DNA from: Thermodesulfovibrionia bacterium | GTDB taxonomy: Bacteria; Nitrospirota; Thermodesulfovibrionia; UBA6902 | DNA length: 64,000 nucleotides | Assembly (NCBI GenBank): GCA_963699585.1 | Contig: CAVOUK010000011.1 | Location: 37,749 to 101,748, forward strand | Direction of reading: 5' to 3' | Position numbers and translations under genes: made by a program | In this document: in pieces, positions 1-64,000 of the stretch | Numbering within the stretch: the stretch's first letter is position 1 | Layout of the letters: each line of letters begins with the position of its first letter | The notes under the pieces: generated by a model | What the model saw: the letters and a program-made list of their open reading frames with translations, nothing else | The model's database searches: none | What the model was told of the DNA's origin: nothing

Positions 1-758
1 AAACCCAGAAAATTACTGCCTGAGTCGCCAAGAAATATCTCTGCTGAATTTTGGGGCCTGAAATTATATGGAAGGAATCCGATACATCCTCCCATTACTG
101 CAATAGCCATCCAGCCCAGTAAAGGCTGGTCCGTCTGAAAGGCCACCACTCCAATAAAAAATGAGAACACTATGCATAATCCTGATGCGAGCCCGTCCAT
201 ACCGTCAAAGAAGTTTGTGGAATTGGTCAGTCCGATTATCCACAGATAAGTGATTAATGAATTCAATATCGTGCCGGGCCATGTATGCTCAAACAAAGAA
301 ATTGTTATGCCGTTCATCAATAATATCGTAACTGCTGTCAACTGGAGCAGCAGCCTTATTTTTGATGACAGTTTCATTATGTCATCCAGCAATCCTGAGA
401 TAAAAACAATGGTGGCCCCTATAACTACTGCAATGAGCTCTGTAGAATAGACAACATTGCTCAGAATAGCTATGAGAAATGCAATGTATATTCCGACGCC
501 TCCTATAAGGGGGGTAGGGGCGGTGTGCACTTTTCTTGGGTCCGGATTATCCAGAATATTAAACTTAAAGGCGATATATTTGACAAAAGGTATTGAGAGG
601 AAGCTGATCAGAGAAGCTATAAGCAGTACAAGTATCCACCTCACTCCTCCCTGATGATGAAACCAGCCCCGTACAGGCTGTAAATAAAGCAGAATCAGGA
701 CAACGGTCCCGCTAATATAAAAAAGGGGCCATTTTATCTTAAGACCTTTTTCGCGCAT
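1..758 (-). CDS. Polyprenyl-phosphate HexNAc-1-phosphate transferase (WecA/MraY family initiating transferase); C-terminus runs off the window start
   Basis: Not in the ORF track because no stop lies in the window. My translation from ATG 758-756: MREKGLKIKWPLFYISG..NILDNPDPRKVHTAPTPLIGGVGIY..NSTNFFDGMDGLASG..FLGDSGSNFLG. It carries the family motifs NxxNxxDGxDGL and GDSGS. The ATG at 732-730 is in a frame that stops after 6 codons. Confidence 0.8.
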   Translation of the reverse strand, partial: MREKGLKIKWPLFYISGTVVLILLYLQPVRGWFHHQGGVRWILVLLIASLISFLSIPFVKYIAFKFNILDNPDPRKVHTAPTPLIGGVGIYIAFLIAILSNVVYSTELIAVVIGATIVFISGLLDDIMKLSSKIRLLLQLTAVTILLMNGITISLFEHTWPGTILNSLITYLWIIGLTNSTNFFDGMDGLASGLCIVFSFFIGVVAFQTDQPLLGWMAIAVMGGCIGFLPYNFRPQNSAEIFLGDSGSNFLG

Positions 759-1802
759 TCTATTATCCTGTTAACAGCATCTTCCTTCAATAAAGGATAT
801 ATTGGCAGAGAGACCGTCTCTTTCCATATTGTCTCGGCATTAGGCAATGGACCTTGTTTAATTATCTTATGGACCGGCATAAATACAGGCCTTCTGCAGA
901 CAATGCCTTTTACTCTCATATCGCCGATAAACTTATCAGCATTTTTCATCCGGACAACAAATCTGTAATATATGTCTTTAACATGCTTTGATTTTTCGGG
1001 CAGGGACAAAGGGAGATTCTGTAATCCCTCAAGATAGCGTCCGGCAATTCGTCTTCTCTGTTTTATAAATCCCGGCAGTTTCTTGAGCTGGCTTCTGCCG
1101 AGCGCTGCCTGAATATCTGTCATCTTGCAATTAAATCTTAATCTGCTGTCCTTTTTTTCATCATATTCTCGCAGGTCCCTTGCTCTCTTCAGCACCTCCG
1201 GTGAATCTGAAATGATCATCCCGCCTTCTCCTGTAGTTATTACTTTAGTAGCATAGAACGAAAAAACAGAGACATGTCCGAAAGGATCCCACTTTTTTAC
1301 CCTTGTATTCTGCGCCCAATGATAATGCGCAATCCTCAATTACCGGAACAGAGTATTTGTTTGATATATAAAGGAAGGCGTCCATGTCAGCCGGCCTGCC
1401 GAAGAGATGGACCACAATTATCGCCTTAATATTATGTTTTTTTGAATTTATTAAATAATTCTCCACCCATTCAGCATCCATGGACCAGCCGTCTTTTACA
1501 GTATCAGCAAGGACAGGCAAGGCCCCGGTGTATCTCACGGCATTATAAGGCGCAATGCATGAATAGGCAGGAACTATAACACTATCACCTTTTCCGACTC
1601 CAAGCGCAAGAAGGGACAGGTGAAGCGCCGCTGTTCCGCTGCTTACAGCAATGCCGCCTTTTATTCCATGGAATCCGGAAAGTTGAGCTTCAAACCTGTT
1701 AACTTCTTCTCCCTGTGATATAAGACCGCTTTTCAATACAGACGATACTGCTTTTATATCATCTTTGTCTATTGTTGATCTTGAGTGGGGGACCAATTTC
1801 AT
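734..1802 (-). pseudogene. DegT/DnrJ/EryC1/StrS-type PLP sugar aminotransferase, interrupted by one frameshift near 1280
   Basis: ORFs 1245..1802 (N-terminal half, ..VIEDCALSLGAEYKGKKVGSF) and 734..1339 (GHVSVFSFYATKVITTGEGGMI.. with the PLP-Lys motif) join as GSF|GHV if one base (about 1280) is removed. Confidence 0.75.
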
Positions 1803-2416
1803 ATGTTCACGAAAAGCCTCAGCGCCTGAAAACCTTCACCATATTTCACCCGGCCCTGCGTCCCTCTGAAATGCGCCATGGCTTTAGCGATCTCGACTAT
1901 GGATAATCCTTCTATATGTGTTTTATCTATCTGGGATTCATGCGCTTTGAGAACTTCAAACTTCTTCTCTATGCACGGCGATATATCGACGAAAACGGTT
2001 GGATGAAAATCAACAGAGTTAACACATTCATAGAAAAGGACGTTTTTGGAGTAGCGGGCTGCTGAGATAGCGGCCAATCCAAGCGCCCTATGGTCCTGAT
2101 GCGTATCTTCGGGATAGTTTACAAGCACAAAGGCCGGCTGTATTTTTTTGAGGGCGTTTTCGATAGTGTCAACAAGGATCTTCCCCTGATATTCGAGAGT
2201 GGTGTCTTTAAATCCTCCCCAGTAGATCTCTTCGGCCCCCAAAATTTCTGCGGACCGCTCCTGCTCTTTCTTCCTTGTTGATAGCTCGCCGCCGTTACTG
2301 CCGTCGGTCATGACCATAAGGAAATGCCTGAATCCCTTATCTTTCCATTTTAATAATGTGCCTGCACAGCCTATCTCTATATCATCAGGATGCGCACCTA
2401 TGGAGAGTATATTCAT
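1799..2416 (-). CDS. PIG-L/LmbE family N-acetylglucosaminyl deacetylase
   Basis: MNILSIGAHPDDIEIGCAG.. and ..THQDHRALG motifs; start overlaps the upstream gene end. Confidence 0.8.
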   Translation of the reverse strand: MNILSIGAHPDDIEIGCAGTLLKWKDKGFRHFLMVMTDGSNGGELSTRKKEQERSAEILGAEEIYWGGFKDTTLEYQGKILVDTIENALKKIQPAFVLVNYPEDTHQDHRALGLAAISAARYSKNVLFYECVNSVDFHPTVFVDISPCIEKKFEVLKAHESQIDKTHIEGLSIVEIAKAMAHFRGTQGRVKYGEGFQALRLFVNI

Positions 2417-3101
2417 TTACCCGCTCCTTTCTGATCTTGTTCAGGCTCTCTTCTCCGCAGTTGAAGATGAGGTCGATGGCAGACATGTAATATTCAAATT
2501 CATTAAATAACTGTATATATACCGGCTGGTTGAATTCCTGGAATACCACATCTATCCCGGCATGGCTGAATCTATTAAAGTCCATATAAGTTTTGCCGTC
2601 TTTCCCAGCAAGGTATGTATCGGCGCCAAGCCTTCTGCATATATCTATAAGTCTCTGATTGGGTTCATCGCTAAGACCCTCCATTTCAGAGGCAATAACG
2701 ATATCAGTTTTTATCCCGAACATATCCTTCAGCAGCATGACACTGGCAATATTTGCTTTTGACAACAAATTCCACTCCTGATCATAGAAGTCCTTAAGGT
2801 ATTTAATGTATTTTTCATAGTAGGGAGATTTCCCATAGTTTGTCTGTAATGAATAGAGATGTTTTTTTTGCCAATTAGAGTTGTTGTCTATCAGCACTTC
2901 ATTGATCTTTTGCGGGAACTTGTAACATGCTGGTACAGTAAGCCACTGCCATCCGTTTGAGGTCTTTATCCTGTTCCTGTTCTGGTATTCATTTTTTTTG
3001 TACTGCACATTGTCAAGCAAAACAAAGACATCGCAGCTATCCATTTTGTCAAAATAACCAAGCCACGGCATAAATTGAGGCTGATGAATGGCGACGATCA
3101 T
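2385..3101 (-). CDS. WbqC family protein
   Basis: N-terminus MIVAIHQPQFMPWLGYFDKM is typical of the WbqC-like family, and the gene sits in a glycan locus. Confidence 0.7.
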   Translation of the reverse strand: MIVAIHQPQFMPWLGYFDKMDSCDVFVLLDNVQYKKNEYQNRNRIKTSNGWQWLTVPACYKFPQKINEVLIDNNSNWQKKHLYSLQTNYGKSPYYEKYIKYLKDFYDQEWNLLSKANIASVMLLKDMFGIKTDIVIASEMEGLSDEPNQRLIDICRRLGADTYLAGKDGKTYMDFNRFSHAGIDVVFQEFNQPVYIQLFNEFEYYMSAIDLIFNCGEESLNKIRKERVNEYTLHRCAS

Positions 3102-4567
3102 TGTGAATTCCCTTTCATTGTCACAAAGATAGGATTGCTTATCAGACGGTTGTCAATATCAATCCTGTAATAAGTCCTTTCCCCTGATCTGAAATAATCA
3201 TCAGTCAGCTCGATATCAAGGCTGCCGTCTATGATAAAATCTTTTATTACAATACCTTCCCTGATCAGCCTGAGCCTTGTATTCCTCCTATCTTCTTCGG
3301 ATAAACGGAGCTTAATCTTTAATCGTATCGCGTTGCTAACAGTTGCATTACCGCCCATTTCGGTCCAGATACCGTGCTCATCATCCCATATCTGAAAGGC
3401 CTCAAGAACTGGTTTTGAATCACCATGGACCGCATACATCCTGCCTGTGCGCATTGCTTTCAATATCTCAGCCTTATTATTTCCGTTGACTAAAAAAACT
3501 GTCTGGGTCTCTCCCATCCAGTTACCTTCTTTATAGTCCAGTTCACCTATAGCCCATACCGGTTTCTGACGCTGTCCGTTTATATACTGCTTCAGCGCCA
3601 TATCCCATACCCCTCCGGGTTTGCCGCTGTATTTCATCCCCTCAATAAATGCTGAAAAGCCTGTGTAATTAAAAGTTTCAAGAAGCTCTTTATAGTATGG
3701 TGCGGTGTATATCCCTATGCCATTAAGTTCATGTTTCCCTTCAATATCGGGATGCGCCCAGAAGACCATGCCTCCCTTTTTTTCAACATAATCTATAAGG
3801 TTTTGATATGGCAATGAGCCCCTGTCCCCGTGGTATTGGTCATAGAGGGGCGCGCAAAAGGGTATGTTATTTATTAATAAAAGCACGCCCGCAAGTAAAA
3901 TTATGACGCCTAATATTCTGAACGGACGACTTTCCTTATTGAAACTTAACATCCGCAGCTTCACAAGTTCTTTTTTCCTGTATAGTGCGAGCCATACTCC
4001 TGCGGGTATTAAGAGTATAGGCCATATATTTAAAAGACACCGCAAATCAAAGACCATGGGATTGTTGTAACCTATGGATGGGATACCCTCTAAATCCTCA
4101 GGTGTTTCAAGGCCGATCACAAGGAGGTGCTTGTGAAAGTTGATCAGTTTGAGATTATGGTCAAAATAGCTGCCATCCCAGTAATAGAACGGTATAGCCT
4201 CAACACCTGCGATAATTGTCATATCAGGATTTTGCTTTGCGATATCTTCGACCATGCCGAGATATTTTTTTGCGCCAAAGGTAATAATGGAATTTTTTTC
4301 TTCGGTCTTTTTTATTATTTTTCTTAGTGGGGAGATGCCATATTCAACTTTCAAATTGTCTTTATCGGTTATAATGGCAACCTTTAATCCTGCCTCTTTA
4401 ACTTTATTTACCATCTCTTCCGGAGAAAGCACTCCATCGCTGATACTGGTATCAAGATGAACTGCCCCGGATACCCTTTCCACTGCATTTATATTGCTGG
4501 AGTGCACTATAGACAGAATTATCAAAAATGCTGTAAGGATATACACAGATCTAACAGAGGTCTTCAT
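3098..4567 (-). CDS. Signal-anchored protein with a degenerate PHP-like metallophosphoesterase N-domain; function unknown
   Basis: ORF 3098..4663. I prefer the Met at 4567 (MKTSVRSVYILTAFLIILSIVHS, signal/anchor-like). GAVHLDTSISDG resembles the PHP HxH..SDG motif. There is a second hydrophobic stretch mid-protein, then FWAHPD. Confidence 0.5.
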   Translation of the reverse strand: MKTSVRSVYILTAFLIILSIVHSSNINAVERVSGAVHLDTSISDGVLSPEEMVNKVKEAGLKVAIITDKDNLKVEYGISPLRKIIKKTEEKNSIITFGAKKYLGMVEDIAKQNPDMTIIAGVEAIPFYYWDGSYFDHNLKLINFHKHLLVIGLETPEDLEGIPSIGYNNPMVFDLRCLLNIWPILLIPAGVWLALYRKKELVKLRMLSFNKESRPFRILGVIILLAGVLLLINNIPFCAPLYDQYHGDRGSLPYQNLIDYVEKKGGMVFWAHPDIEGKHELNGIGIYTAPYYKELLETFNYTGFSAFIEGMKYSGKPGGVWDMALKQYINGQRQKPVWAIGELDYKEGNWMGETQTVFLVNGNNKAEILKAMRTGRMYAVHGDSKPVLEAFQIWDDEHGIWTEMGGNATVSNAIRLKIKLRLSEEDRRNTRLRLIREGIVIKDFIIDGSLDIELTDDYFRSGERTYYRIDIDNRLISNPIFVTMKGNSQ

Positions 4568-5693
4568 ATGTTTCACTGTATAGGTTGTGGATCTTCTGGA
4601 CCATTTGTCCGGTGCTGAAATTGAGGGCCTTATTCCTGTTTGCACTGCCAAACCTGCCTGCAAGCTCCGTATCTTTTAATATCCTCAATGATTCCCTTGC
4701 CATTGATATATAATCTCCCGGCGGGACAAGGAAGCCGTTCATACCGTCTTCCACAATCTCAGGTATGCCGCCGACATTAGCTGCAACAATGGGCTTTCCG
4801 CATGTCATGGCTTCGAGCAGCACCCTTCCAAGCCCCTCATTTAAAGGTGTGTGAAGCAGGAGGTCTATGGAATTCATTATAGCCGGTATATCGGTCCTGA
4901 AACCGGTAAACGTTACTTCTTTGTTAAATCAAGAGAGTAAGCCAGTTTTTCCATGTCACCGTTCAGAGATCCGTCGCCGACTACAAGGAATCTTGCGCCG
5001 GGGAGTTCTTTTTTGATCAAATGGCAGGCCCTTAAGAAATATTCACATCCCTTAACAGCCTCAGCCCTCCCAACCCATCCTATAACGGGCATATCAGGAC
5101 GAAATACAAAATTCATTTCTCACAGTCATATGGGATGAAGAGAATTTAACTATATCAATGCCGCATGGAATGGTAACGATCTTGTTGTCAGGCGCTAAGT
5201 TATCGTGGAGATACTCCGTTTTTTCGATCTCCGTTAAAGTAATTATTTTATTTGTAAATCTTGCAGCTATCTTTTCAAGATACATGAATACCCTGCTTGT
5301 GAGCCTGCTGAAGTAGCCGTAAAACACATGCCCGTGCGGCATGTGTATAGCCACTTTTATCCCGGCAATTCGACCTGCGATCCTCCCGATGAATCCTGCC
5401 TTTGATGTGTGCGTATGCAGCACATCAGGTTTAATTTTCCTGATAACATTTAATATCTCAAAAAAGGCGAGAACATCCTGAAAAGGATTCAGGTCCCTTC
5501 TAAGTGATTTGATGTGATATACGGGTATGCCCGTTCTTACTGAAAAGGCATTAATATCAGCCTGCGGATCAAGGGTGGGGCCTACTGCAACGAAGACATC
5601 ATAACCCATACTTTTGAGTCCGGCAACAAGATCCAGGAAAACATCTGCTGAACCGCCTTTGTCAAGCCGTGTAATTATATGCAGTACTCTCAT
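4551..5693 (-). pseudogene. GT4-family (GT-B) glycosyltransferase split into three ORFs by two frameshifts (about 5100 and 4915)
   Basis: ORFs 5094..5693 (MRVLHIITRLDKGGSA.. N-domain), 4913..5116 (..PVIGWVGRAEAVKG..) and 4551..4877 (..NEGLGRVLLEAMTCGKPIVAANVGGIPEIV.. E-x7-E region) are colinear pieces of one GT4 enzyme. Confidence 0.75.
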
Positions 5694-5706
5694 ATATTGC
5701 CCTTAA

Positions 5707-6870
5707 TCAATACCTGTAAAATTCCGTACATCGTGTGCAGACCGGGAAATGTTTGTCTTTTTTTAGTATCTGCCTGAAATTCAGCGCCCTCTCACTGTTC
5801 CATAATTTTTTAAAAGAATTTTCTTTAATGTTGCCGATAGTATAATTAAGTGACTGGCAGGGCCTTACAGTGCCGTCAGGGAATATATATGCGACCATCC
5901 ATGGGCTTATGCAGCGGTTCTTATAGCTGTCAGGCAGAAAATCAAATGATGAATAGTATCTTTTTATTTCAGGGTCCGTAAGATTTGGATATACCGAGAC
6001 ATCAACATCTGTTTTTAAAGACCTGAGTTTTTTCAGCATCCGTATCAGCTTCTCAGGGAGTATGTTCGGGGTATTTTCTCTGACAAAGCCGGCCCAGTCA
6101 TGTGATGAGCATGAAAACTGGTCCTGAAATATCCTGTCGTGCCTTGAATATATTTCTTTGCTCAGGAATATCAGGTGATGAAATGTGATCGATGAAGCGC
6201 ACATGTCCTCCGCTGACCTCACGATCTCATCAAGTCTTGTATAATTTACCTCAAAAATAGTGGATGATATATTTATCAGGGGCCTGTTGGTCCCCCGTTC
6301 TTTTTTTAATCTGGCGATCTTTTGAAAGCCCGCCATTGCCCTGTCGTATGTGCCTGCTGTTCCCCTGATCTCATCATGGACCTCACGCGGGCCGTCAAGG
6401 GAAAATATTATCTCGTCTATTCCCGCATCCATTATGGATTCGGCCTTCTCCTCTAACAGGACGCCATTAGTCAGAATGTTGCATCTCATTTTTCTTTCTT
6501 TTATTAACCTGATGACCTCCGGCAGCTCCCTGTAGATCAGAGGCTCGCCTCCGAACAATGTTATTGCAGGTCTGAATTCAGCCACATCATCCAGCAGTTT
6601 TTTAATGTCATTTATGGATAACTGTTTTATTAATTCTTCAGACGGGTAGGCATGCGAACTGCCTTTCAGTCCCCACTGTCCGCACATCTTGCATCTTAAA
6701 TTACATCTGTATGTTATAAAAAGTGATATGGTCTCAGGATATGCGCTGTATCCGTTGCAGAGTTTGCATGTAACAGATGATTTCAGCCGTTTGCTGAATG
6801 CCTTGAGTGCATATTTAGGTTGTGTAACAGCTTTCTTTAAAGCCCTTGCGATGTTCCTTCTTGGTATCAT
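5707..6870 (-). CDS. Radical SAM protein with C-terminal SPASM-like Cys cluster
   Basis: ITYRCNLRCKMCGQWG (CxxxCxxC) and GGEPLIY; C-terminal CISPW..GTVRPCQS..FPVCTRCTEFY. Confidence 0.8.
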   Translation of the reverse strand: MIPRRNIARALKKAVTQPKYALKAFSKRLKSSVTCKLCNGYSAYPETISLFITYRCNLRCKMCGQWGLKGSSHAYPSEELIKQLSINDIKKLLDDVAEFRPAITLFGGEPLIYRELPEVIRLIKERKMRCNILTNGVLLEEKAESIMDAGIDEIIFSLDGPREVHDEIRGTAGTYDRAMAGFQKIARLKKERGTNRPLINISSTIFEVNYTRLDEIVRSAEDMCASSITFHHLIFLSKEIYSRHDRIFQDQFSCSSHDWAGFVRENTPNILPEKLIRMLKKLRSLKTDVDVSVYPNLTDPEIKRYYSSFDFLPDSYKNRCISPWMVAYIFPDGTVRPCQSLNYTIGNIKENSFKKLWNSERALNFRQILKKDKHFPVCTRCTEFYRY

Positions 6871-8013
6871 GATCTGGTAGCCCTCTCAACAGTCTCGACG
6901 ACTTTATAAAGCGTTTCATTCTTTACATAGTGATGGACCGGTATAAGCACAAGCCTTTCAGAGATATATTCTGCATTAGGGAAACTTCCGCCGCTGCAGT
7001 CGTAAATCTTGTGTATCGGTTTATCATAAAGTATTGTGGACTCAACGCCCATCCTGTTTATCTCTTCACAAACTCTCATCCTTTTTTCTGCGTTCTCAAC
7101 AATGATCGGGAACTGGTTGAAGACAACCCTCCAGCCGGCAGGTATCTCAGGACGTCTTATTCCCTTTATATTGCTGAACGCATCATAAAGTATCCTCCCT
7201 TTTTCCTCCCGGCCATGAAATATAAATTCAGCCCTTTTCAGAAGAGAACAGCCCAGGGAGCCCTGAAATGCTTCATAGCGGAAACTATTAAAATCATCAT
7301 GCAGTGATGTATATTTGAACTTTGAAATTGATTTTTTTAATAACGTATAGAACCACGGTCTTACCGCATATGATAATGCTATGGACTTTAAAAACAAACT
7401 GGTCCTCCCGGAGAAACCGAGCGATGGCAGTTTTTCTATTTCATTACGAACAAGCCCTGCAAATTTCTCATTGTCTGTCACAATAACTGCCGCCTGTAAC
7501 AGTTGAAAGGTTCTTGCCCCTGTTGAAACTTATAAAACCGATGTCCCCAAAAGTGCCGGTTAACCTAAGCCCTTTACTGGTGCCGAATGATGACGCAGCA
7601 TCCTCTATTGCAAATGCGTTATGTTTGCCGTTCATCCTGTCGATCTCTGCAGGTAACCCGAACATGTGCACATACAGAACGGCAAGTGTTTTATCAGAAA
7701 CCGCAGCGGCTGTTTTCCCGTAATCCATATTGAATGTATCAATGGACATATCAACAAGCCTGTACTTAAGCCCGGCCTTTTTTATCGGCAGGGTGAGGGA
7801 AGGGGCTGTATATGCAGGAAGGATTATCTCATCCTTATCAGACAGCTTTCTTAAGGCACGAAGAATAATATAAAGTGCGGTGGTCCCTGAATTGACCGCA
7901 AATGCATGCCTGATGCCGAGCATAATTTTAATTCTGTCCTCAAAATCCGATGGATGAATAACAGAATTCAGTATGTCACCAAACTTTATCGGTGTGCCTG
8001 CAGAAGGGATCAT
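6867..8013 (-). pseudogene. Second DegT-like PLP aminotransferase, one frameshift near 7490
   Basis: ORF 7468..8013 (..NSGTTALYIILRAL..AIEDAASSFG..FISFNRGKNLSTVTGG) and ORF 6867..7481 (C-terminal domain) join as TGG|AVIVTDNEKFA in an adjacent frame. Confidence 0.7.
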
Positions 8014-8591
8014 TCCATATTCTCCTTCTTTTCAAACACCATGATATATCCCCATGCGAGATATTGATTATTTATGCCTACTGCTTTTTCCCTGATAAGC
8101 CTGCATCCTGCCGCATTCATTACATTAATTATGTCTTCAGGTAAATAGGGAATTGTCGGGAATGTCATTTTTCTGCTATGCAGCCAGTTTTTAATGCGAA
8201 TAACAGGATTCCTTCTATTCCTTATGTCTATAACGAGTTTCCCGTTTTTATTTATAATTCTTATCATCTCTCTGAAGGCCGGTTCAAATTCAGACAGTGA
8301 TGAAAAATTGTAAATTGTGTTTAAACATACTGCAATGTCAAAAACACGACTTTTATACGGCATTCTTAATATGTCTCCCCTCAAAACAGACATTCCGGCA
8401 TTTTTTGCATCCGTGATCTGATGCCATGCGCCATCAATCCCTACGATCTTTTTATCATTGTGCCGTCCAATCTCTCTCAGAAGCACTCCCTTGCCGCATG
8501 CAATATCAGCGACCATTCCTTTATAACCCTTTAATACCTCCGCTGCGACCCTGACTGTTTTTATCGGAAGATAATTCTTAAAGCTGAACAA
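8010..8591 (-). CDS. Class I SAM-dependent methyltransferase
   Basis: VADIACGKGVLLREIG motif I; about 190 aa. Confidence 0.75.
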   Translation of the reverse strand: MFSFKNYLPIKTVRVAAEVLKGYKGMVADIACGKGVLLREIGRHNDKKIVGIDGAWHQITDAKNAGMSVLRGDILRMPYKSRVFDIAVCLNTIYNFSSLSEFEPAFREMIRIINKNGKLVIDIRNRRNPVIRIKNWLHSRKMTFPTIPYLPEDIINVMNAAGCRLIREKAVGINNQYLAWGYIMVFEKKENME

Positions 8592-9678
8592 GGACCCTCC
8601 TGGATTGTAGTGACATAAGTTTTTTTACTGCTTCTTTTACTTCGCCCACAGTTGTGGCATCCATACAGTTATTACCATCGCAGTCAAATCTTCTGCACTC
8701 CTGCATCGGATGTTCAAATGAGAAATAAGGACACAGGCTGTGGTCCTTTTTTATGGCAACAAACCTGGAATCGTCCATATATGGATGGTATCTCTTAAGA
8801 TTGGTCTGCCCAAAAATGGCGATAATCGGAACATCCACTGCAGCAGCGATATGCATTGGCCCTGTATCATTAGTTATAAACAAGCTCATTTTACTGATCA
8901 ATGCCGCAAATCTCATTATTGAGGCGCCAATGACCGTTCTAACATTTTCTTCAGGCAGAGATCTTGAAATACTTTCTGCAAGAGATTTTTCTTTGTCCCC
9001 GCCGGTGATCACAACAGAGGCCGACATTTCTTCGATAAGCCATTCTGCGATCTCTTTAAATCTCCGGGCAGACCACATTCTTGAGGGCCTGAATGCTCCG
9101 GGGTTTATGCCTATGAGAGGCCCTTTATCAGATAACCCTGCAAGTAAGTCTTCAGCATGCTCCAGCTCACTCTCAGGAATGATCAATTTTGGGGCAACCC
9201 TGTCAGCTTTCAGCCCCAGCAGTTCAACTACTTTTATTTTTCTGATGACCTCATGCTCATCGGAAGTCAAAGTATCTTCAGACCTGGCAGCAAATCCCCA
9301 TCCTCTTCCGTTCGTATCTCTTCCGAAGGTCTTTTTGACACCGAGTGATCTAAAGAACAGCCACCGCTTTACAGCAGCCTTTAAGGTCTCAACTGCACTG
9401 AGGTCTATGGCAAGATCATATCCTTTCCCTCTCATTTCAGTTATAAGACTCAGCCAGCCGTTAATTCCTTTCCTGTCCATTGCATCAGTTGAGAGCACAT
9501 TTAAATTTTTATAACTATCTGACTTCAGACTTTCAATAATGGCCCTGGTCCTCGGCACAGTAAGTATTGTTATATCAGCGTTCTTATAACTATTTAAAAC
9601 AGCCTTTACTGCCGGAAGGGACATTGCCGTATCTCCAATACCACCCAGTTCCAGTATTAAAATCTTCTGCTCAGGCAT
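8578..9678 (-). CDS. GT9-family glycosyltransferase (heptosyltransferase-like)
   Basis: ILILELGGIGDTAMSLPAVKAV N-terminus and ..TNDTGPMHIAAA.. motif. Confidence 0.8.
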   Translation of the reverse strand: MPEQKILILELGGIGDTAMSLPAVKAVLNSYKNADITILTVPRTRAIIESLKSDSYKNLNVLSTDAMDRKGINGWLSLITEMRGKGYDLAIDLSAVETLKAAVKRWLFFRSLGVKKTFGRDTNGRGWGFAARSEDTLTSDEHEVIRKIKVVELLGLKADRVAPKLIIPESELEHAEDLLAGLSDKGPLIGINPGAFRPSRMWSARRFKEIAEWLIEEMSASVVITGGDKEKSLAESISRSLPEENVRTVIGASIMRFAALISKMSLFITNDTGPMHIAAAVDVPIIAIFGQTNLKRYHPYMDDSRFVAIKKDHSLCPYFSFEHPMQECRRFDCDGNNCMDATTVGEVKEAVKKLMSLQSRRVLVQL

Positions 9679-10762
9679 TTACTGTCTCCAATTGACTGAC
9701 AACAGCTTCCATTACTTCGTTGACAGTTATCAGATTCATACAGCTATGGTCACTGCATGCTGCTTTATTGCAGGGACTGCACGAGAGTTTCTTATTAAGA
9801 ACGACATGATTATTTCCCCACGGAAGCCATAAGGGAACGACCGTCGGCCCTGTCATTGAAACTGTAGGTATTCTTAACGCAGATGCTATATGAAGCGGCC
9901 CGGAATTATTGCATATTTGAAGGTCGCAGCAGTTTAACAGGGCAATGAACTGTCTCAATGATAAACCGCAGAATATGTGCGCTCCGCTACCAGCCTTATC
10001 CTGAACTGTTTTCAGCAGGTGTTCCTCTTTTTTATCTCCAAAGATAAGAACACTTGCCCCGCAATGTTCAATGATCTTTCCAGCTAATTCCCCAAATCTC
10101 CCGGCAGGCCACCTTTGACTCTCATAAAATGCTCCCGGGTGCAGTGCAATTTTTACAGAATTCTTATAACCGTTCTTTGAAAGCAAACCATGCGCCCACT
10201 CTTTTTCCTCATCTGACAGGAATATTTCAGGTGTACAATCATCTGTTTCAGCCCCGGCGCTTTCTGCAAGATCCAATAAATGCTCAACCATTCTTTTTGG
10301 GTGGTGGTTTTCGGGCCCGTTGACATTAAAGAACATTTCTCTGCCTGAATCTTTAAATCCCAATCTGTATTTCGCGCCGGAAAGATAAATTAAAAAGGCC
10401 TGCTTTAATTCATGAGTTAAAAACAGGTCTATCGCCAGATCAAAGTTCTTTATGCGTGTTTCTTTCATAAAACTGCGGACCCCTTTATAAATAAGGGCCT
10501 CGTCAACATTCGGATTGTTCCGGATAATTTCCTGATTTTTTTCTGATGCAAGGACTGTTATTTTTGCATCAGGATATCTTGTCTTTAATGCCCTGAAAAC
10601 AGGTGTTGAAAGTGTCATGTCCCCGACCCTGTCATGACGCAACAGCAGGATTTTATATATATTTTTGTTTTTTAATGTCATATCTTTTTTCAGAAGAAGA
10701 GGGGACAATAATATCTTTCTGATTTTTAAATAAGATTTTTTTAAAAGGGCTTTATACATCAA
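9671..10762 (-). CDS. GT9-family glycosyltransferase (heptosyltransferase-like), second copy
   Basis: ILLLRHDRVGDMTLSTPVFRALK and ..NNSGPLHIASAL.. motifs. Confidence 0.8.
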   Translation of the reverse strand: MMYKALLKKSYLKIRKILLSPLLLKKDMTLKNKNIYKILLLRHDRVGDMTLSTPVFRALKTRYPDAKITVLASEKNQEIIRNNPNVDEALIYKGVRSFMKETRIKNFDLAIDLFLTHELKQAFLIYLSGAKYRLGFKDSGREMFFNVNGPENHHPKRMVEHLLDLAESAGAETDDCTPEIFLSDEEKEWAHGLLSKNGYKNSVKIALHPGAFYESQRWPAGRFGELAGKIIEHCGASVLIFGDKKEEHLLKTVQDKAGSGAHIFCGLSLRQFIALLNCCDLQICNNSGPLHIASALRIPTVSMTGPTVVPLWLPWGNNHVVLNKKLSCSPCNKAACSDHSCMNLITVNEVMEAVVSQLETVNA

Positions 10763-10977
10763 ACCCTCTCCTGTGAGTAAGTCGCATGAATCCTTTTTTA
10801 TCTTTATTATTTATAAGCTTATTATCTTTTCGGCTTATACCGAATTATCTTTAGTTCGGACAATATAGTCCGTATTTTTTATAAATTGTTAAATAAGTTC
10901 TTCAAGGAGTGCTTTGAAAGTGTATTGGTATGTGTTTGCTTTTTTGACTTACAGGGAATACTTCAACTTTATATCTC

Positions 10978-11895
10978 TCATTTAAAGCTGAAGAGAATAA
11001 CTCCTGCGCTAAACCTGTCAGTTAATAAATGCAGTGGCTTATCATTAATTTTATTGTTAACTTCCTCTGCCTTATCTATACAATATTTATTCATATCTTC
11101 CTGAGCAGACGATGATAATTTTTTGTAAGCTATTTTGTCAGATTTCCATTTTCTGATTGTTCTGCCGAATACATCAGGGAAAATATCAATTACTGCTGAC
11201 ATAAAACCTCGAAAATAATCTGCTGAATCCCTTCTTAATGGTGCATTTCCTATAATATAGAAGTTCCTGGATCCTATCTCTTTTGCAAGCCTCGTCAGCT
11301 CAATATAGGAGAACGGAATTTCTATATCGATTTCCCATGTCCCTGTAACTTTACGAAAAAATCTTATCCATTGGTAGAAAGGACTTAATCTGTTTGGGAC
11401 CCCTATAAAAGCCACCCCGCCTTCTTTCAACAAATGCTTGTGATATTCAATACATTTCACTCTGTCTTTCCCTATGAAATGTTCTGCTAACCCGCCTGAA
11501 ACAACAAGATCAAAGGCCCCAGCCAATTCCCCGGGCGGGACATCAAGACAGTTGGCTTTTATTAACTCTGTTTTGCAGTCATAAAAACTGTATATCTTTT
11601 TTGCCCTTTCGAGGACCTTTTGATTAAAATCTATTAGAGTGACCGACGCACCTAAAAGACCCAATGTAAGTGAAAAAGTTCCTGTGCCGCATCCTACTTC
11701 AGCTATTTTTAATTTATTAAAAGGGATTCCCATTTTCTTAATAAGTCTTACAGTGTGCTGCCACCCAAGATATGAAGTACACATTTTAATCCTCTCATCC
11801 ATCGCAGACTTTGTAATATCAGAATTCTGAGGGTCCCACGCTGTTTCATCCAGTTGTTTTTCCTGGTACATATTCCTCCCCGGTTTTTGAAACAT
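10978..11895 (-). CDS. Class I SAM-dependent methyltransferase
   Basis: KIAEVGCGTGTFSLTLGLLGASVTLIDF motif I. Confidence 0.7.
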   Translation of the reverse strand: MFQKPGRNMYQEKQLDETAWDPQNSDITKSAMDERIKMCTSYLGWQHTVRLIKKMGIPFNKLKIAEVGCGTGTFSLTLGLLGASVTLIDFNQKVLERAKKIYSFYDCKTELIKANCLDVPPGELAGAFDLVVSGGLAEHFIGKDRVKCIEYHKHLLKEGGVAFIGVPNRLSPFYQWIRFFRKVTGTWEIDIEIPFSYIELTRLAKEIGSRNFYIIGNAPLRRDSADYFRGFMSAVIDIFPDVFGRTIRKWKSDKIAYKKLSSSAQEDMNKYCIDKAEEVNNKINDKPLHLLTDRFSAGVILFSFK

Positions 11896-12938
11896 TACTT
11901 TTTCAAAACTTCAAGATAAATATTTTCTGCCATCTCAATGCTTTTTTCGATTGCAAACCTCTCTTCAACCCTTTTCCTTCCAGCCCTCCCCATCTGTTTC
12001 CTTTTCTCTGCATGTTCTGCAAGGTCATTTACTTTATCGGCTAATGCCGCAGTATCTTTAGCCGGGACAATATAGCCTGTAGTGCCATCAATGACCGCTT
12101 CCGGATTTCCTCCGGTATCAGTAGTAATAACAGGCTTTGATGCTGCCATTGCTTCGAGGATGACCCTTGAAAATGCCTCGGTCAGTGTAGGGAGGACCAG
12201 AATATCAATTGATTTCAGAAAAGAGGGGATATCGTCTCTTTGTCCGGCGAAAATAACTCTTTCAGACACATTAAGCTCTTCACACATTTTATTTATTCGT
12301 TTTAAATATGCATCATTTGCCCTGCCTGCAAGGATGAGCCTTGCGTTATTTGTATGCTTCAATGCCTTTATAAGGTATTCCTGTCCCTTTAACTCTTCTA
12401 TCCTTCCAACGCATCCAAGAAGAACGGCATTATTATCTACATTAAACTCTTCTCTGATTGATGAATGCGTAATAAAAGCATCAAACTCTTCAAGGTCTAT
12501 GCCGTTATAAATAGTTGGCGCCTTCCCTGTATCAAGCCATTTAAATCTTGTCCTTAAGGCGTCTGCAACCAGGATAAGCTTTGTAGAAAGTGCGGAAAGA
12601 ACTTTATCTAAAAACCATTCTCCCTGACTTGCACGAATATGCCATATAAGCGGTATTTTATTAATCCTTGCAGCGATGCCTGCATAAAAGGTCTCTGTAG
12701 TGGAATCTGTATGAATAAGCGAAATGTTTTTATCTCTTATAATTGAAGACAGCCTTTTAATGGTATATGGATTCAGGTGTCTGATCTTTCCAGTGTTGAG
12801 GAGAATAACATCTGCTCCGATCTCTCTCATCTTTTGGGCCAGCTCTCCTTCATCAGGGCATAAGACAAAAGGATGAAAGATTTCCCTGTTCAGATGTTTG
12901 ATCAGATAGTAAAGGCTCCACTGTCCCCCGCCTGCCAT
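11895..12938 (-). CDS. GT4-family glycosyltransferase
   Basis: GGGQWSLYYLIKHL.., C-terminal ..TEAFSRVILEAMAASKPVITTDTGGNPE. The in-frame upstream codons AVHNILYTTSFSN look like the conserved first beta-strand, but they follow a TAA and have no start codon. The N-terminus may therefore be damaged or use a rare start. Confidence 0.75.
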   Translation of the reverse strand: MAGGGQWSLYYLIKHLNREIFHPFVLCPDEGELAQKMREIGADVILLNTGKIRHLNPYTIKRLSSIIRDKNISLIHTDSTTETFYAGIAARINKIPLIWHIRASQGEWFLDKVLSALSTKLILVADALRTRFKWLDTGKAPTIYNGIDLEEFDAFITHSSIREEFNVDNNAVLLGCVGRIEELKGQEYLIKALKHTNNARLILAGRANDAYLKRINKMCEELNVSERVIFAGQRDDIPSFLKSIDILVLPTLTEAFSRVILEAMAASKPVITTDTGGNPEAVIDGTTGYIVPAKDTAALADKVNDLAEHAEKRKQMGRAGRKRVEERFAIEKSIEMAENIYLEVLKK

Positions 12939-12996
12939 ATTGCTGAAGGACGTTGTATAGAGGATGTTATGTACTGCTTATAGATTGGACAGAGCT

Positions 12997-13105
12997 GAAG
13001 ACATGGAAGTAGTCAGGAGATAGGGACAGTCGTCAGGAATAATTGGCCAGATGTAATAAGCCTCATGTCGATTATAGAAATTCTGGAACAGGCTTCCAGG
13101 TCTTC
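12997..13105 (-). repeat. MITE-like / structured element, copy A (short form), inverted relative to copy B at 36340-36507
   Basis: Terminal inverted repeat gaagacatggaag (12997-13009) / cttccaggtcttc (13093-13105). The reverse complement shares an approximately 55-nt core (..aagcctgttccagaatttctataatcgaca.gagg.ttatta) with 36348-36390. Confidence 0.7.
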
Positions 13106-13114
13106 TGAAAGATC

Positions 13115-13976
13115 TTAATAAGTTTTAAGATGTTTGATGATTAATACAGGTTTCGCATGAACTTCTATTGCATCAGTTATTATCTTGCCTGTAAGGAAAC
13201 TGCCTGCTGCAGCGAATTGATTCAATACTTTTATGCGGCGCTGGACAATACCCATGTCTGGAAGAATTTTCTGAACACTGAAACCTGTTTTCTCTAATGC
13301 CAACCTGATGGTTTCGGTTGTAAAATGATATAAATGAAGTTCCCTGTCATCAGGATCAAAAAGATGCATCCGCCTGCCCCTTATTAATCTGTATGCCAAT
13401 TGAAAAAGGAAATTGTTCAGGTTAGGTATCGCAAGGATAAATATGCCATTATCTTTCAATATGCGCCTTATTTCTCTCAATACAGCGATCGGGTCCCTTG
13501 TATGCTCCAGGACATGCCACATCGTGACTGGCATCAAACGTGTTATCGGGGAATTTCATGTCGATCAGTTCCCCCTGGATGATATTCAGACCGAGCTTTT
13601 CCTTTCCATACTGCGCTGCAAAGTGTGAGATCTCTGTGCCTGTTACATCCCATCCGTCTTTTCCGGCAACTTCAGGAAAAAGTCCTTCAGCGCATCCAAT
13701 ATCCAGAAGCCTGCCTTTATTGACAGAAAGTCTGTTGAGAGTTCTCAATCGTTTTTCCCACATCTTTACGCGCTGTGAGCGTTGATCTTCAAGCCACGGG
13801 GCATAATAAGAATCTGAATGTGCAGATTCGATCAATACCTTTTCAGGCAACGGTGATACATAGACCAATCCGCAACCAGGGCATTTAAGAACGTTAAATT
13901 CTTTCCTGCACTGCTTCGATTACTTCAGGAGTTGTTCCATTGCATAAAACGCAATTACCGGTTACATTGCTCATAC
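13115..13976 (-). pseudogene. Class I SAM methyltransferase with N-terminal Cys4 zinc ribbon, two frameshifts (about 13905 and 13529)
   Basis: My reconstruction has three pieces: MSNVTGNCVLCNG..EAVQ (ATG 13976-13974), then ..RKEFNVLKCPGCGLVYVSP..LLDIGCAEG..NTFDA (ORF 13449..13868), then VTMWHVLEHTRDP.. (ORF 13115..13537). Confidence 0.65.
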
Positions 13977-15049
13977 AGATCTTCCATTCTGTTTAACATG
14001 TCATTTAAAGAGAACATTTTCCCGTATCTCTCTTTCCCTTTAGCGCCCATTCGTTCTCTAAGATCAGGTGCGGCTGATAATTTGTTTATCGCAAACGCAA
14101 GTGCTTTACTGTTTTTTGCCTCAACAACAATGCCGGTCTCTCCGTCCGCAACGACTTCGGGAAGACCGCCTATTGCTGTAACAATAACAGGTTTTGATAA
14201 AGCCATTGCCTCTATTATTGAAATTCCAAGACCTTCCCGTTCTGAAGAAGGAAGAACAACTATGTCCATGAGACTGATATATGGGGCTACATCCATTTTA
14301 TGTCCTGTAAAGACAGTCCGTTCACTTATACCAAGTTCAATGGAGTATCTTTTTAGTTCCTCTGCCATCGGGCCGTCTCCGACAATAAGCAGACCGGCGT
14401 TATCTATTTCCCTGAAGGCCTCAAGCAGATATCTGTGCCCTTTGTGCTGATTGAGAGATGCAACACACCCTACAACAATATAGTCTTCATGAAATCCCAG
14501 GGTATTCTTAAGCTCACTGATTTCATTGATATCTATATTGACCGGCTCAGAAATCCCGTTATATATAACTGTTAATTTGTCTTCTGAAATGTTTTCTTTT
14601 TTCTGAACAAATTCCCTTACAGCTTCAGAACAGCAAATGATTTTACTCGAAAACCTGCTCAGGAAATTCTCTATGGCATGATGCTTTTTATTCAGATCAA
14701 GATATGTACTGTGCACATGGTGAAATATACATGGTATTCCTGCAAATATAGCTGCAAAACGACCGAGGACCCCGGCAGGGTAACCGTGGGTGTGGACAAT
14801 ATCGATCTTTTTCTGTTGTAACCAGGTCACAACCTTAGTGATATTTAGAGGATTGTGATAGTTGTTAATGCTTAGAATTTCCACATCTTTACCATTTGTG
14901 ATCAATCTTTCTGCTATTACACCGCCTCTGCTCAGGCAGAGCACATAGGTTTTGAACTTATCAGAATCAAGACTCATTGCAATATTTTCAATGACCCTCT
15001 CTAATCCGCCAAGCTTTAGGTCCTCTACGACCTGCACCACATTAATCAT
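13955..15049 (-). CDS. GT4-family glycosyltransferase
   Basis: VEDLKLGGLERVIENIA.., ..SEREGLGISIIEAMALSKPVIVTAIGGLPEVV. Confidence 0.8.
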   Translation of the reverse strand: MINVVQVVEDLKLGGLERVIENIAMSLDSDKFKTYVLCLSRGGVIAERLITNGKDVEILSINNYHNPLNITKVVTWLQQKKIDIVHTHGYPAGVLGRFAAIFAGIPCIFHHVHSTYLDLNKKHHAIENFLSRFSSKIICCSEAVREFVQKKENISEDKLTVIYNGISEPVNIDINEISELKNTLGFHEDYIVVGCVASLNQHKGHRYLLEAFREIDNAGLLIVGDGPMAEELKRYSIELGISERTVFTGHKMDVAPYISLMDIVVLPSSEREGLGISIIEAMALSKPVIVTAIGGLPEVVADGETGIVVEAKNSKALAFAINKLSAAPDLRERMGAKGKERYGKMFSLNDMLNRMEDLYEQCNR

Positions 15050-16068
15050 GAATCATTGCCACTCTCCGGATCTCATCGGTCCTGTGCCTGTAGGTATGTT
15101 TTTCAAGTACAGTCCTTTTCCCTTTTTCAGAGATCTTAATTCTTTCTTCCGGCCTTTCAAGGTAGTATTTAATTAATTCCCTCAGCTCATTTGTGTCTCT
15201 GAAAAGCACCAAATCCTCTCTGTCTTTAAATAGGGTCATGACATCCCTCTGTGCATCAACCATCAGAAAGGCCCCGCATGCAAGCGCCTCATAAACCCTC
15301 GGACTGGCCTGATGACATGGGACCCTGTTGGCAGGGTCTTTGTAATGCATGCACAAGCACGATCTTTGAAGCGCTGTAGATCTTTGTCCATGCATCAGGC
15401 GGAGTTTTTTCTCCGCGTATACGTTTTTTCAGAGGCGAGTCCTGAGGAATACTGCTGCTACCCGGCCCCCAGACAGCAAGATCAAGATCAGCAATAGATT
15501 CAAGAAACTTGATCCGGAAGGGATATAATCCTGGATGAACACTTCCGACAAAAGAAATATCAGCACCATAAAGCTTTTGATCATTCTCGGACAATATTTG
15601 TGGTTTGTGAAGATCAGGATCACAGGCAAAAGGCAAGCAGCGGAGATTCTTGATACCGTTCTCTTTCAAAATATCATATGCCTCTGAGCCTCCTGTGAAA
15701 ACAAAATCATAGCAGGGAGCAGCTTTCCTGAGCGGTTCAAAATCCAATGGCGGGTCTATCGTCCAAAGCGCTGTCAGGATCCCATGTCTTTTGATTTTTT
15801 TTAATGTGTCCGGCAATATTCTGTGTCCTCCCGCTTCAAGTAAGATGTGAGGTTTATATGATTTTATTGCGGTAACGAGTTTATTATTTATTCTCATCAG
15901 GTCTAAATTGTTCAGAAATGGTAACCTGTTTCTAATCCTTCCCGGAATAATAAAGTCTCTGTTGTCAAAAAAAAGGAGTTCACAGCCTGATGATTTAAAG
16001 GCTTTTTCTATATATTCTGTAATAGTTAAGAATTGAGGATTTTTATTTGAAGAAAAAAGGATTTTCAT
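15042..16068 (-). pseudogene. CgeB-like (DUF3880 + Glyco_trans_1_2-type) glycosyltransferase, one frameshift near 15355
   Basis: ORF 15289..16068 (N-terminal part ..YSASKIVL) and ORF 15042..15395 (CMHYKDPANRV..SPRVYEALACGAFLMVD..) join as IVL|CMHY after removal of one base. Confidence 0.6.
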
Positions 16069-17012
16069 TTGGCATTATTCATTTTCTTAAATATAAGATA
16101 AATGTGCTGTCCCCAAATAACCCTGAGTAAAAGTCCTAACGTATTTACTCTGAAAAAATAACTGCAATCAGTTTTTATTGCTTTAATAAGATATTCTTTT
16201 GCTTTTGCTATATCCGGCAAGAAATATTGACTCAAGAATATGTAAGCTTCTGCTCTTATTTTATTTTTTATAGGATACGAATATAGTTCACTATTTTTTT
16301 CAATAAGTTTCCAGACCTGCTCTTTGATATAGGAGTGCTCTTTCATTGTTTTTTTTGATGAATAACTCCCCGAATGTGTATAGATGCAGGATGTCACGGA
16401 TGCTATATATCCTATGTTGTAATTCATTGCTATTCTGCTAAAAAATTCCCTGTCTTCACCAAATTCAATATGGTTGTTAATTCCACCAAGTTTACTGTAG
16501 ACAGATCTTCTAAAGAGATGAGTAGAATTATTTGCCATGATTCTGGTAATGCATAAATCTTTATAATAATCCCCTTTACCACTTTTGATATTATCCCTTA
16601 TCTTCACAGGTATAATTGCACTGTCTTCATTCAATAAAATGAAATTAGAAAATACGATACCCACATCAGGATTTGTGTCCAAATAATTACATAATATATT
16701 TAAATGTTCTGGCAGCCAGAAGTCATCATCATCCAGAAAAGCGAAATATTCACCTTTTGCCAAGTCCATCCCTTTATTTCTTGAACGGCTTCTTTCTAAC
16801 TTTGTTTCATTTTTAAAATATTTAAGCATACCAACGCTTATCTCATGATTGAACTTCTCTTCCAGAACCTCTTTAGTATTATCAGTTGATGCGTCATCAA
16901 TAATTATAATCTCAAAAGACCTGTATATCTGTGAAAGTACACTTCTTATTGCTCTTTCAAGCAGAAGGGACCTGTTGAAAGTAGGAATTATAACGCTTAC
17001 AGTCGGGGTCAT
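16065..17012 (-). CDS. GT2-family glycosyltransferase
   Basis: VSVIIPTFNRSLLLERAIRSVLSQ.. and ..FLDDDDFW (DxD). Confidence 0.8.
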   Translation of the reverse strand: MTPTVSVIIPTFNRSLLLERAIRSVLSQIYRSFEIIIIDDASTDNTKEVLEEKFNHEISVGMLKYFKNETKLERSRSRNKGMDLAKGEYFAFLDDDDFWLPEHLNILCNYLDTNPDVGIVFSNFILLNEDSAIIPVKIRDNIKSGKGDYYKDLCITRIMANNSTHLFRRSVYSKLGGINNHIEFGEDREFFSRIAMNYNIGYIASVTSCIYTHSGSYSSKKTMKEHSYIKEQVWKLIEKNSELYSYPIKNKIRAEAYIFLSQYFLPDIAKAKEYLIKAIKTDCSYFFRVNTLGLLLRVIWGQHIYLIFKKMNNAK

Positions 17013-17911
17013 TTGTTGTTAATCCTTGCGACCACGTAAATATTAACCCCGTTACCTTTTGAAAATATTCTTGCGATCTTGGCGAGTATATTGTAAAAGA
17101 TCACCCTGAATTTAAATAACGCTTTAAAAAGAAGTGTTATATAAATTCCTTTATGGGCTTTATTTAATTTACCTTCAAGATACTCAGTGCCAAAATATAC
17201 TTTAAATACTGACAGCAGGTCTTCTGCGGTAATAGGGGAAATAATCATAGAGCTTAAAGAGTATCCTCTGAATTCTAAAAAATGTTTCAAACTTTTTATA
17301 TTCCAACGTGTCAGATGATGTGGTGGATAGTCCCATGAAGCACTACGCGGCATTATCCTTTCTTTATTTGGAACGCTTAAAATTATGTTGCCATCTTCCT
17401 TTAAGATATATTTTATGTTTTCTATAAACTCTTTTGGTTTTTCAAGGTGCTCCAGGACCTCAAAAAAGATTATTATGTCAAACTTTCCGCTTTTATAGTT
17501 TCTAATAAAATCAGACACTTCGCAGGAATAGACATCTTCTATGCCAAGAACATTCTTTGTGAAGTCAATAATCCTGTCATTGATATCAAGCGCAGTAACA
17601 TTACAGCCTGATTCTTTAAGTTTTTTTAAAAAAATGTTTCTTCCACAGCCAATGTTCAGAACCTTTTTCCCCTTATATAGATAATAGTCTTCCAGGAAAA
17701 TCCTCTCATACCATCTTAGATCTTCAGATGCTTCTGCAGGGAACAAATACCAGTCGGAACTTTCATACCATCCTTTATCAGCTGATTTCATCGGATTTGC
17801 AAATATACCTGAGCATTTTCTGCAACTTTCAAATGAATAATTGTCAGCTGTATAGGTCGAAATCATCTTTGTATTTTCAGCGCCGCATAACGGGCATAAT
17901 AGACTATCCAA
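17009..17911 (-). CDS. Class I SAM methyltransferase with N-terminal zinc ribbon
   Basis: CPLCG..CRKCSG then VLNIGCGRNIFLKKL motif I, EVLEHL. Confidence 0.75.
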   Translation of the reverse strand: MDSLLCPLCGAENTKMISTYTADNYSFESCRKCSGIFANPMKSADKGWYESSDWYLFPAEASEDLRWYERIFLEDYYLYKGKKVLNIGCGRNIFLKKLKESGCNVTALDINDRIIDFTKNVLGIEDVYSCEVSDFIRNYKSGKFDIIIFFEVLEHLEKPKEFIENIKYILKEDGNIILSVPNKERIMPRSASWDYPPHHLTRWNIKSLKHFLEFRGYSLSSMIISPITAEDLLSVFKVYFGTEYLEGKLNKAHKGIYITLLFKALFKFRVIFYNILAKIARIFSKGNGVNIYVVARINNK

Positions 17912-19403
17912 TTTTAAACATCTCCTTTATTCCTATGAATTCCAGTTCCTTCTGCATATATATTTTAATGGCTATGAAATACAGGACGCTCCAAGCAGGC
18001 AATACTATAAATATCTCTGTAATATCATTATTAACCAATTGGTTAATTGCAATGCCGGAACCCATTAATAAAATTGAAATAATTAAATTTCTTCCTGAGT
18101 TGACAATGTAATTGCCTATTGAGGTGTTAAGTTGTTTGTTTGTAAAAATATAATACAGAAAACAGACAACAAGTTGAGTGATCAGGATACTTACTGCGAT
18201 ACCGTAAATACCAAACGTATTTTGCAGGATATATGCTGAAATAAAAAAAACAGTAACACCAATGAATGCATTAAATCCCACAATATGTGCCTTCTTTTCA
18301 GCATAAACAATTTGAACAAGATATGTTTCATAGGAAAGGATCATCAAATATGGCAACATAATTAATACAAGATAAAAGAGAGCAGTAATGTCAGAAGCAG
18401 TAAATTTACTTCCAAGAAAAAGAACATTTAAAAAAGGTATTAAAAAAGAAATGATCCCTGCGGAGAAAAATAACATGATCACGGCATTTGCTCTTGATAC
18501 TTTCTCGAACAATTCCCTCACATCCAGCCATTTGTTCTCTGTTATTAAAGATGAGACCTTTGAGAAGAATACCTTTGAAGAAGGGCTAACAGCAATCTGA
18601 AGTAAAATGCTTATAAATTTCTCTGCATAAGCAAGTAACGCTATTGAGCCGGATGCGAGGTGGGATGCAATATTTCTGCTGATAATATCCCGTAAACTCC
18701 ATATAAAACCGCTTACTGTCATTATTGATGAATGTTTGATCAACAAAGGCATTTTCTCGTGATACAGACTGAGGGTCGGCCTCCATGGAGTTTTGATCAA
18801 GAGATATACAAGAAGAATACACAGTTGTATAAAATTTGCAGCAACATAACTGATAGCAATAGCCTTTATGCCAAATAGAGGGGTCAATATAAGAAGAGCC
18901 GTAATATTCAGTATCGGATGTATAATTCCTGTAATGGCCGGTAAAGCAAAATAATAGAGTGCATTAAGAATGCATACTGTAATAGCAGAGACACTACTGA
19001 AAATGAACGCGATAAGGAGTATACGGATAACATCAAGGGTTAATGCAACATGATCTCCTTTAAATCCTGAAGCTACAACTTTCACTATCAGATCTCCTGA
19101 AAACCAGGCTAATAAGGTTATTATGACAGAGGAGAGGGCGATCCACTTGATCGTCACATCTGCAAAGATAAAACTGTCTTTTTCATTCTTGTATTTATAT
19201 TCATTAAATACCGGAATAAAAAGAGATGTTATAAAAGAATTAAAAATACCGAGCAAGCCAAAAATAGCAAGTGCGGCAAAGAGGCAGTCCAGCTCCCAGG
19301 ATATGCCGAAGCGTCTCCCAAGCATTATATGGAATATAAAACCCAAAGAAATACTTACAGTATTTATAATGCTGAGGTTTAATGTCGCTCTTTTGAGATT
19401 CAT
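17904..19403 (-). CDS. MurJ/MviN-like MOP-superfamily flippase
   Basis: 499 aa, polytopic; N-terminus ..SLGFIFHIMLGRRFGISWELDCLFAALAI..FIPVFNEY resembles MurJ. Confidence 0.7.
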   Translation of the reverse strand: MNLKRATLNLSIINTVSISLGFIFHIMLGRRFGISWELDCLFAALAIFGLLGIFNSFITSLFIPVFNEYKYKNEKDSFIFADVTIKWIALSSVIITLLAWFSGDLIVKVVASGFKGDHVALTLDVIRILLIAFIFSSVSAITVCILNALYYFALPAITGIIHPILNITALLILTPLFGIKAIAISYVAANFIQLCILLVYLLIKTPWRPTLSLYHEKMPLLIKHSSIMTVSGFIWSLRDIISRNIASHLASGSIALLAYAEKFISILLQIAVSPSSKVFFSKVSSLITENKWLDVRELFEKVSRANAVIMLFFSAGIISFLIPFLNVLFLGSKFTASDITALFYLVLIMLPYLMILSYETYLVQIVYAEKKAHIVGFNAFIGVTVFFISAYILQNTFGIYGIAVSILITQLVVCFLYYIFTNKQLNTSIGNYIVNSGRNLIISILLMGSGIAINQLVNNDITEIFIVLPAWSVLYFIAIKIYMQKELEFIGIKEMFKIG

Positions 19404-19404
19404 G

Positions 19405-20754
19405 TTATATGGCTTTTATCCGTCTGTCTGTTTGCATTGCTTCCAGATTAAAATTCCCTGCCGCAACCACCATTGCCATCACAAACCAGAAAGGCTCCAT
19501 TATTCTGATTATTATAAATGTGTTGGCTGTGACAGCATGGGTCAACATTGCTGTAAAACCTGCAAGCACCCCGAGACTGATGCCTTTATAAAGTTGATCT
19601 TTGGTGTTCCTGTATGTATTTAGTACAGTCGAAAAGATCTTATACAAAAAATAAAGGAATATTGAAAATCCTATAAAACCTGTTTCGATGAGCGTCTTGA
19701 AATACTGGCCGTCTATAAAGCCATAACCTGTTACCCCATATCCCAGAAAGGGCCGTGTTTTTATATCTTCAAGGATCTTCAAATAACTGTTGACCCTCTC
19801 AGATGCCGAGAGGTCCAGATATACTCCTCCGACCTTTACCTGTTCTTTTGATTCCGTAGCTTTGCTCATAAAGGTTTTTTTGTATCTTTCTTCGACCGAT
19901 TTAGGCATGATCATCGGAGCTACCAGCACCCCTATGATTAAAATAGCAGCAAGCAATATCCTCTTGTTACTGAAAATCATCAATGCCATATACATTCCTG
20001 CAACAGCCATCCATGAACTTCTTGACAACGTAAATAAAAAAGGGACCGCTACAAGGCCGAGCGCAATAAACGATACCGCTTTCACCTTCTGGTATTTATA
20101 TGAGAAGAAGATCCCGGACAGCAGAGAGATCATTAAGACAAGGTATCCGCCAAATGTGTTAGGCTCTCCCTCTTTACCTTCAAAAGGCGCGGAAATTCTG
20201 TCTCCTGAGGGGATTTGGGCTATCGCATATAATGAGACGATCACGGCAGTTATAATTATTGCTATAAAATACCGTTTTATCTGGTCCCTGCTGTGAATGT
20301 TGTTCAGTACCATGAAGAATATTACAAAATATTCCACGTATTTAAGAACAAACATGCTTCCCTGTAAAGGCCTTACCTTTCCAAAGACCATCCCGAACAT
20401 GGTTGCCAGAATACATATGGTCACATAGCAGAGAATGACCTTATTCAACGGTGTTTTTATAAACAGTCCCAGGTCTTTGTAAAAAGCGCTTCTTGCCAGC
20501 CAGCCCAGGGAGATGACAATTATGAGGAGGTCATCCATTCTTATGGATATTTCACGCTGGGGTGCGCCGCCGACAGCTATCTCAGGAGACAGGAGCATTG
20601 AAAATATCAGCAGATAGATCGCAAGTTCCGTTGAGAAAAAAGATACAACGAGGACTAAGCTTCCTGCTATCAGGGCCGCAGCAAAGGATGGTCCCGTGCC
20701 GTCAATTATCAATCCGACTATTATGGCGACAGCCAGCAGGAACATGAAAAACAC
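19405..20754 (-). CDS. O-antigen ligase/Wzy-like polymerase family membrane protein
   Basis: 449 aa, polytopic, ..FTLSRSSWMAVAG.. Wzy_C-like segment. Confidence 0.7.
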   Translation of the reverse strand: MFFMFLLAVAIIVGLIIDGTGPSFAAALIAGSLVLVVSFFSTELAIYLLIFSMLLSPEIAVGGAPQREISIRMDDLLIIVISLGWLARSAFYKDLGLFIKTPLNKVILCYVTICILATMFGMVFGKVRPLQGSMFVLKYVEYFVIFFMVLNNIHSRDQIKRYFIAIIITAVIVSLYAIAQIPSGDRISAPFEGKEGEPNTFGGYLVLMISLLSGIFFSYKYQKVKAVSFIALGLVAVPFLFTLSRSSWMAVAGMYMALMIFSNKRILLAAILIIGVLVAPMIMPKSVEERYKKTFMSKATESKEQVKVGGVYLDLSASERVNSYLKILEDIKTRPFLGYGVTGYGFIDGQYFKTLIETGFIGFSIFLYFLYKIFSTVLNTYRNTKDQLYKGISLGVLAGFTAMLTHAVTANTFIIIRIMEPFWFVMAMVVAAGNFNLEAMQTDRRIKAI

Positions 20755-20765
20755 AAGATTTGATC

Positions 20766-23000
20766 TTACCTTGGAGATTGGGACCTCCCGGCAAATAATG
20801 AAAATAATCTGTCAGTAAAAGTCTGGACATCTTTTTGCTGAAACTCTTCTTTTCTTGCGTACTGGTAATAAGTCCCATGATAAAAATCAGGGTTTGATTC
20901 AGGCTTAAAATCATTCAGTATGGTACCCAATACCTTTGCCCCGACATTTTCGAGTAAAAGTTTGGCCCTTTTTAATGCGTACCTTGAGATGACCCCGACC
21001 TTATATACTATAAATACGCCGTCTACCTTGTTTCCGAGTATTATCGGGTCAGCTACGGGCATGACAGGGGGGGCGTCAAGGATCACAAAATCATAGAGTT
21101 CCGATATCTCACTGATCAGGTTTGCGACGACCGGTGAATTAAGGAATTCAGCAGGATGCGCCGGAGGGGTCCCGCTTGTAATAATATTCAGGTTGTCCAT
21201 CCCGGGATTGGCCATTATATCGTCGACCTTTATTTCACCCATCATTATATCTGCTATGCTCCGCCCCACCTCCTTCCATGTATTATTGCCAAGGATCACA
21301 TCGCTTAGTCCGGGGTCTTTCTCTAATCCAAAATAATGATGAATGGCGGGGTTTCTGAAATCAGCATCCATAAGGAGGACCCTTTTGCCTATCTGTGCCA
21401 GAGTTAATGCAAGGTTGATGGCGGTGGTAGTCTTGCCTTCGTGCATGGAAGAGCTTGTTATCATAATGCTTTTTATGTTTTTTTCTGTAGCTACGAAAAT
21501 GGCGTTGGTCCTTAAAGACCGGTAACTCTCCGCAACTATCGATTTAGGCATTGAATGACTTACAAGTGCCCTGTATATTTCCATCCTGTAGTCGGTTGCA
21601 ATGCTGTATCGTTCTCTCAGATAATCATCCACTTTATCTACACGCATATTTGGTATGGACCCTATAACAGGAATGTCGAGGAATTCCTCAACGTCCTCCA
21701 GGTTGCCTATGGATGTATCAAGGGACTCAAATATAAATGCAAATACCAGACCCAGGATCATCCCTATTACCAGTCCCAGCAGGGTATTGAGAAAGAATTT
21801 CGGCGGATTATTCGGAAATTTAGGCTCTGTCGCCCTTTTTATTATGCTTACCTCTTCAATTTTTTCAGCTTCCTTGATCAGCGCCTCCTGGTATTTTGTT
21901 TTTAGCAATGAGAAAAGTTCCTGGTTTATCTTTACATCTCTTTCAATGCGGCTTAACTCCATTGCGGTAGATGGCAGCAAGGATGCGTTGTTCTTAAGTC
22001 TGTTCAGTTCGGTGGAGAGGATGTCCGCCTTTTTTACAAGAGAATTACGTTTGGATTCGAGCTGTGTTATTATCTCCGTTCGTAAATTGGCGATCTTTGC
22101 GTCCAGTTCCCTGACCTCAGGATGTGTTGGCGTAGAATTTATCAGCAGATTATTCCTTTCAAGAAGCAGTTCGCCGAGTTTCTGGTTTAAAGTCGTTATG
22201 GCCGACTGGTTTTCACCTGAATCAGAGAAGAATCTTATTGTCTGTTTGCCTGGTATCAATTCTCCTTTTTTAAGAAGCGCCAGATTGTATTCGGTCCCCT
22301 TGATATCCCGGTCCACGCTTTCGACATTGGCTTCAAGCTCAGAGAACTTTTCAATGGCGATCTTCTGCTCATCTGTTATTGAGATAACGTCTTTCTGTCT
22401 CTTGTATTCATTCAGGGCGTCCTCTGATCTCTTTAATTTTTCTTCAACGATCTTCAACTGGTCCTCTATAAATTTTTTTGCCTCAAATATCTGTTTGTTT
22501 CGCAGCAGGGTATTTTCCTTCATATATTTTTCTGAGACCAGATTTGCTATCTTATACGCTCTTTGGGGATCGTTTGAAGATACCGTAATATTTATTATAT
22601 TTGTTGTCCCCTCGATCTCGGTCTTGATCTCTCCCTGCATCTCAGAAAGTATATTTGAATACTTCTCATCAGCATATATCTGGTCAGACTCGATATCCTG
22701 GGGAATAAGTGCCATTTCCCTTGCAACCTTTTCAAGAACAGGAAAGCTCTTGATTATCAGGGCCTGTGTGGCGAGCAGATCTCCGCTTGGAACTGAAAGC
22801 ATCTCAACAAACAGTCCTGTCATGCTCATGGACCGTTCTACCCTGACGCTTGATGTAGTCTCATAAACAGGGACCGGTCTGCGGACCCATGTAACAGCGA
22901 AGGTGATCGCAGGGATGATTATGGCGGTAAGTAAAACAATACCGCGCCTTTTCCTTATTATCCGCCAGTAGTCCCATAAATTCAGCTCATATTTCTGCAT
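20766..23000 (-). CDS. Wzz/GumC-type chain-length determinant fused to BY-kinase (Wzc/EpsG-like)
   Basis: N-terminal TM plus long coiled coil plus second TM. Walker A SSSMHEGKTTTAINLAL, LLMDADFRNP, DFVILDAPP; Tyr-containing tail FYHGTYYQY. Confidence 0.85.
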   Translation of the reverse strand: MQKYELNLWDYWRIIRKRRGIVLLTAIIIPAITFAVTWVRRPVPVYETTSSVRVERSMSMTGLFVEMLSVPSGDLLATQALIIKSFPVLEKVAREMALIPQDIESDQIYADEKYSNILSEMQGEIKTEIEGTTNIINITVSSNDPQRAYKIANLVSEKYMKENTLLRNKQIFEAKKFIEDQLKIVEEKLKRSEDALNEYKRQKDVISITDEQKIAIEKFSELEANVESVDRDIKGTEYNLALLKKGELIPGKQTIRFFSDSGENQSAITTLNQKLGELLLERNNLLINSTPTHPEVRELDAKIANLRTEIITQLESKRNSLVKKADILSTELNRLKNNASLLPSTAMELSRIERDVKINQELFSLLKTKYQEALIKEAEKIEEVSIIKRATEPKFPNNPPKFFLNTLLGLVIGMILGLVFAFIFESLDTSIGNLEDVEEFLDIPVIGSIPNMRVDKVDDYLRERYSIATDYRMEIYRALVSHSMPKSIVAESYRSLRTNAIFVATEKNIKSIMITSSSMHEGKTTTAINLALTLAQIGKRVLLMDADFRNPAIHHYFGLEKDPGLSDVILGNNTWKEVGRSIADIMMGEIKVDDIMANPGMDNLNIITSGTPPAHPAEFLNSPVVANLISEISELYDFVILDAPPVMPVADPIILGNKVDGVFIVYKVGVISRYALKRAKLLLENVGAKVLGTILNDFKPESNPDFYHGTYYQYARKEEFQQKDVQTFTDRLFSLFAGRSQSPR

Positions 23001-23003
23001 GGA

Positions 23004-25673
23004 TCATTTTCCTGTAATAACATTGTCTATAACACTTGCGCCTACAAATGGCATTATCAGAAAATCAATGGTGGGCCGTATTTTTGCAAGGAACGCATTC
23101 CAGTTCGCTATCTTCGTTTTCGGAATATATATGATATCGTTATTCTCTAAATACAGATCTTTAGTTATATCTCCGCCTTCAAGTATGGCCTTTGTATCAG
23201 CAACAATGAACTGGGGATTATCAAGACTTCCCCTTATTATCCTTATTTCATCTGTCAGCGCCTCCTCCTTGTATCCACCCGCCTTTCCCAGTGCCTGTAA
23301 CAGCGTAAGCCTGGACGTCAATTTATAAATACCGGGATTGCGCGCCTCTCCAAGGACATAAACATTTCTTTCTTCGGTATCGGTCTTGTACGGGATGTAA
23401 ATGATGTCCCCCCGGTCAACAATAACATCCTTTGACATCTCGCCGCCGAACATGATCTCAAAAAGGTTTATTTCTTTTGCCGTGCCTTCCGGCTTTGCTA
23501 TGCGGACCCTTTCCAGTTCAGCGTCCTTTGCAAAACCACCGGCCGTTATTACCAGTTGTGAAAGGGTTGTTTTCCCTTTCAGGACATAGATACCGGGACC
23601 TGTGGACAGGCGTCCCAGTGATTGTACAGCGCCTAAAAGGGTTACGGTCCTGCCTAAATATTCTTTTATCAGTATCTCGACCCTCGGTTCTCTTATATAC
23701 TCCAGCAGCGCCCTGTTTAATTCCGCCTCAGCCTGTCTGACGGTCATGTCAGATACTTTAATAGTTACAAAGGCTACCATTATATATCCGTCCGGTTTTA
23801 CGGCAACCTCATATTTCTTTTCCTCGAAACCTCTCCATACCTTTATCTCCAGCACGTCATTAGGGGCAATGAGATACTCAGGTATCCCTGATTCCATAGT
23901 ATATGAAGAATTCTTTTCAATTGCGGTAGCATCTTCTGCAGGCCCGGCAGCGTAATTGGATGAAACAGGGAAAAAGGACATGCACAGCGCAAGGAGAAGA
24001 CATATATTTCTGAACCTGTGGACCGGCAGCATTAAAATGCCGGACAATATTTCCTTAAACCTGTAGAGATAAAATTTGAGCGGGGTCTTACCGCAGGAAT
24101 CAGGATGTCTTTTTGCAAGCACCCATGCAGGAGGGAAAAACGTCCTTAAAATAAATAAGATTTTTTTTGTGGGTCCATTTTTCATTCCAAGGTGGACCAG
24201 ATAACTCAAACCTGAAACTGCATGACCTTTTGCAGATATATTGTAAAACAGTCTCTCCCAGACAGTTCTTTTTTCCGGTTTTAAACTGTTCAGTACACGT
24301 TCAGGAATATTGACGCCAGTGGTCAGCAGGGTCAACTTCAGAATATTATGTATGAAATTATCAACACCGTAAGCCTTGCCTGTTCTCACAGTTTTATTCC
24401 AGTCCAGTGCATCTCCATATCTTTTTATAAGGGACGCTACATCAACCAGATAAATAAGTTTTGATGCAGAGTGTGTTACCCTCATCGCATGCTCTGAGAG
24501 GTGGATCATTGAATGGTGCGGCGACATAGACTTTAATGTAGTTCCGGCAATCTCAACAGATACAGCATCTTTCCATATGTCGTTCATGTCGATAGTTGAA
24601 GAGTAGGGCGCCGGTATGGAGGAGTTAACAATATGCCAGTGCACATGAAAAGATGGTTTCCCGGGCTTACTGCTTCTGTAGTCACGGGTCGTCAGGTAGT
24701 TGTCAGGAGTTTCTTTACTGTCAAAGGGAGACAGGTCTGCAGCTTTATAACCAAGGGTATTCAGAACGGTGTCTGCCTTTGCAATATCCTCTTTTCTTAT
24801 AAGTAGATCAACATCAGACATACTTCTGGTCCCGATATCCTGATATACAAGTTCGGCAAGCACCGCACCTTTCATTGCCATTACGTCTATATCTTTATCT
24901 CTGAGCGAGTTGACAACTCTTCCGAATTCCGAGTAAAGCATCGTATTTTTTGCGGCTGTATAAAGGTAATCATGTCTTAATTTATTAAAGAAGGCTTTTT
25001 CAGTCTCAGTTATGAATTCAATGATATTATTGTCATGCAGTTCTTTTAAAATGGTAAATAATTTCTGAGATATTCCATTTTTGCGGGCCATGTCAAGCAC
25101 CTTTTCAAGGTCCGCACAATCCTTAAGTACCATTGCCATATCGCTGTTCAGTTTTTCATCAGAGAACTCATGTTTTAAAAGGGCTGTAATGAACATCTCT
25201 TCATTCGACCTTGTTCCGGTACCGCATTCTGCGTCAAAACCCTTGTATTTCCTTCTCAGGTTATAAAGAAAAGAACTTAATGGAGACAACAAATATGAGA
25301 GCCTGTTGACCATGGAGAATATCCCTTTTTTAAAATTCAGGTCCATGCCGTATTTCCCTGTCGCATATACCCTGCCTATCAGGTCTGATTCTTTCAGGAG
25401 GCTGTCGGCAGATGAAAAGGTATCGCCTTTTGTCAGGAACATAAATTTGCCGTTGCTGCGTAATATACGGATGAGCCTGTGCGCCACCATGTTCCCTTGC
25501 GTTTTATAAACAAGGATGTCACCGGCAGACAGGTCTTCTGCCTTTACAGGTTCAACATATATTGAATCTCCGGTCCTGAGGAGAGGCGACATGCTGTCGC
25601 CTGTGACCGGGACCTTCATATTGATATTATTACTTAGTATGCTTTCTGCCACATCAGGGTAATGTATCTTCAT
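23004..25673 (-). CDS. 889-aa composite ORF: S24/S26 signal-peptidase-like domain + PF14907-like nucleotidyltransferase + Wza-like polysaccharide export domain
   Basis: The ORF has three parts:
- aa 20-100: VPVTGDSMSPLLRTGDSIYV..GDILVY..VAHRL..FLTKGD (archaeal-type signal peptidase pattern).
- aa about 150-545: ..VMAMKGAVLAELVY..SMSDVDLL.. (NTP_transf_5-like).
- Internal Met548 (ATG 24032-24030), followed by a signal-peptide-like RFRNICLLLALCMSFFPVSS, then YLIAPNDVLEIKVW.. and two SLBB-like repeats. Confidence 0.7.
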   Translation of the reverse strand: MKIHYPDVAESILSNNINMKVPVTGDSMSPLLRTGDSIYVEPVKAEDLSAGDILVYKTQGNMVAHRLIRILRSNGKFMFLTKGDTFSSADSLLKESDLIGRVYATGKYGMDLNFKKGIFSMVNRLSYLLSPLSSFLYNLRRKYKGFDAECGTGTRSNEEMFITALLKHEFSDEKLNSDMAMVLKDCADLEKVLDMARKNGISQKLFTILKELHDNNIIEFITETEKAFFNKLRHDYLYTAAKNTMLYSEFGRVVNSLRDKDIDVMAMKGAVLAELVYQDIGTRSMSDVDLLIRKEDIAKADTVLNTLGYKAADLSPFDSKETPDNYLTTRDYRSSKPGKPSFHVHWHIVNSSIPAPYSSTIDMNDIWKDAVSVEIAGTTLKSMSPHHSMIHLSEHAMRVTHSASKLIYLVDVASLIKRYGDALDWNKTVRTGKAYGVDNFIHNILKLTLLTTGVNIPERVLNSLKPEKRTVWERLFYNISAKGHAVSGLSYLVHLGMKNGPTKKILFILRTFFPPAWVLAKRHPDSCGKTPLKFYLYRFKEILSGILMLPVHRFRNICLLLALCMSFFPVSSNYAAGPAEDATAIEKNSSYTMESGIPEYLIAPNDVLEIKVWRGFEEKKYEVAVKPDGYIMVAFVTIKVSDMTVRQAEAELNRALLEYIREPRVEILIKEYLGRTVTLLGAVQSLGRLSTGPGIYVLKGKTTLSQLVITAGGFAKDAELERVRIAKPEGTAKEINLFEIMFGGEMSKDVIVDRGDIIYIPYKTDTEERNVYVLGEARNPGIYKLTSRLTLLQALGKAGGYKEEALTDEIRIIRGSLDNPQFIVADTKAILEGGDITKDLYLENNDIIYIPKTKIANWNAFLAKIRPTIDFLIMPFVGASVIDNVITGK

Positions 25674-25689
25674 ATGTTCCTCACAAGAA

Positions 25690-25884
25690 CTATAAACTCT
25701 CTTTCGGTCCCTCTGTTGAGGTAAATAGTTTATCTATGAATGAAATTGCGGACAGGAATGCATCTCCGGCAAAGACTGCTGCGGTTACAAATCCCATCTC
25801 AAGAAATTTCCTCCGCTCAAGCGTCGAAACCGGACCGGGATCTTCTTCCTTTAATTCATCAGGATTTAAATTAATGCGTTTCAC
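25690..25884 (-). CDS. 64-aa protein with twin-arginine-like motif and one hydrophobic helix
   Basis: GTG start 7 nt after GGAGG. MKRINLNPDELKEEDPGPVSTLERRKFLEMGFVTAAVFAGDAFLSAISF.. (RRxFL followed by an h-region). Confidence 0.4.
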   Translation of the reverse strand: MKRINLNPDELKEEDPGPVSTLERRKFLEMGFVTAAVFAGDAFLSAISFIDKLFTSTEGPKESL

Positions 25885-25900
25885 TTTCCATCCTCCATAT

Positions 25901-26881
25901 CTATACTTTCCTCACAAAATCCAGTATCTTTCTGTCCGGATAAAAACCCAAGCTGAACATCCCGGCCTTCTGCGATATCTGCATCAGGGTCTCAGTGGAA
26001 TTTTCCATTCTGTTTTTGTCCCAGAAAGTAAGGAATGCATTCCTTACAAGTTCGGATGCGGCTTTTATCCCGTTTATCTTCACTGCACTGTTATGTTTTG
26101 AATGACTGATAAAAAACACCTTTTTGACAGGCACGCTCGCATTTATCGCATAGTTTGCAGTGCCGTGCCATGGCGTGCCATGCGCGATCAGGCCTTCTTC
26201 CGATAACGATACGATGACTCTGTCATCGCTCAGTATCCTGATGCCTTTTTCTTCATTCCAGATATTTGCGATAGTGCTTTTACCGGCGCCTGAGTGACCC
26301 AGGAAGAGATACCCTGAACCGTTGTCGTCAATGCAGCTTGCGTGCAGAAGAACACCATTACTTTCTGCGAGCAGGTTTATGGTCAACAGTTCAAGGAAGG
26401 GATAAAGAAAATCATTCTCTCCAGATTTGTGGAAATACACTGTCCCGTTCCTGAAATCTTTGTCGAATTCTGCAAACAACCTCCTGTGGCCGCCATTCTT
26501 TAAAGAGGGAATGGCCAAAAGATTTTCTGAATTGTCTTTTGTGCTATTTGTTATTTTTCTGCTGACTGCTGTTTTCTGACCGCTGTATAATCCCCATGTC
26601 GTATCAGCCTCAAACAACCTGCTGTTTTTAATTTGCCTGTTGTTCCTTACAGTTTGTGATTTAGGATCTCTTATTTCCATTCTGCAGTCTGCAGACTTCG
26701 ATCCGGTGTCTGCAGTTGTCAAGAATGGTTCCAGGCATTTATCCATACCAATACCATTACCATTCTGAGAAGAAATGGAAAAGATAAGATTTCCTATTTT
26801 AATATTGTTATCAAGCATAAAATAATAGTTTAACTGCCCTGCTGTCGTGTCTTGCATTTCGTCCCCGAGCTTCTGCACCAT
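25901..26881 (-). CDS. HPr-kinase-related P-loop protein (HprK C-domain-like)
   Basis: GVLLHASCIDDNGSGYLFLGHSGAGKSTIANIW matches the HprK C-domain P-loop region. The start is uncertain: Met at 26881, 26857 or 26818. Confidence 0.7.
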   Translation of the reverse strand: MVQKLGDEMQDTTAGQLNYYFMLDNNIKIGNLIFSISSQNGNGIGMDKCLEPFLTTADTGSKSADCRMEIRDPKSQTVRNNRQIKNSRLFEADTTWGLYSGQKTAVSRKITNSTKDNSENLLAIPSLKNGGHRRLFAEFDKDFRNGTVYFHKSGENDFLYPFLELLTINLLAESNGVLLHASCIDDNGSGYLFLGHSGAGKSTIANIWNEEKGIRILSDDRVIVSLSEEGLIAHGTPWHGTANYAINASVPVKKVFFISHSKHNSAVKINGIKAASELVRNAFLTFWDKNRMENSTETLMQISQKAGMFSLGFYPDRKILDFVRKV

Positions 26882-28054
26882 GTTGACCTGCCGGGTCCGG
26901 ATCTATTGGTCTTGCATGCAGTAAGCACTGCGTCTTCAGATTTAAGTTCAATCCTTGAGATCGCAGGCTTTTTATATGGTTTTTTCCCTTGCATAAACGG
27001 GCTCCTCTCATTATGCGTTCTGCCCTTCTATGGGCTATTTCGCAATGATAACTTACCGGATGTTCTCCATCTTTATTGCCCTCAAGCATAGAAATGCCAG
27101 GGCAGCTATCGCAAAATATGATGTGCTCACATCCTGCACATTTAGTAACGCCCTTTAATTTTCTGGCCCTTATGGATTTGAACATCATGTAACCATCGAT
27201 GAACTTATTATTTCTCAGACAATAATCGGGCTCCGGTATTATATCGCATATCCTCAATCTTCCGGCGGACGTTATGTTGAAGCAGTTCCTTCCTGCCCCG
27301 CAGTTAAAAAGGAATTCCTTGCTTGCCGGCGCATTGAATTTAGCGTACAGCTCCGACCACTCTCTTAAACGGTCCTTGTCGGAGAAATCAAAATGTATGT
27401 TCTCTTTAGGACTCATCCTTACGTCGTAAGGTGACATAGAACCACTAATATTCGGCAGAATGGTAAGGCCGTATCTGAATTTAACACCAAGGGATTCTGC
27501 GAATTTCTTCATCTCAGGCAGTTCGTGTTCGTTTATGGTTGTGACCATGGTTTTCAGGGTCAGCGGAATTTTATGTTCCAAAAGCAGTTTTATTCCATTA
27601 ATGCATGAATCATATGAGCCTTTGACTCCTGTAAAAGATTCGTAAGTTTCACGGGTGGCGCCATATAAGGTGATCTCAACAGAAAAAGGCATGTGTTTAC
27701 TTTAAAAGCAGCGCCGTATCCTCATCTATCAATGTACCGTTTGTAAAAAGCGTAATTATCAGTCCTTTTTTTCTTGCATATGTATAAATATCACTAAAAT
27801 CCTCTCTTAAAAGAGGTTCTCCGCCTGTAAGTAGGAGGTAAAGACAGCCCGCGTCCGTGATCTCGTCAATGATGCGGCATATCTCTTTACTGGTCAATTC
27901 ATTTTTTACGGAATTGTCCCTTATGTAGCAATGCCTGCAGTTAAGGTTGCAGTGGTGAGGTAAGCGCTATAGCGCCATCAAGCGGTATATCGTTCTTCAA
28001 TGCTGTCTCGTGCAGTTTCAGGCTGAAGTCCGAATACTCAATATTTTTTATCAT
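26811..28054 (-). pseudogene. PqqE-like radical SAM/SPASM peptide maturase, broken by frameshifts near 27960 and 27695; 3' end doubtful
   Basis: The gene is in three pieces:
- MIKNIEYSDFSLKLHETALKNDIPLDGAIALT (ATG 28054-28052, ATGA overlap with the PqqD stop).
- ..HHCNLNCRHCYIRD..CLYLLLTGGEPLL.. (ORF 27697..27897 plus upstream extension).
- ORF 26811..27692 with SPASM CGAGRNCFNITSAGRLRIC..CAGCEHIIFCDSCPG. Confidence 0.75.
26830..26994 (-). CDS. Candidate RiPP precursor peptide (54 aa), below the ORF-track size cut-off
   Basis: AGGAG 7 nt upstream of ATG 26994-26992; TAA at 26832-26830. My translation: MQGKKPYKKPAISRIELKSEDAVLTACKTNRSGPGRSTWCRSSGTKCKTRQQGS. It lies between the rSAM/SPASM and HprK-like genes. 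Confidence 0.45.
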   Translation of the reverse strand: MQGKKPYKKPAISRIELKSEDAVLTACKTNRSGPGRSTWCRSSGTKCKTRQQGS

Positions 28055-28353
28055 TCGTACTCCTGGATAAATTTAATATCTTTCAGGTCGCTGATAAATT
28101 CAGCCGTGTCATTCATTACAACATCCATCTGGGCCTCGTATTCTCCGGCGATCATTTTACAGATCTCCATTACGTCTTTTTCTCCGTCTATGAACTCCCA
28201 TATCCTTGTGCCGACCTCGTTGAGATTATAGATGTTGGAAAGGTCTCCGACGTCATCTGCTACAGGGATCAGGAGAGCTTCATCTCCGATCTGTCTGAAT
28301 ACGACATTAGAACATTTACTGTAGACAGTGTTTGCGATTGTCTGTTCTTCCAT
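28051..28353 (-). CDS. PqqD-family protein (RiPP recognition element-like)
   Basis: ..VVFRQIGDEALLIP..IYNLNEVGTRIWEFIDGEKDVMEICKMIAGEYE..DTAEFISDL fits the PqqD pattern. I prefer ATG 28353 (GAGGAGG 7 nt upstream, directly after the HD-GYP stop); the ORF-track start is 28371. Confidence 0.75.
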   Translation of the reverse strand: MEEQTIANTVYSKCSNVVFRQIGDEALLIPVADDVGDLSNIYNLNEVGTRIWEFIDGEKDVMEICKMIAGEYEAQMDVVMNDTAEFISDLKDIKFIQEYE

Positions 28354-28354
28354 T

Positions 28355-29527
28355 TCAGTCCTCCTCGCCATAAAATCCTGATGTTATATACAGACAGTGG
28401 TCTTTCATCAGGTCCACTGTCTTGGTAATCTGCAATTTACCTTCCGCATTATAAAGTATCTCCACCACCGGGCTGAGCGGGGCGAGCCTGTTAACAGAAA
28501 TAACCTTGCCCACCTCTTTGGAATTAAGCCTGACATAGAGGCCTTCCGGAAATGCAGAGAATTCATTTACAAGGGTCTTGATGATATTGAGTGGAAATTG
28601 TTCTTTCGCTGCGGAAATTATCTCCTTTATGGCCTCAAACGGCAGACACCTCGGCCTGTACGGCCTTGGTTGCAACAAAGCAGAATACATATCTGAAATC
28701 CCGATTATAAGTGAGTTTTCCGGAATATCAATGTCTTTACGGCCCTTAGGATAGCCGGAGCCATCATATCTTTCATGCTCCTGCAAGATTATATCAGCAA
28801 ACCCTTTATACCTGCCTTCAAATTGACGCATTATCTCATATCCATATTCAGGATGTTTCTTTATCAGGGCCATTTCTTCATTGGTCAGCTTGCCCATTTT
28901 TGTAATTATTTCAGACGGCAGTCTAAGCATGCCTACATCATGAAAACACGTCTGCATCACCAGATCTTCCAGCCTGTCATCCCTGAGTTTCAGTCCTATG
29001 CCTACTCTTGCCGCTATTATGGAGGTATTAAGTGAGTGTTTTACTAAATTTTTTATTGTATCGTTATCAGAATCATTTTCTACCTTATATAAAAGCTGCA
29101 TCCATGTGTTAGATTGAGACTTGATATGAGATACTATATCCTGTGCATATGAAAACACAGGATCGATTGAGAAATCCCTTTTGTCCTTTATTTGATGAAA
29201 GATATTAAAAAGATTATTTTCGACTTCATAATAAAGATTCTTTGCACTTTTTATACTCTTCCTGTGTGTAAAATCAAAATCATCTCCAATAATTCTGAAT
29301 GAGACCTCTTCTACTGAAAGTGAAAGCTCTTTCTCCGGGGCAGCTTCACGCCCTTTCACCGGGTCAACTGAATGCTGTTTTAGAGTAGCCTCCCCGGTTA
29401 TTTCCCTGAAGGCAATCTCTTTTCCTCCGGATTCCGCTTTGTTCTCGCCGGATGGTCCGAGCAATTCATATGCTGCATCCCAGATCGGAGGATTAGTCAT
29501 TTTTGTCCCAGTGTTTTGCTTCATCAT
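28355..29527 (-). CDS. HD-GYP domain protein (putative c-di-GMP phosphodiesterase)
   Basis: HDVGMLRLP, HPEYGYEIM, EHERYDGSGYPKG. Confidence 0.8.
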   Translation of the reverse strand: MMKQNTGTKMTNPPIWDAAYELLGPSGENKAESGGKEIAFREITGEATLKQHSVDPVKGREAAPEKELSLSVEEVSFRIIGDDFDFTHRKSIKSAKNLYYEVENNLFNIFHQIKDKRDFSIDPVFSYAQDIVSHIKSQSNTWMQLLYKVENDSDNDTIKNLVKHSLNTSIIAARVGIGLKLRDDRLEDLVMQTCFHDVGMLRLPSEIITKMGKLTNEEMALIKKHPEYGYEIMRQFEGRYKGFADIILQEHERYDGSGYPKGRKDIDIPENSLIIGISDMYSALLQPRPYRPRCLPFEAIKEIISAAKEQFPLNIIKTLVNEFSAFPEGLYVRLNSKEVGKVISVNRLAPLSPVVEILYNAEGKLQITKTVDLMKDHCLYITSGFYGEED

Positions 29528-30311
29528 CTATTACCTTCCTGATATCTTCAGCGTCGACGCTGTATTTCTTTTCATAGGAGGTCACAAGCAGGGCCAGGTC
29601 GCATATCTGATTTATCCTTCTTGGTATGCCGTTCGTATGCTCGTATATCAATATTAATGCATCGGGAGTAAACAGCGTATCTCTGGCCCCTGAGTGAGTT
29701 AACCTGTGAAAAATGTAATCTTTTGTCCCCTCAAATGAAAGGTTCTTTAAGTGAAATTTTATTGTAAGTCTTTGTTCAAGAGGAGGGATATTACGGATTA
29801 TCTTTCTTAATTCAGGCTGGCCCACGAGTATTACGGTCAGGAGGAATTTGCCGTCGAGCTGATAATTCAGAAGGAGCCTTATCTCCTCAAGTATATTTAT
29901 ATCGGTGATAAGATGCGCCTCATCTATTATCAGGACTGTAGTTTTACCGTTATGATAATTGGAGACAAGCTTATCTCTGATATCATGGATGAGGTCCAGT
30001 TTGGTTGAGGCATCTGATTTTACTTTCATCTGGTACAGTATCTCTTTCAGAAATTCATTTACACAGAGAAGGGGATTAATGATCATCGCAACATCAATAT
30101 TTTTATCAGTCAGTTTTTTAATTACTACATTGGTGACCGTGGTTTTGCCTATTCCGACCTCACCTGTAAAGAGCGCCGCTCCTTTGCCATACCTGATGGC
30201 GTAGGATATCCTGCTCCTGGCTTCTTCATGAACTGAAGAAGGGAAATATTTATCAGGGTCGCTTACGATCTGAAATGGAAGACTTGACAGTCCCCAATAG
30301 CTCTCATACAA
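29493..30311 (-). CDS. ExeA/GspA-like AAA ATPase (type found at PEP-CTERM/EPS loci)
   Basis: TTG start 8 nt after AGGAGG. YWGLSSLPF.., GEVGIGKTT Walker A, VLIIDEAH Walker B. Confidence 0.8.
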   Translation of the reverse strand: MYESYWGLSSLPFQIVSDPDKYFPSSVHEEARSRISYAIRYGKGAALFTGEVGIGKTTVTNVVIKKLTDKNIDVAMIINPLLCVNEFLKEILYQMKVKSDASTKLDLIHDIRDKLVSNYHNGKTTVLIIDEAHLITDINILEEIRLLLNYQLDGKFLLTVILVGQPELRKIIRNIPPLEQRLTIKFHLKNLSFEGTKDYIFHRLTHSGARDTLFTPDALILIYEHTNGIPRRINQICDLALLVTSYEKKYSVDAEDIRKVIDDEAKHWDKND

Positions 30312-30483
30312 ATGAGTTGCCTCCTTTTGTTATATCGGATGCCTCGTTGCAGAGTTTACATAACCTGCTAATAACATTAAGATTTATCATATTAATTTCA
30401 GTTGTCATAACTGTCCACTCCCGGCATTTATGGCCTACACCTATCTATCGTCATAACTAATAGTAAACTTTAACTATTAAGAA

Positions 30484-30684
30484 GATAGGAGGTAGGTAAT
30501 GGGTGATAGGTCGCAGGTCATAGGTAGTAAGAAATAGGAAGTAGGCAACGAGCATCAAGCAAATGGTTAAGAAGAAATATTTAACCTATTAAAAAGACAG
30601 TGTTTATTAAACGGCCAGCACTCGTCACTAGTTACTGATTTCTTATCCCCTACCCCTATAACCTACTACCTATAACCTATCACC
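30484..30684. repeat. Word-array hairpin: C-free left arm of (a/g)taggt words, about 90-nt spacer, G-free right arm of acctа-type complementary words (acctat/acctac)
   Basis: ggtgataggt (30502-30511) pairs with acctatcacc (30675-30684); ataggtagt (30520-30528) pairs with actacctat (30664-30672). 30638-30684 contains no G. Confidence 0.7.
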
Positions 30685-30701
30685 GCCAGTTAATTGCATG
30701 C

Positions 30702-30721
30702 TTGACACATTGTGATATAAT
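30702..30721 (+). promoter_or_regulatory. Candidate extended -10 promoter (TGaTATAAT) for the gene at 30872
   Basis: tgatataat at 30713-30721, about 150 nt upstream of the ATG. The adjacent TTGACA (30702-30707) is too close to serve as a -35. Confidence 0.3.
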
Positions 30722-30871
30722 GCTTTTAAAGGCAGTACAGCACAAAACAATATGTATCTTCTATCCCGGCAATATCCGAAAATAAATTATTTACATTATT
30801 TATATGAAGTGGAAAGATTCCGGGCAAGCCGGAATGACGACCTATGCAAACGTTAAGATCAGGAGGTCATT

Positions 30872-31378
30872 ATGAACGGAAAGAAACTTAATTCATTAAA
30901 TCATCGAAAGAGCATGGATACATCAAGTGACCCATATCTTCTGCAGGACATAAAGTATGAAAATGCAGTATGCAGGAGATGTCACGCTTTATATCAGAAC
31001 AAGAGATGGCGCTTTGATGAAGAGTTATATCAAAAGATGAATGAATGGAACAGCACAACTAAAGTGTTATGTCCCGCATGCCAGAAAATAAAGGACAAAT
31101 TCCCCGGCGGTATTGTAACACTGAAGGGGGATTTTTTGAGAGAACATAAGGATGAGATAATAAACCTGATCAAAAATGAAGAAGAAAGAGCAATGGGATT
31201 CAATCCCCTTGAACGGATAATGGAAATAAATGATATCAGTAAAGGGATGGAACTGACAACGACAAATGAAAAACTTGCTCAAAGAATAGGTAAAAGCCTC
31301 CACAGCGCATATCAGGGCAGGGTAGGGTATAAGTGGTCACAGGACACGAAACTTGTCAGGGTAGAATGGGAGCGGTGA
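30872..31378 (+). CDS. Zinc-ribbon protein, BCAM0308-like family (function unknown)
   Basis: AGGAGG 7 nt upstream. CRRCHALY..CPACQKI Cys4 then ..PLERIMEI..LTTTNEKLAQRIGK..; the family name is from memory. Confidence 0.45.
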   Translation: MNGKKLNSLNHRKSMDTSSDPYLLQDIKYENAVCRRCHALYQNKRWRFDEELYQKMNEWNSTTKVLCPACQKIKDKFPGGIVTLKGDFLREHKDEIINLIKNEEERAMGFNPLERIMEINDISKGMELTTTNEKLAQRIGKSLHSAYQGRVGYKWSQDTKLVRVEWER

Positions 31379-31515
31379 CTGAAGAAGTGCAGAAGTGCAA
31401 AAGCGCGGAAGTCTTTATTAGTCATTCCCGTGCTTAAAGCACCTACTGTTGGAGGTCTTTATCGGGAATCTAATGTGTCTCAAAATTATAATTTAAAAAA
31501 ATGAAGGATATATAA

Positions 31516-32511
31516 TTGAGGGCCCTTGTTTTCGAACGCAAACTTGAATATGTAACCGACTACCCGACTCCGGTACCCAAACTGGATGAAGCATTAATAC
31601 GTGTTACCCGTGCAGGGATCTGCAATACTGATATTGAGATCATAAAAGGCTATATGAATTTTCACGGGATTCCCGGACACGAATTCACAGGAGTGGTTGA
31701 GAAATGCGAAGACAAAGATCTGACAGGAAAACGTGTTGTCGGGGAAATAAACATTGGTTGCAATACCTGTTCCTTTTGCAGGAACAATATGCGCAACCAT
31801 TGTCCTGACAGGGCAGTCCTGGGTATTCTTAACAGGAATGGCGCATTTGCCGAATATTTAACCCTGCCTGTCAGCAACCTGCATTTGGTCCCTGATTCCA
31901 TATCAGATGATGAAGCAGTATTTGTTGAACCTCTTGCAGCAGCCTTTGAGATCCTTCGCCAGGTAAATATATCGTCCACTGATAAAGTCTGTGTACTTGG
32001 TGACGGAAAGCTTGGTTTGCTTGCCGGACAGGTCCTTGCCTCAACCGGCTGTGATCTTGTGGTGGCAGGAAAGCATAAGGAGAAATTGTCCATTCTTGAA
32101 GAGATGGGTATTAGAACTGAACTGGTTTCAACAGGCACTGCAGGGGCAATTGATAAATTACCCCTGCAAATTGGTGATAAGGGCGGGCAATTCGATATTG
32201 TCATTGACTGCACCGGATCATCATTTGGAATTGAAAATGCCCTTGATATTGTAAAACCGGGAGGTAAAATTATTCTTAAGACAACAGTTGCTGATACAGT
32301 TCCTCTGGATATCAACCGGATTGTGATCAGGGAAATAAGTCTCATTGGTTCACGCTGCGGACCTTTTAAGCCGGCTATACATGCAATAGAAACAAAGAAA
32401 GTGAATCTTTTGCCTTTGGTCAGTGCAGTATTTTCCCTTAAAGACGGGATAAAGGCGTTTGAATTTGCATCCCGCAGAGGTGTATTAAAAGTTATTTTAG
32501 AATTTAACTAA
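31516..32511 (+). CDS. Zinc-dependent medium-chain dehydrogenase/reductase (alcohol dehydrogenase family)
   Basis: GICNTDIEIIKG..GHEFTGVV, structural-Zn CNTCSFCRNNMRNHC, GDGKLGLLAGQV Rossmann motif. TTG start. Confidence 0.8.
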   Translation: MRALVFERKLEYVTDYPTPVPKLDEALIRVTRAGICNTDIEIIKGYMNFHGIPGHEFTGVVEKCEDKDLTGKRVVGEINIGCNTCSFCRNNMRNHCPDRAVLGILNRNGAFAEYLTLPVSNLHLVPDSISDDEAVFVEPLAAAFEILRQVNISSTDKVCVLGDGKLGLLAGQVLASTGCDLVVAGKHKEKLSILEEMGIRTELVSTGTAGAIDKLPLQIGDKGGQFDIVIDCTGSSFGIENALDIVKPGGKIILKTTVADTVPLDINRIVIREISLIGSRCGPFKPAIHAIETKKVNLLPLVSAVFSLKDGIKAFEFASRRGVLKVILEFN

Positions 32512-33615
32512 ATCTGGCAGTTTATCCGGATCTCCGAGCACCCTTAAAAATGCAGCCACTACATCAGAATCGAATTGTATTCCCTTATATTTATTAAGTT
32601 CAGACAATGCATACTGAATTCCGGGAGAATTCCTGTAAGGCCTGTTGGATGTCATAGAGTCAAATGAATCAGCCACATGGAGTATTTTGGCGCCTATTGG
32701 TATTTCTTCTCCCATAAGCCCGTATGGATATCCTGTACCGTCAAGCTTCTCATGATGAAATTCAATTATGGGGATAATTTCCCTTAACTGTTTAATCTCT
32801 TTAAGGATGGCTGCGCCCTGCGAAGGGTGTTTTTTAACGATCTCATATTCTTCCGCTGTGAGTTTGCCCGGTTTATCCAGAAGATGATCGTAGGTCCCGA
32901 TCTTTCCGATATCATGGAGGATCCCTGCAAGTTTTATGTTTTTTATTTCTTCATTGTCGATCATCATCTCCAGCGCTATCAACTCTGCGTACAATGATAC
33001 TCTTTCGGAATGACCCTTGGTCCAGGGGCTTTTAGCATCAAGAGTATTTACCATTACATGAATGAATTTAATAAACAATTCTTCGAGTTCCTTGTATGAT
33101 TCATTCAGGTCCTCAAGCATGTTGAGAAAAGCTTCTCTGCCTGTTTGGGCTTTTTGCTCTCTTAATCTCACATCTTCTAACGCATGGACATATATATCGA
33201 GAAGTTCCTTGAAAGCTTCGCCGGAAGCTTTTGTCTCGGAAATATCCGTGATGGAATGGATAGCACCGACAGTATTTTCTTTATAAACAATAACTGATGA
33301 ATATACAAGCAGATATTTCTTCAGGAATGATGAATAAACTTCAGCAGTGTATATCTGACTGTTATTTTCAGGAGTTGGCGGAGGGCATTGCCCGTCGGCC
33401 CTGTCAGTACAATCAACTATATCATGATATTTTTTACCCGATAAATCGCCGGCATCGGAATACATGATTTTCATTGCTTTGTTTAAAAAAACAATATTGA
33501 GGTCCTGGTCAACTATAAAGACCGGATGCGGCAGGGCATTGAATATTTCCAGATGCTCTTTTAAATATTCTTTAAGAACAGACTGCAGTTCCTTATCAGT
33601 TTTTAATGAACTCAT
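32497..33615 (-). CDS. PAS-like + HD-GYP domain protein
   Basis: HDIGKIG, KKHPSQGAAIL, HHEKLDGTGYPYG. Confidence 0.8.
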   Translation of the reverse strand: MSSLKTDKELQSVLKEYLKEHLEIFNALPHPVFIVDQDLNIVFLNKAMKIMYSDAGDLSGKKYHDIVDCTDRADGQCPPPTPENNSQIYTAEVYSSFLKKYLLVYSSVIVYKENTVGAIHSITDISETKASGEAFKELLDIYVHALEDVRLREQKAQTGREAFLNMLEDLNESYKELEELFIKFIHVMVNTLDAKSPWTKGHSERVSLYAELIALEMMIDNEEIKNIKLAGILHDIGKIGTYDHLLDKPGKLTAEEYEIVKKHPSQGAAILKEIKQLREIIPIIEFHHEKLDGTGYPYGLMGEEIPIGAKILHVADSFDSMTSNRPYRNSPGIQYALSELNKYKGIQFDSDVVAAFLRVLGDPDKLPDLVKF

Positions 33616-35308
33616 TTTCCCTGTACTTAGAAAGTTCAGCGTTAAGTTTCTTGAGTTCTTTTTTCAGTTCCTTCATCTTCAGTTCTCTGCCTACAGCCAT
33701 CTCATAAAACGTCTCGAGGTCCTGGATCTGGTTTTTAAGGTTTTGTTCGGATTGCTGAAGTTGCTGCTGGGCTTTTGTAATGCTTGTTATGTCCGTGGCG
33801 ATAATGACGGTATGCATATAATTGCCTTTTTTGTCATGTAACGGACGCTGACTTACATAAAACCAGTGATCATCCTTTGTCTTAAATTCTTTCCTGTCCA
33901 TGGGTTCTTCCTTTTTTATAAGCTCCTGACAATAGTTAAATTCCGTCTGATCGGACAGTGAGAAATATTCATAGTATTTTTTATTTACGATGCTGTGTAT
34001 CGGCAATCCGGTATACTGTGCAAAACTGCTGTTGCATCTCCTTATATTGAACTGCTTGTCTATAAGCAGAATAAACTCATTAACACTGTCAAATGTTACC
34101 TCCCACTCTATCTTTGCCCTTGTCAAAATCTTCAGCAGCTGATTGTGTTCTTCTTCTATCTGTTTACGCTGCGTTATGTCTCTGACAACGTGTATGAGGC
34201 CTATGAATTCATTATTACTGTTGAAACGGGGGATTGCCCTTACCTCCACGTATTTTTCCAGATAAGGCTCAAACACTTCAAAAGTACCATATTCCCCTGT
34301 TGTTATGCATTTACAGCTCTGACAACTCTCAGGAGCGCTTTCCGTGCCATGATAGTATTTGTAACACTTGTTTATTTTACCCGGTGACAGAGAAGGTAAA
34401 TTAAGTATTTCCTGTGCTGCTTTATTGGCCTGAATTATATTGAAATTTTTATCATGAATAGTGATCATATCCGGAATGGCGTTAAAAGAATCCTCCCAGT
34501 CCTGCTTTGACTGGAGGACCATTTCTTTCATCTTTTTGCGTTCAGTTATATCTGTTATGCTTAAAAGAATGCCGGCCTTTTCTTCCTCATCGGACCCGGT
34601 TGCTTTATTTCCGATGTGTGATATTGTCGCTGAAAAGATCAGGTTTATATCCGAATCCACGGGAACAAGAACGAACTCCTTTTCTAACATAATACCTGTC
34701 TCAAGATTTTCTCTGATCTCATTTTTCAATAAAGAAGTAAACTGCTCAATCGATATGGACGGAAATTGATACTGTAATTTTTCAAAGGCTTTGTTCGTTG
34801 ACAGTATGTTAGCTCTGTTGCTTAAGACAATCAGAATTGATGGAACAGAAGCCACTATATTGTCTGTATATTCTTTAGCCGTTGCAAGGTTGTTTAAAGA
34901 TTTCTCAATATGATCAGCCATAAAATTAAAGCCATCCGCAAGCTGGCCTACCTCATCATGGCTTTTGATTTTAATCCTGGAATTCCATTTGCCCTCCGCC
35001 AGTTCAATCATGCCTGCAGTTAATTTTTTTATAGGCCTCGTAATGGTCCTGGACATGAAAAATGCGATAAGCAATGCAATAAAAATCCCTGAAACAGTAA
35101 TCCCTGAACCTAATATTACAAAATATTTGGTGATCTGTTTGATTATCACAGGGGAAAGAGATATACGCGAAAGTACTTCCTGGATCGCTTCCAGAAAAAT
35201 AATATTTATTGAAATACCGGCAATTGTCAGGCCAAGGAACAGGAATATAAGGATCTTATTGCTGAGGCTTATTTTTGGAGATTTAATTTTGTAAAAAGTA
35301 TTATTCAT
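33596..35308 (-). CDS. Membrane sensor: 2 TM + HAMP + two or three PAS domains + C-terminal coiled coil, no recognisable output domain
   Basis: TRPIKKLTAGMIELAEGKWN..DEVGQLADGFNFM (HAMP); PAS-like blocks; ends in a Lys/Glu-rich coiled coil. Its 3' end overlaps the HD-GYP start by 20 nt. Confidence 0.7.
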   Translation of the reverse strand: MNNTFYKIKSPKISLSNKILIFLFLGLTIAGISINIIFLEAIQEVLSRISLSPVIIKQITKYFVILGSGITVSGIFIALLIAFFMSRTITRPIKKLTAGMIELAEGKWNSRIKIKSHDEVGQLADGFNFMADHIEKSLNNLATAKEYTDNIVASVPSILIVLSNRANILSTNKAFEKLQYQFPSISIEQFTSLLKNEIRENLETGIMLEKEFVLVPVDSDINLIFSATISHIGNKATGSDEEEKAGILLSITDITERKKMKEMVLQSKQDWEDSFNAIPDMITIHDKNFNIIQANKAAQEILNLPSLSPGKINKCYKYYHGTESAPESCQSCKCITTGEYGTFEVFEPYLEKYVEVRAIPRFNSNNEFIGLIHVVRDITQRKQIEEEHNQLLKILTRAKIEWEVTFDSVNEFILLIDKQFNIRRCNSSFAQYTGLPIHSIVNKKYYEYFSLSDQTEFNYCQELIKKEEPMDRKEFKTKDDHWFYVSQRPLHDKKGNYMHTVIIATDITSITKAQQQLQQSEQNLKNQIQDLETFYEMAVGRELKMKELKKELKKLNAELSKYRENEFIKN

Positions 35309-35460
35309 TTGTATTATAAACAGACAGAAAGCCTTCCTGAAATCATTTCATTATCATGTTTGACATATTGTTTATAGCAATCAACTGCTTGTTTTTTATC
35401 AATATTTAATTTATAGATATCTATATGCTATATTATCGGTAAAACTGTTGAAAAACTTGA

Positions 35461-35535
35461 TATAAAGGAGTAAGGGATAAGGATTAAGGGGTATGGAGTA
35501 AGCGATTAATCCCTAATCCATAATCCATAACCCCT
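35461..35535. repeat. Word-array hairpin (ggat(t)a(a)gg words / complementary ccataat words)
   Basis: 35461-35502 contains no C; 35505-35535 contains no G. The arms are complementary word arrays with almost no loop. Confidence 0.65.
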
Positions 35536-35583
35536 GATGATCTATTAGAAGACATAATTAGGCCATTTTTGATAGATTAGTAT

Positions 35584-36318
35584 ATGAATAATTTCAGGAC
35601 TGCAGGAATAATTATTATCGGAAACGAGATATTGTCAGGTAAGGTACATGATGTTAACTCTTATTATCTCACCAGTGAACTGAGAAGCCTTGGAGTGGAT
35701 GTCAGGAGGATATCGGTCATTCCTGATGAGACAGAGATCATCGGCATGGAAGCAGTGAAATTTTCAGAAAGATATGATCATGTTTTTACATCAGGAGGTG
35801 TAGGGCCTACCCATGATGACGTTACCATGACAGGCATAGCAAGAGGTTTCGGCGTTAAACTTGCTGTCCACCCCGTGATCAGGAATTTTCTATGTGCAAG
35901 ATATGAGAACAATCTTAACAGCACTGTCCTGAAAATGGCAGAGATCCCTGAAGGTGCGGAAGTATATTTTGAAAAGGGAATGCGCTTCCCCATTGTTTCT
36001 TATAAAAACATTTTTATCTTTCCCGGCATACCTGAATATTTGAGAGATAAATTTTCTGCTATCAAAGAAAGATTCAGGGATTCAGCGTTTTACCTGAAAA
36101 GGCTTTTTCTCAGTGTTCATGAGTCCGAATTCGCAGAGGTCCTTAACCTTGTTGTTTCAGCAAATCCTCAGGTCCAGTTCGGTTCATATCCAATTCAGGG
36201 AAAACAGGAATACAGGGTCATAATAACCGCCGAATCCAGATCGGCAGATCATTTAAACATAGCGTTAAATGATCTGATAAGCAGACTTCCCGGAAATATT
36301 ATTGTAAAAGTAGAGTAA
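35584..36318 (+). CDS. MoCF-biosynthesis/CinA-N-like molybdopterin-binding domain protein
   Basis: AGIIIIGNEILSGKVHDVNS..FTSGGVGPTHDDVT. Confidence 0.7.
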   Translation: MNNFRTAGIIIIGNEILSGKVHDVNSYYLTSELRSLGVDVRRISVIPDETEIIGMEAVKFSERYDHVFTSGGVGPTHDDVTMTGIARGFGVKLAVHPVIRNFLCARYENNLNSTVLKMAEIPEGAEVYFEKGMRFPIVSYKNIFIFPGIPEYLRDKFSAIKERFRDSAFYLKRLFLSVHESEFAEVLNLVVSANPQVQFGSYPIQGKQEYRVIITAESRSADHLNIALNDLISRLPGNIIVKVE

Positions 36319-36339
36319 CCTGCACATTATCATTTTTCA

Positions 36340-36507
36340 GCAGACATGCAAGCCTGTTCCAGAATTTCTATAATCGACAAGAGGATTATTAGCACATTTG
36401 CTTCAGAGCAGTTAAGCTGTTTTTCTTTCCCTGAGTACTGACTGCTGTCTACTGACTACTTTTTAGAGGTGTCGCATAGAAATTCTTCCACAGCCTTTCA
36501 TGTCTGC
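36340..36507 (+). repeat. MITE-like / structured element, copy B (long palindromic form)
   Basis: Left arm 36343-36377 (agacatgcaagcctgttccagaatttctataatcgac) and right arm 36471-36505 (gtcgcatagaaattcttccacagcctttcatgtct) are imperfect inverted repeats. The loop carries ctgact(g/a)ct words. The core is shared with 12997-13105. Confidence 0.7.
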
Positions 36508-36553
36508 AATCCATTGGAATGGAATTCACCATTAATGATATGGGCTATAGATC

Positions 36554-37309
36554 TCACTTTACTATCCGCTTGCGCATCAGCCTGAAAGGGTAGGGGGCCA
36601 GCAATGCAGCTACAGCCAGCAGCCAGATAACATCCCATCCTGCAGCGTGAATTGAGCCGGCTGCAAAGGCCCTGCAGATATTTACAAGATGATAGAGTGG
36701 CGTAAAAAAGGCTATCTTTGTGACAATCTGCGGAAAGGTATCAAGCGGGAAAAATATACCCGAGAAGAGGAAACTCGGCGTTAACAACAGTGTAAAAAAA
36801 TAACTGAAAGAATCGATGCCTGGAACGATAGCGGTGGCAATAAGCGCTGTTTCAGCAAAGATCAATCCGCTAAGGAAAAGGACCGGTATAATTAAAATAA
36901 TTATTGCGGAATCAACAAGGCCGAAAGATGCGATCACGATGGTTATAATAGTACCATAGAAAACGCTTTTTGCAGCGCCCCACATTAATTCTCCGGCGAT
37001 AAGATCATCAATATTTATCGGAGTGGCAAGTATGGCGTCAAAGGTCTTCTGATATGTCATTCGAATGTAGGTGCCGTATGTACACTCGGAGGCAGTTGCG
37101 AACATGGATGAAGAGGCGATCAACCCCGGCGCAATAAAGTTAATGTAAGGCATGCCATGTATCTCCTTCACTAAACCGCCGAGCCCAAGACCCATGGCTA
37201 CAAGATAAAGTATCGGTTCAATGAAATTGAACGCGATGCTCGATTTGTAGAGTTTTTTATAGACAGTGAAGTTTCTCTGCCAGACCCTGAATGCCTTTTT
37301 GAGTTTCAC
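36554..37309 (-). CDS. ABC-2 type transporter permease
   Basis: 251 aa, six predicted hydrophobic spans, translationally coupled to the upstream ATPase. Confidence 0.8.
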   Translation of the reverse strand: MKLKKAFRVWQRNFTVYKKLYKSSIAFNFIEPILYLVAMGLGLGGLVKEIHGMPYINFIAPGLIASSSMFATASECTYGTYIRMTYQKTFDAILATPINIDDLIAGELMWGAAKSVFYGTIITIVIASFGLVDSAIIILIIPVLFLSGLIFAETALIATAIVPGIDSFSYFFTLLLTPSFLFSGIFFPLDTFPQIVTKIAFFTPLYHLVNICRAFAAGSIHAAGWDVIWLLAVAALLAPYPFRLMRKRIVK

Positions 37310-38037
37310 CCTGTTAAACTCCTGCCCGTAAGTTTCAGGTAAACTTCCTCAAGATTTCCGCCATGTGTGCTCATTAGTTTTGAAGGTGTATCAATAGTAA
37401 CTATTTTGCCTGAATCCATGATCGCCGCCCTGTCGCAGAGCTTTTCCGCTTCTTCCATGTAATGTGTTGTAAGTATCAGGGTCATCCCTTTTGACTTAAG
37501 ATGATTCAGCTGGTCCCAGACAGAATGCCTGCTGTGCGGGTCCAGTCCGGTGGTCGGTTCATCAAGTATTAACAGTTCGGGACCATTTATCAAGGCCCTT
37601 GCAAGCAGGAGCCTGCGTTTCATGCCTCCTGAGAGGTTTGATATTTTTACGTCTGCTTTTTCCCTCAGTTCTACAAAATCAAGAAGGTCCCATGCACGGG
37701 GTGAAGAATCTTTTTTGGGGATATCGAAATATCGGGCATATACGATCAGATTTTCAAATACCGTAAGGTCAGGGTCCAGATTATTTTCCTGCGGCATTAC
37801 ACCTAACCGTGCCTTAATGTTGCCCGGGGCTTTCGTCACATCCGTATCAAATACTTTCACTTCACCTGAAGTTGGCGGGATAAAGCAGTAAATAATGCTC
37901 ATGACCGTGGTCTTCCCTGCACCGTTCGGTCCAAGAAAACCGAAACATTCGCCCTTTGTAATTTCAAAATTAACTTTGTCCAGGGCGCATAATCCGTTAT
38001 AACATTTCGTAAGGTCTTTGGCAGTGACTATATTCAT
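37306..38037 (-). CDS. ABC transporter ATP-binding protein (NodI/DrrA-like)
   Basis: GPNGAGKTT Walker A, LSGGMKRRL signature, LLILDEPTTGLD Walker B. Confidence 0.85.
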   Translation of the reverse strand: MNIVTAKDLTKCYNGLCALDKVNFEITKGECFGFLGPNGAGKTTVMSIIYCFIPPTSGEVKVFDTDVTKAPGNIKARLGVMPQENNLDPDLTVFENLIVYARYFDIPKKDSSPRAWDLLDFVELREKADVKISNLSGGMKRRLLLARALINGPELLILDEPTTGLDPHSRHSVWDQLNHLKSKGMTLILTTHYMEEAEKLCDRAAIMDSGKIVTIDTPSKLMSTHGGNLEEVYLKLTGRSLTG

Positions 38038-38053
38038 ATACTGTTTAAATAAG

Positions 38054-38146
38054 TTTTATTGGTTTTATTGGTTAAAAACTGTTTTATTGGTTTAAGTCTT
38101 TTAACTAATCAAACCAATACAACCAATACAACTAATTGAACCAACA
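38054..38146. repeat. Word-array hairpin (ttttattgg x3 / aaccaatac x2)
   Basis: Tandem ttttattgg at 38054-38071 and 38082-38090; tandem aaccaatac at 38112-38129. attggtt and aaccaat are complementary. Confidence 0.7.
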
Positions 38147-38159
38147 AACTAATAAAAGA

Positions 38160-38972
38160 TCATTTATCTATTATTCCCTCAAACACACCTTTAACTTCTT
38201 TCAACATCTCTCCATGAAATGCAGGTGTAGCAGCGATAATATTGCCGGTTGAGAGATAATCGCTTCCTCCGCTAAAATCAGTTACTATTCCGCCAGCTTC
38301 TTTTATTATAAGGCTTCCTGCAGCGATATCCCAGGGGCTGAGAGCGATCTCAAAGAATCCTTCGCATCTCCCGCATGCAATATAGGCAAGATCAAGGGCC
38401 GCAGACCCGGCCCTCCTTATATCGCTCACCCTGTAAAAGATATTTTTGAAAAGCTTAAGGTATTCGTCAATTAGATTTCTTTTACGAAAGGGGAACCCTG
38501 TTGAAATAAGACCGTTAGATAAATCTGTGACATTAGAGACCCTTATGGGCCTTCCATTTAAGAATGCACCACCGCCTTTTTCCGCGGTGAAGATTTCTCC
38601 CCTTAACGGATCGTAGATCAGGCCCAGTATTATATCGCGCTTGAGTTCAAGAGCTATCGATACAGAAAAGACTGGATACCCGTGAATAAAATTAGTGGTG
38701 CCGTCAAGAGGGTCTATTATCCAGCGGTACTCTCCTGCGGCTTCTTCTTTTAATGATTCCTCTGTCAGAAAATAATGTCCCGGGAAAATTGCCCTGATCG
38801 TCTTTATAATAATCTGCTCTGATTCCCTGTCTACATGTGTTACGAAATCCGAGGCCTGTTTGACATCAATATCACTTTGGGAGATCTTGCCGATATTACT
38901 CTGGATCAGTTCTCCCGCTAAAACTGCAGCCCTGAATGCCGTGCCCAAAAAATCATTCTTATCATTATTCAT
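38160..38972 (-). CDS. Inositol monophosphatase family protein
   Basis: WIIDPLDGTTNF, ..GSAALDLAYIACG... I prefer ATG 38972 (ATGA overlap with the upstream stop); the ORF-track start is 38984. Confidence 0.85.
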   Translation of the reverse strand: MNNDKNDFLGTAFRAAVLAGELIQSNIGKISQSDIDVKQASDFVTHVDRESEQIIIKTIRAIFPGHYFLTEESLKEEAAGEYRWIIDPLDGTTNFIHGYPVFSVSIALELKRDIILGLIYDPLRGEIFTAEKGGGAFLNGRPIRVSNVTDLSNGLISTGFPFRKRNLIDEYLKLFKNIFYRVSDIRRAGSAALDLAYIACGRCEGFFEIALSPWDIAAGSLIIKEAGGIVTDFSGGSDYLSTGNIIAATPAFHGEMLKEVKGVFEGIIDK

Positions 38973-39628
38973 GGTCCCCCCCATATTAATACATGACGGT
39001 CACTTACAACATCAATATAAAGATGTTCAAGCTTTGCCGCATCAAGCTGTTCTCTTATCTCATTTAAGCTGTATGCCGCCATTAGTGAATTGAAGAAGTC
39101 TTTCTGCAATAACGGAGAAGCGTCAGCAGCATAACGCTGTAATAAGCCCTTTGCAGATTCTACATTATCAGGACGCAATAAATCCATGATAAAAACAGGG
39201 GCTCCGGGCTTTATGCACTGCTTAACGGTATTCCATAGTATTGAAGGGTCTGAGAGATGATGCAAAAGACTGTTGGAGATCACCGCGTCATATTTCCTGT
39301 ATGAAAGATCGCTGTCAGGAAGTCTGCATTTTTTCAGTTTGATATTATGCTCCAGTCCGTTCCTTTTCACATCCTGTGTGCCGATGTCGAGCATGGCCTG
39401 TGCCCCGTCAACGCCGAATATTTTTATTGAAGGAAATGCTCTGGCAAATCTGATGATGACGTCTGCAGTGCCGCAGCCAAGATCAATTATTTCATGTCCG
39501 GAGAAATAAGGAAAGTGTGACATGAACAGCTTAACAAAAACCTCATGTGGTTCTGAAAAATCAGCATCCGCATAAGCCTTTGCCTGTTCAGCATCATCCA
39601 TCAGATCCGGTTCTGGAATACGTTCCAT
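38969..39628 (-). CDS. Class I SAM-dependent methyltransferase
   Basis: IIDLGCGTADVIIRF motif I, ..VISNSLLHHL. Confidence 0.75.
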   Translation of the reverse strand: MERIPEPDLMDDAEQAKAYADADFSEPHEVFVKLFMSHFPYFSGHEIIDLGCGTADVIIRFARAFPSIKIFGVDGAQAMLDIGTQDVKRNGLEHNIKLKKCRLPDSDLSYRKYDAVISNSLLHHLSDPSILWNTVKQCIKPGAPVFIMDLLRPDNVESAKGLLQRYAADASPLLQKDFFNSLMAAYSLNEIREQLDAAKLEHLYIDVVSDRHVLIWGGP

Positions 39629-39650
39629 ATAAATATTAAATAATTGTCCG

Positions 39651-39769
39651 CAGATTGCACAGATTACACAGATAAATTAATAACACAATCATATTTTGGA
39701 CAAGTACCGTTAGAACAATATGACAGATCATCAAAGAATTATTTTGGAAATAATCTGTGTAATCTGTGG
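39651..39769. repeat. Word-array hairpin with 16-bp perfect stem (cacagattacacagat / atctgtgtaatctgtg), 79-nt loop
   Basis: 39658-39673 is the exact reverse complement of 39753-39768. The left arm repeats the word cagatt(g/a)cac. Confidence 0.75.
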
Positions 39770-39771
39770 AT

Positions 39772-40809
39772 TTATTCTTCCCTCCACTGGCTCTGAATAT
39801 CATACGTCCCGTGGCGCTTAAATTTCCTCTTCAACTTATTCAAATCATGACCTGCAAGGCCTTCAAGCGAATATTCTCCCATGTTTTCATCGTTCTGAAG
39901 ATAGTAAAGATAACCGATCTCATCAGGTTCAAATCCAATCGCACGCGCTGCAACTCCGTCAGCCTTCACAGGATCAGCCGATGCAATTGCTATCTTCATG
40001 TCAACAGGCGTACCATCAACCGGGCCATTGTTCTCCATGCAAACAAAACCGTCGAGGACTACCAGGTCAGGCCATGTTCTTTTAGCAAATTCCACGATAT
40101 TATGGTGGATCATTTTCACACTCCTGCGGTAAGCCGGATACTGCCTGAATAAGAAGTTTATAATCCAGGGAGGAAGTTTTCTCCTTGCCTTTGAAACAGT
40201 CCCTGGAGGGAGTCTGTCCAGAAGGGTCTTCGGCGCATCAACTTCTATGCCGCCTTTCATTCCGTGGATCATCGCCATGTCCTGTCTCAATACAAGTCCG
40301 GCCATGTTTTTAATACCGAATGTTGCGATAGCAAAATTATGGGTTTTGGGAATAGCGAGAGATATTTTATAATCAAATTCCTGAATACGTTTTGAAATTC
40401 TCAGATGGGTATCGCCGACTACAGAGTGAATAGGGCTGTTTATCACTTCCTTGTCGTTGTCAAAATCAGTCAATGACAGATTGCTGTATTTATTTACAAG
40501 ACGGTAATAATCATAATCTTCAAAAACTTTAGAAGTCGGAAACCCTTTGTAAAAAGCAGAAGCAGAACTTTCACCGACTGTAATGGGTGTGTCCGGAGAG
40601 ATATTACGAATAAATTCTATAACAGCTTCTATTGACTCTACGTTTGTATTTGCAAAATCCGGCTTCAGTGCAACGAGATTAGGTTTGATCAAAATGTTCT
40701 TTGCCTTTTTTACCGGTTCCAGATCATCCCGGACCAACGCAAGGCATTTTTTAATATTTTCCTTCCGGTTGTCACCGTGAATCAGGGAAACTTTCTTTTT
40801 ATCAGTCAT
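39772..40809 (-). CDS. DUF362 domain protein
   Basis: N-terminus ..ENIKKCLALV..AKNILIKPNLV.. is typical of DUF362 (assignment from memory). Confidence 0.6.
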   Translation of the reverse strand: MTDKKKVSLIHGDNRKENIKKCLALVRDDLEPVKKAKNILIKPNLVALKPDFANTNVESIEAVIEFIRNISPDTPITVGESSASAFYKGFPTSKVFEDYDYYRLVNKYSNLSLTDFDNDKEVINSPIHSVVGDTHLRISKRIQEFDYKISLAIPKTHNFAIATFGIKNMAGLVLRQDMAMIHGMKGGIEVDAPKTLLDRLPPGTVSKARRKLPPWIINFLFRQYPAYRRSVKMIHHNIVEFAKRTWPDLVVLDGFVCMENNGPVDGTPVDMKIAIASADPVKADGVAARAIGFEPDEIGYLYYLQNDENMGEYSLEGLAGHDLNKLKRKFKRHGTYDIQSQWREE

Positions 40810-40833
40810 GGTTTTCTCCGTGTGTAATCTTGG

Positions 40834-42183
40834 CTAAAAACTGCATTTGCTTTTTACATACTCAAAGGAACCGTCAGTTTCCCACGCATCCAGCAGGGAT
40901 GGTTCCTTCAACTGCTGTCCTCTGTATCTTGAAACGGATACATAGTTGACCTTTAGATCCCTGAGTCCTGTCATATCTCCCCATAATTTCTCAAACTGTG
41001 CTACAGGATAGATATCTTCCTGCCCGCTTCCCCAGATATATTTTACATTTTTGATCGTAACGTATGCAGGCATTTTCTTTTCGATCATGCTGATCGCCTC
41101 AATAATTATATTCTGCTTTTCAATTTGAGTATCAGCCCCAAGAATAATATCCCTGTCCAGTCCAAAAAACTCCAGCAGCGGATCAATGGTTATCCAGTTT
41201 GTAAGCGTATTGTAATAACTCAATTTGTATTCATCCTCTTCCCTTGGCAGCGCCAAGCCTTCAACAAGCTGCAAGTGGCTGTTAATTCTTGCCAACCCTC
41301 CGCCGGAGTCTTCAATTCTGCGGGGTGTTACTTCAAACATCATGCAACTCTTGCCCTTAATATGTAAACCCAGCAAGGCAGGATCAATACTTACGCCCAT
41401 TGTATCGATATTATGACAGACGAGATACTTCAGGTTATGATTGTCCTTCAGCATCTTTGAGAGCGTACCGCTCTTTATGAGGTTAGGAATCTCGTACCAG
41501 TGTCCGGGAGGGTTAAATCTCAGTATGGGTTTGTTCTCAGAATAGTCTTCTCCCTCTCCTTTGGATCTTGCCCAATCTATCAATGCGCCGTGAACGTCGT
41601 CCTGGACCTTCTGCACATTTTCTTCCATTTTCTGCCGGAGCTGCTCCTCCCAGTAAAAATGCAAATCCCTCTCCATCGGGTAAACCCTTCGGCCAATGGA
41701 CCTTCCCGGAGAAAGATATATTCTGCCTTCATAATCAAAGTTGCTGCAATTTTTCATATAATCAGAAATGGCATCATGTGTCAGATAACTTGTGGTAAAA
41801 ATGTGGGGGACCCAATGTCCTGAGAGTCTCCCTGTTTTTCTGCTCTTTGCAAGATGGATCTCAATAAAGGTCCTGTATTTGCCGTCAATCCGTATAAATG
41901 GATTGAGGGGCTTAACTACTGCACCCCCGTGCGTCCATCTGCTGCCCATACCGCCGGCAAAAGTGACGACCGCGATCTCGTTGTTTTTGAGGGCGTTGAT
42001 TCCTGCTTCGTATAATCTGTTATTCTTTAGCAGGGGCAATTCATGAGTTGCCCCTCCAGTATGATTTACCATTTCATCCTCAAAATGAAAGATATCATCA
42101 TATGAAACATCATCGATCTTTGTTGTCAATGGAAGGCGGTTTTTTGCAAGACCGATGTCACCGTTCTTTAACAAAGCTTTCAT
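40834..42183 (-). CDS. UDPGP-family (eukaryotic-type UTP-sugar-1-phosphate uridylyltransferase-like) nucleotidyltransferase
   Basis: VVTFAGGMGSRW (GGxGxR loop) and ..LVCHNIDTMG (NxDN-like). A degenerate GTAGGGGC-type palindrome lies in codons about 43-50. Confidence 0.6.
   Translation of the reverse strand: MKALLKNGDIGLAKNRLPLTTKIDDVSYDDIFHFEDEMVNHTGGATHELPLLKNNRLYEAGINALKNNEIAVVTFAGGMGSRWTHGGAVVKPLNPFIRIDGKYRTFIEIHLAKSRKTGRLSGHWVPHIFTTSYLTHDAISDYMKNCSNFDYEGRIYLSPGRSIGRRVYPMERDLHFYWEEQLRQKMEENVQKVQDDVHGALIDWARSKGEGEDYSENKPILRFNPPGHWYEIPNLIKSGTLSKMLKDNHNLKYLVCHNIDTMGVSIDPALLGLHIKGKSCMMFEVTPRRIEDSGGGLARINSHLQLVEGLALPREEDEYKLSYYNTLTNWITIDPLLEFFGLDRDIILGADTQIEKQNIIIEAISMIEKKMPAYVTIKNVKYIWGSGQEDIYPVAQFEKLWGDMTGLRDLKVNYVSVSRYRGQQLKEPSLLDAWETDGSFEYVKSKCSF
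42032..42055. repeat. GGGGC-stem palindrome, degenerate copy (aggggcaattcatgagttgcccct) inside an ORF
   Basis: Imperfect palindrome, translated as GATHELPL in ORF 40834..42183. Confidence 0.6.
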
Positions 42184-42187
42184 GTAT

Positions 42188-44083
42188 TCATGAGAGTTGA
42201 ATCAAAACCGTATCGTTGCTTTTGATTTCATCCTCAGTTGACTGTTCTGAAGATGGGCGACATGTATTTTGTAGGGGCAATTCATGAATTGCCCCTACTT
42301 GCATTTCTCTATCCTTATGATGTATCTCCGGCATTATCGCCTCTTTCCCTTTCAGCAACTTTGCCGCGATTCCTTCATGATTGATCTCAAAGTCATACAC
42401 TACAGGGTCAATTATGAAGGGTAGGGAAGCGCTGTATTTCTGTTTGAGATCGTACATTATCCGGGCTATTCTGTTCTTAAATATTGTTTTAATTCCCGGA
42501 TCAACTATAAATGCCATTCCTCCGCCGGACATTCCTCCGAGCATTAAAAAACCCCAGTAATCCTCTTTAAAATCTTCTTTTGCCTTATTGATCAGCTCTT
42601 CTGTAAATGCATTATTTACCCAGGGGATGACTTTTTGTATCGCCTCTTCCCAGTCCTCAGTTGTGAGTCTGCCGAGCTCTTTCATGTCTCCGGCCTTTAA
42701 GGCATTCACAATCTTATCGAACAGATGTATCCCCTTCATACGTGCTTCCCATTCCTTCTCATATTTCAGCAGATATTTTTCAGTGACCATTTCCAGGACC
42801 GGCCCCACATCCTGGGATATCCCGCCATGTACCAGCACCATTGAATCAAGTATCTTTCTCTCGATCTCTTCAGATATCACTTCTCTTGAAAAGACATTGT
42901 GTTCCGGCAGCAAACAGCCTCTGCTGACACCGAATTCAGGGTCGCCATTTTTTGCCAGTTTCCCGGCAATTACTTTGATCCCCGGCCAAAGGCCGCCTGA
43001 ATCCTGCCATCCTCCTCCTGACCCCCCGAGCCATTCACCGAGGACCGCCCTGGATAATACTGTTCTGCGTTGTTCTTCAGTTAATGTACCTGTCTGGTCC
43101 TTTATCTGTCCGCTGAGCCTCATCAATCGTGCTATGACTGTCGCAAGAAGTGTAGTGCTTACAGCCAGACGTGATCCTTTGGGTATACCGTTCACCTTTG
43201 TAATTATCTCGATACCGCCGGGTTTGCCCAGGAGTCTGTGCAACAGGTTTTTTAACGGAATATCCTTATTTTCAAAACACGGCGGTACAATTCCTGAGGC
43301 TACAACACCGGCTTTAAGAAGCGACAAGTGGTCATTTCCAAAATTAAAGAGCTCCCGTAACGTTGAAATTCTCTTGGAAGCTTTAAGATCAATAGATGTC
43401 AAATGGATAACAGGATCTTCAATAAAACGGCAGTAGCACTCGCATGGAGGAAGTATTTGTTCTTCACTGCCATGAATTCTTAAATTAACCGATATATTTA
43501 TGACCCTTGCTCCCTCAGGAAAATCCATTCCGAGAAAAAATATATCGGACCATCCGCTATGTGAGGGGTCCAGTCTTACCGGTGATGCATCCATCCCAAC
43601 AGGATAAAGACCTGTTTCAGTGTCAGGTGTTGTCAGTTCTGCGGGTAATAAAAAAGGGTAATCATCCAATCCGTTAATATTGTACAGGTAATAATTTTCA
43701 TTACAATGGCTGATTGACAGCTTGACCTGATCGAGAAGATATTGAAAAGATAAATGGTAGTATGAGTCGGCCAACGCGCTGCACAATGCGCTGTTCCGGT
43801 CATCTGTCGTCAGATAAATTCTTACAGCCTGCTCGAAATTCCTGTCTAATGCAGACTTTATTCCTTCAAAAGGGACCTCTCCATATTGAGGTATTTCTTT
43901 ATGATACTGCAGGTAATATCTGAATATTACAAAAAGAAACAAAGAGGCCCTGACTTTGTGATAAAGATTGTCCGAGGACTTGCGGAATTCTTCCAGCTCC
44001 TCAGAAAGCATTTTAAGCTGGTCCATATTTTTATCTTTCAATAGATTGTCAATAGGGCGTATTGCGAATGATACTATCTTCAC
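42188..44083 (-). CDS. 631-aa protein: unknown N-terminal half + GHMP-kinase-like C-terminal half
   Basis: GIPKGSRLAVSTTLLATVIARL (degenerate motif II), GGSGGGWQDSGG, LGGMSGGGMAFIVDP (motif III-like). The last approximately 45 aa include a palindromic repeat and look like read-through. Confidence 0.45.
   Translation of the reverse strand: MKIVSFAIRPIDNLLKDKNMDQLKMLSEELEEFRKSSDNLYHKVRASLFLFVIFRYYLQYHKEIPQYGEVPFEGIKSALDRNFEQAVRIYLTTDDRNSALCSALADSYYHLSFQYLLDQVKLSISHCNENYYLYNINGLDDYPFLLPAELTTPDTETGLYPVGMDASPVRLDPSHSGWSDIFFLGMDFPEGARVINISVNLRIHGSEEQILPPCECYCRFIEDPVIHLTSIDLKASKRISTLRELFNFGNDHLSLLKAGVVASGIVPPCFENKDIPLKNLLHRLLGKPGGIEIITKVNGIPKGSRLAVSTTLLATVIARLMRLSGQIKDQTGTLTEEQRRTVLSRAVLGEWLGGSGGGWQDSGGLWPGIKVIAGKLAKNGDPEFGVSRGCLLPEHNVFSREVISEEIERKILDSMVLVHGGISQDVGPVLEMVTEKYLLKYEKEWEARMKGIHLFDKIVNALKAGDMKELGRLTTEDWEEAIQKVIPWVNNAFTEELINKAKEDFKEDYWGFLMLGGMSGGGMAFIVDPGIKTIFKNRIARIMYDLKQKYSASLPFIIDPVVYDFEINHEGIAAKLLKGKEAIMPEIHHKDREMQVGAIHELPLQNTCRPSSEQSTEDEIKSNDTVLIQLS
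42271..42298. repeat. Perfect 28-nt palindrome gtaggggcaattcatgaattgcccctac inside an ORF tail
   Basis: Self-complementary 28-mer, translated as VGAIHELPL near the C-terminus of ORF 42188..44083. Confidence 0.8.
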
Positions 44084-44152
44084 TGAGTATTGTCTGGATC
44101 AGCTCATTTGGCATGGTTGAATTTAAATATTTTAACATATAGAATTGCTTAA

Positions 44153-44236
44153 GTAGATAGTAGACAGCAGGATAGGTGATAGGTGATAGGAAGCAGGGAG
44201 CCAGCTGCATCTCTCTACTACCTACAACCTACCACC
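44153..44236. repeat. Word-array hairpin of the same word family as 30484-30684
   Basis: Left arm gtagatagtagacagcaggataggtgataggtgatagg. The right arm tctactacctacaacctaccacc (44214-44236) matches cctactacctataacctatcacc (30662-30684) at 20 of 23 positions by eye. Confidence 0.7.
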
Positions 44237-44324
44237 TTTTAACGACGGACCCGTAACGATATGGCTGGATTCAATAAACAGGTGATTTGTGCCGTATAGT
44301 ATAATGTAAACCTATAGATATGGG

Positions 44325-45170
44325 GTGAACATGAACGAATCATTAAAAGACCTTATAAAGAACATCAGAAATCTTCCGACCATTCCGTTAATTGCACAGG
44401 AAGTATTAAGCCTTATCAATGATGACATGCTCTCTCTTGAGAAACTTGAAAGCATAGTGGAGAGGGACCCTGCCATATCTGCAAAGGTCCTGAGTGTCGC
44501 TAATTCTGCTTTTTTTGGATTTCAGATTACTACTGACGCGCTCGGCAGCGCAATGATGAGAATAGGTTTTAATAATGTCAAAAATATTGCACTCGCAATA
44601 TCCCTGATGACCATACTTGATGATGGAAAACGCGGGAAGGAATTTGACTATAAAAAGATATTCAATCATTCTGTGTCAGTCGGGTTTACGGCAAGGCTTC
44701 TCTGCAAGAATTTCAAACTTAAAATGAATGATGAGTGTTTAATGATCGGAATGCTGCATGACCTCGGTTATCTCGTATTGAACAGATATTTTCCTGAAAA
44801 ATATGAAGAAGTCCTGATCGCATTTGAACAGGAAAAAACTCTCCTTGATGCAGAAAAGAAAGTTTTAGATTTTACTCATGCAGATATCGGAATGTGGTTT
44901 GCGGAAGAATGGAAATTGCCGGATATGGTACAGGATGTAAATCTTTTTCATCATACACCGTCTCTCGCAAAAAGGAATGAGATGCATGTAGCGCTCATTC
45001 ACGTTGCTGATTATTTAACATCAAAAAACATTATAAGCCCGATTGAAAAAGACCCTAACTATCCCCTCGATCCTTCTTCCCTCAAAATTCTCGGTATCTC
45101 GGACAATGATCTTAAGAATCTGGAAGAATCATTGGGCGGTGTTCCTTTTGACGATGAAATTTTCAAGTAA
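44325..45170 (+). CDS. HDOD domain protein
   Basis: LPTIPLIAQEVLSLINDD..IVERDPAISAKVLSVANSAFFG..AMMRIGFNNVKN. The start is GTG 44325 or ATG 44331. Confidence 0.75.
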   Translation: MNMNESLKDLIKNIRNLPTIPLIAQEVLSLINDDMLSLEKLESIVERDPAISAKVLSVANSAFFGFQITTDALGSAMMRIGFNNVKNIALAISLMTILDDGKRGKEFDYKKIFNHSVSVGFTARLLCKNFKLKMNDECLMIGMLHDLGYLVLNRYFPEKYEEVLIAFEQEKTLLDAEKKVLDFTHADIGMWFAEEWKLPDMVQDVNLFHHTPSLAKRNEMHVALIHVADYLTSKNIISPIEKDPNYPLDPSSLKILGISDNDLKNLEESLGGVPFDDEIFK

Positions 45171-45193
45171 TCTTAAATCATGGAGATATTGCA

Positions 45194-45433
45194 ATGAATA
45201 TTGAACACATAGCGCTGATCGCGCAAAAGATCAGTTTTGCTTTTGAGGACCATTTCTTTAATGAGAAAAAACGCAGCATGTTCGATGCGCTGTTTAACAG
45301 ATACCTGGTACCTCTTGACCCTTCAGGCAGATTGGAACCTTACGATGCTATTATTCTGTTGGGACAACAATCACCTGAAGAATTTGAGCATATGGTCAAG
45401 GAGATGAAGGAAAAAGAGTTAATCTCCGACTGA
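45194..45433 (+). CDS. Hypothetical 79-aa protein
   Basis: GGAGA 8 nt upstream of the ATG, 23 nt after the HDOD stop; no recognisable motif. Confidence 0.4.
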   Translation: MNIEHIALIAQKISFAFEDHFFNEKKRSMFDALFNRYLVPLDPSGRLEPYDAIILLGQQSPEEFEHMVKEMKEKELISD

Positions 45434-45546
45434 TATAAAATCATTTTTGTAAAAAAAGCGGTTTCAACCTTAAACTCTTTGTATCAATTTTCAGTAGAAA
45501 CGGTTTCCCGTATAAAGCACAGGAATTAATTGTAACAACCTTACCA

Positions 45547-46182
45547 TCATGCTCTGTATAGGGACCATTTGCGGCTTTTTCGAGGTTCGTGGCTTCTAAT
45601 GATCATTTTAACATCAAGTGAAGAAAGCAACTTAGATGTAATATCTTCTCCGAACAAAACACCTGCGCCTCTTGGATTCAAATACTCTCCGGTCATGGAA
45701 GAGGGGTCGCTCCACAGCAAATATTTCTCGTTAGTATGTTTCACTAAATCATCCTTAGTTTTTATTCTTGAAGATATGCCGGCATGAACAAAAAGAACGT
45801 TATTAACGATTGCCGCTACATACAATCTGTTCAGGAAGCTGAGCATGATGTCCTGATAAAATGCCTTCCATGGACCGTATTTATCTTCTGCCTCATAAAT
45901 AAGATTACACGGGTAAAAAGATGGTTTCCTGTCTATATACATTTCATGATTACCCTTGAGTGCGATTATATCTTCCCTTGTGACAAGAAGTTTGTTTAGT
46001 TCGGTTATTATCTCCACACCATGTGAACCTCTGTCAGCATAATCTCCGAGAAAGATCAGGATGGAATCTTTTCTGTTCTTCTCATAAATATTCAGTATAG
46101 AACTGAAGCTTTGATAGTCCCCGTGCAGATCACCGGCAGCATAAACATTTCTGATATTGCTTGTGAATAGCCTGTTTATCAT
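45547..46182 (-). CDS. PPP-family metallophosphoesterase (Ser/Thr phosphatase-like)
   Basis: GDLHGD, GDYADRG, GNHE, VHAG motifs. I prefer Met11 (46182) of ORF 45547..46212. Confidence 0.75.
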   Translation of the reverse strand: MINRLFTSNIRNVYAAGDLHGDYQSFSSILNIYEKNRKDSILIFLGDYADRGSHGVEIITELNKLLVTREDIIALKGNHEMYIDRKPSFYPCNLIYEAEDKYGPWKAFYQDIMLSFLNRLYVAAIVNNVLFVHAGISSRIKTKDDLVKHTNEKYLLWSDPSSMTGEYLNPRGAGVLFGEDITSKLLSSLDVKMIIRSHEPRKSRKWSLYRA

Positions 46183-46422
46183 GCAATACCTCTTGCATAA
46201 ATCATAACACACACGCCGTTAAGCGGGATTATTAATTAAGCTGAAACTGGTGCGGTGAATTTCTTGCTTCAACTGCCCCTTTTACTTAATTATTCAATTC
46301 CTGAGATATTTGATATAATTTTAGAAGCGACAGGTAAATATTAATAATAACGTCTTTATAACAATGGTGAATATAGCAGAATTGTCCGATTAGACTTGGC
46401 AACGCCTGAATTAGCACCGAAA

Positions 46423-47778
46423 ATGAACAGAGTACTGATAATAGATGATGACAAAATAGTAAGACTTTCCTTGAGTGAGAATCTGAAAGATCATGGTTTT
46501 TTACCACTGGAGGCGTCGGGGGGGAAGGAAGGCATAAGAATTTTTCAGGAATCAAACTATCCTGTAGTGGTCCTTGATCTTAAAATGCCGGGGATGGATG
46601 GGATAGAAACGATGAGGGAATTGAAAAAAATAAACCCGGACGTTTCTGTCATTATTATTACTGCATACGGGGATATCCCTACCGCAGTGGAAGCAATAAA
46701 GCTGGGCGCGTATGATTTCATAATCAAACCGCCTGATTATGACAGGCTTGTTCTTACACTCAAAAGGGCTGCTGAAAAATCCGAACTTGATAAAAAAATA
46801 AAAAATTTAAACAGGGAAGTCGAAACATCGCTTGAATATTTATTAGGAAAGAGTGATGCAATGAAAAAGGTCATCGAAAAGATACACCAGATCTCACAGA
46901 GCGACTTCTCTTTGATCATTCAGGGAGAAACAGGCACCGGCAAGTCTTTTATCGCCCGCATCATTCATAATCTTGGCAAGAGGGCTAACCATCCGTTTGT
47001 TACTGTTGATATAGGCGCCCTCCCGGAATCTCTTGTGGAAAGCGAGCTTTTCGGTCATGAAAAAGGGGCTTTCACAGGGGCCGAGAAAAACAAAAAGGGC
47101 TTTTTTGAGATAGCAAATCAGGGAACAATTCTTATTGATGAACTGCAGAATATGTCTTTATATATGCAAAGCAAGCTTCTCAAGGCCGTAGAGGAAAAAA
47201 TGATCGTTCCGCTTGGCAGCACAAAACCTGTGCAGACAGATGTTCGAATCATAGGCGCGACAAATAGTGACATTCTGAAGTGTGTCAGGGAGAAGAGTTT
47301 CAGAGAGGATCTTTTTTACCGCTTTAGTGAATTTATGATTACACTTCCACCTCTCAGGGAAAGATCGAAAGACATTCAATTCTTTGCAGAAAAATTCTTA
47401 ACGGACGCTGCAGAAGATCTTGAAAAGCCGATTCACGGAATTTCCAGAGAAGCCACGGGTCTTCTGAAAAATCATCAATGGCCGGGGAACCTCAGAGAAT
47501 TAAAGAACGTGATCAGGAGATCGGTCCTCCTTTCAAATGAAGATATGATAACACCTGACCATATAGAGTTCCTGATTAAAGATACTGACGCCACTTCTGA
47601 CAGTGAAGGCAGGTCAACACCCCTTGATAAATTTACCAGTTTGACCCTTGAAGAAGCAGAAAAAATGGCTATAAAAAAAGTGCTTGATATTACAAACGGG
47701 AATAAATCAAAGGCAGCAGCAATATTAAAGATAGACTATACAACCCTCCTGAGAAAAATTAAACAATATTGCATTTAA
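46423..47778 (+). CDS. Sigma-54-dependent response regulator (NtrC family: REC + AAA+ + Fis-type HTH)
   Basis: VLIIDDD..VLDLKMPGMDG; GETGTGKS; ESELFGHEKGAFTGA; C-terminal NKSKAAAILKIDYTTLLRKIK. An alternative TTG start lies at 46396. Confidence 0.85.
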   Translation: MNRVLIIDDDKIVRLSLSENLKDHGFLPLEASGGKEGIRIFQESNYPVVVLDLKMPGMDGIETMRELKKINPDVSVIIITAYGDIPTAVEAIKLGAYDFIIKPPDYDRLVLTLKRAAEKSELDKKIKNLNREVETSLEYLLGKSDAMKKVIEKIHQISQSDFSLIIQGETGTGKSFIARIIHNLGKRANHPFVTVDIGALPESLVESELFGHEKGAFTGAEKNKKGFFEIANQGTILIDELQNMSLYMQSKLLKAVEEKMIVPLGSTKPVQTDVRIIGATNSDILKCVREKSFREDLFYRFSEFMITLPPLRERSKDIQFFAEKFLTDAAEDLEKPIHGISREATGLLKNHQWPGNLRELKNVIRRSVLLSNEDMITPDHIEFLIKDTDATSDSEGRSTPLDKFTSLTLEEAEKMAIKKVLDITNGNKSKAAAILKIDYTTLLRKIKQYCI

Positions 47779-47869
47779 CCATATTGCAAAATGCAATATT
47801 ATTGTAAAATCCAACAAATCCTGTAAGCCGTCCTAAACGATTTCCTCATTATTTCTAACTGTTACATTC

Positions 47870-47885
47870 TGGCATGTTTTGTGAT
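47870..47885 (+). promoter_or_regulatory. Weak candidate sigma-54 promoter (TGGCATG-N4-gTGa)
   Basis: tggcatgttttgtga; good -24 element, poor -12 (GA instead of GC). It is about 80 nt upstream of the REC gene and just downstream of the NtrC-type activator. Confidence 0.25.
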
Positions 47886-47963
47886 ATGAATAAGTCTGCA
47901 TTACCGGTATATAACGGTTGTGCATAGGAAATAGAGAGACATAAAAAAGCATCAGGGTGGTAT

Positions 47964-48401
47964 ATGAGTATAAAAATCTTAATTGCTGACAATGATACTT
48001 TTTTTTGCGAAGGTCTTCACTTCGACATTAAAAAACATCCTGGGATAGAAGTAATCGGGGAAGCGAAAGATGGAAAAACCGCAATATATATGGTCCGGCA
48101 ATTGTCTCCTGATGTAGTTATTATTAATGTTGATCTTCCTGACATGAATGGCATCGATACCATAGGGGAAATCACCGCCACGTTCCCGGATGTGAAAATT
48201 ATTGCCCGGTTAGTATCTCCGGACAGACAATTGGTTTCAAGAATATTCAAGGCCGGAGCTTCCGGCTATTTACTGAAGGACTGCTTATGTGATGATGTTG
48301 AGAATGTTGTCCGGACCGTGATAAAGAACAATATTTCACTAAGCGCTAAAAATATCGATACCTACATAAATATACTTTTCGGAGCAGGCAGCAATGGATA
48401 G
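47964..48401 (+). CDS. Stand-alone receiver (REC) domain protein
   Basis: [31 protein letters not shown]; no output domain. Confidence 0.8.
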
Positions 48402-49566
48402 ACGGATCTTCTATTCAAAATCGGCCTTACTAATTATTTTGATAATGCCGGTATTTTTTACAGAGGACCTGATAATTAAGATCCTTGTCGGAATAGCTGT
48501 CTGCACATCAATACCGGTTTTAGACCTTTTTATGCTGAAGAGACATACGAAGCTTATGGAAAATAAATTTGATATTTCCAGAAAGCAGCATCTCACCGAA
48601 ATTGAAACATTAATAAACACTGTAAACGACCCTCTTAGCAGGAAAGCGCAGTTATTGCCGGTGCTTGTCAGTCAGTTGCAGGAAGTGGTTGAACAGACCG
48701 AGACTGCGGCCATGGACATAAGCGGAAATTTCATGAATATAGTCGAGAGGGCCAGAAAGCAGTCTTCAAAAGCCTGCGACATAAACACAGGAGACGGCAG
48801 TGAAACCACTCTTGAGCTTAGCAAAAAAGTTCTCTCTGGCGTAATAGACAGTCTTCAGGTATCCATTGTTATCGCCAGCCAATCTTTGAATGGTCTGAAA
48901 AAAGTCCTGGAGGATGCCGGGAACATAAATAAAGTAGTTGACGAAATTGAATATATAGCGGGACAGACAAACCTTTTGGCACTGAATGCCGCCATAGAAG
49001 CTGCGAGAGCAGGTGAGCACGGAAGGGGTTTTTCCATTGTTGCTGATGAGGTGAGAAAGCTGTCTGACAGGTCGAATGTTGCGGCGGACCAGATCCGAAA
49101 ACTTATAGCAAAGGTTGAATCCGATACAAAAGAAATGTACAGAGTTGCTGAAGAAAGTGTTTTCAAGAATGATTCAATTTTTTCGGAAGCAACTTCGGTT
49201 GTTGATAACGCGCTGAAAAAAATAGATGAACAAATAAGAGATGTAAAAGACAAAATTGAGGATCTTAAGCTGGAAACCGAATCCCTTGCAAAGGACATCA
49301 GCAATATAGTGGTCTCGATGCAGTTTCAGGATATCACGAGACAGCGCATAGAGCATGTCATTGAGCCCCTGCTGAATTTAAAGACGGAACTGGAGGAAAT
49401 GGCGTTGAAGACGACGAATGTGGAAACAAAAATACATGAATATAGTCAAGGCAACGGGGCGGAATGGCTCGAGAAAATGTACACAATGGAATCAGAGAGG
49501 AAGGTGCTGAAGAAGATATTGTCCGGAAAAGGCAAAGACATAAATACTTCAAAAGCACATTTGTGA
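48394..49566 (+). CDS. Methyl-accepting chemotaxis protein (short, 2 TM, no periplasmic domain)
   Basis: [37 protein letters not shown] signalling hairpin. Confidence 0.85.
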
Positions 49567-49574
49567 GATGACCC

Positions 49575-49606
49575 GTAGGGGCGGGTGATGTCAAACCCGC
49601 CCCTAC
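49575..49606. repeat. GTAGGGGC-stem hairpin (12-bp stem, 8-nt loop) between the MCP gene and cheY
   Basis: gtaggggcgggt gatgtcaa acccgcccctac, followed by an A-rich tract and the cheY RBS. Confidence 0.8.
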
Positions 49607-49623
49607 AAAAGAAGCGAGAACAA

Positions 49624-49991
49624 CATGGCAAAGACGATTTTGATAGTAGACGATTCAGCCTCAATGAGGCAGCTTGTGACGTTTGGCGTTAAAGGATGCC
49701 GGATACGAAGTCATAGCAGCAGTGGACGGCAAAGATGCGCTGGGTAAATTAAACGGCACAAAGGTGGACATGGTGGTGACCGACCTTAACATGCCGAACA
49801 TGGACGGCATAACACTGATCAAACAGCTCCGAAGCAGTCCTGCCAGTAAATTCACTCCGGTTGTCATGCTTACAACAGAATCACAGGAGTCCAAAAAACA
49901 GGAAGGCAGGACAGCAGGGGCCAGCGGGTGGCTTGTAAAACCGTTTACCCCCGATAAACTGATAGAGGTAATAAAGAAATTCGTGAGATAG
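49624..49991 (+). pseudogene. cheY: CheY-like receiver, one frameshift near 49684
   Basis: ATG 49624: MAKTILIVDDSASMRQLVTF, then ORF 49683..49991 (ALKDAGYEVIAAVDGKDAL..DLNMPNMDGI..GASGWLVKPF). The two join if the extra g in tttggcg is removed. Confidence 0.75.
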
Positions 49992-49996
49992 ATGAG

Positions 49997-50024
49997 GTAG
50001 GGGCGATTCATGAATCGCCCCTAC
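49997..50024. repeat. Perfect 28-nt palindrome gtaggggcgattcatgaatcgcccctac between cheY and the STAS gene
   Basis: Self-complementary. It differs from the 42271 copy only at the two complementary positions of one stem base pair (a/g at 50005, t/c at 50016). Confidence 0.8.
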
Positions 50025-50041
50025 AAACAAAAGAGGACAAG

Positions 50042-50386
50042 ATGGCAGATATAAAAGTACAGAAAAAAGGTAAAGAGCAGGTGATCGTCATTAACGGCGG
50101 GCTGACCATAGAGTATGCGGCGGAACTAAAGAACGCGCTTCAGCAGTCATTAAAGGACGGAGAGCGCGTAAGACTGGATCTGAGCAATGTTACGGAGATG
50201 GACCTGTCCGGTCTGCAGCTTCTGTGTTCCGCTCACAAGACATCGGTAAACCTGAAGAAGACCCTCGAACTTATGCAAAACACCGGCGAGGTATTTAAAG
50301 AAACTGTAAGGAAAGCTGGATATAAGCGTTATACAGGATGTACAAAGGAAACCGAGAAGAGCTGCCTGTGGATCATAGGGGACTGA
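50042..50386 (+). CDS. STAS domain protein (anti-sigma-antagonist-like) within the che operon
   Basis: ..VIVINGGLTIEYAAELKNAL..RLDLSNVTEMDLSGLQLLCSA. Confidence 0.7.
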   Translation: MADIKVQKKGKEQVIVINGGLTIEYAAELKNALQQSLKDGERVRLDLSNVTEMDLSGLQLLCSAHKTSVNLKKTLELMQNTGEVFKETVRKAGYKRYTGCTKETEKSCLWIIGD

Positions 50387-50388
50387 CC

Positions 50389-52500
50389 ATGTCAAAAATA
50401 GACAAACATAAAGAGACATTCAGGGAAGAGGCATACGAACTGCTGACTGTACTGGAGACGTCGCTTCTGGAACTCGAGGAGAGCCCGGACAACATGGAGC
50501 TGATCGGCACCATCTTCAGGGCGTTGCATACGATAAAGGGTTCAGGTTCGATGTTCGGATTTGACAGGATAGCGGGCTTCACCCATGAAGTAGAGACAGT
50601 GTTTGATCTTATAAGGAACGGAGAAATATCTGTTACAAAAGATTTAATAGACCTGACCCTTTCTTCACGTGACCAGATCAAAAAAATGCTTGATTCCCAT
50701 GAGGAGCATGATGATCCGGCGGGCAAGGACATACTGAGCTCTCTTAAAAAACTAATTCCGGGGGCACAACAGAAGGCAGGAGCGGATGTCACTGCCCAGG
50801 GACAGAAAGCAGGAGATGAGACAATCAGCAAGAACCTAACTTACCGGATACAGTTCCGTCCCAACACTGATATTTTTACAAAAGGGATAAACCCGCTCCT
50901 TTTACTGGATGACCTGAAAACGCTCGGCGACTGTAAAGTCGTGGCATATTACAACAGCATCCCGCTTCTGGATGATATGGATGCCGAAGTATGTTACACC
51001 TACTGGGACATAATCCTTACTACAGATAAAGGAACAAATGCAATTAAGGATGTCTTCATCTTTGTTGAGGATGACTGCAAACTGGTCATTGAGGTAATTG
51101 ATGACAAACAGAGGATAGGCGAGGAGATAAGCAACAGGAAGATAGGGGATATACTCATTGAGCGGGGCTTTGTAACAAAAGAAGACCTTGATAAAGTGCT
51201 TAGTCAGCAAAAGCGCATCGGCCAGATGCTGGTTGAGTCAAATATGGTAGATCCCCGGCAAATTGAAGCCGCATTGGCCGAACAACAGCATCTTAAAGAG
51301 ATAAAACAGAAAGACCGGCAGAAAGAGCAGGCTGATACAGCTTCAAGCATCCGTGTAGCGTCAGACAAGCTCGACAGCCTTGTGAATCTTGTGGGTGAGA
51401 TGGTAACGGTACAGGCAAGACTAAGCCAACTGTCTGTATACAAGAACGACCCGGACCTTCTTTCCATAGCAGAGGAAGTGGAACGACTCACAGGAGAGCT
51501 GCGTGACCAGACCATGAGCATCCGCATGCTGCCCATTGGCACGACGTTCAGCAAGTTCAAGCGCCTGGTGCGGGACCTTTCAAAAGAGCTCGGCAAGGAG
51601 ATAGAGCTCTCAACCGAAGGGGCTGAGACAGAGCTGGACAAGACAGTGATAGAGAAGCTGAACGACCCGATGGTGCATCTGATAAGAAACTGCATAGACC
51701 ACGGGATAGAGACTCCTGACATTAGGAGCAATATTGGAAAACCGGCACAGGGAATGGTCCATCTTTCAGCCAAGCATTCAGGGGCTTATGTGTTGATCGA
51801 GATCGTGGATGACGGCGCAGGACTTGATGCTGAGGCCATACGTGCCAAGGCAGTTGAAAAGGGAATGATAACGCCTGACGCCGAACTGACGGAAAAAGAG
51901 ATTTATTCATTGATCCTTGCCCCCGGGTTCTCAACGGCAAAGACTGTTACCAATGTATCTGGGCGCGGGGTGGGGATGGATGTTGTAAAGAGGGCGATCG
52001 ACAACCTGAGGGGTTCAATAGGCATAACCAGTCAGAAAGGGACCGGTACGACCATAACATTAAAGCTGCCGCTGACACTTGCGATCATAGAGGGACTGCT
52101 TGTGCAGATTGGGAAAGAATATTTTGTATTGCCGCTATCAGTAGTTGAGGAATGTGTTGAGCTTACCCGTGAGGATATTGCGAATGCGCACGGCAGGCAC
52201 CTTGCCAATGTCAGGGGACAGATAGTGCCGTATATACGTCTGCGTGAGCAGTTCATTATTCACGGAGAACTGCCTGAGATAGAGCAGATAGTTATTGTGG
52301 GAGTTGAGGGTCACAGGGTGGGCTTTGTGGTGGATGAAGTCATAGGAGAACACCAGACGGTCATAAAGACACTGGGACGTGTTTATAAAGGTATTGAAGG
52401 AATATCAGGAGCAACCATTCTGGGTGACGGGACAGTGGCCCTAATCCTTGATATACAAAAACTGGTTCAGATCGCTGAACATGAGGAGGTAATGAATTGA
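50389..52500 (+). CDS. cheA: Chemotaxis histidine kinase CheA
   Basis: Hpt FRALHTIKGSGSMFGF; N-box HLIRNCIDHGIE; DDGAGLD; GRGVGMDVV; C-terminal CheW-like domain. The ATG at 50389 follows the STAS stop. Confidence 0.9.
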   Translation: MSKIDKHKETFREEAYELLTVLETSLLELEESPDNMELIGTIFRALHTIKGSGSMFGFDRIAGFTHEVETVFDLIRNGEISVTKDLIDLTLSSRDQIKKMLDSHEEHDDPAGKDILSSLKKLIPGAQQKAGADVTAQGQKAGDETISKNLTYRIQFRPNTDIFTKGINPLLLLDDLKTLGDCKVVAYYNSIPLLDDMDAEVCYTYWDIILTTDKGTNAIKDVFIFVEDDCKLVIEVIDDKQRIGEEISNRKIGDILIERGFVTKEDLDKVLSQQKRIGQMLVESNMVDPRQIEAALAEQQHLKEIKQKDRQKEQADTASSIRVASDKLDSLVNLVGEMVTVQARLSQLSVYKNDPDLLSIAEEVERLTGELRDQTMSIRMLPIGTTFSKFKRLVRDLSKELGKEIELSTEGAETELDKTVIEKLNDPMVHLIRNCIDHGIETPDIRSNIGKPAQGMVHLSAKHSGAYVLIEIVDDGAGLDAEAIRAKAVEKGMITPDAELTEKEIYSLILAPGFSTAKTVTNVSGRGVGMDVVKRAIDNLRGSIGITSQKGTGTTITLKLPLTLAIIEGLLVQIGKEYFVLPLSVVEECVELTREDIANAHGRHLANVRGQIVPYIRLREQFIIHGELPEIEQIVIVGVEGHRVGFVVDEVIGEHQTVIKTLGRVYKGIEGISGATILGDGTVALILDIQKLVQIAEHEEVMN

Positions 52501-53288
52501 AGAGAAGGTTTTTCACACTATGCATATTCTTGTTTTTTCTTGTCGCTGTTTTTATTTTTCCATCTGTATGCAACGCAGCCCATCCGTTAATTACTGATGA
52601 CACGGGTACGCAGGGCAAGGGAAAGTTCCAGATCGAGGTTAACGGTCAATACGATTACGACAAAGAGATGGAAGAAGGAGTATCCATAAAGTCAACAGGC
52701 AGTGAAGTAGCATCCATTATGTCTTATGGAATGAAAGACAATATCGATATTGTGCTTGGTCTGCCCTATCAATGGAGTAAAGAAAAAGAAGACGGCGAAA
52801 CAACATCAGATGAAAATGGAATCTCTGACATGTCGCTTGAATTGAAATGGAGATATTATGAGAAGGACGGTTTCAGTTTCGCATTGAAGCCCGGCGTCGC
52901 CTTCCCTACAGGTGATGACAAAAAGGGACTGGGCGCCGGAAGGTCGTCATACTACTTGTTCCTGGTCTCTACAAAGGAGATACAACAGTGGGCATTTCAT
53001 CTTAACCTTGGGTATAAAAAAAATGAAAACAATGCGGATGAAAGAAAAGATATATGGCATGTGTCTCTTGCCACTGTGGTAGACGTAGTCAAAAACCTGA
53101 AACTGGTCGGTAACGCCGGAATGGAAACAAATCCTGACAAGGGATCAAAGACCGACCCTGCCTTTATTCTGGGCGGAGCCATTTATTCAATCACGGATAC
53201 CTTTGATATAGATTTCGGACTTAAGGCCGGACTAAATAAACCTGAGACGGATTATACAATCCTCGCGGGAACAACTTTTAAATTTTAA
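52497..53288 (+). CDS. Outer-membrane beta-barrel protein (MetA-pathway/transporter-like family)
   Basis: TTG start overlapping the cheA stop; signal peptide ..FIFPSVCNA; HPLITDDTGTQGKGKFQIE; alternating beta-strand pattern; C-terminal ..AGTTFKF. Confidence 0.6.
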   Translation: MKRRFFTLCIFLFFLVAVFIFPSVCNAAHPLITDDTGTQGKGKFQIEVNGQYDYDKEMEEGVSIKSTGSEVASIMSYGMKDNIDIVLGLPYQWSKEKEDGETTSDENGISDMSLELKWRYYEKDGFSFALKPGVAFPTGDDKKGLGAGRSSYYLFLVSTKEIQQWAFHLNLGYKKNENNADERKDIWHVSLATVVDVVKNLKLVGNAGMETNPDKGSKTDPAFILGGAIYSITDTFDIDFGLKAGLNKPETDYTILAGTTFKF

Positions 53289-53296
53289 TTAAGGAG
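53208..53296 (+). repeat. Direct repeat copy 1 (3' end of the OM barrel gene plus TAAGGAG)
   Basis: About 78 of 89 positions are identical to 53890-53977 by hand alignment. Confidence 0.8.
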
Positions 53297-53357
53297 AAAG
53301 TAGGGAAGTTCTAAAAATAGCGGTCAGCATTCAGCTAAAAAAAGAAAGGAGACAACA

Positions 53358-53870
53358 ATGAGTGTAGCTGAAATATTGGAGACAACGCAGTACCTGACCT
53401 TCAAGCTTGAGGATGAGGTGTTTGCTCTTGATATAGCAAAGGTGCGTGAAGTGCTTGAGTACACTACTGTCACAAAGGTGCCGAGGACCCCTGACTTTAT
53501 GTGCGGGGTGATAAACCTGAGGGGCGGAGTCGTGCCTGTAGTAAACATGCGTCTGAAGTTCGGAATGCCGGATGCGGAGAAGACAGTAAATACCTGCATC
53601 ATTATAGTTGAGGTGAAACTCGACGGGGAGACAACAGTCCTTGGGGCGCTTGCGGATTCCGTGCAGGAGGTCATGGACCTTGAACCCGACCAGATAGAGC
53701 CCGCGCCCAAGATCGGCACCAGATTGAATACGGATTTCATCAAAGGCATGGGAAAACACGACAATAAGTTCATCATGATACTGAACATCGATAAGGTGTT
53801 TTCCGCGGACGAACTGGCGCTCGTGCAGGATACCGGTACGCGCAATTTCATAAAGGAGAATGATGATTAA
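53358..53870 (+). CDS. cheW: Chemotaxis coupling protein CheW
   Basis: QYLTFKLEDEVFALDIAKVREVLEY..VPRTPDFMCGVINLRGGVVPVVNMR. Confidence 0.9.
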   Translation: MSVAEILETTQYLTFKLEDEVFALDIAKVREVLEYTTVTKVPRTPDFMCGVINLRGGVVPVVNMRLKFGMPDAEKTVNTCIIIVEVKLDGETTVLGALADSVQEVMDLEPDQIEPAPKIGTRLNTDFIKGMGKHDNKFIMILNIDKVFSADELALVQDTGTRNFIKENDD

Positions 53871-53889
53871 TAATCTTTCATTCGGAGAC

Positions 53890-53977
53890 ATAGATTTCGG
53901 CCTTAAGGCCGGACTGAGCAAACCTGAGACGGATTATTCAATCGTCGCTGGAACAACTTTCAGTTTCAATTAAGGAG
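53890..53977 (+). repeat. Direct repeat copy 2: relic of the OM-barrel gene 3' end plus TAAGGAG, directly upstream of the MCP gene
   Basis: Encodes ..[27 protein letters not shown], compared with ..IDFGLKAGLNKPETDYTILAGTTFKF* at the end of ORF 52497..53288. Confidence 0.8.
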
Positions 53978-53983
53978 GAGAAT

Positions 53984-56065
53984 ATGTTTAAAAACATGAA
54001 AATCGGGATGCGTTTGGGTTTGGGATTTGGCGTAGTCCTGCTGCTCTTTGTAGTAAGCGGGGTCATAACAAATCAATATCTCAATATATCTGCCAATGCT
54101 TCAAAACAGGTCAGGGATGAGACCCTGCCGTATCTGTTACGGGCCGATGAAATGGCAGCTGATACCATTCAGGTGCAACAGTGGCTGACCGATGTGTCGG
54201 CGACACACAATAAAGATGGGTACAAGGACGCAGAACAGGCCGCAAGTGCATTTAAGAGTAACATGGCAAAATTCAGAGAGATGTTCAGAAATGAAAACGA
54301 TACGGGGTCCTTGAATAAAATAAACGAACTGGAAACCTCGTTTAACCAGTTTTACGAAGATGGAAAACATATGGCAGATACCTATTTGACCAGTGGAATA
54401 GATGCAGGCAACCAGCTAATGGAAAAATTTGATAAATCATCTGAAACTATGACAACAAAAGTGAAAGAGTTTCAAAAACAACAGATGGATGAAGCGAATA
54501 CAAATACAAAGAACATAGTAGAAGCAGTGGACAAAGTCCAAATGATAGTTTTAATAATCGGGGGAATTGCCATTCTCCTGGGCGCTTTAGTTGCCTTCTT
54601 TGTGACCATCAGCATAACCAGGCCGTTAACGGAGGGCGTAAATATCGCTAATAAACTGGCTGATGGCGACCTGACCGTTAATGTTGACGTAAAGAGCAAA
54701 GACGAAACAGGCCAGCTGCTTGCGGCAATGAAAAATATGGTTGGAATAATAGGCGACACAATGAGAGATACCAACGGCGTGATCAATTCAGTTGAGGACG
54801 GGAAACTGGATGTCCGCGCAAATGCCGCAGCCTATAAAGGCGGATGGGCGAACCTGATAAACGGCGTTAACAAATTATGCGATGCGTTTGTAATGCCGAT
54901 CAAGGTCACGGCAGACTATGTAGACAGAATAAGCAAAGGAGATATACCTCCAAAGATTTCAGATACCTACAACGGTGAGTTCAACGAAATCAAAGATAAT
55001 CTGAACTCCCTCATTGATGCAACAAACGATATTACACAGATCGCAAAAGAGATATCAGGAGGCAACCTTATTGTTAATGTAAAAGAGCGGTCAGCGGCAG
55101 ATGAACTTATGCGTGCATTGGCCAATATGGTAAAGAGACTGACCGAAATTGTGGCCGACGTTAAATCCGCTGCAGACAATGTCGCTTCCGGGAGCCAGGA
55201 GCTGAGCTCCAGTTCGGAGCAGATGTCGCAGGGCGCCACTGAGCAGGCAAGCTCGGTTGAAGAAGTGTCCTCCTCAATGGAGCAGATGGTGTCCAATATC
55301 AGACAGAATGCGGACAACGCGCAGCAGACCGAGAAGATTGCAATCAAATCCTCCGGTGACGCAAAAGAAAGCGGCAAGTCTGTTTCCGAGACAGTCGCCG
55401 CCATGAAGGCGATAGCAGGCAAGATATCGATAATTGAGGAGATAGCCAGGCAGACGAATCTTCTGGCGCTGAATGCCGCTATCGAAGCAGCGCGGGCCGG
55501 TGAGCATGGAAAGGGTTTTGCAGTAGTTGCGTCAGAGGTAAGGAAGCTTGCTGAACGGAGCCAGACAGCGGCAGCAGAGATAAGCAGCCTTTCAGAAAAT
55601 AGCGTGAAGGTTGCCGAACAGGCCGGCCATATGCTCGCAAAACTCGTCCCTGACATCCAGAAAACAGCGGAGCTTGTTCAGGAGATAAGCGGAGCCAGCA
55701 ATGAACAGAACGCCGGAGCAGAACAGATAAACAGGGCGATACAGCAGCTGGACCAGGTGATACAGCAGAACGCAGGGGCATCCGAGGAAATGTCTTCGAC
55801 TGCGGAAGAGCTGTCTTCGCAGGCCGAACAACTGCAGGATGCCATTGCATTCTTTAAGGCAGATGATAGAGTCAAAAATACCCACAAAGCACAGGCGGTA
55901 CGACAGGTTGTGCACAAGCCTGTAATCAAAACAGCTATAGCTCATGTAAAGAAAGAGATCGCTAAACCTGTCAAGGTAGTAACTGGCGCAAGGCCATCAG
56001 GGGTTGCCATAGACATGGGTTACGGCGGTCATGACAAAGTTGATGACGAGTTTGAAACATTCTAA
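53984..56065 (+). CDS. Methyl-accepting chemotaxis protein (4HB-like sensor, HAMP repeats, MA domain)
   Basis: [37 protein letters not shown]; TM-HAMP ..[21 protein letters not shown]. Confidence 0.9.
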
Positions 56066-56069
56066 AAAG

Positions 56070-56149
56070 CTATCAGCATTCAGCGATCAGCTTTCAGCTA
56101 AAGTTAAAAATTCCAGTAGCTGAAGACTGAGAGCTGATCGCTGACAGCC
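56070..56149. repeat. Word-array hairpin with 7-nt period ((a/t)tcagcN x4 / complementary array), 18-nt loop
   Basis: gctatcagcattcagcgatcagctttcagct (56070-56100) versus agctgaagactgagagctgatcgctgacagc (56119-56149). 24 of 31 positions pair in register. A half copy tcagcattcagct lies at 53325-53337. Confidence 0.75.
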
Positions 56150-56179
56150 TTTCTTTGAGCAACTATTGTGCCAAATATA

Positions 56180-57049
56180 ATGAGTAACAGCAGCTGCACC
56201 GATACAAACGTATCATCTCTTACCGATAAAGATTTTGCCCGGTTAAGCAGCTTCATCCATTCCGGATACGGCATAAAGATGCCTGAAGGGAAAAGGGTAC
56301 TTCTTGAGGCGAGGCTCAGGAAAAGGCTCCGTGTCCTGGGAATGCATTCATACACCGAATACTGCGACTACCTGTTCAGTCCCGAAGGGGCACAGAATGA
56401 ACTCGTACACATGATCGATGTAATAACAACGAACAAGACCGATTTCTTCCGGGAGCCGAAGCATTTCGATTATCTTGTGCAGACAGCCTTGCCGGAACTT
56501 GATCAGGACTTTACGGAGCACATAGCAGGAGAAAGTATACGATCTGGAGCGCCGGCTGTTCCACAGGCGAAGAGCCGCATACACTTGCCATGGTATTAAG
56601 TGAATTCGCAGAAAAATAGCCCGGATTTTATTTTTCTATCCTTGCAACTGATATATCAACAAGGGTGCTTGAGCATGCAAGGCGCGGCATCTACAAAGAA
56701 GATGTCGTACAGCCCGTACCGATGCCCCTGAAAATGAAATATTTACTAAAGGGCAAAGACAATAACAGAGGGCTGGTACGGGTAGTCCCTCAACTAAGGT
56801 CGCTCATAGATTTCAGAAGGCTGAACTTCATGGACAGCGATTTCGGGATAAAGGAACCGGTGGACATAATATTCTGCAGAAACGTGATCATATACTTCGA
56901 CAGGCCGACACAGGAGAAACTGCTGAACCGGTTTTCGCATCATCTGATACCGGGTGGATACCTCTTTATGGGACATTCGGAGACATTAAGCGGGCATGAG
57001 TGTGCCGCTGCAACCGGCAGGACAGATGGTATACAGGAAACCGCTATGA
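56180..57049 (+). pseudogene. cheR: Chemotaxis methyltransferase CheR with two frameshifts (about 56524 and 56995) and an in-frame TAG (56617-56619)
   Basis: Pieces: ..FFREPKHFDYLVQTALPEL.. | ..[67 protein letters not shown] | [17 protein letters not shown]. The last stop overlaps the cheB ATG (ATGA). Confidence 0.8.
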
Positions 57050-58110
57050 AAAAGATCAAGGTCCTCATCGTTGACGATTCCGCTGTAGTGCGTCAGACAC
57101 TGCAGGAAATACTCTCATCAGACCCGCAGATCGAGGTGATTGCTACTGCGGGAGACCCTTTTATTGCAGCAGATAAAATAAAAGAACACGTGCCTGACGT
57201 TATTACCCTGGATGTGGAAATGCCCCGGATGGACGGGATCACATTTCTGCAGAAGATCATGAGCCAGCATCCGATCCCGGTAGTGATCTGTTCAAGTCTG
57301 ACAGGCGATGGCGCTGAAACTACATTTAAGGCGCTGGAATACGGGGCGGTTGAAATAATAACTAAACCCCGGATAGGGACCAAGCAGTATCTGGAAGAAT
57401 CCCGTGTAAGGATATGTGATGCGGTAAAGGCGGCTTCATTAGCACATTTAAAGCGAATTTCCTTAACAAATCGCAAGGTAGAGCCAAAACTGACGGCTGA
57501 TGCGATGCTTGCAAAACCTTCCTCAAGGGCGATGGTGCAGACAACAGAAAAGGTCGTAGTAGTCGGAGCATCGACTGGCGGGACCGAGGCCCTGAGGACA
57601 TTTCTTGAAGCTCTGCCTCCGGATGCACCCGGCATAGTTATAGTGCAGCACATGCCTGAAAATTTTACAAAGGCATTTGCCAATCGTCTGAATGGCATCT
57701 GCCGGGTGACAGTCAAGGAAGCCTCTGACAATGATTCGGTAATCAGGGGGCAGGCGCTTATCGCCCCCGGCAACCGCCACACGCTTTTGAAGAGGAGCGG
57801 TGCGAGGTATTATGTAGAGGTAAAGGACGGGCCCCTGGTAAGCAGACACCGTCCGTCGGTAGACGTACTGTTCCGTTCTGCGGCGCGTTATGCAGGCAAA
57901 AATGCAGTGGGTGTTATTATGACCGGCATGGGTGATGACGGGGCAAGAGGGATGTTAGAGATGAAGGAAGCAGGGGCATTTAACATTGCTCAGGACGAGG
58001 CGTCCTGTGTAGTTTTCGGAATGCCCAATGAAGCGATCAAACGCGGCAGCGTAGACAAGGTGCTGTCTCTGGAAAAGATCGCAGATGAGGTAATTAAATC
58101 ATGTCGATAA
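57046..58110 (+). CDS. cheB: Chemotaxis response regulator protein-glutamate methylesterase CheB
   Basis: [28 protein letters not shown]; [13 protein letters not shown]; [15 protein letters not shown]; [11 protein letters not shown]. The ORF track fuses it to the cheR tail. Confidence 0.9.
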
Positions 58111-58209
58111 CTGTCGGTCAATTGAAAATTATTCTATCCAGCGATTCTATACAGATCAGTAAATATTGAAAACCGCTTTTTAAAGCAGTAAGCTATGATG
58201 TAGTTCTAA

Positions 58210-60114
58210 ATGAATAAAAATAAATACATAAATGATCGAAAAATGTCCGGTAATGTTTTGACTCGCCGGGTTTTGATGAAACGATATGCATTTGTACTGG
58301 CAATAGTATGGAGTGTGATCGTTATTACCTCTTATGTTTGGAATATTACGGTAGAAAAACAGAATACCATGGATGACGCACGAATTCAGGCCAGGACCGC
58401 CATTGAGAAAGACATTCTTTATCGAAACTGGAATGCCTCACACGGCGGGGTATACGTGCCTGTAACTGAAAAGACTTTTCCCAATCCTTATTTGACGGAT
58501 ACGATCGAGCGTGACATCAGAACACCGTCAGGAAAACTATTAACGCTGATGACCCCTGAGTATATGACACGGCAGGTGCATGAAATGGCAAAGCTGAAAT
58601 CTGAAACCCTGGGGCACATAACGAGCCTGAAACCTATACGGCCGGAAAATGCCGCCGACCCATGGGAAACAATAGCACTCAGGTCTCTTGAACAGGGAGA
58701 AAAAGAAATAAGTTCCCTGCAAAGTATCGAAGGCAACGAGTATATGCGCGTGATGATTCCATTAATTACCGAGAAATCCTGCCTTAAATGCCATGCTTTT
58801 CAGGGATACAAAGAAGGCGATACAAGAGGGGGCATCAGTGTTTCAGTCCTCATGAAGCCTTTATGGACTATTTCACAGAGCCATATTATTACATTATCTT
58901 TTGCTCATTTCCTGCTATGGTTTGTAGTGTTGTGCGGAATTTTTGCAGGAAATATTTATATGAACCGGAGCGATCTGAGGCGTATACAGGCAGAGAATTC
59001 ATTAAGAATATCTGAGGACAGATACATTGATATCAGCAACGCGCCTGATATGTATGTTTCTTTTGATGTCAAAGGCCGTATTCTCCAGTGCAACCAGACA
59101 GTTGCAAAAGAACTCGGCTATACAATAGAGGAGATCATCGGACGTGACATATTTGACATGTATCATCAAGATTCCATACAAAAAGTCAAAGAAACATTCA
59201 GCCGATTGTATGATACGGGTGAAGTGCGCGATCAGGAGCTTCAAATGAAAAGAAAAGACGGGAGCCCGCTCGATGTCAGTCTGAACGCATCAGCTGTACG
59301 CGACGAAGAAGGCCGGATACTTTACAGCAGAGCCAGTTGTCGAAATATTACTGATAAAAAGCTACTCGAAAAACAGCTTATACACGCGCAGAAGATGGAA
59401 TCAGTTGGAACATTGGCCGGGGGAGTTGCCCATGACTTCAACAATAGTTTAACTGCAATAATTGGTTTTGCAAACATCCTGAACAGACGGATGCAAAAAG
59501 ACGATCCACTGAAACTGTATGTGGACCAAATTCAAACAGCTTCTGAAAATGCCACTGCATTAATAGCCGATCTCCTTACATTCAGCAGGAAACATAAGGT
59601 CAATCTTATATCTTTGGATATTAATGACATAGTTAAAAAACTTGAACATATCCTTTTGAGAATAATAGGTGAGGATATAGAATTAAATACAGAATTGACA
59701 AATGATCATTTGAATGTAATGGTGGATTTCAGCCAGATGGAGCACGTTCTGATGAATCTCTTCGCAAATGCACGGGATGCCATGCCTGATGGCGGAGTGT
59801 TGGCCATAAGGACTGAATCCTGCAGGCTTGATAATGAGTTTATACGGTCTCATGGCTTTGGTAAACCCGGCATATATGCCGCTATATATATATCGGATAC
59901 CGGCACCGGCATTGACAAAAATATAATCGGGAGGATATTTGAGCCGTTCTTTACAACCAAGGATGTTGACAAGGGAACGGGCCTCGGTCTTTCAATAGTA
60001 TATGGAATAATCAAGCAGCATAACGGCTTTATAGATGTTTATAGTCAAACCGGGACCGGGACAACGTTCAAGATCTATCTCCCCTTGATAAAACAGGAAG
60101 AGGAAACAGCCTGA
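58210..60114 (+). CDS. Sensor histidine kinase: DUF3365-like heme (CxxCH) sensor domain + TM + PAS + HisKA + HATPase_c
   Basis: SCLKCHAFQGYKEGDTRGGISV; PAS ..GRILQCNQTVAKELGY..; H-box GGVAHDFNNSLTAI; GTGLGLSIVYGII. Confidence 0.85.
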   Translation: MNKNKYINDRKMSGNVLTRRVLMKRYAFVLAIVWSVIVITSYVWNITVEKQNTMDDARIQARTAIEKDILYRNWNASHGGVYVPVTEKTFPNPYLTDTIERDIRTPSGKLLTLMTPEYMTRQVHEMAKLKSETLGHITSLKPIRPENAADPWETIALRSLEQGEKEISSLQSIEGNEYMRVMIPLITEKSCLKCHAFQGYKEGDTRGGISVSVLMKPLWTISQSHIITLSFAHFLLWFVVLCGIFAGNIYMNRSDLRRIQAENSLRISEDRYIDISNAPDMYVSFDVKGRILQCNQTVAKELGYTIEEIIGRDIFDMYHQDSIQKVKETFSRLYDTGEVRDQELQMKRKDGSPLDVSLNASAVRDEEGRILYSRASCRNITDKKLLEKQLIHAQKMESVGTLAGGVAHDFNNSLTAIIGFANILNRRMQKDDPLKLYVDQIQTASENATALIADLLTFSRKHKVNLISLDINDIVKKLEHILLRIIGEDIELNTELTNDHLNVMVDFSQMEHVLMNLFANARDAMPDGGVLAIRTESCRLDNEFIRSHGFGKPGIYAAIYISDTGTGIDKNIIGRIFEPFFTTKDVDKGTGLGLSIVYGIIKQHNGFIDVYSQTGTGTTFKIYLPLIKQEEETA

Positions 60115-60278
60115 AACTTTCTTGATTCATCCTGTTTTATTGGATGTGATTATACTGCATTTTTTGTTATTTTTTAAAACTCGTTTCAAATATAGTAGAA
60201 TAATTGATGCGCTGCATAAGTGCTTCTTGCTGAAAGCAATTCAGAGATTGTTCATGATTCAATACGGTATCGTTTTCT

Positions 60279-61607
60279 ATGACTAAAAAATATTTCATCC
60301 ACACTTTCGGATGTCAGATGAATGTACATGACTCGGAGAAGATTGCCGGTATTCTATCGGAATCTGATCATGTAACTGCTGACTCTATTGAAGAAGCAGA
60401 TGTGATCGTACTTAACACATGCAGTATCAGGCAGAAGGCGGAACAGAAGTTTTACAGCGAACTGGGCAGGTTGAGGACGATAAAGAAGATTAATCCTGAT
60501 CTTAAGATCGCAGTCGCAGGATGTATTGCGCAGCAGCAGGGCGATGCAATATTTAAAAAATTCCCATATGTGGATTTTATTTTCGGGCCTGACAATATTG
60601 ACAGCCTGCAGACATGGATAAGCAGCAGAATACTGTCAACAGATAACAGAAAACAGAAAACCGCTTTGCGTGAGAATCCCGGATATCAGATAATAACACT
60701 CCCTATGAAAAGGATAGGGCGGGTCAGGGCCTGGGTTTCCATAATATATGGCTGTGATAATTTCTGCGCATATTGTGTTGTACCATATACACGCGGCCGG
60801 GAAAGGAGCAGGCCCTGCAAAGATATATACGATGAAGTTGTATCACTTGCCGAAAAGGGATTTAAAGAAATTACGCTTCTGGGCCAGAATGTAAATTCCT
60901 ACGGCAAGAACCTCTCTGAAAAAATAGATTTCTCCGACCTTTTGAGAATGATCCATGAAATAAAGGGATTGCAGAGGATCAGGTTTGTTACTTCTCATCC
61001 AAGGGATATATCAGAAAAACTGATCAACACGATGAGGGACCTTCCAAAGATATGCAATCATATCCACCTGCCCGTTCAATCAGGCTCTGATAAAATATTA
61101 GCCTCAATGAACAGAGGCTATTCTTATCGGGATTATAAAAATAAGATAGACATGTTAAAGGCCGCAATTCCTGATATAGCTGTGACTACCGATATAATCA
61201 CGGGCTTTCCGGGCGAGACCGATGAAGACTTCCGATTGACAGTAAATGCGTTGTCTGAAATTGAATATGACGGTATTTTTGCATTTAAATATTCAGAGCG
61301 GCCTGACACAAAGGCGTTAGCCCTGCCTGACCATATAGATGAAACCATAAAATCCGAACGTCTTTCACATATATTGAAACTTCAGGAGGTTATTACGTTC
61401 AGGAAGAACATGGAACTGGAAGGACAAGAGCTCGAAATTCTTGTTGAGGGAATGAGTGAGACTGATGATAAAAATCTGACAGGGCGCACACTCACGAACA
61501 AGATCGTTAATTTCAGAGGCGGTCCAAATGATATTGGCAATATTGTAATGATAAAAGTCAAAGAAGCAAGACAGCATTCCCTGTATGGGGAAAAAGTAAA
61601 GAGCTGA
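60279..61607 (+). CDS. miaB: tRNA-i6A37 methylthiotransferase MiaB
   Basis: YFIHTFGCQMNVHDSE; radical SAM YGCDNFCAYCVVPYTRGRERSR; C-terminal TRAM. Confidence 0.9.
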   Translation: MTKKYFIHTFGCQMNVHDSEKIAGILSESDHVTADSIEEADVIVLNTCSIRQKAEQKFYSELGRLRTIKKINPDLKIAVAGCIAQQQGDAIFKKFPYVDFIFGPDNIDSLQTWISSRILSTDNRKQKTALRENPGYQIITLPMKRIGRVRAWVSIIYGCDNFCAYCVVPYTRGRERSRPCKDIYDEVVSLAEKGFKEITLLGQNVNSYGKNLSEKIDFSDLLRMIHEIKGLQRIRFVTSHPRDISEKLINTMRDLPKICNHIHLPVQSGSDKILASMNRGYSYRDYKNKIDMLKAAIPDIAVTTDIITGFPGETDEDFRLTVNALSEIEYDGIFAFKYSERPDTKALALPDHIDETIKSERLSHILKLQEVITFRKNMELEGQELEILVEGMSETDDKNLTGRTLTNKIVNFRGGPNDIGNIVMIKVKEARQHSLYGEKVKS

Positions 61608-61629
61608 AAATAGAGAGATGAGAATAGCT

Positions 61630-62103
61630 ATTCAGAATAGCTGCAGAAAGATTGTCCTCAGACAGATACAATGAAATTGTTTTAACAGGAATACATATTG
61701 GATACTATGGGTTAGACCTTATTCCTGAATGTTTATTATTAGACATTGTGAATATGTTAGTAGAATCGTTTCCACATATAAGATTCAGGTTCAAGTTCAA
61801 ACGTTAGACACTCCGGCATTCTTATTTAGCAATCAGATCACTGACAAAATAAAGCGTGACAGAGTAAATATCCTCATAGATATCTCAAACAAAAAGAAAT
61901 TATCTTATTTAAATAGTAAGTTAGGGCAATATCTTGATGTTATAGTTGAAAGTAATTCTTCAACCAATGGTTTATATAAAGGAATTTCTGATAACTACAT
62001 AAGACTAATGATCAAAGCTGATAATCTTTCAAAGGGGCAGCGCCTAAGAGTAAGGGTCATTTCCTTGACAAATACAGTATTAATTTCAAAACCCATTAAT
62101 TAA
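61630..62103 (+). pseudogene. Remnant of a second (MtaB-like) methylthiotransferase: 5' half missing, internal deletion and frame changes
   Basis: ..RYNEIVLTGIHIGYYGLDLIPECLLLDIVNML..HIRFRFKFKR* then (ORF 61729..62103) ..TPAFLFSNQITDKIKRDRVNIL..YLDVIVES..RLRVRVISL (TRAM-like). No radical SAM core is present. Confidence 0.6.
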
Positions 62104-62561
62104 TCGACTTAATACTGTAACGTATTGTTTTAATAATGTATTTCATATGCCCAATAATTAGGCAATCCCTGGAAAACCCAATCTAGGCTCTATTTAAAAG
62201 GGCAGTCTTCACTGATTTCACATCTTTTAAACAAAACTTTGACAGTCCCAATGTCCGATAAGATATATTATGTTAAATTAGATATTATTCACAACGGCTG
62301 ATAAGGGGGATTTTCAGCCATTTGATAAAATGTGGTTTCATGATAGATATTATACCCTCTTGTCCGGAATCATTCTTTAAGCAACATAAGAAAGAAGAAA
62401 GATCCCAGCCATTGGGGAAATGATTTAAGGAAAACGTATTTGGAGATATTCACAGAGGCTTACAACTTAACGTGTACAAAATGTGGAAAAATAACCGGCC
62501 CTCACCTTTTTTCAGGTTAGAAAGCTGTAATGTTATTTATGCAACATTAGAGTATTCTTTG

Positions 62562-62924
62562 TCAGTCCTTTATTATAAAAGATGACAATATCATCGAAAC
62601 AACGCTTACGATAAGGGCGCCCAGGAACGCGGGCCAGAACCCGTCAACATAGAATCCAATATGAAATAGTTTAACAGCTACGGCAGAGGCAAACCAGAGC
62701 ATGACCGCATTGACGACAAGCATGAACAGTCCAAGCGTGAGAATGGTTATCGGCAGGGAGAGCAGTGTGAGTATCGGCTTCACAGTCAGATTGATGAGCC
62801 CCAGTATGACGGCCATCACGAAATAGACGGCCAGCGCATTCCCTTCCGCTCTTATGCCCGGAACAAGCCATGCGGCCGCGAAAAGTGACATACTGGATAT
62901 CAGCCATCTTTTCAGTATATTCAT
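62562..62924 (-). CDS. Phage-holin-4/DUF360-like small membrane protein
   Basis: 120 aa, 3-4 hydrophobic helices. ..LFAAAWLVPGI..AVILGLINLTVKPILTLLSLPITILTLGLF.. is typical of the family (from memory). Confidence 0.6.
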   Translation of the reverse strand: MNILKRWLISSMSLFAAAWLVPGIRAEGNALAVYFVMAVILGLINLTVKPILTLLSLPITILTLGLFMLVVNAVMLWFASAVAVKLFHIGFYVDGFWPAFLGALIVSVVSMILSSFIIKD

Positions 62925-63057
62925 CGGTTACCTCCTGTTAAGGCCTATATTTTTTCATCCGTAATGGTTTTTTTATTACTAAAAGTATATCAAAATATTG
63001 TCATCGGTCAATAGCGAATAGAAAAATAATTGGTGAAGTTACACTGAAACGCTTAAA

Positions 63058-64000
63058 TCAAAGATTAAGCTTAGCTTCAGTTGTACGGTCCCTGGAATGG
63101 TCTTTCGCAACCAGCATGTAGATCGATGGGACAACAAGGAGGGTGAACATTGTGCCGACCGCCATCCCGCCGACAAGCACAAGGCCGATCGAATTCCGGG
63201 CCGCTGCACCGGCGCCGCTGACCAGGGTGAGCGGAAAGTGGCCGGCGATGGTGGCGGCAGTGGTCATTAAAATCGGCCTCAGGCGTGTAAGGGCCGCTTC
63301 CCGGACCGCGGCAAGTTTATCAAGGCCGTGCTCCTGAGCTTTATTGGCGAACTCAACGATCAGGATACTGTTCTTCGATACCAATCCCACCAGGGTCACC
63401 AACCCGACCTGCGAGTAGATATTAAGTGTGGTTGTCCATCCGCGGGTCCAGAAAGGGATGTTCGGATCGGGCATCTTCAGAAAAGTGAATATCAGCGCGC
63501 CGAACATCGCCAGCGGCACAGAACCGGCAAGGATGACGAAGGGGTCGCGAAAACTGTTGAACTGTGCAGCAAGGACCAGAAAGATCAGGACCACAGCCAG
63601 CGCAAATGCAGGCAGAAACCGGTTCCCTTCGGTGCGCAGCTGGCGTGATTCCCCGGTGTAGTCGAGCACGTAGCCCTTAGGGAGTATCTTCGCGGTCTCG
63701 TCCTCGAGGTAGCGCAGCGCCTCGTCAAGAGGACGGACCGATACTCCGCTGATCTTCACCGCATTGAGCTGCTGGAAGCGGTTCAGTGAGCGCGGCACAG
63801 TTGAATTGCGGATCGTAGCGATGGTGGACAGCGGAACCAGCCCGCCATCAGGCCCGCTGATATAGATCTGCTGAAGCTGGTCAGGGTTGAGGCGGTCGAT
63901 CCGCTGGATCTGGGGTATCACCTTATAGCTTCGGCCTGCGATGTCAAAACGGTTGACGAAGTTGCTTCCGACCATGGCCCCTAAATCATTTGACACCTGC
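63058..64000 (-). CDS. RND efflux transporter permease (AcrB/HAE1-like), C-terminal approximately 310 aa; N-terminus beyond window end
   Basis: ..VIPQIQRIDRLNPDQLQQIY..SFRDPFVILAGSVPLAMFGAL..NSILIVEFAN..RLRPILMTTAATIAGHFPL. The frame stays open to position 64000. Markedly GC-rich. Confidence 0.85.
   Translation of the reverse strand, partial: QVSNDLGAMVGSNFVNRFDIAGRSYKVIPQIQRIDRLNPDQLQQIYISGPDGGLVPLSTIATIRNSTVPRSLNRFQQLNAVKISGVSVRPLDEALRYLEDETAKILPKGYVLDYTGESRQLRTEGNRFLPAFALAVVLIFLVLAAQFNSFRDPFVILAGSVPLAMFGALIFTFLKMPDPNIPFWTRGWTTTLNIYSQVGLVTLVGLVSKNSILIVEFANKAQEHGLDKLAAVREAALTRLRPILMTTAATIAGHFPLTLVSGAGAAARNSIGLVLVGGMAVGTMFTLLVVPSIYMLVAKDHSRDRTTEAKLNL

Follow-up and report, generated by a model that had tools for sequence, protein, structure and literature searches.

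A three-module gene joining signal-peptidase-like, PF14907 nucleotidyltransferase and Wza-like exporter domains in a Nitrospirota exopolysaccharide locus

The window, i.e., the whole stretch of 64,000 nucleotides that was analysed, contains an open reading frame of 889 codons in which a sequence-only reading had recognized a peptidase-like domain, a nucleotidyltransferase and a Wza-type exporter. This raises the question of why putative enzymes of peptide maturation should share a frame with an outer-membrane channel. Three answers had been offered: a genuine fusion coupling peptide or glycan processing to the channel, two products owing to initiation within the frame, or the loss of a stop codon.

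Architecture and integrity of the fusion gene

As had been claimed, the frame runs without an internal stop (ORF list). In order, it encodes a signal-peptidase-like domain, a PF14907 nucleotidyltransferase (NTase), an internal Sec-type signal peptide and a Wza-like exporter (OPX), the latter consisting of Poly_export, two SLBB domains and a predicted C-terminal helix (Table 1). A Pfam and NCBIfam scan, as the sequence-only reading had proposed, supported all of the assignments (peptidase, NTP_transf_5, Poly_export, SLBB), and Foldseek matched the AlphaFold2 model of the 889-residue protein (pLDDT 87.4) to Wza, ANT(2'')-Ia-type nucleotidyltransferases and SEC11.

Table 1. Coordinates of the fusion gene, its parts and the neighbouring genes within the window.
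Feature	Residues or length	Position	Strand	Basis
Whole fusion gene	889 codons	23004..25673	(-)	Stop at 23004-23006; ORF list; 22 full-length homologue clusters
Signal-peptidase-like domain (S26B, Sec11/SipW/LppS-type)	19-113	25335..25619	(-)	TIGR02228, SEC11C match, Foldseek
Long connecting helix after peptidase domain	118-143	25245..25322	(-)	AlphaFold2 helix
PF14907 (NTP_transf_5) nucleotidyltransferase-fold domain with helical C-terminal part	157-522	24108..25205	(-)	Pfam, invariant motif, Foldseek
Variable linker including Met548 (ATG 24032-24030)	523-551	24021..24107	(-)	Length and sequence differ among orthologues
Internal Sec-type signal peptide	552-575	23949..24020	(-)	Hydropathy peak, -1/-3 residues, low pLDDT
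Wza-like OPX	576-889	23007..23948	(-)	Pfam, Wza 2J58 alignment, Foldseek, AlphaFold2
Wzc-type polysaccharide co-polymerase / tyrosine autokinase, downstream	744 aa	20766..23000	(-)	NCBIfam; starts 3 nt past fusion stop
Wzy_C / O-antigen-ligase-like polymerase	449 aa	19405..20754	(-)	NCBIfam; Pfam Wzy_C in orthologous loci
Small ORF directly upstream of fusion, RRKFLE motif and one hydrophobic segment	64 aa	25690..25884	(-)	ORF list
ScmC / HprK-like kinase gene		25901..26881	(-)	NCBIfam ScmC (6.7e-10) and HprK_rel_A/B; Pfam ScmC in all orthologous loci
Putative precursor peptide (..EDAVLTACKT..)	54 codons	26830..26994	(-)	Frame-1 translation
Radical SAM/SPASM gene		26979..28054	(-)	tblastn with L005 enzyme; alignment to intact L008 and L012 genes
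PqqD-family RiPP recognition element		28051..28371	(-)	NCBIfam lasso_PqqD, geo_PqqD, ScmD

The N-terminal domain was identified as S24/S26-type, in agreement with the sequence-only reading, by matches to Peptidase_S24 (residues 21-75; 25.0 bits against a cut-off of 23.3; Pfam) and to TIGR02228, the archaeal-type signal peptidase I (residues 19-108; 64 bits against a cut-off of 51.85; NCBIfam). In a PDB sequence search human SEC11C matched residues 20-95 (4e-7), aligning GDSMSP, HRLI and TKGD, and Foldseek retrieved SEC11C/A, SpsB, LexA and UmuD. S27, H65, D84 and D90 are nearly invariant among the orthologues, and a catalytic triad Ser27-His65-Asp90 is predicted from the sequence. AlphaFold2 placed a polar helix at residues 5-14, and hydropathy and AlphaFold2 revealed no N-terminal membrane anchor and no hydrophobic segment before residue 118. 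The domain is thus not a bona fide secretory signal peptidase, and is predicted to be cytoplasmic. The helix at residues 118-143 was considered as a membrane span and rejected, its Kyte-Doolittle value being just 1.07.

The PF14907-like part proposed earlier was recovered as NTP_transf_5 at residues 187-448 (E 1.6e-44; 152.8 bits against a cut-off of 31.2; Pfam). It carries the motif KG(268-269)...D287-x-D289, in which K268, G269, D287 and D289 are invariant in 24 sequences, and its Foldseek matches are ANT(2'')-Ia, MenT, LnuA and FKRP.

In the exporter part, Pfam located Poly_export at residues 598-669 and SLBB/SLBB_2 twice, again as proposed (SLBB-1 at about 674-762, SLBB-2 at 770-850), followed by a C-terminal helix predicted at 858-886; NCBIfam gave a match to a PEP-CTERM-type export protein at residues 599-761. 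E. coli Wza (2J58) matched this part with 3e-18 in a PDB sequence search, the alignment spanning residues 100-342 of 2J58, among them WN..L..PTI at the start of the Wza_C segment. For Class-1 OPX proteins an outer-membrane-spanning Wza_C helix has been defined by homology of 10 or more of its 34 residues to 2J58 326-359 (PMC9603273); the phmmer alignment, reaching residue 342, takes in about 17 residues of Wza_C, while the Pfam Wza_C model gave no match. AlphaFold2 predicted helices at 858-876 and 879-886 (pLDDT <50 for 874-886), and the Foldseek alignment comprised 346 columns against the 356-residue 2J58 chain.

The same fusion occurs in 22 protein clusters (90% identity) drawn from JGI, ENA, NCBI and Logan assemblies, with lengths of 853-919 aa and identities of 47-100%. 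In a tree of the NTase domain the fusion clade received 100% SH-aLRT support. Besides 14 triple fusions it comprises three split forms, a single NT-OPX fusion and one gene truncated at the end of its contig. In the window and in two close relatives, L093 and L008, representing three independent assemblies, the gene has 889 codons each and the junction aligns without indels. Cluster number and divergence, the well-supported clade and the independent assemblies strongly support, on the level of sequence, that the frame is a genuine, evolutionarily maintained three-module gene fusion. Identity between these three genes is distributed in broad mosaic blocks, being high at codons 46-165, 511-660 and 796-885; synonymous-site constraint as a mark of an internal initiation region was dropped, as this mosaic profile was uninformative.

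Distribution and origin of the fusion

The hosts of the fusion form a clade of Thermodesulfovibrionia/Nitrospirota and allied uncultured bacteria. Among the best 150 phmmer matches from 1.84 billion representatives no further protein joined NTase and OPX, confining the fusion to one family. Whether orthologous loci encode one or two proteins, a check suggested by the sequence-only reading, received a divided answer: one in the 22 clusters, two adjacent genes in some close relatives. In L004, which is sister to the fused L005, the S26-NT gene ends in ..GAATGA and overlaps by ATGA with the start codon of the OPX gene, which has its own signal peptide; Wzc and Wzy come next. In split relatives the S26-NT protein has no hydrophobic tail at its end, and membrane tethering is thus not a conserved requirement.

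The neighbourhood of peptidase, NTase and OPX genes recurs in Nitrospirota, Acidobacteriota, Desulfobacterota and Omnitrophota; in Acidobacteriota, Syntrophales and Desulfobacterales its genes are unfused. Methanosarcina has peptidase and NTase genes together as well, and in many phyla and archaea the peptidase domain is separate, or fused to the NTase alone, without OPX fusion. An apparent independent fusion in L029 (Sulfotelmatobacter) was rejected, as it existed only in a tblastn join of two genes about 400 nt apart, the OPX having its own lipobox.

Since the halves of L004 overlap by ATGA, the comparison of gene sequences shows the fusion as born from an adjacent pair of exopolysaccharide-locus genes whose translation was coupled and which came to be read through as a single frame. 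Before the fusion, the upstream gene already combined an LppS-like, cytoplasmic Ser-His-Asp leader peptidase with an LppN/PsmN-like PF14907 enzyme. The downstream gene was a Wza-type OPX whose own Sec signal peptide was kept and is now internal at 552-575.

The junction and the fate of the two halves

The strongest hydrophobic peak of the whole protein lies at residues 557-575, between HRFRN and SSNYA|AG. The internal signal peptide consists of the n-region HRFRN, the h-region ICLLLALCMSFFPV and the c-region SSNYA. Among the orthologues the h-region comprises just 14-16 residues and follows basic residues; small residues are conserved at -1/-3 in 14 of the 15 aligned sequences, with Ala at -1 in 14 and a small or aliphatic residue at -3. 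In the window the aligned site has an unusual Asn at -3, and an alternative site, VSS|N, fits better. Cleavage is predicted after Ala575 or after Ser572, a call that rests on the -3/-1 rule and the h-region length. AlphaFold2 shows a disordered stretch at 567-583 (pLDDT <50). The signal peptide noticed by the sequence-only reading was thus confirmed, but not its start at Met548, the proper start lying at about His552: codon 548 (ATG 24032) is replaced by I, L, F or S in orthologues and is conserved only in the window, L093 and L008, the nearest relatives. Lipoprotein processing of the OPX was rejected, as the residue before Cys564 is Leu and P0017, P0019 and P0020 lack the Cys. Stand-alone OPX members of the fusion clade carry SPI-type sites; stand-alone homologues in other phyla have canonical lipoboxes. 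From the sequence of the junction we infer polyprotein-like cutting by signal peptidase I.

The best explanation overall, which we consider fairly probable, is a maintained fusion that arose by read-through, is split at its internal signal peptide and has an N-terminal half that matures a peptide. The N-terminal half of about 550 residues would fold in the cytoplasm, and the emerging signal peptide would target the ribosome-nascent chain to SecYEG, where the C-terminal 314 residues would be threaded into the periplasm and signal peptidase I would cut after Ala575. The freed OPX would assemble with Wzc, the product of the next gene, and insert its C-terminal helices into the outer membrane, where the polymer made by Wzx/Wzy would be exported. 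The peptidase-transferase half would remain in or at the inner membrane, temporarily tethered by the signal-peptide core, and complete the maturation of the small peptide encoded upstream: PqqD would present the leader, the radical SAM enzyme and the HprK-like kinase would modify the core, the S26 domain would remove the leader and the PF14907 domain would decorate the phosphorylated residue. Fusion would ensure 1:1 synthesis and bring the enzymes to where export takes place. As the product would be split again at the cleavable signal peptide, the fusion would be nearly neutral, which would explain why fused and split forms alternate among close relatives. The coupling of peptide or glycan processing to the channel that had been proposed is therefore plausible, but the conservation of a cleavable signal peptide suggests separation of the halves following export.

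Alternatively, the protein may stay uncleaved and bitopic, with a permanent signal anchor tethering the cytoplasmic enzymes to a periplasmic OPX ring, so that processing and channel are physically coupled. Bitopic N-in/C-out proteins bearing large cytoplasmic domains are common, the fusion has long been kept, down to 47% identity, and the linker of about 25 residues after the hydrophobic segment is poorly conserved and disordered. However, the core has only 14-16 residues and precedes a conserved small-x-small motif of the kind usual at sites for signal peptidase I, and in the split relatives the OPX is free and the enzyme functions untethered. In addition, the OPX has to leave the inner membrane: its homology to Wza extends to where the Wza_C helix begins, and a predicted C-terminal helix of 29 residues has to reach the outer membrane. 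We regard this arrangement as unlikely.

Quite unlikely as well is that the OPX is made mainly from an internal start, ATG548 or TTG543, with the full-length protein as a minor or non-functional read-through product. The conservation of ATG548 in the window, L093 and L008 and the A/U-rich region before it would agree with such a start, as would the AAGGAA before TTG543 in the window, spaced by 4 nt just like the GGA in front of the ATG that starts the gene. However, TTG543 is replaced by TTA in L093 and GTT in L008, and no Shine-Dalgarno motif occurs at working distance of ATG548 in the window, the sole similar motif lying 18-19 nt away. L005 and L010 possess no in-frame ATG, GTG or TTG before the hydrophobic core, and their OPX is still fully conserved; also, comparison of the window, L093 and L008 revealed no synonymous-site constraint particular to the junction. 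As Met548 is unconserved and L005 and L010 lack an in-frame start, a second product from an internal start is not the general mechanism, and what is left of this earlier suggestion is a possible minor role in the window's subclade.

That the N-terminal domain cuts the internal site itself is very improbable: it is a signal peptidase homologue and the junction bears a signal-peptidase-type site, but the domain is anchorless and predicted to be cytoplasmic, the site would be exposed to the periplasm, and an OPX cut free before export would be trapped in the cytoplasm. The domain is, moreover, widespread without any OPX fusion, and L011/P0022 has kept the NT-OPX fusion without the peptidase domain. 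An artefact or recent pseudogene, with the inter-gene stop lost by sequencing error or mutation in one genome, has a negligible chance: the two 1-nt insertions in the adjacent radical SAM gene indicate that indel errors or decay occur in this contig, but the lost stop is excluded for this genome because 22 clusters from independent assemblies share this open frame, the three close genomes align without indels and both halves keep all catalytic and structural motifs.

The peptide cassette and comparison with known systems

The gene order PqqD, radical SAM, precursor, ScmC, fusion, Wzc, Wzy, MurJ and glycosyltransferase is conserved, placing the peptide cassette inside a Wzx/Wzy locus; the step from fusion or OPX to Wzc also occurs in L004, L005, L006 and L093. 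The 64-aa ORF next to the fusion is 69% identical to a 72-aa gene at the equivalent place in L093, and homologous precursor-like genes of 52-54 aa exist in L011 and L093. The true start of the ScmC/HprK-like kinase gene is probably downstream of 26881. In the window the radical SAM/SPASM gene is spread over three frames by its two insertions, which may point to decay of the peptide pathway in this genome or to indel errors in the assembly.

The link to lasso-peptide and HprK-type clusters drawn by the sequence-only reading is supported by the Pfam and NCBIfam matches. PqqD-like, radical SAM/SPASM and HprK-like kinase genes are common to this locus and the NCBIfam SynChlorMet (ScmC/D/E/F), GeoRSP and HprK-related kinase A/B cassettes, but the neighbours match those models weakly. 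Membership in the ScmC, GeoRSP or HprK_rel_A/B equivalogs was rejected, all scores being far below the curated cut-offs. No relevant literature was found on these cassettes or on PF14907.

The closest parallel is provided by the linear polyphosphorylated peptide (LPP) RiPP clusters of Bacillota, which encode the SipW-like LppS and the NTP transferase LppN (Nat Commun 2026; PMC13381572). LppS has been shown to remove leaders in an RRE-dependent manner; S29/H68/D93 are its catalytic residues, a helix at its N-terminus contacts the RRE, and capsule loci encode it along with an HprK kinase, an RRE and an NTP transferase. LppN was inactive in the published heterologous system, and the biological role of the clusters and the function of PF14907 enzymes were stated as unknown (PMC13381572). 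S27/H65/D90 has the same spacing, a helix likewise precedes the catalytic Ser, and both systems are embedded in polysaccharide loci. The LPP core set of SpI-like peptidase, discrete RRE, HprK-like kinase and NTP transferase lies entirely within 23004-28371, and this set is also present in L001, L004, L005, L006 and L093. By analogy, the S26-type domain probably works like soluble LppS; the likeness to LppS and LppN comes from published residues, descriptions and gene context. An MsbA-like ABC exporter, part of the LPP core, was not present among the genes flanking the cassette, here or in orthologous loci, and the OPX/Wzc/Wzy/MurJ export set stands in its place. In contrast to LPP clusters, peptidase and transferase form one polypeptide that also includes an outer-membrane exporter, the cassette has an additional radical SAM/SPASM enzyme, and the host is a diderm Nitrospirota.

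It is conceivable, though tentative, that the maturation of LPP-like phosphopeptides belongs functionally to Wzx/Wzy polysaccharide export in diderms, the matured phospho- or glycopeptide being attached to the polymer, priming, capping or gating it, or leaving through Wza, with the tethered peptidase-transferase stationed at Wzc/Wza. If true, the fusion would be a 'Rosetta stone' pointing to the first biological role for LPPs and PF14907 enzymes. The parts were already known individually; the joining of LppS-like and LppN-like enzymes to a Wza-type exporter is new. Its maintenance to 47% identity, the recurrent neighbourhood and the Methanosarcina pair add independent genomic evidence that peptide pathway and polysaccharide export belong together, and jointly they widen the range of the system well past Bacillota. 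As a compact construct, the single ORF would also allow leader cleavage, PF14907 chemistry and export to be assayed.

With Sec11, SipW and archaeal signal peptidase I (MEROPS S26B) the N-terminal domain shares the fold, the SM-P, HR and TKGD boxes and the Ser-His-Asp triad. It differs in its missing N-terminal transmembrane anchor and predicted cytoplasmic location, in being shortened to about 110 residues, and in its likely substrate, a RiPP leader instead of a secretory signal peptide. The NTase domain belongs to the family of PsmN from the pseudomycoidin lasso-peptide cluster, with the same ANT(2'')-Ia-like structure and DxD motif; PsmN was needed in E. coli for hexose addition to phospho-Ser, and its DxD mutant was inactive (PMC6993621). 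Both would work downstream of an HprK-type kinase, whereas PsmN is stand-alone and the NTase here is part of the fusion. The OPX shares with E. coli Wza (PDB 2J58; Class 1) Poly_export, two SLBB domains and the adjacent Wzc gene, and a C-terminal helix is predicted in it as well. About 78% of Class 1 OPX carry a lipoprotein (SPII) signal with a lipobox Cys (PMC9603273), whereas the OPX of the fusion is without lipobox and its SPI-type signal peptide is internal, behind 551 cytoplasmic residues.

If the proposed cleavage is true, the fusion would be a rare bacterial polyprotein in which signal peptidase I separates a cytoplasmic enzyme from an outer-membrane protein. The Bradyrhizobium cytochrome b-c1 precursor FbcH is a polyprotein split by signal peptidase at an internal signal peptide. 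Similarly, HCV core-E1 is split by the host signal peptidase at an internal signal peptide (PMC5402940). Whereas cleavage has been proven biochemically in both and is read here from sequence, the arrangement is the same: the upstream part, cytoplasmic or in the membrane, ends with the signal peptide of the exported downstream part and would stay anchored by it.

Modules and conservation of the fusion protein

The sequence-only reading had described the ORF at 23004..25673 as a signal-peptidase-like domain, a PF14907 nucleotidyltransferase (NTase) and, from codon 548 (ATG 24032) on, a signal peptide followed by a Wza-like outer-membrane polysaccharide export protein (OPX). A Pfam scan of the fusion protein assigned Peptidase_S24 to residues 21-75, barely over the cut-off, NTP_transf_5 to residues 187-448 (E 1.6e-44) and Poly_export to residues 598-669, together with two SLBB domains. 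In NCBIfam, residues 19-108 matched the archaeal-type signal peptidase I TIGR02228 (64 bits, cut-off 51.85) and residues 599-761 PEP-CTERM-type polysaccharide export proteins. The peptidase, NTase and exporter assignments were all supported. A sequence search of the PDB aligned residues 20-95 with human SEC11C (4e-7), including the SM-P, HR and TKGD boxes, and the C-terminal third with E. coli Wza (2J58, 3e-18). The protein was also modeled by AlphaFold2 from an alignment of 73 rows (mean pLDDT 87.4) and compared with the PDB by Foldseek: the OPX part aligned with Wza 2J58 over 346 columns of the 356-residue chain, the NTase part matched ANT(2'')-Ia/LnuA/MenT/FKRP-type nucleotidyltransferase folds, and the peptidase part matched SEC11/SpsB/LexA. 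The hydropathy maximum of the whole protein falls on residues 557-575 (ICLLLALCMSFFPVSSNYA), just preceded by HRFRN. The domain, fold and hydropathy matches therefore show that every element named in that reading is present. The source genome (2.42 Mb in 12 contigs, 84% complete) harbors two more OPX genes, both stand-alone, and no second full PF14907 gene was found in this assembly.

Among the 5.8 billion clustered proteins searched, 22 clusters of 853-919 residues and 47-100% identity, derived from JGI, ENA, NCBI and Logan assemblies, span the entire query; one 693-residue form lacked the peptidase domain only. All three modules are conserved in the homologue alignment, and the linker is variable in sequence and length. 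Gene length is 889 codons without exception in the window, L093 (a JGI metagenome contig, 89% identical) and L008 (an NCBI MAG, 82%), and the junction is free of indels. A stop codon lost in this genome, or an assembly error, is therefore excluded, and the open frame shared by the 22 clusters and the three genomes upholds the earlier suggestion of a genuine fusion.

Over 23004-25673, synonymous and amino-acid identity of the window to L093 and L008 changes in large blocks, being about 100% to L008 at codons 46-165, 511-660 and 796-885 and 55-70% elsewhere, which suggests recombination among related EPS loci.

Origin and genomic context

HMMs were made for the three modules, and every ORF in 87 related loci was scanned. 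The modules occurred as three separate genes (e.g., loci L013 and L014), as peptidase-NTase fusions in Omnitrophota, WOR-3, Verrucomicrobiota, Lentisphaerota and others, as an NTase gene followed 130-330 nt on by an OPX gene in Syntrophales, and as the triple fusion. In the NTase-domain tree, one clade of 20 rows (100% SH-aLRT), whose named members are Thermodesulfovibrionia/Nitrospirota and 'Deltaproteobacteria' MAGs, holds all triple fusions and three split members. One of these, L004, groups as sister to the fused L005. Here the upstream gene terminates in ..GAG CTG GAA TGA, overlapped by the ATG of an OPX gene that encodes its own signal peptide (MTKILIMSCVLACS...) and is followed by Wzc and Wzy as in the window. 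In L001 the OPX gene is located 2.4 kb downstream, and P0025, known solely as a protein, is a peptidase-NTase without OPX part. Thus, whether orthologous loci encode one protein or two has a divided answer, a single protein in the 22 clusters and separate genes in L004 and L001. The split forms within the fused clade and the ATG/TGA overlap show that the fusion originated by read-through of two translationally coupled neighbor genes, and the fused and split states have been swapped repeatedly. When 1.84 billion representatives were searched exhaustively with phmmer, the best 150 matches contained no other joined NTase-OPX protein; judged on these matches, the fusion is limited to this one family.

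Several further arrangements were observed. Many OPX relatives (P0070, P0079, P0083, P0119, P0182 and P0183; 700-870 aa, OPX C-terminal) carry 400-540 N-terminal residues that match neither peptidase nor NTase, and probably represent fusions of different N-terminal parts to this exporter family. In the Methanosarcina loci L055, L057 and L077, an anchor-less peptidase gene and a PF14907 gene lie near each other, so this pair is not limited to bacteria. The 'Deltaproteobacteria' MAG locus L011 encodes a 738-aa NTase-OPX fusion in which the peptidase domain is absent (5983-8199) and a 393-aa radical SAM enzyme apparently carrying a fused PqqD-like N-terminus (2439-3620). Short palindromes of the form C6-8 TTT..AAA G6 occur in several copies across related loci (L011 6767-6790, L001 9267-9290, proteins P0016 and P0025) and, in lineages that are not sisters, sit in frame at one same NTase-domain loop, where they are translated as ..NPPSPPFTKGG..; the window has none.

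The gene order is conserved, with AAA_22 ATPase, HD-GYP, PqqD, radical SAM/SPASM, a 52-54-codon ORF, a ScmC/HprK-like kinase and, in part, a small ORF upstream of the fusion gene, which is followed by Wzc, Wzy_C, a MurJ-like flippase, methyltransferases and glycosyltransferases. Assignment of the cassette genes as SynChlorMet, GeoRSP or HprK_rel equivalogs was rejected, as scores were far under the cut-offs. The small RRKFLE ORF has a called 72-aa counterpart in L093 (5766-5984, 69% identity) and is absent from the more distant fused loci L005 and L006, where the kinase gene directly overlaps the fusion gene. Intact copies of the cassette's radical SAM/SPASM gene occur in L008, L012, L093, L005 and L006; its frameshifts in the window, the second of which turns an AA run into AAA, represent either recent decay or assembly indels. 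In L004 (2708-7092) this gene is frameshifted too, and a gene for a 1047-aa ASH/DUF1573-repeat protein is inserted between the small ORF following it and the kinase gene.

Features of the fusion locus and its operon in the window
Feature	Position	Strand	Remarks
Fusion ORF	23004..25673	-	Open over 889 codons
64-aa ORF	25690-25884	-	RRKFLE motif, one hydrophobic segment; between kinase gene and fusion gene
Putative precursor-peptide ORF	26830-26994		54 codons; window translation, called genes in L011 and L093
Radical SAM/SPASM cassette gene	26979-28054	-	Three frames; two 1-nt insertions near 27960 and 27700
Second radical SAM/SPASM gene	5707-6870	-	387 aa, intact; farther down the same glycosyltransferase-rich operon

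Translation and fate of the polypeptide

It had also been considered that an internal start at Met548 yields two products. In the homologue alignment Met548 is confined to the nearest relatives and is I, L, F or S elsewhere, and L005 and L010 lack any in-frame start codon (ATG, GTG or TTG) from where the NTase domain ends up to the hydrophobic core, so that the exporter can be made there solely within the long polypeptide. The sole Shine-Dalgarno-like motif of the window in this region (AAGGAA) lies 18-19 nt from ATG548, and genuine starts of the operon are preceded by GGA(G) at a distance of 4-10 nt; codon 543 is a correctly spaced TTG but reads TTA in L093 and GTT in L008. Synonymous-site constraint specific to the junction was not seen between the window, L093 and L008, which share identity in broad mosaic blocks. 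Met548 distribution, start-free lineages and Shine-Dalgarno spacing together rule out internal initiation as the general way of making the OPX, and a minor role in the window's own subclade is possible.

The internal segment is built like a Sec signal peptide, with two to three basic residues, a hydrophobic core of 14-16 residues, short relative to a permanent membrane anchor, and a short polar c-region. Position -1 is Ala in 14 of the 15 aligned orthologues and -3 is small or aliphatic (e.g., YA|AG, HA|SE, NA|SG, MA|SG, FA|AG, LA|ND, SA|DE); in the window -3 is Asn, with VSS|N as an alternative predicted site, and the AlphaFold2 model is disordered at 567-583. The exporter aligns to Wza as far as residue 342, inside the Wza_C segment, which is the outer-membrane span, and ends in a predicted 29-residue helix. 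By published criteria (PMC9603273) it is closest to Class 1 OPX, and it must pass beyond the inner membrane. Canonical lipoboxes are present in the stand-alone OPX homologues of other phyla, which are lipoproteins; the lipobox common in Class 1 OPX is absent from the OPX of the fusion protein, and OPX of the Nitrospirota clade, both fused and unfused, have signal peptidase I-type sites.

Based on these features we propose a polyprotein-like processing by signal peptidase I. The N-terminal 551 residues would remain cytoplasmic while the internal signal peptide directs the chain to Sec, and the C-terminal 314 residues would be exported and then released by signal peptidase I; the signal-peptide core would stay on the upstream enzyme and tether it for a time at its C-terminus. 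The Bradyrhizobium FbcH cytochrome b-c1 precursor follows the same processing logic. This logic also applies to HCV core-E1 processing (PMC5402940). In the split relatives the peptidase-NTase protein ends without a hydrophobic tail; this makes tethering a probable by-product and the fusion nearly neutral, which fits its repeated gain or loss.

Role of the N-terminal half and relation to known systems

The linear polyphosphorylated peptide (LPP) clusters of Bacillota, which frequently sit inside capsule loci, have a core of the SipW-like peptidase LppS, the discrete RRE LppB, the HprK kinase LppK, the NTP transferase LppN, which is uncharacterised, and a pump resembling MsbA, as described in 2026 (PMC13381572). 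LppS has been demonstrated to remove leaders in an RRE-dependent manner, requires S29, H68 and D93, and touches the RRE via an N-terminal helix (PMC13381572). By alignment and AlphaFold2, the fusion peptidase domain has S27, H65 and D90 at the same spacing and likewise an N-terminal helix (5-14); hydropathy and the model revealed no membrane anchor, one of the defining features of secretory signal peptidases. PsmN of the pseudomycoidin lasso-peptide cluster, a member of the same NTase family, is needed to add hexose to a C-terminal Ser that carries a phosphate, and mutation of its DxD motif abolishes activity (PMC6993621). This DxD corresponds to D287/D289 of the fusion NTase, invariant among the aligned homologues. 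We infer all functional steps past domain identity: the LppS-like triad, the PsmN-like DxD and the cassette context suggest that residues 1-522 most likely remove the leader of a small phosphorylated peptide, encoded at 26830-26994, and decorate this peptide.

Literature searches turned up no description of fusions of this kind or of these cassettes in diderm bacteria. The fusion provides genomic evidence for a functional link between the phosphopeptide pathway and polysaccharide export, a link described as untested in the LPP study (PMC13381572). Every module is a member of a known family, and the nearest known whole is the LPP system. Compared to the latter, peptidase and NTase are fused, as is widespread outside Bacillota, and are additionally joined to an outer-membrane exporter via a retained signal peptide; a radical SAM enzyme is added, a Wzx/Wzy/Wzc/OPX set takes the place of the ABC pump, and the host phyla differ from the Bacillota.
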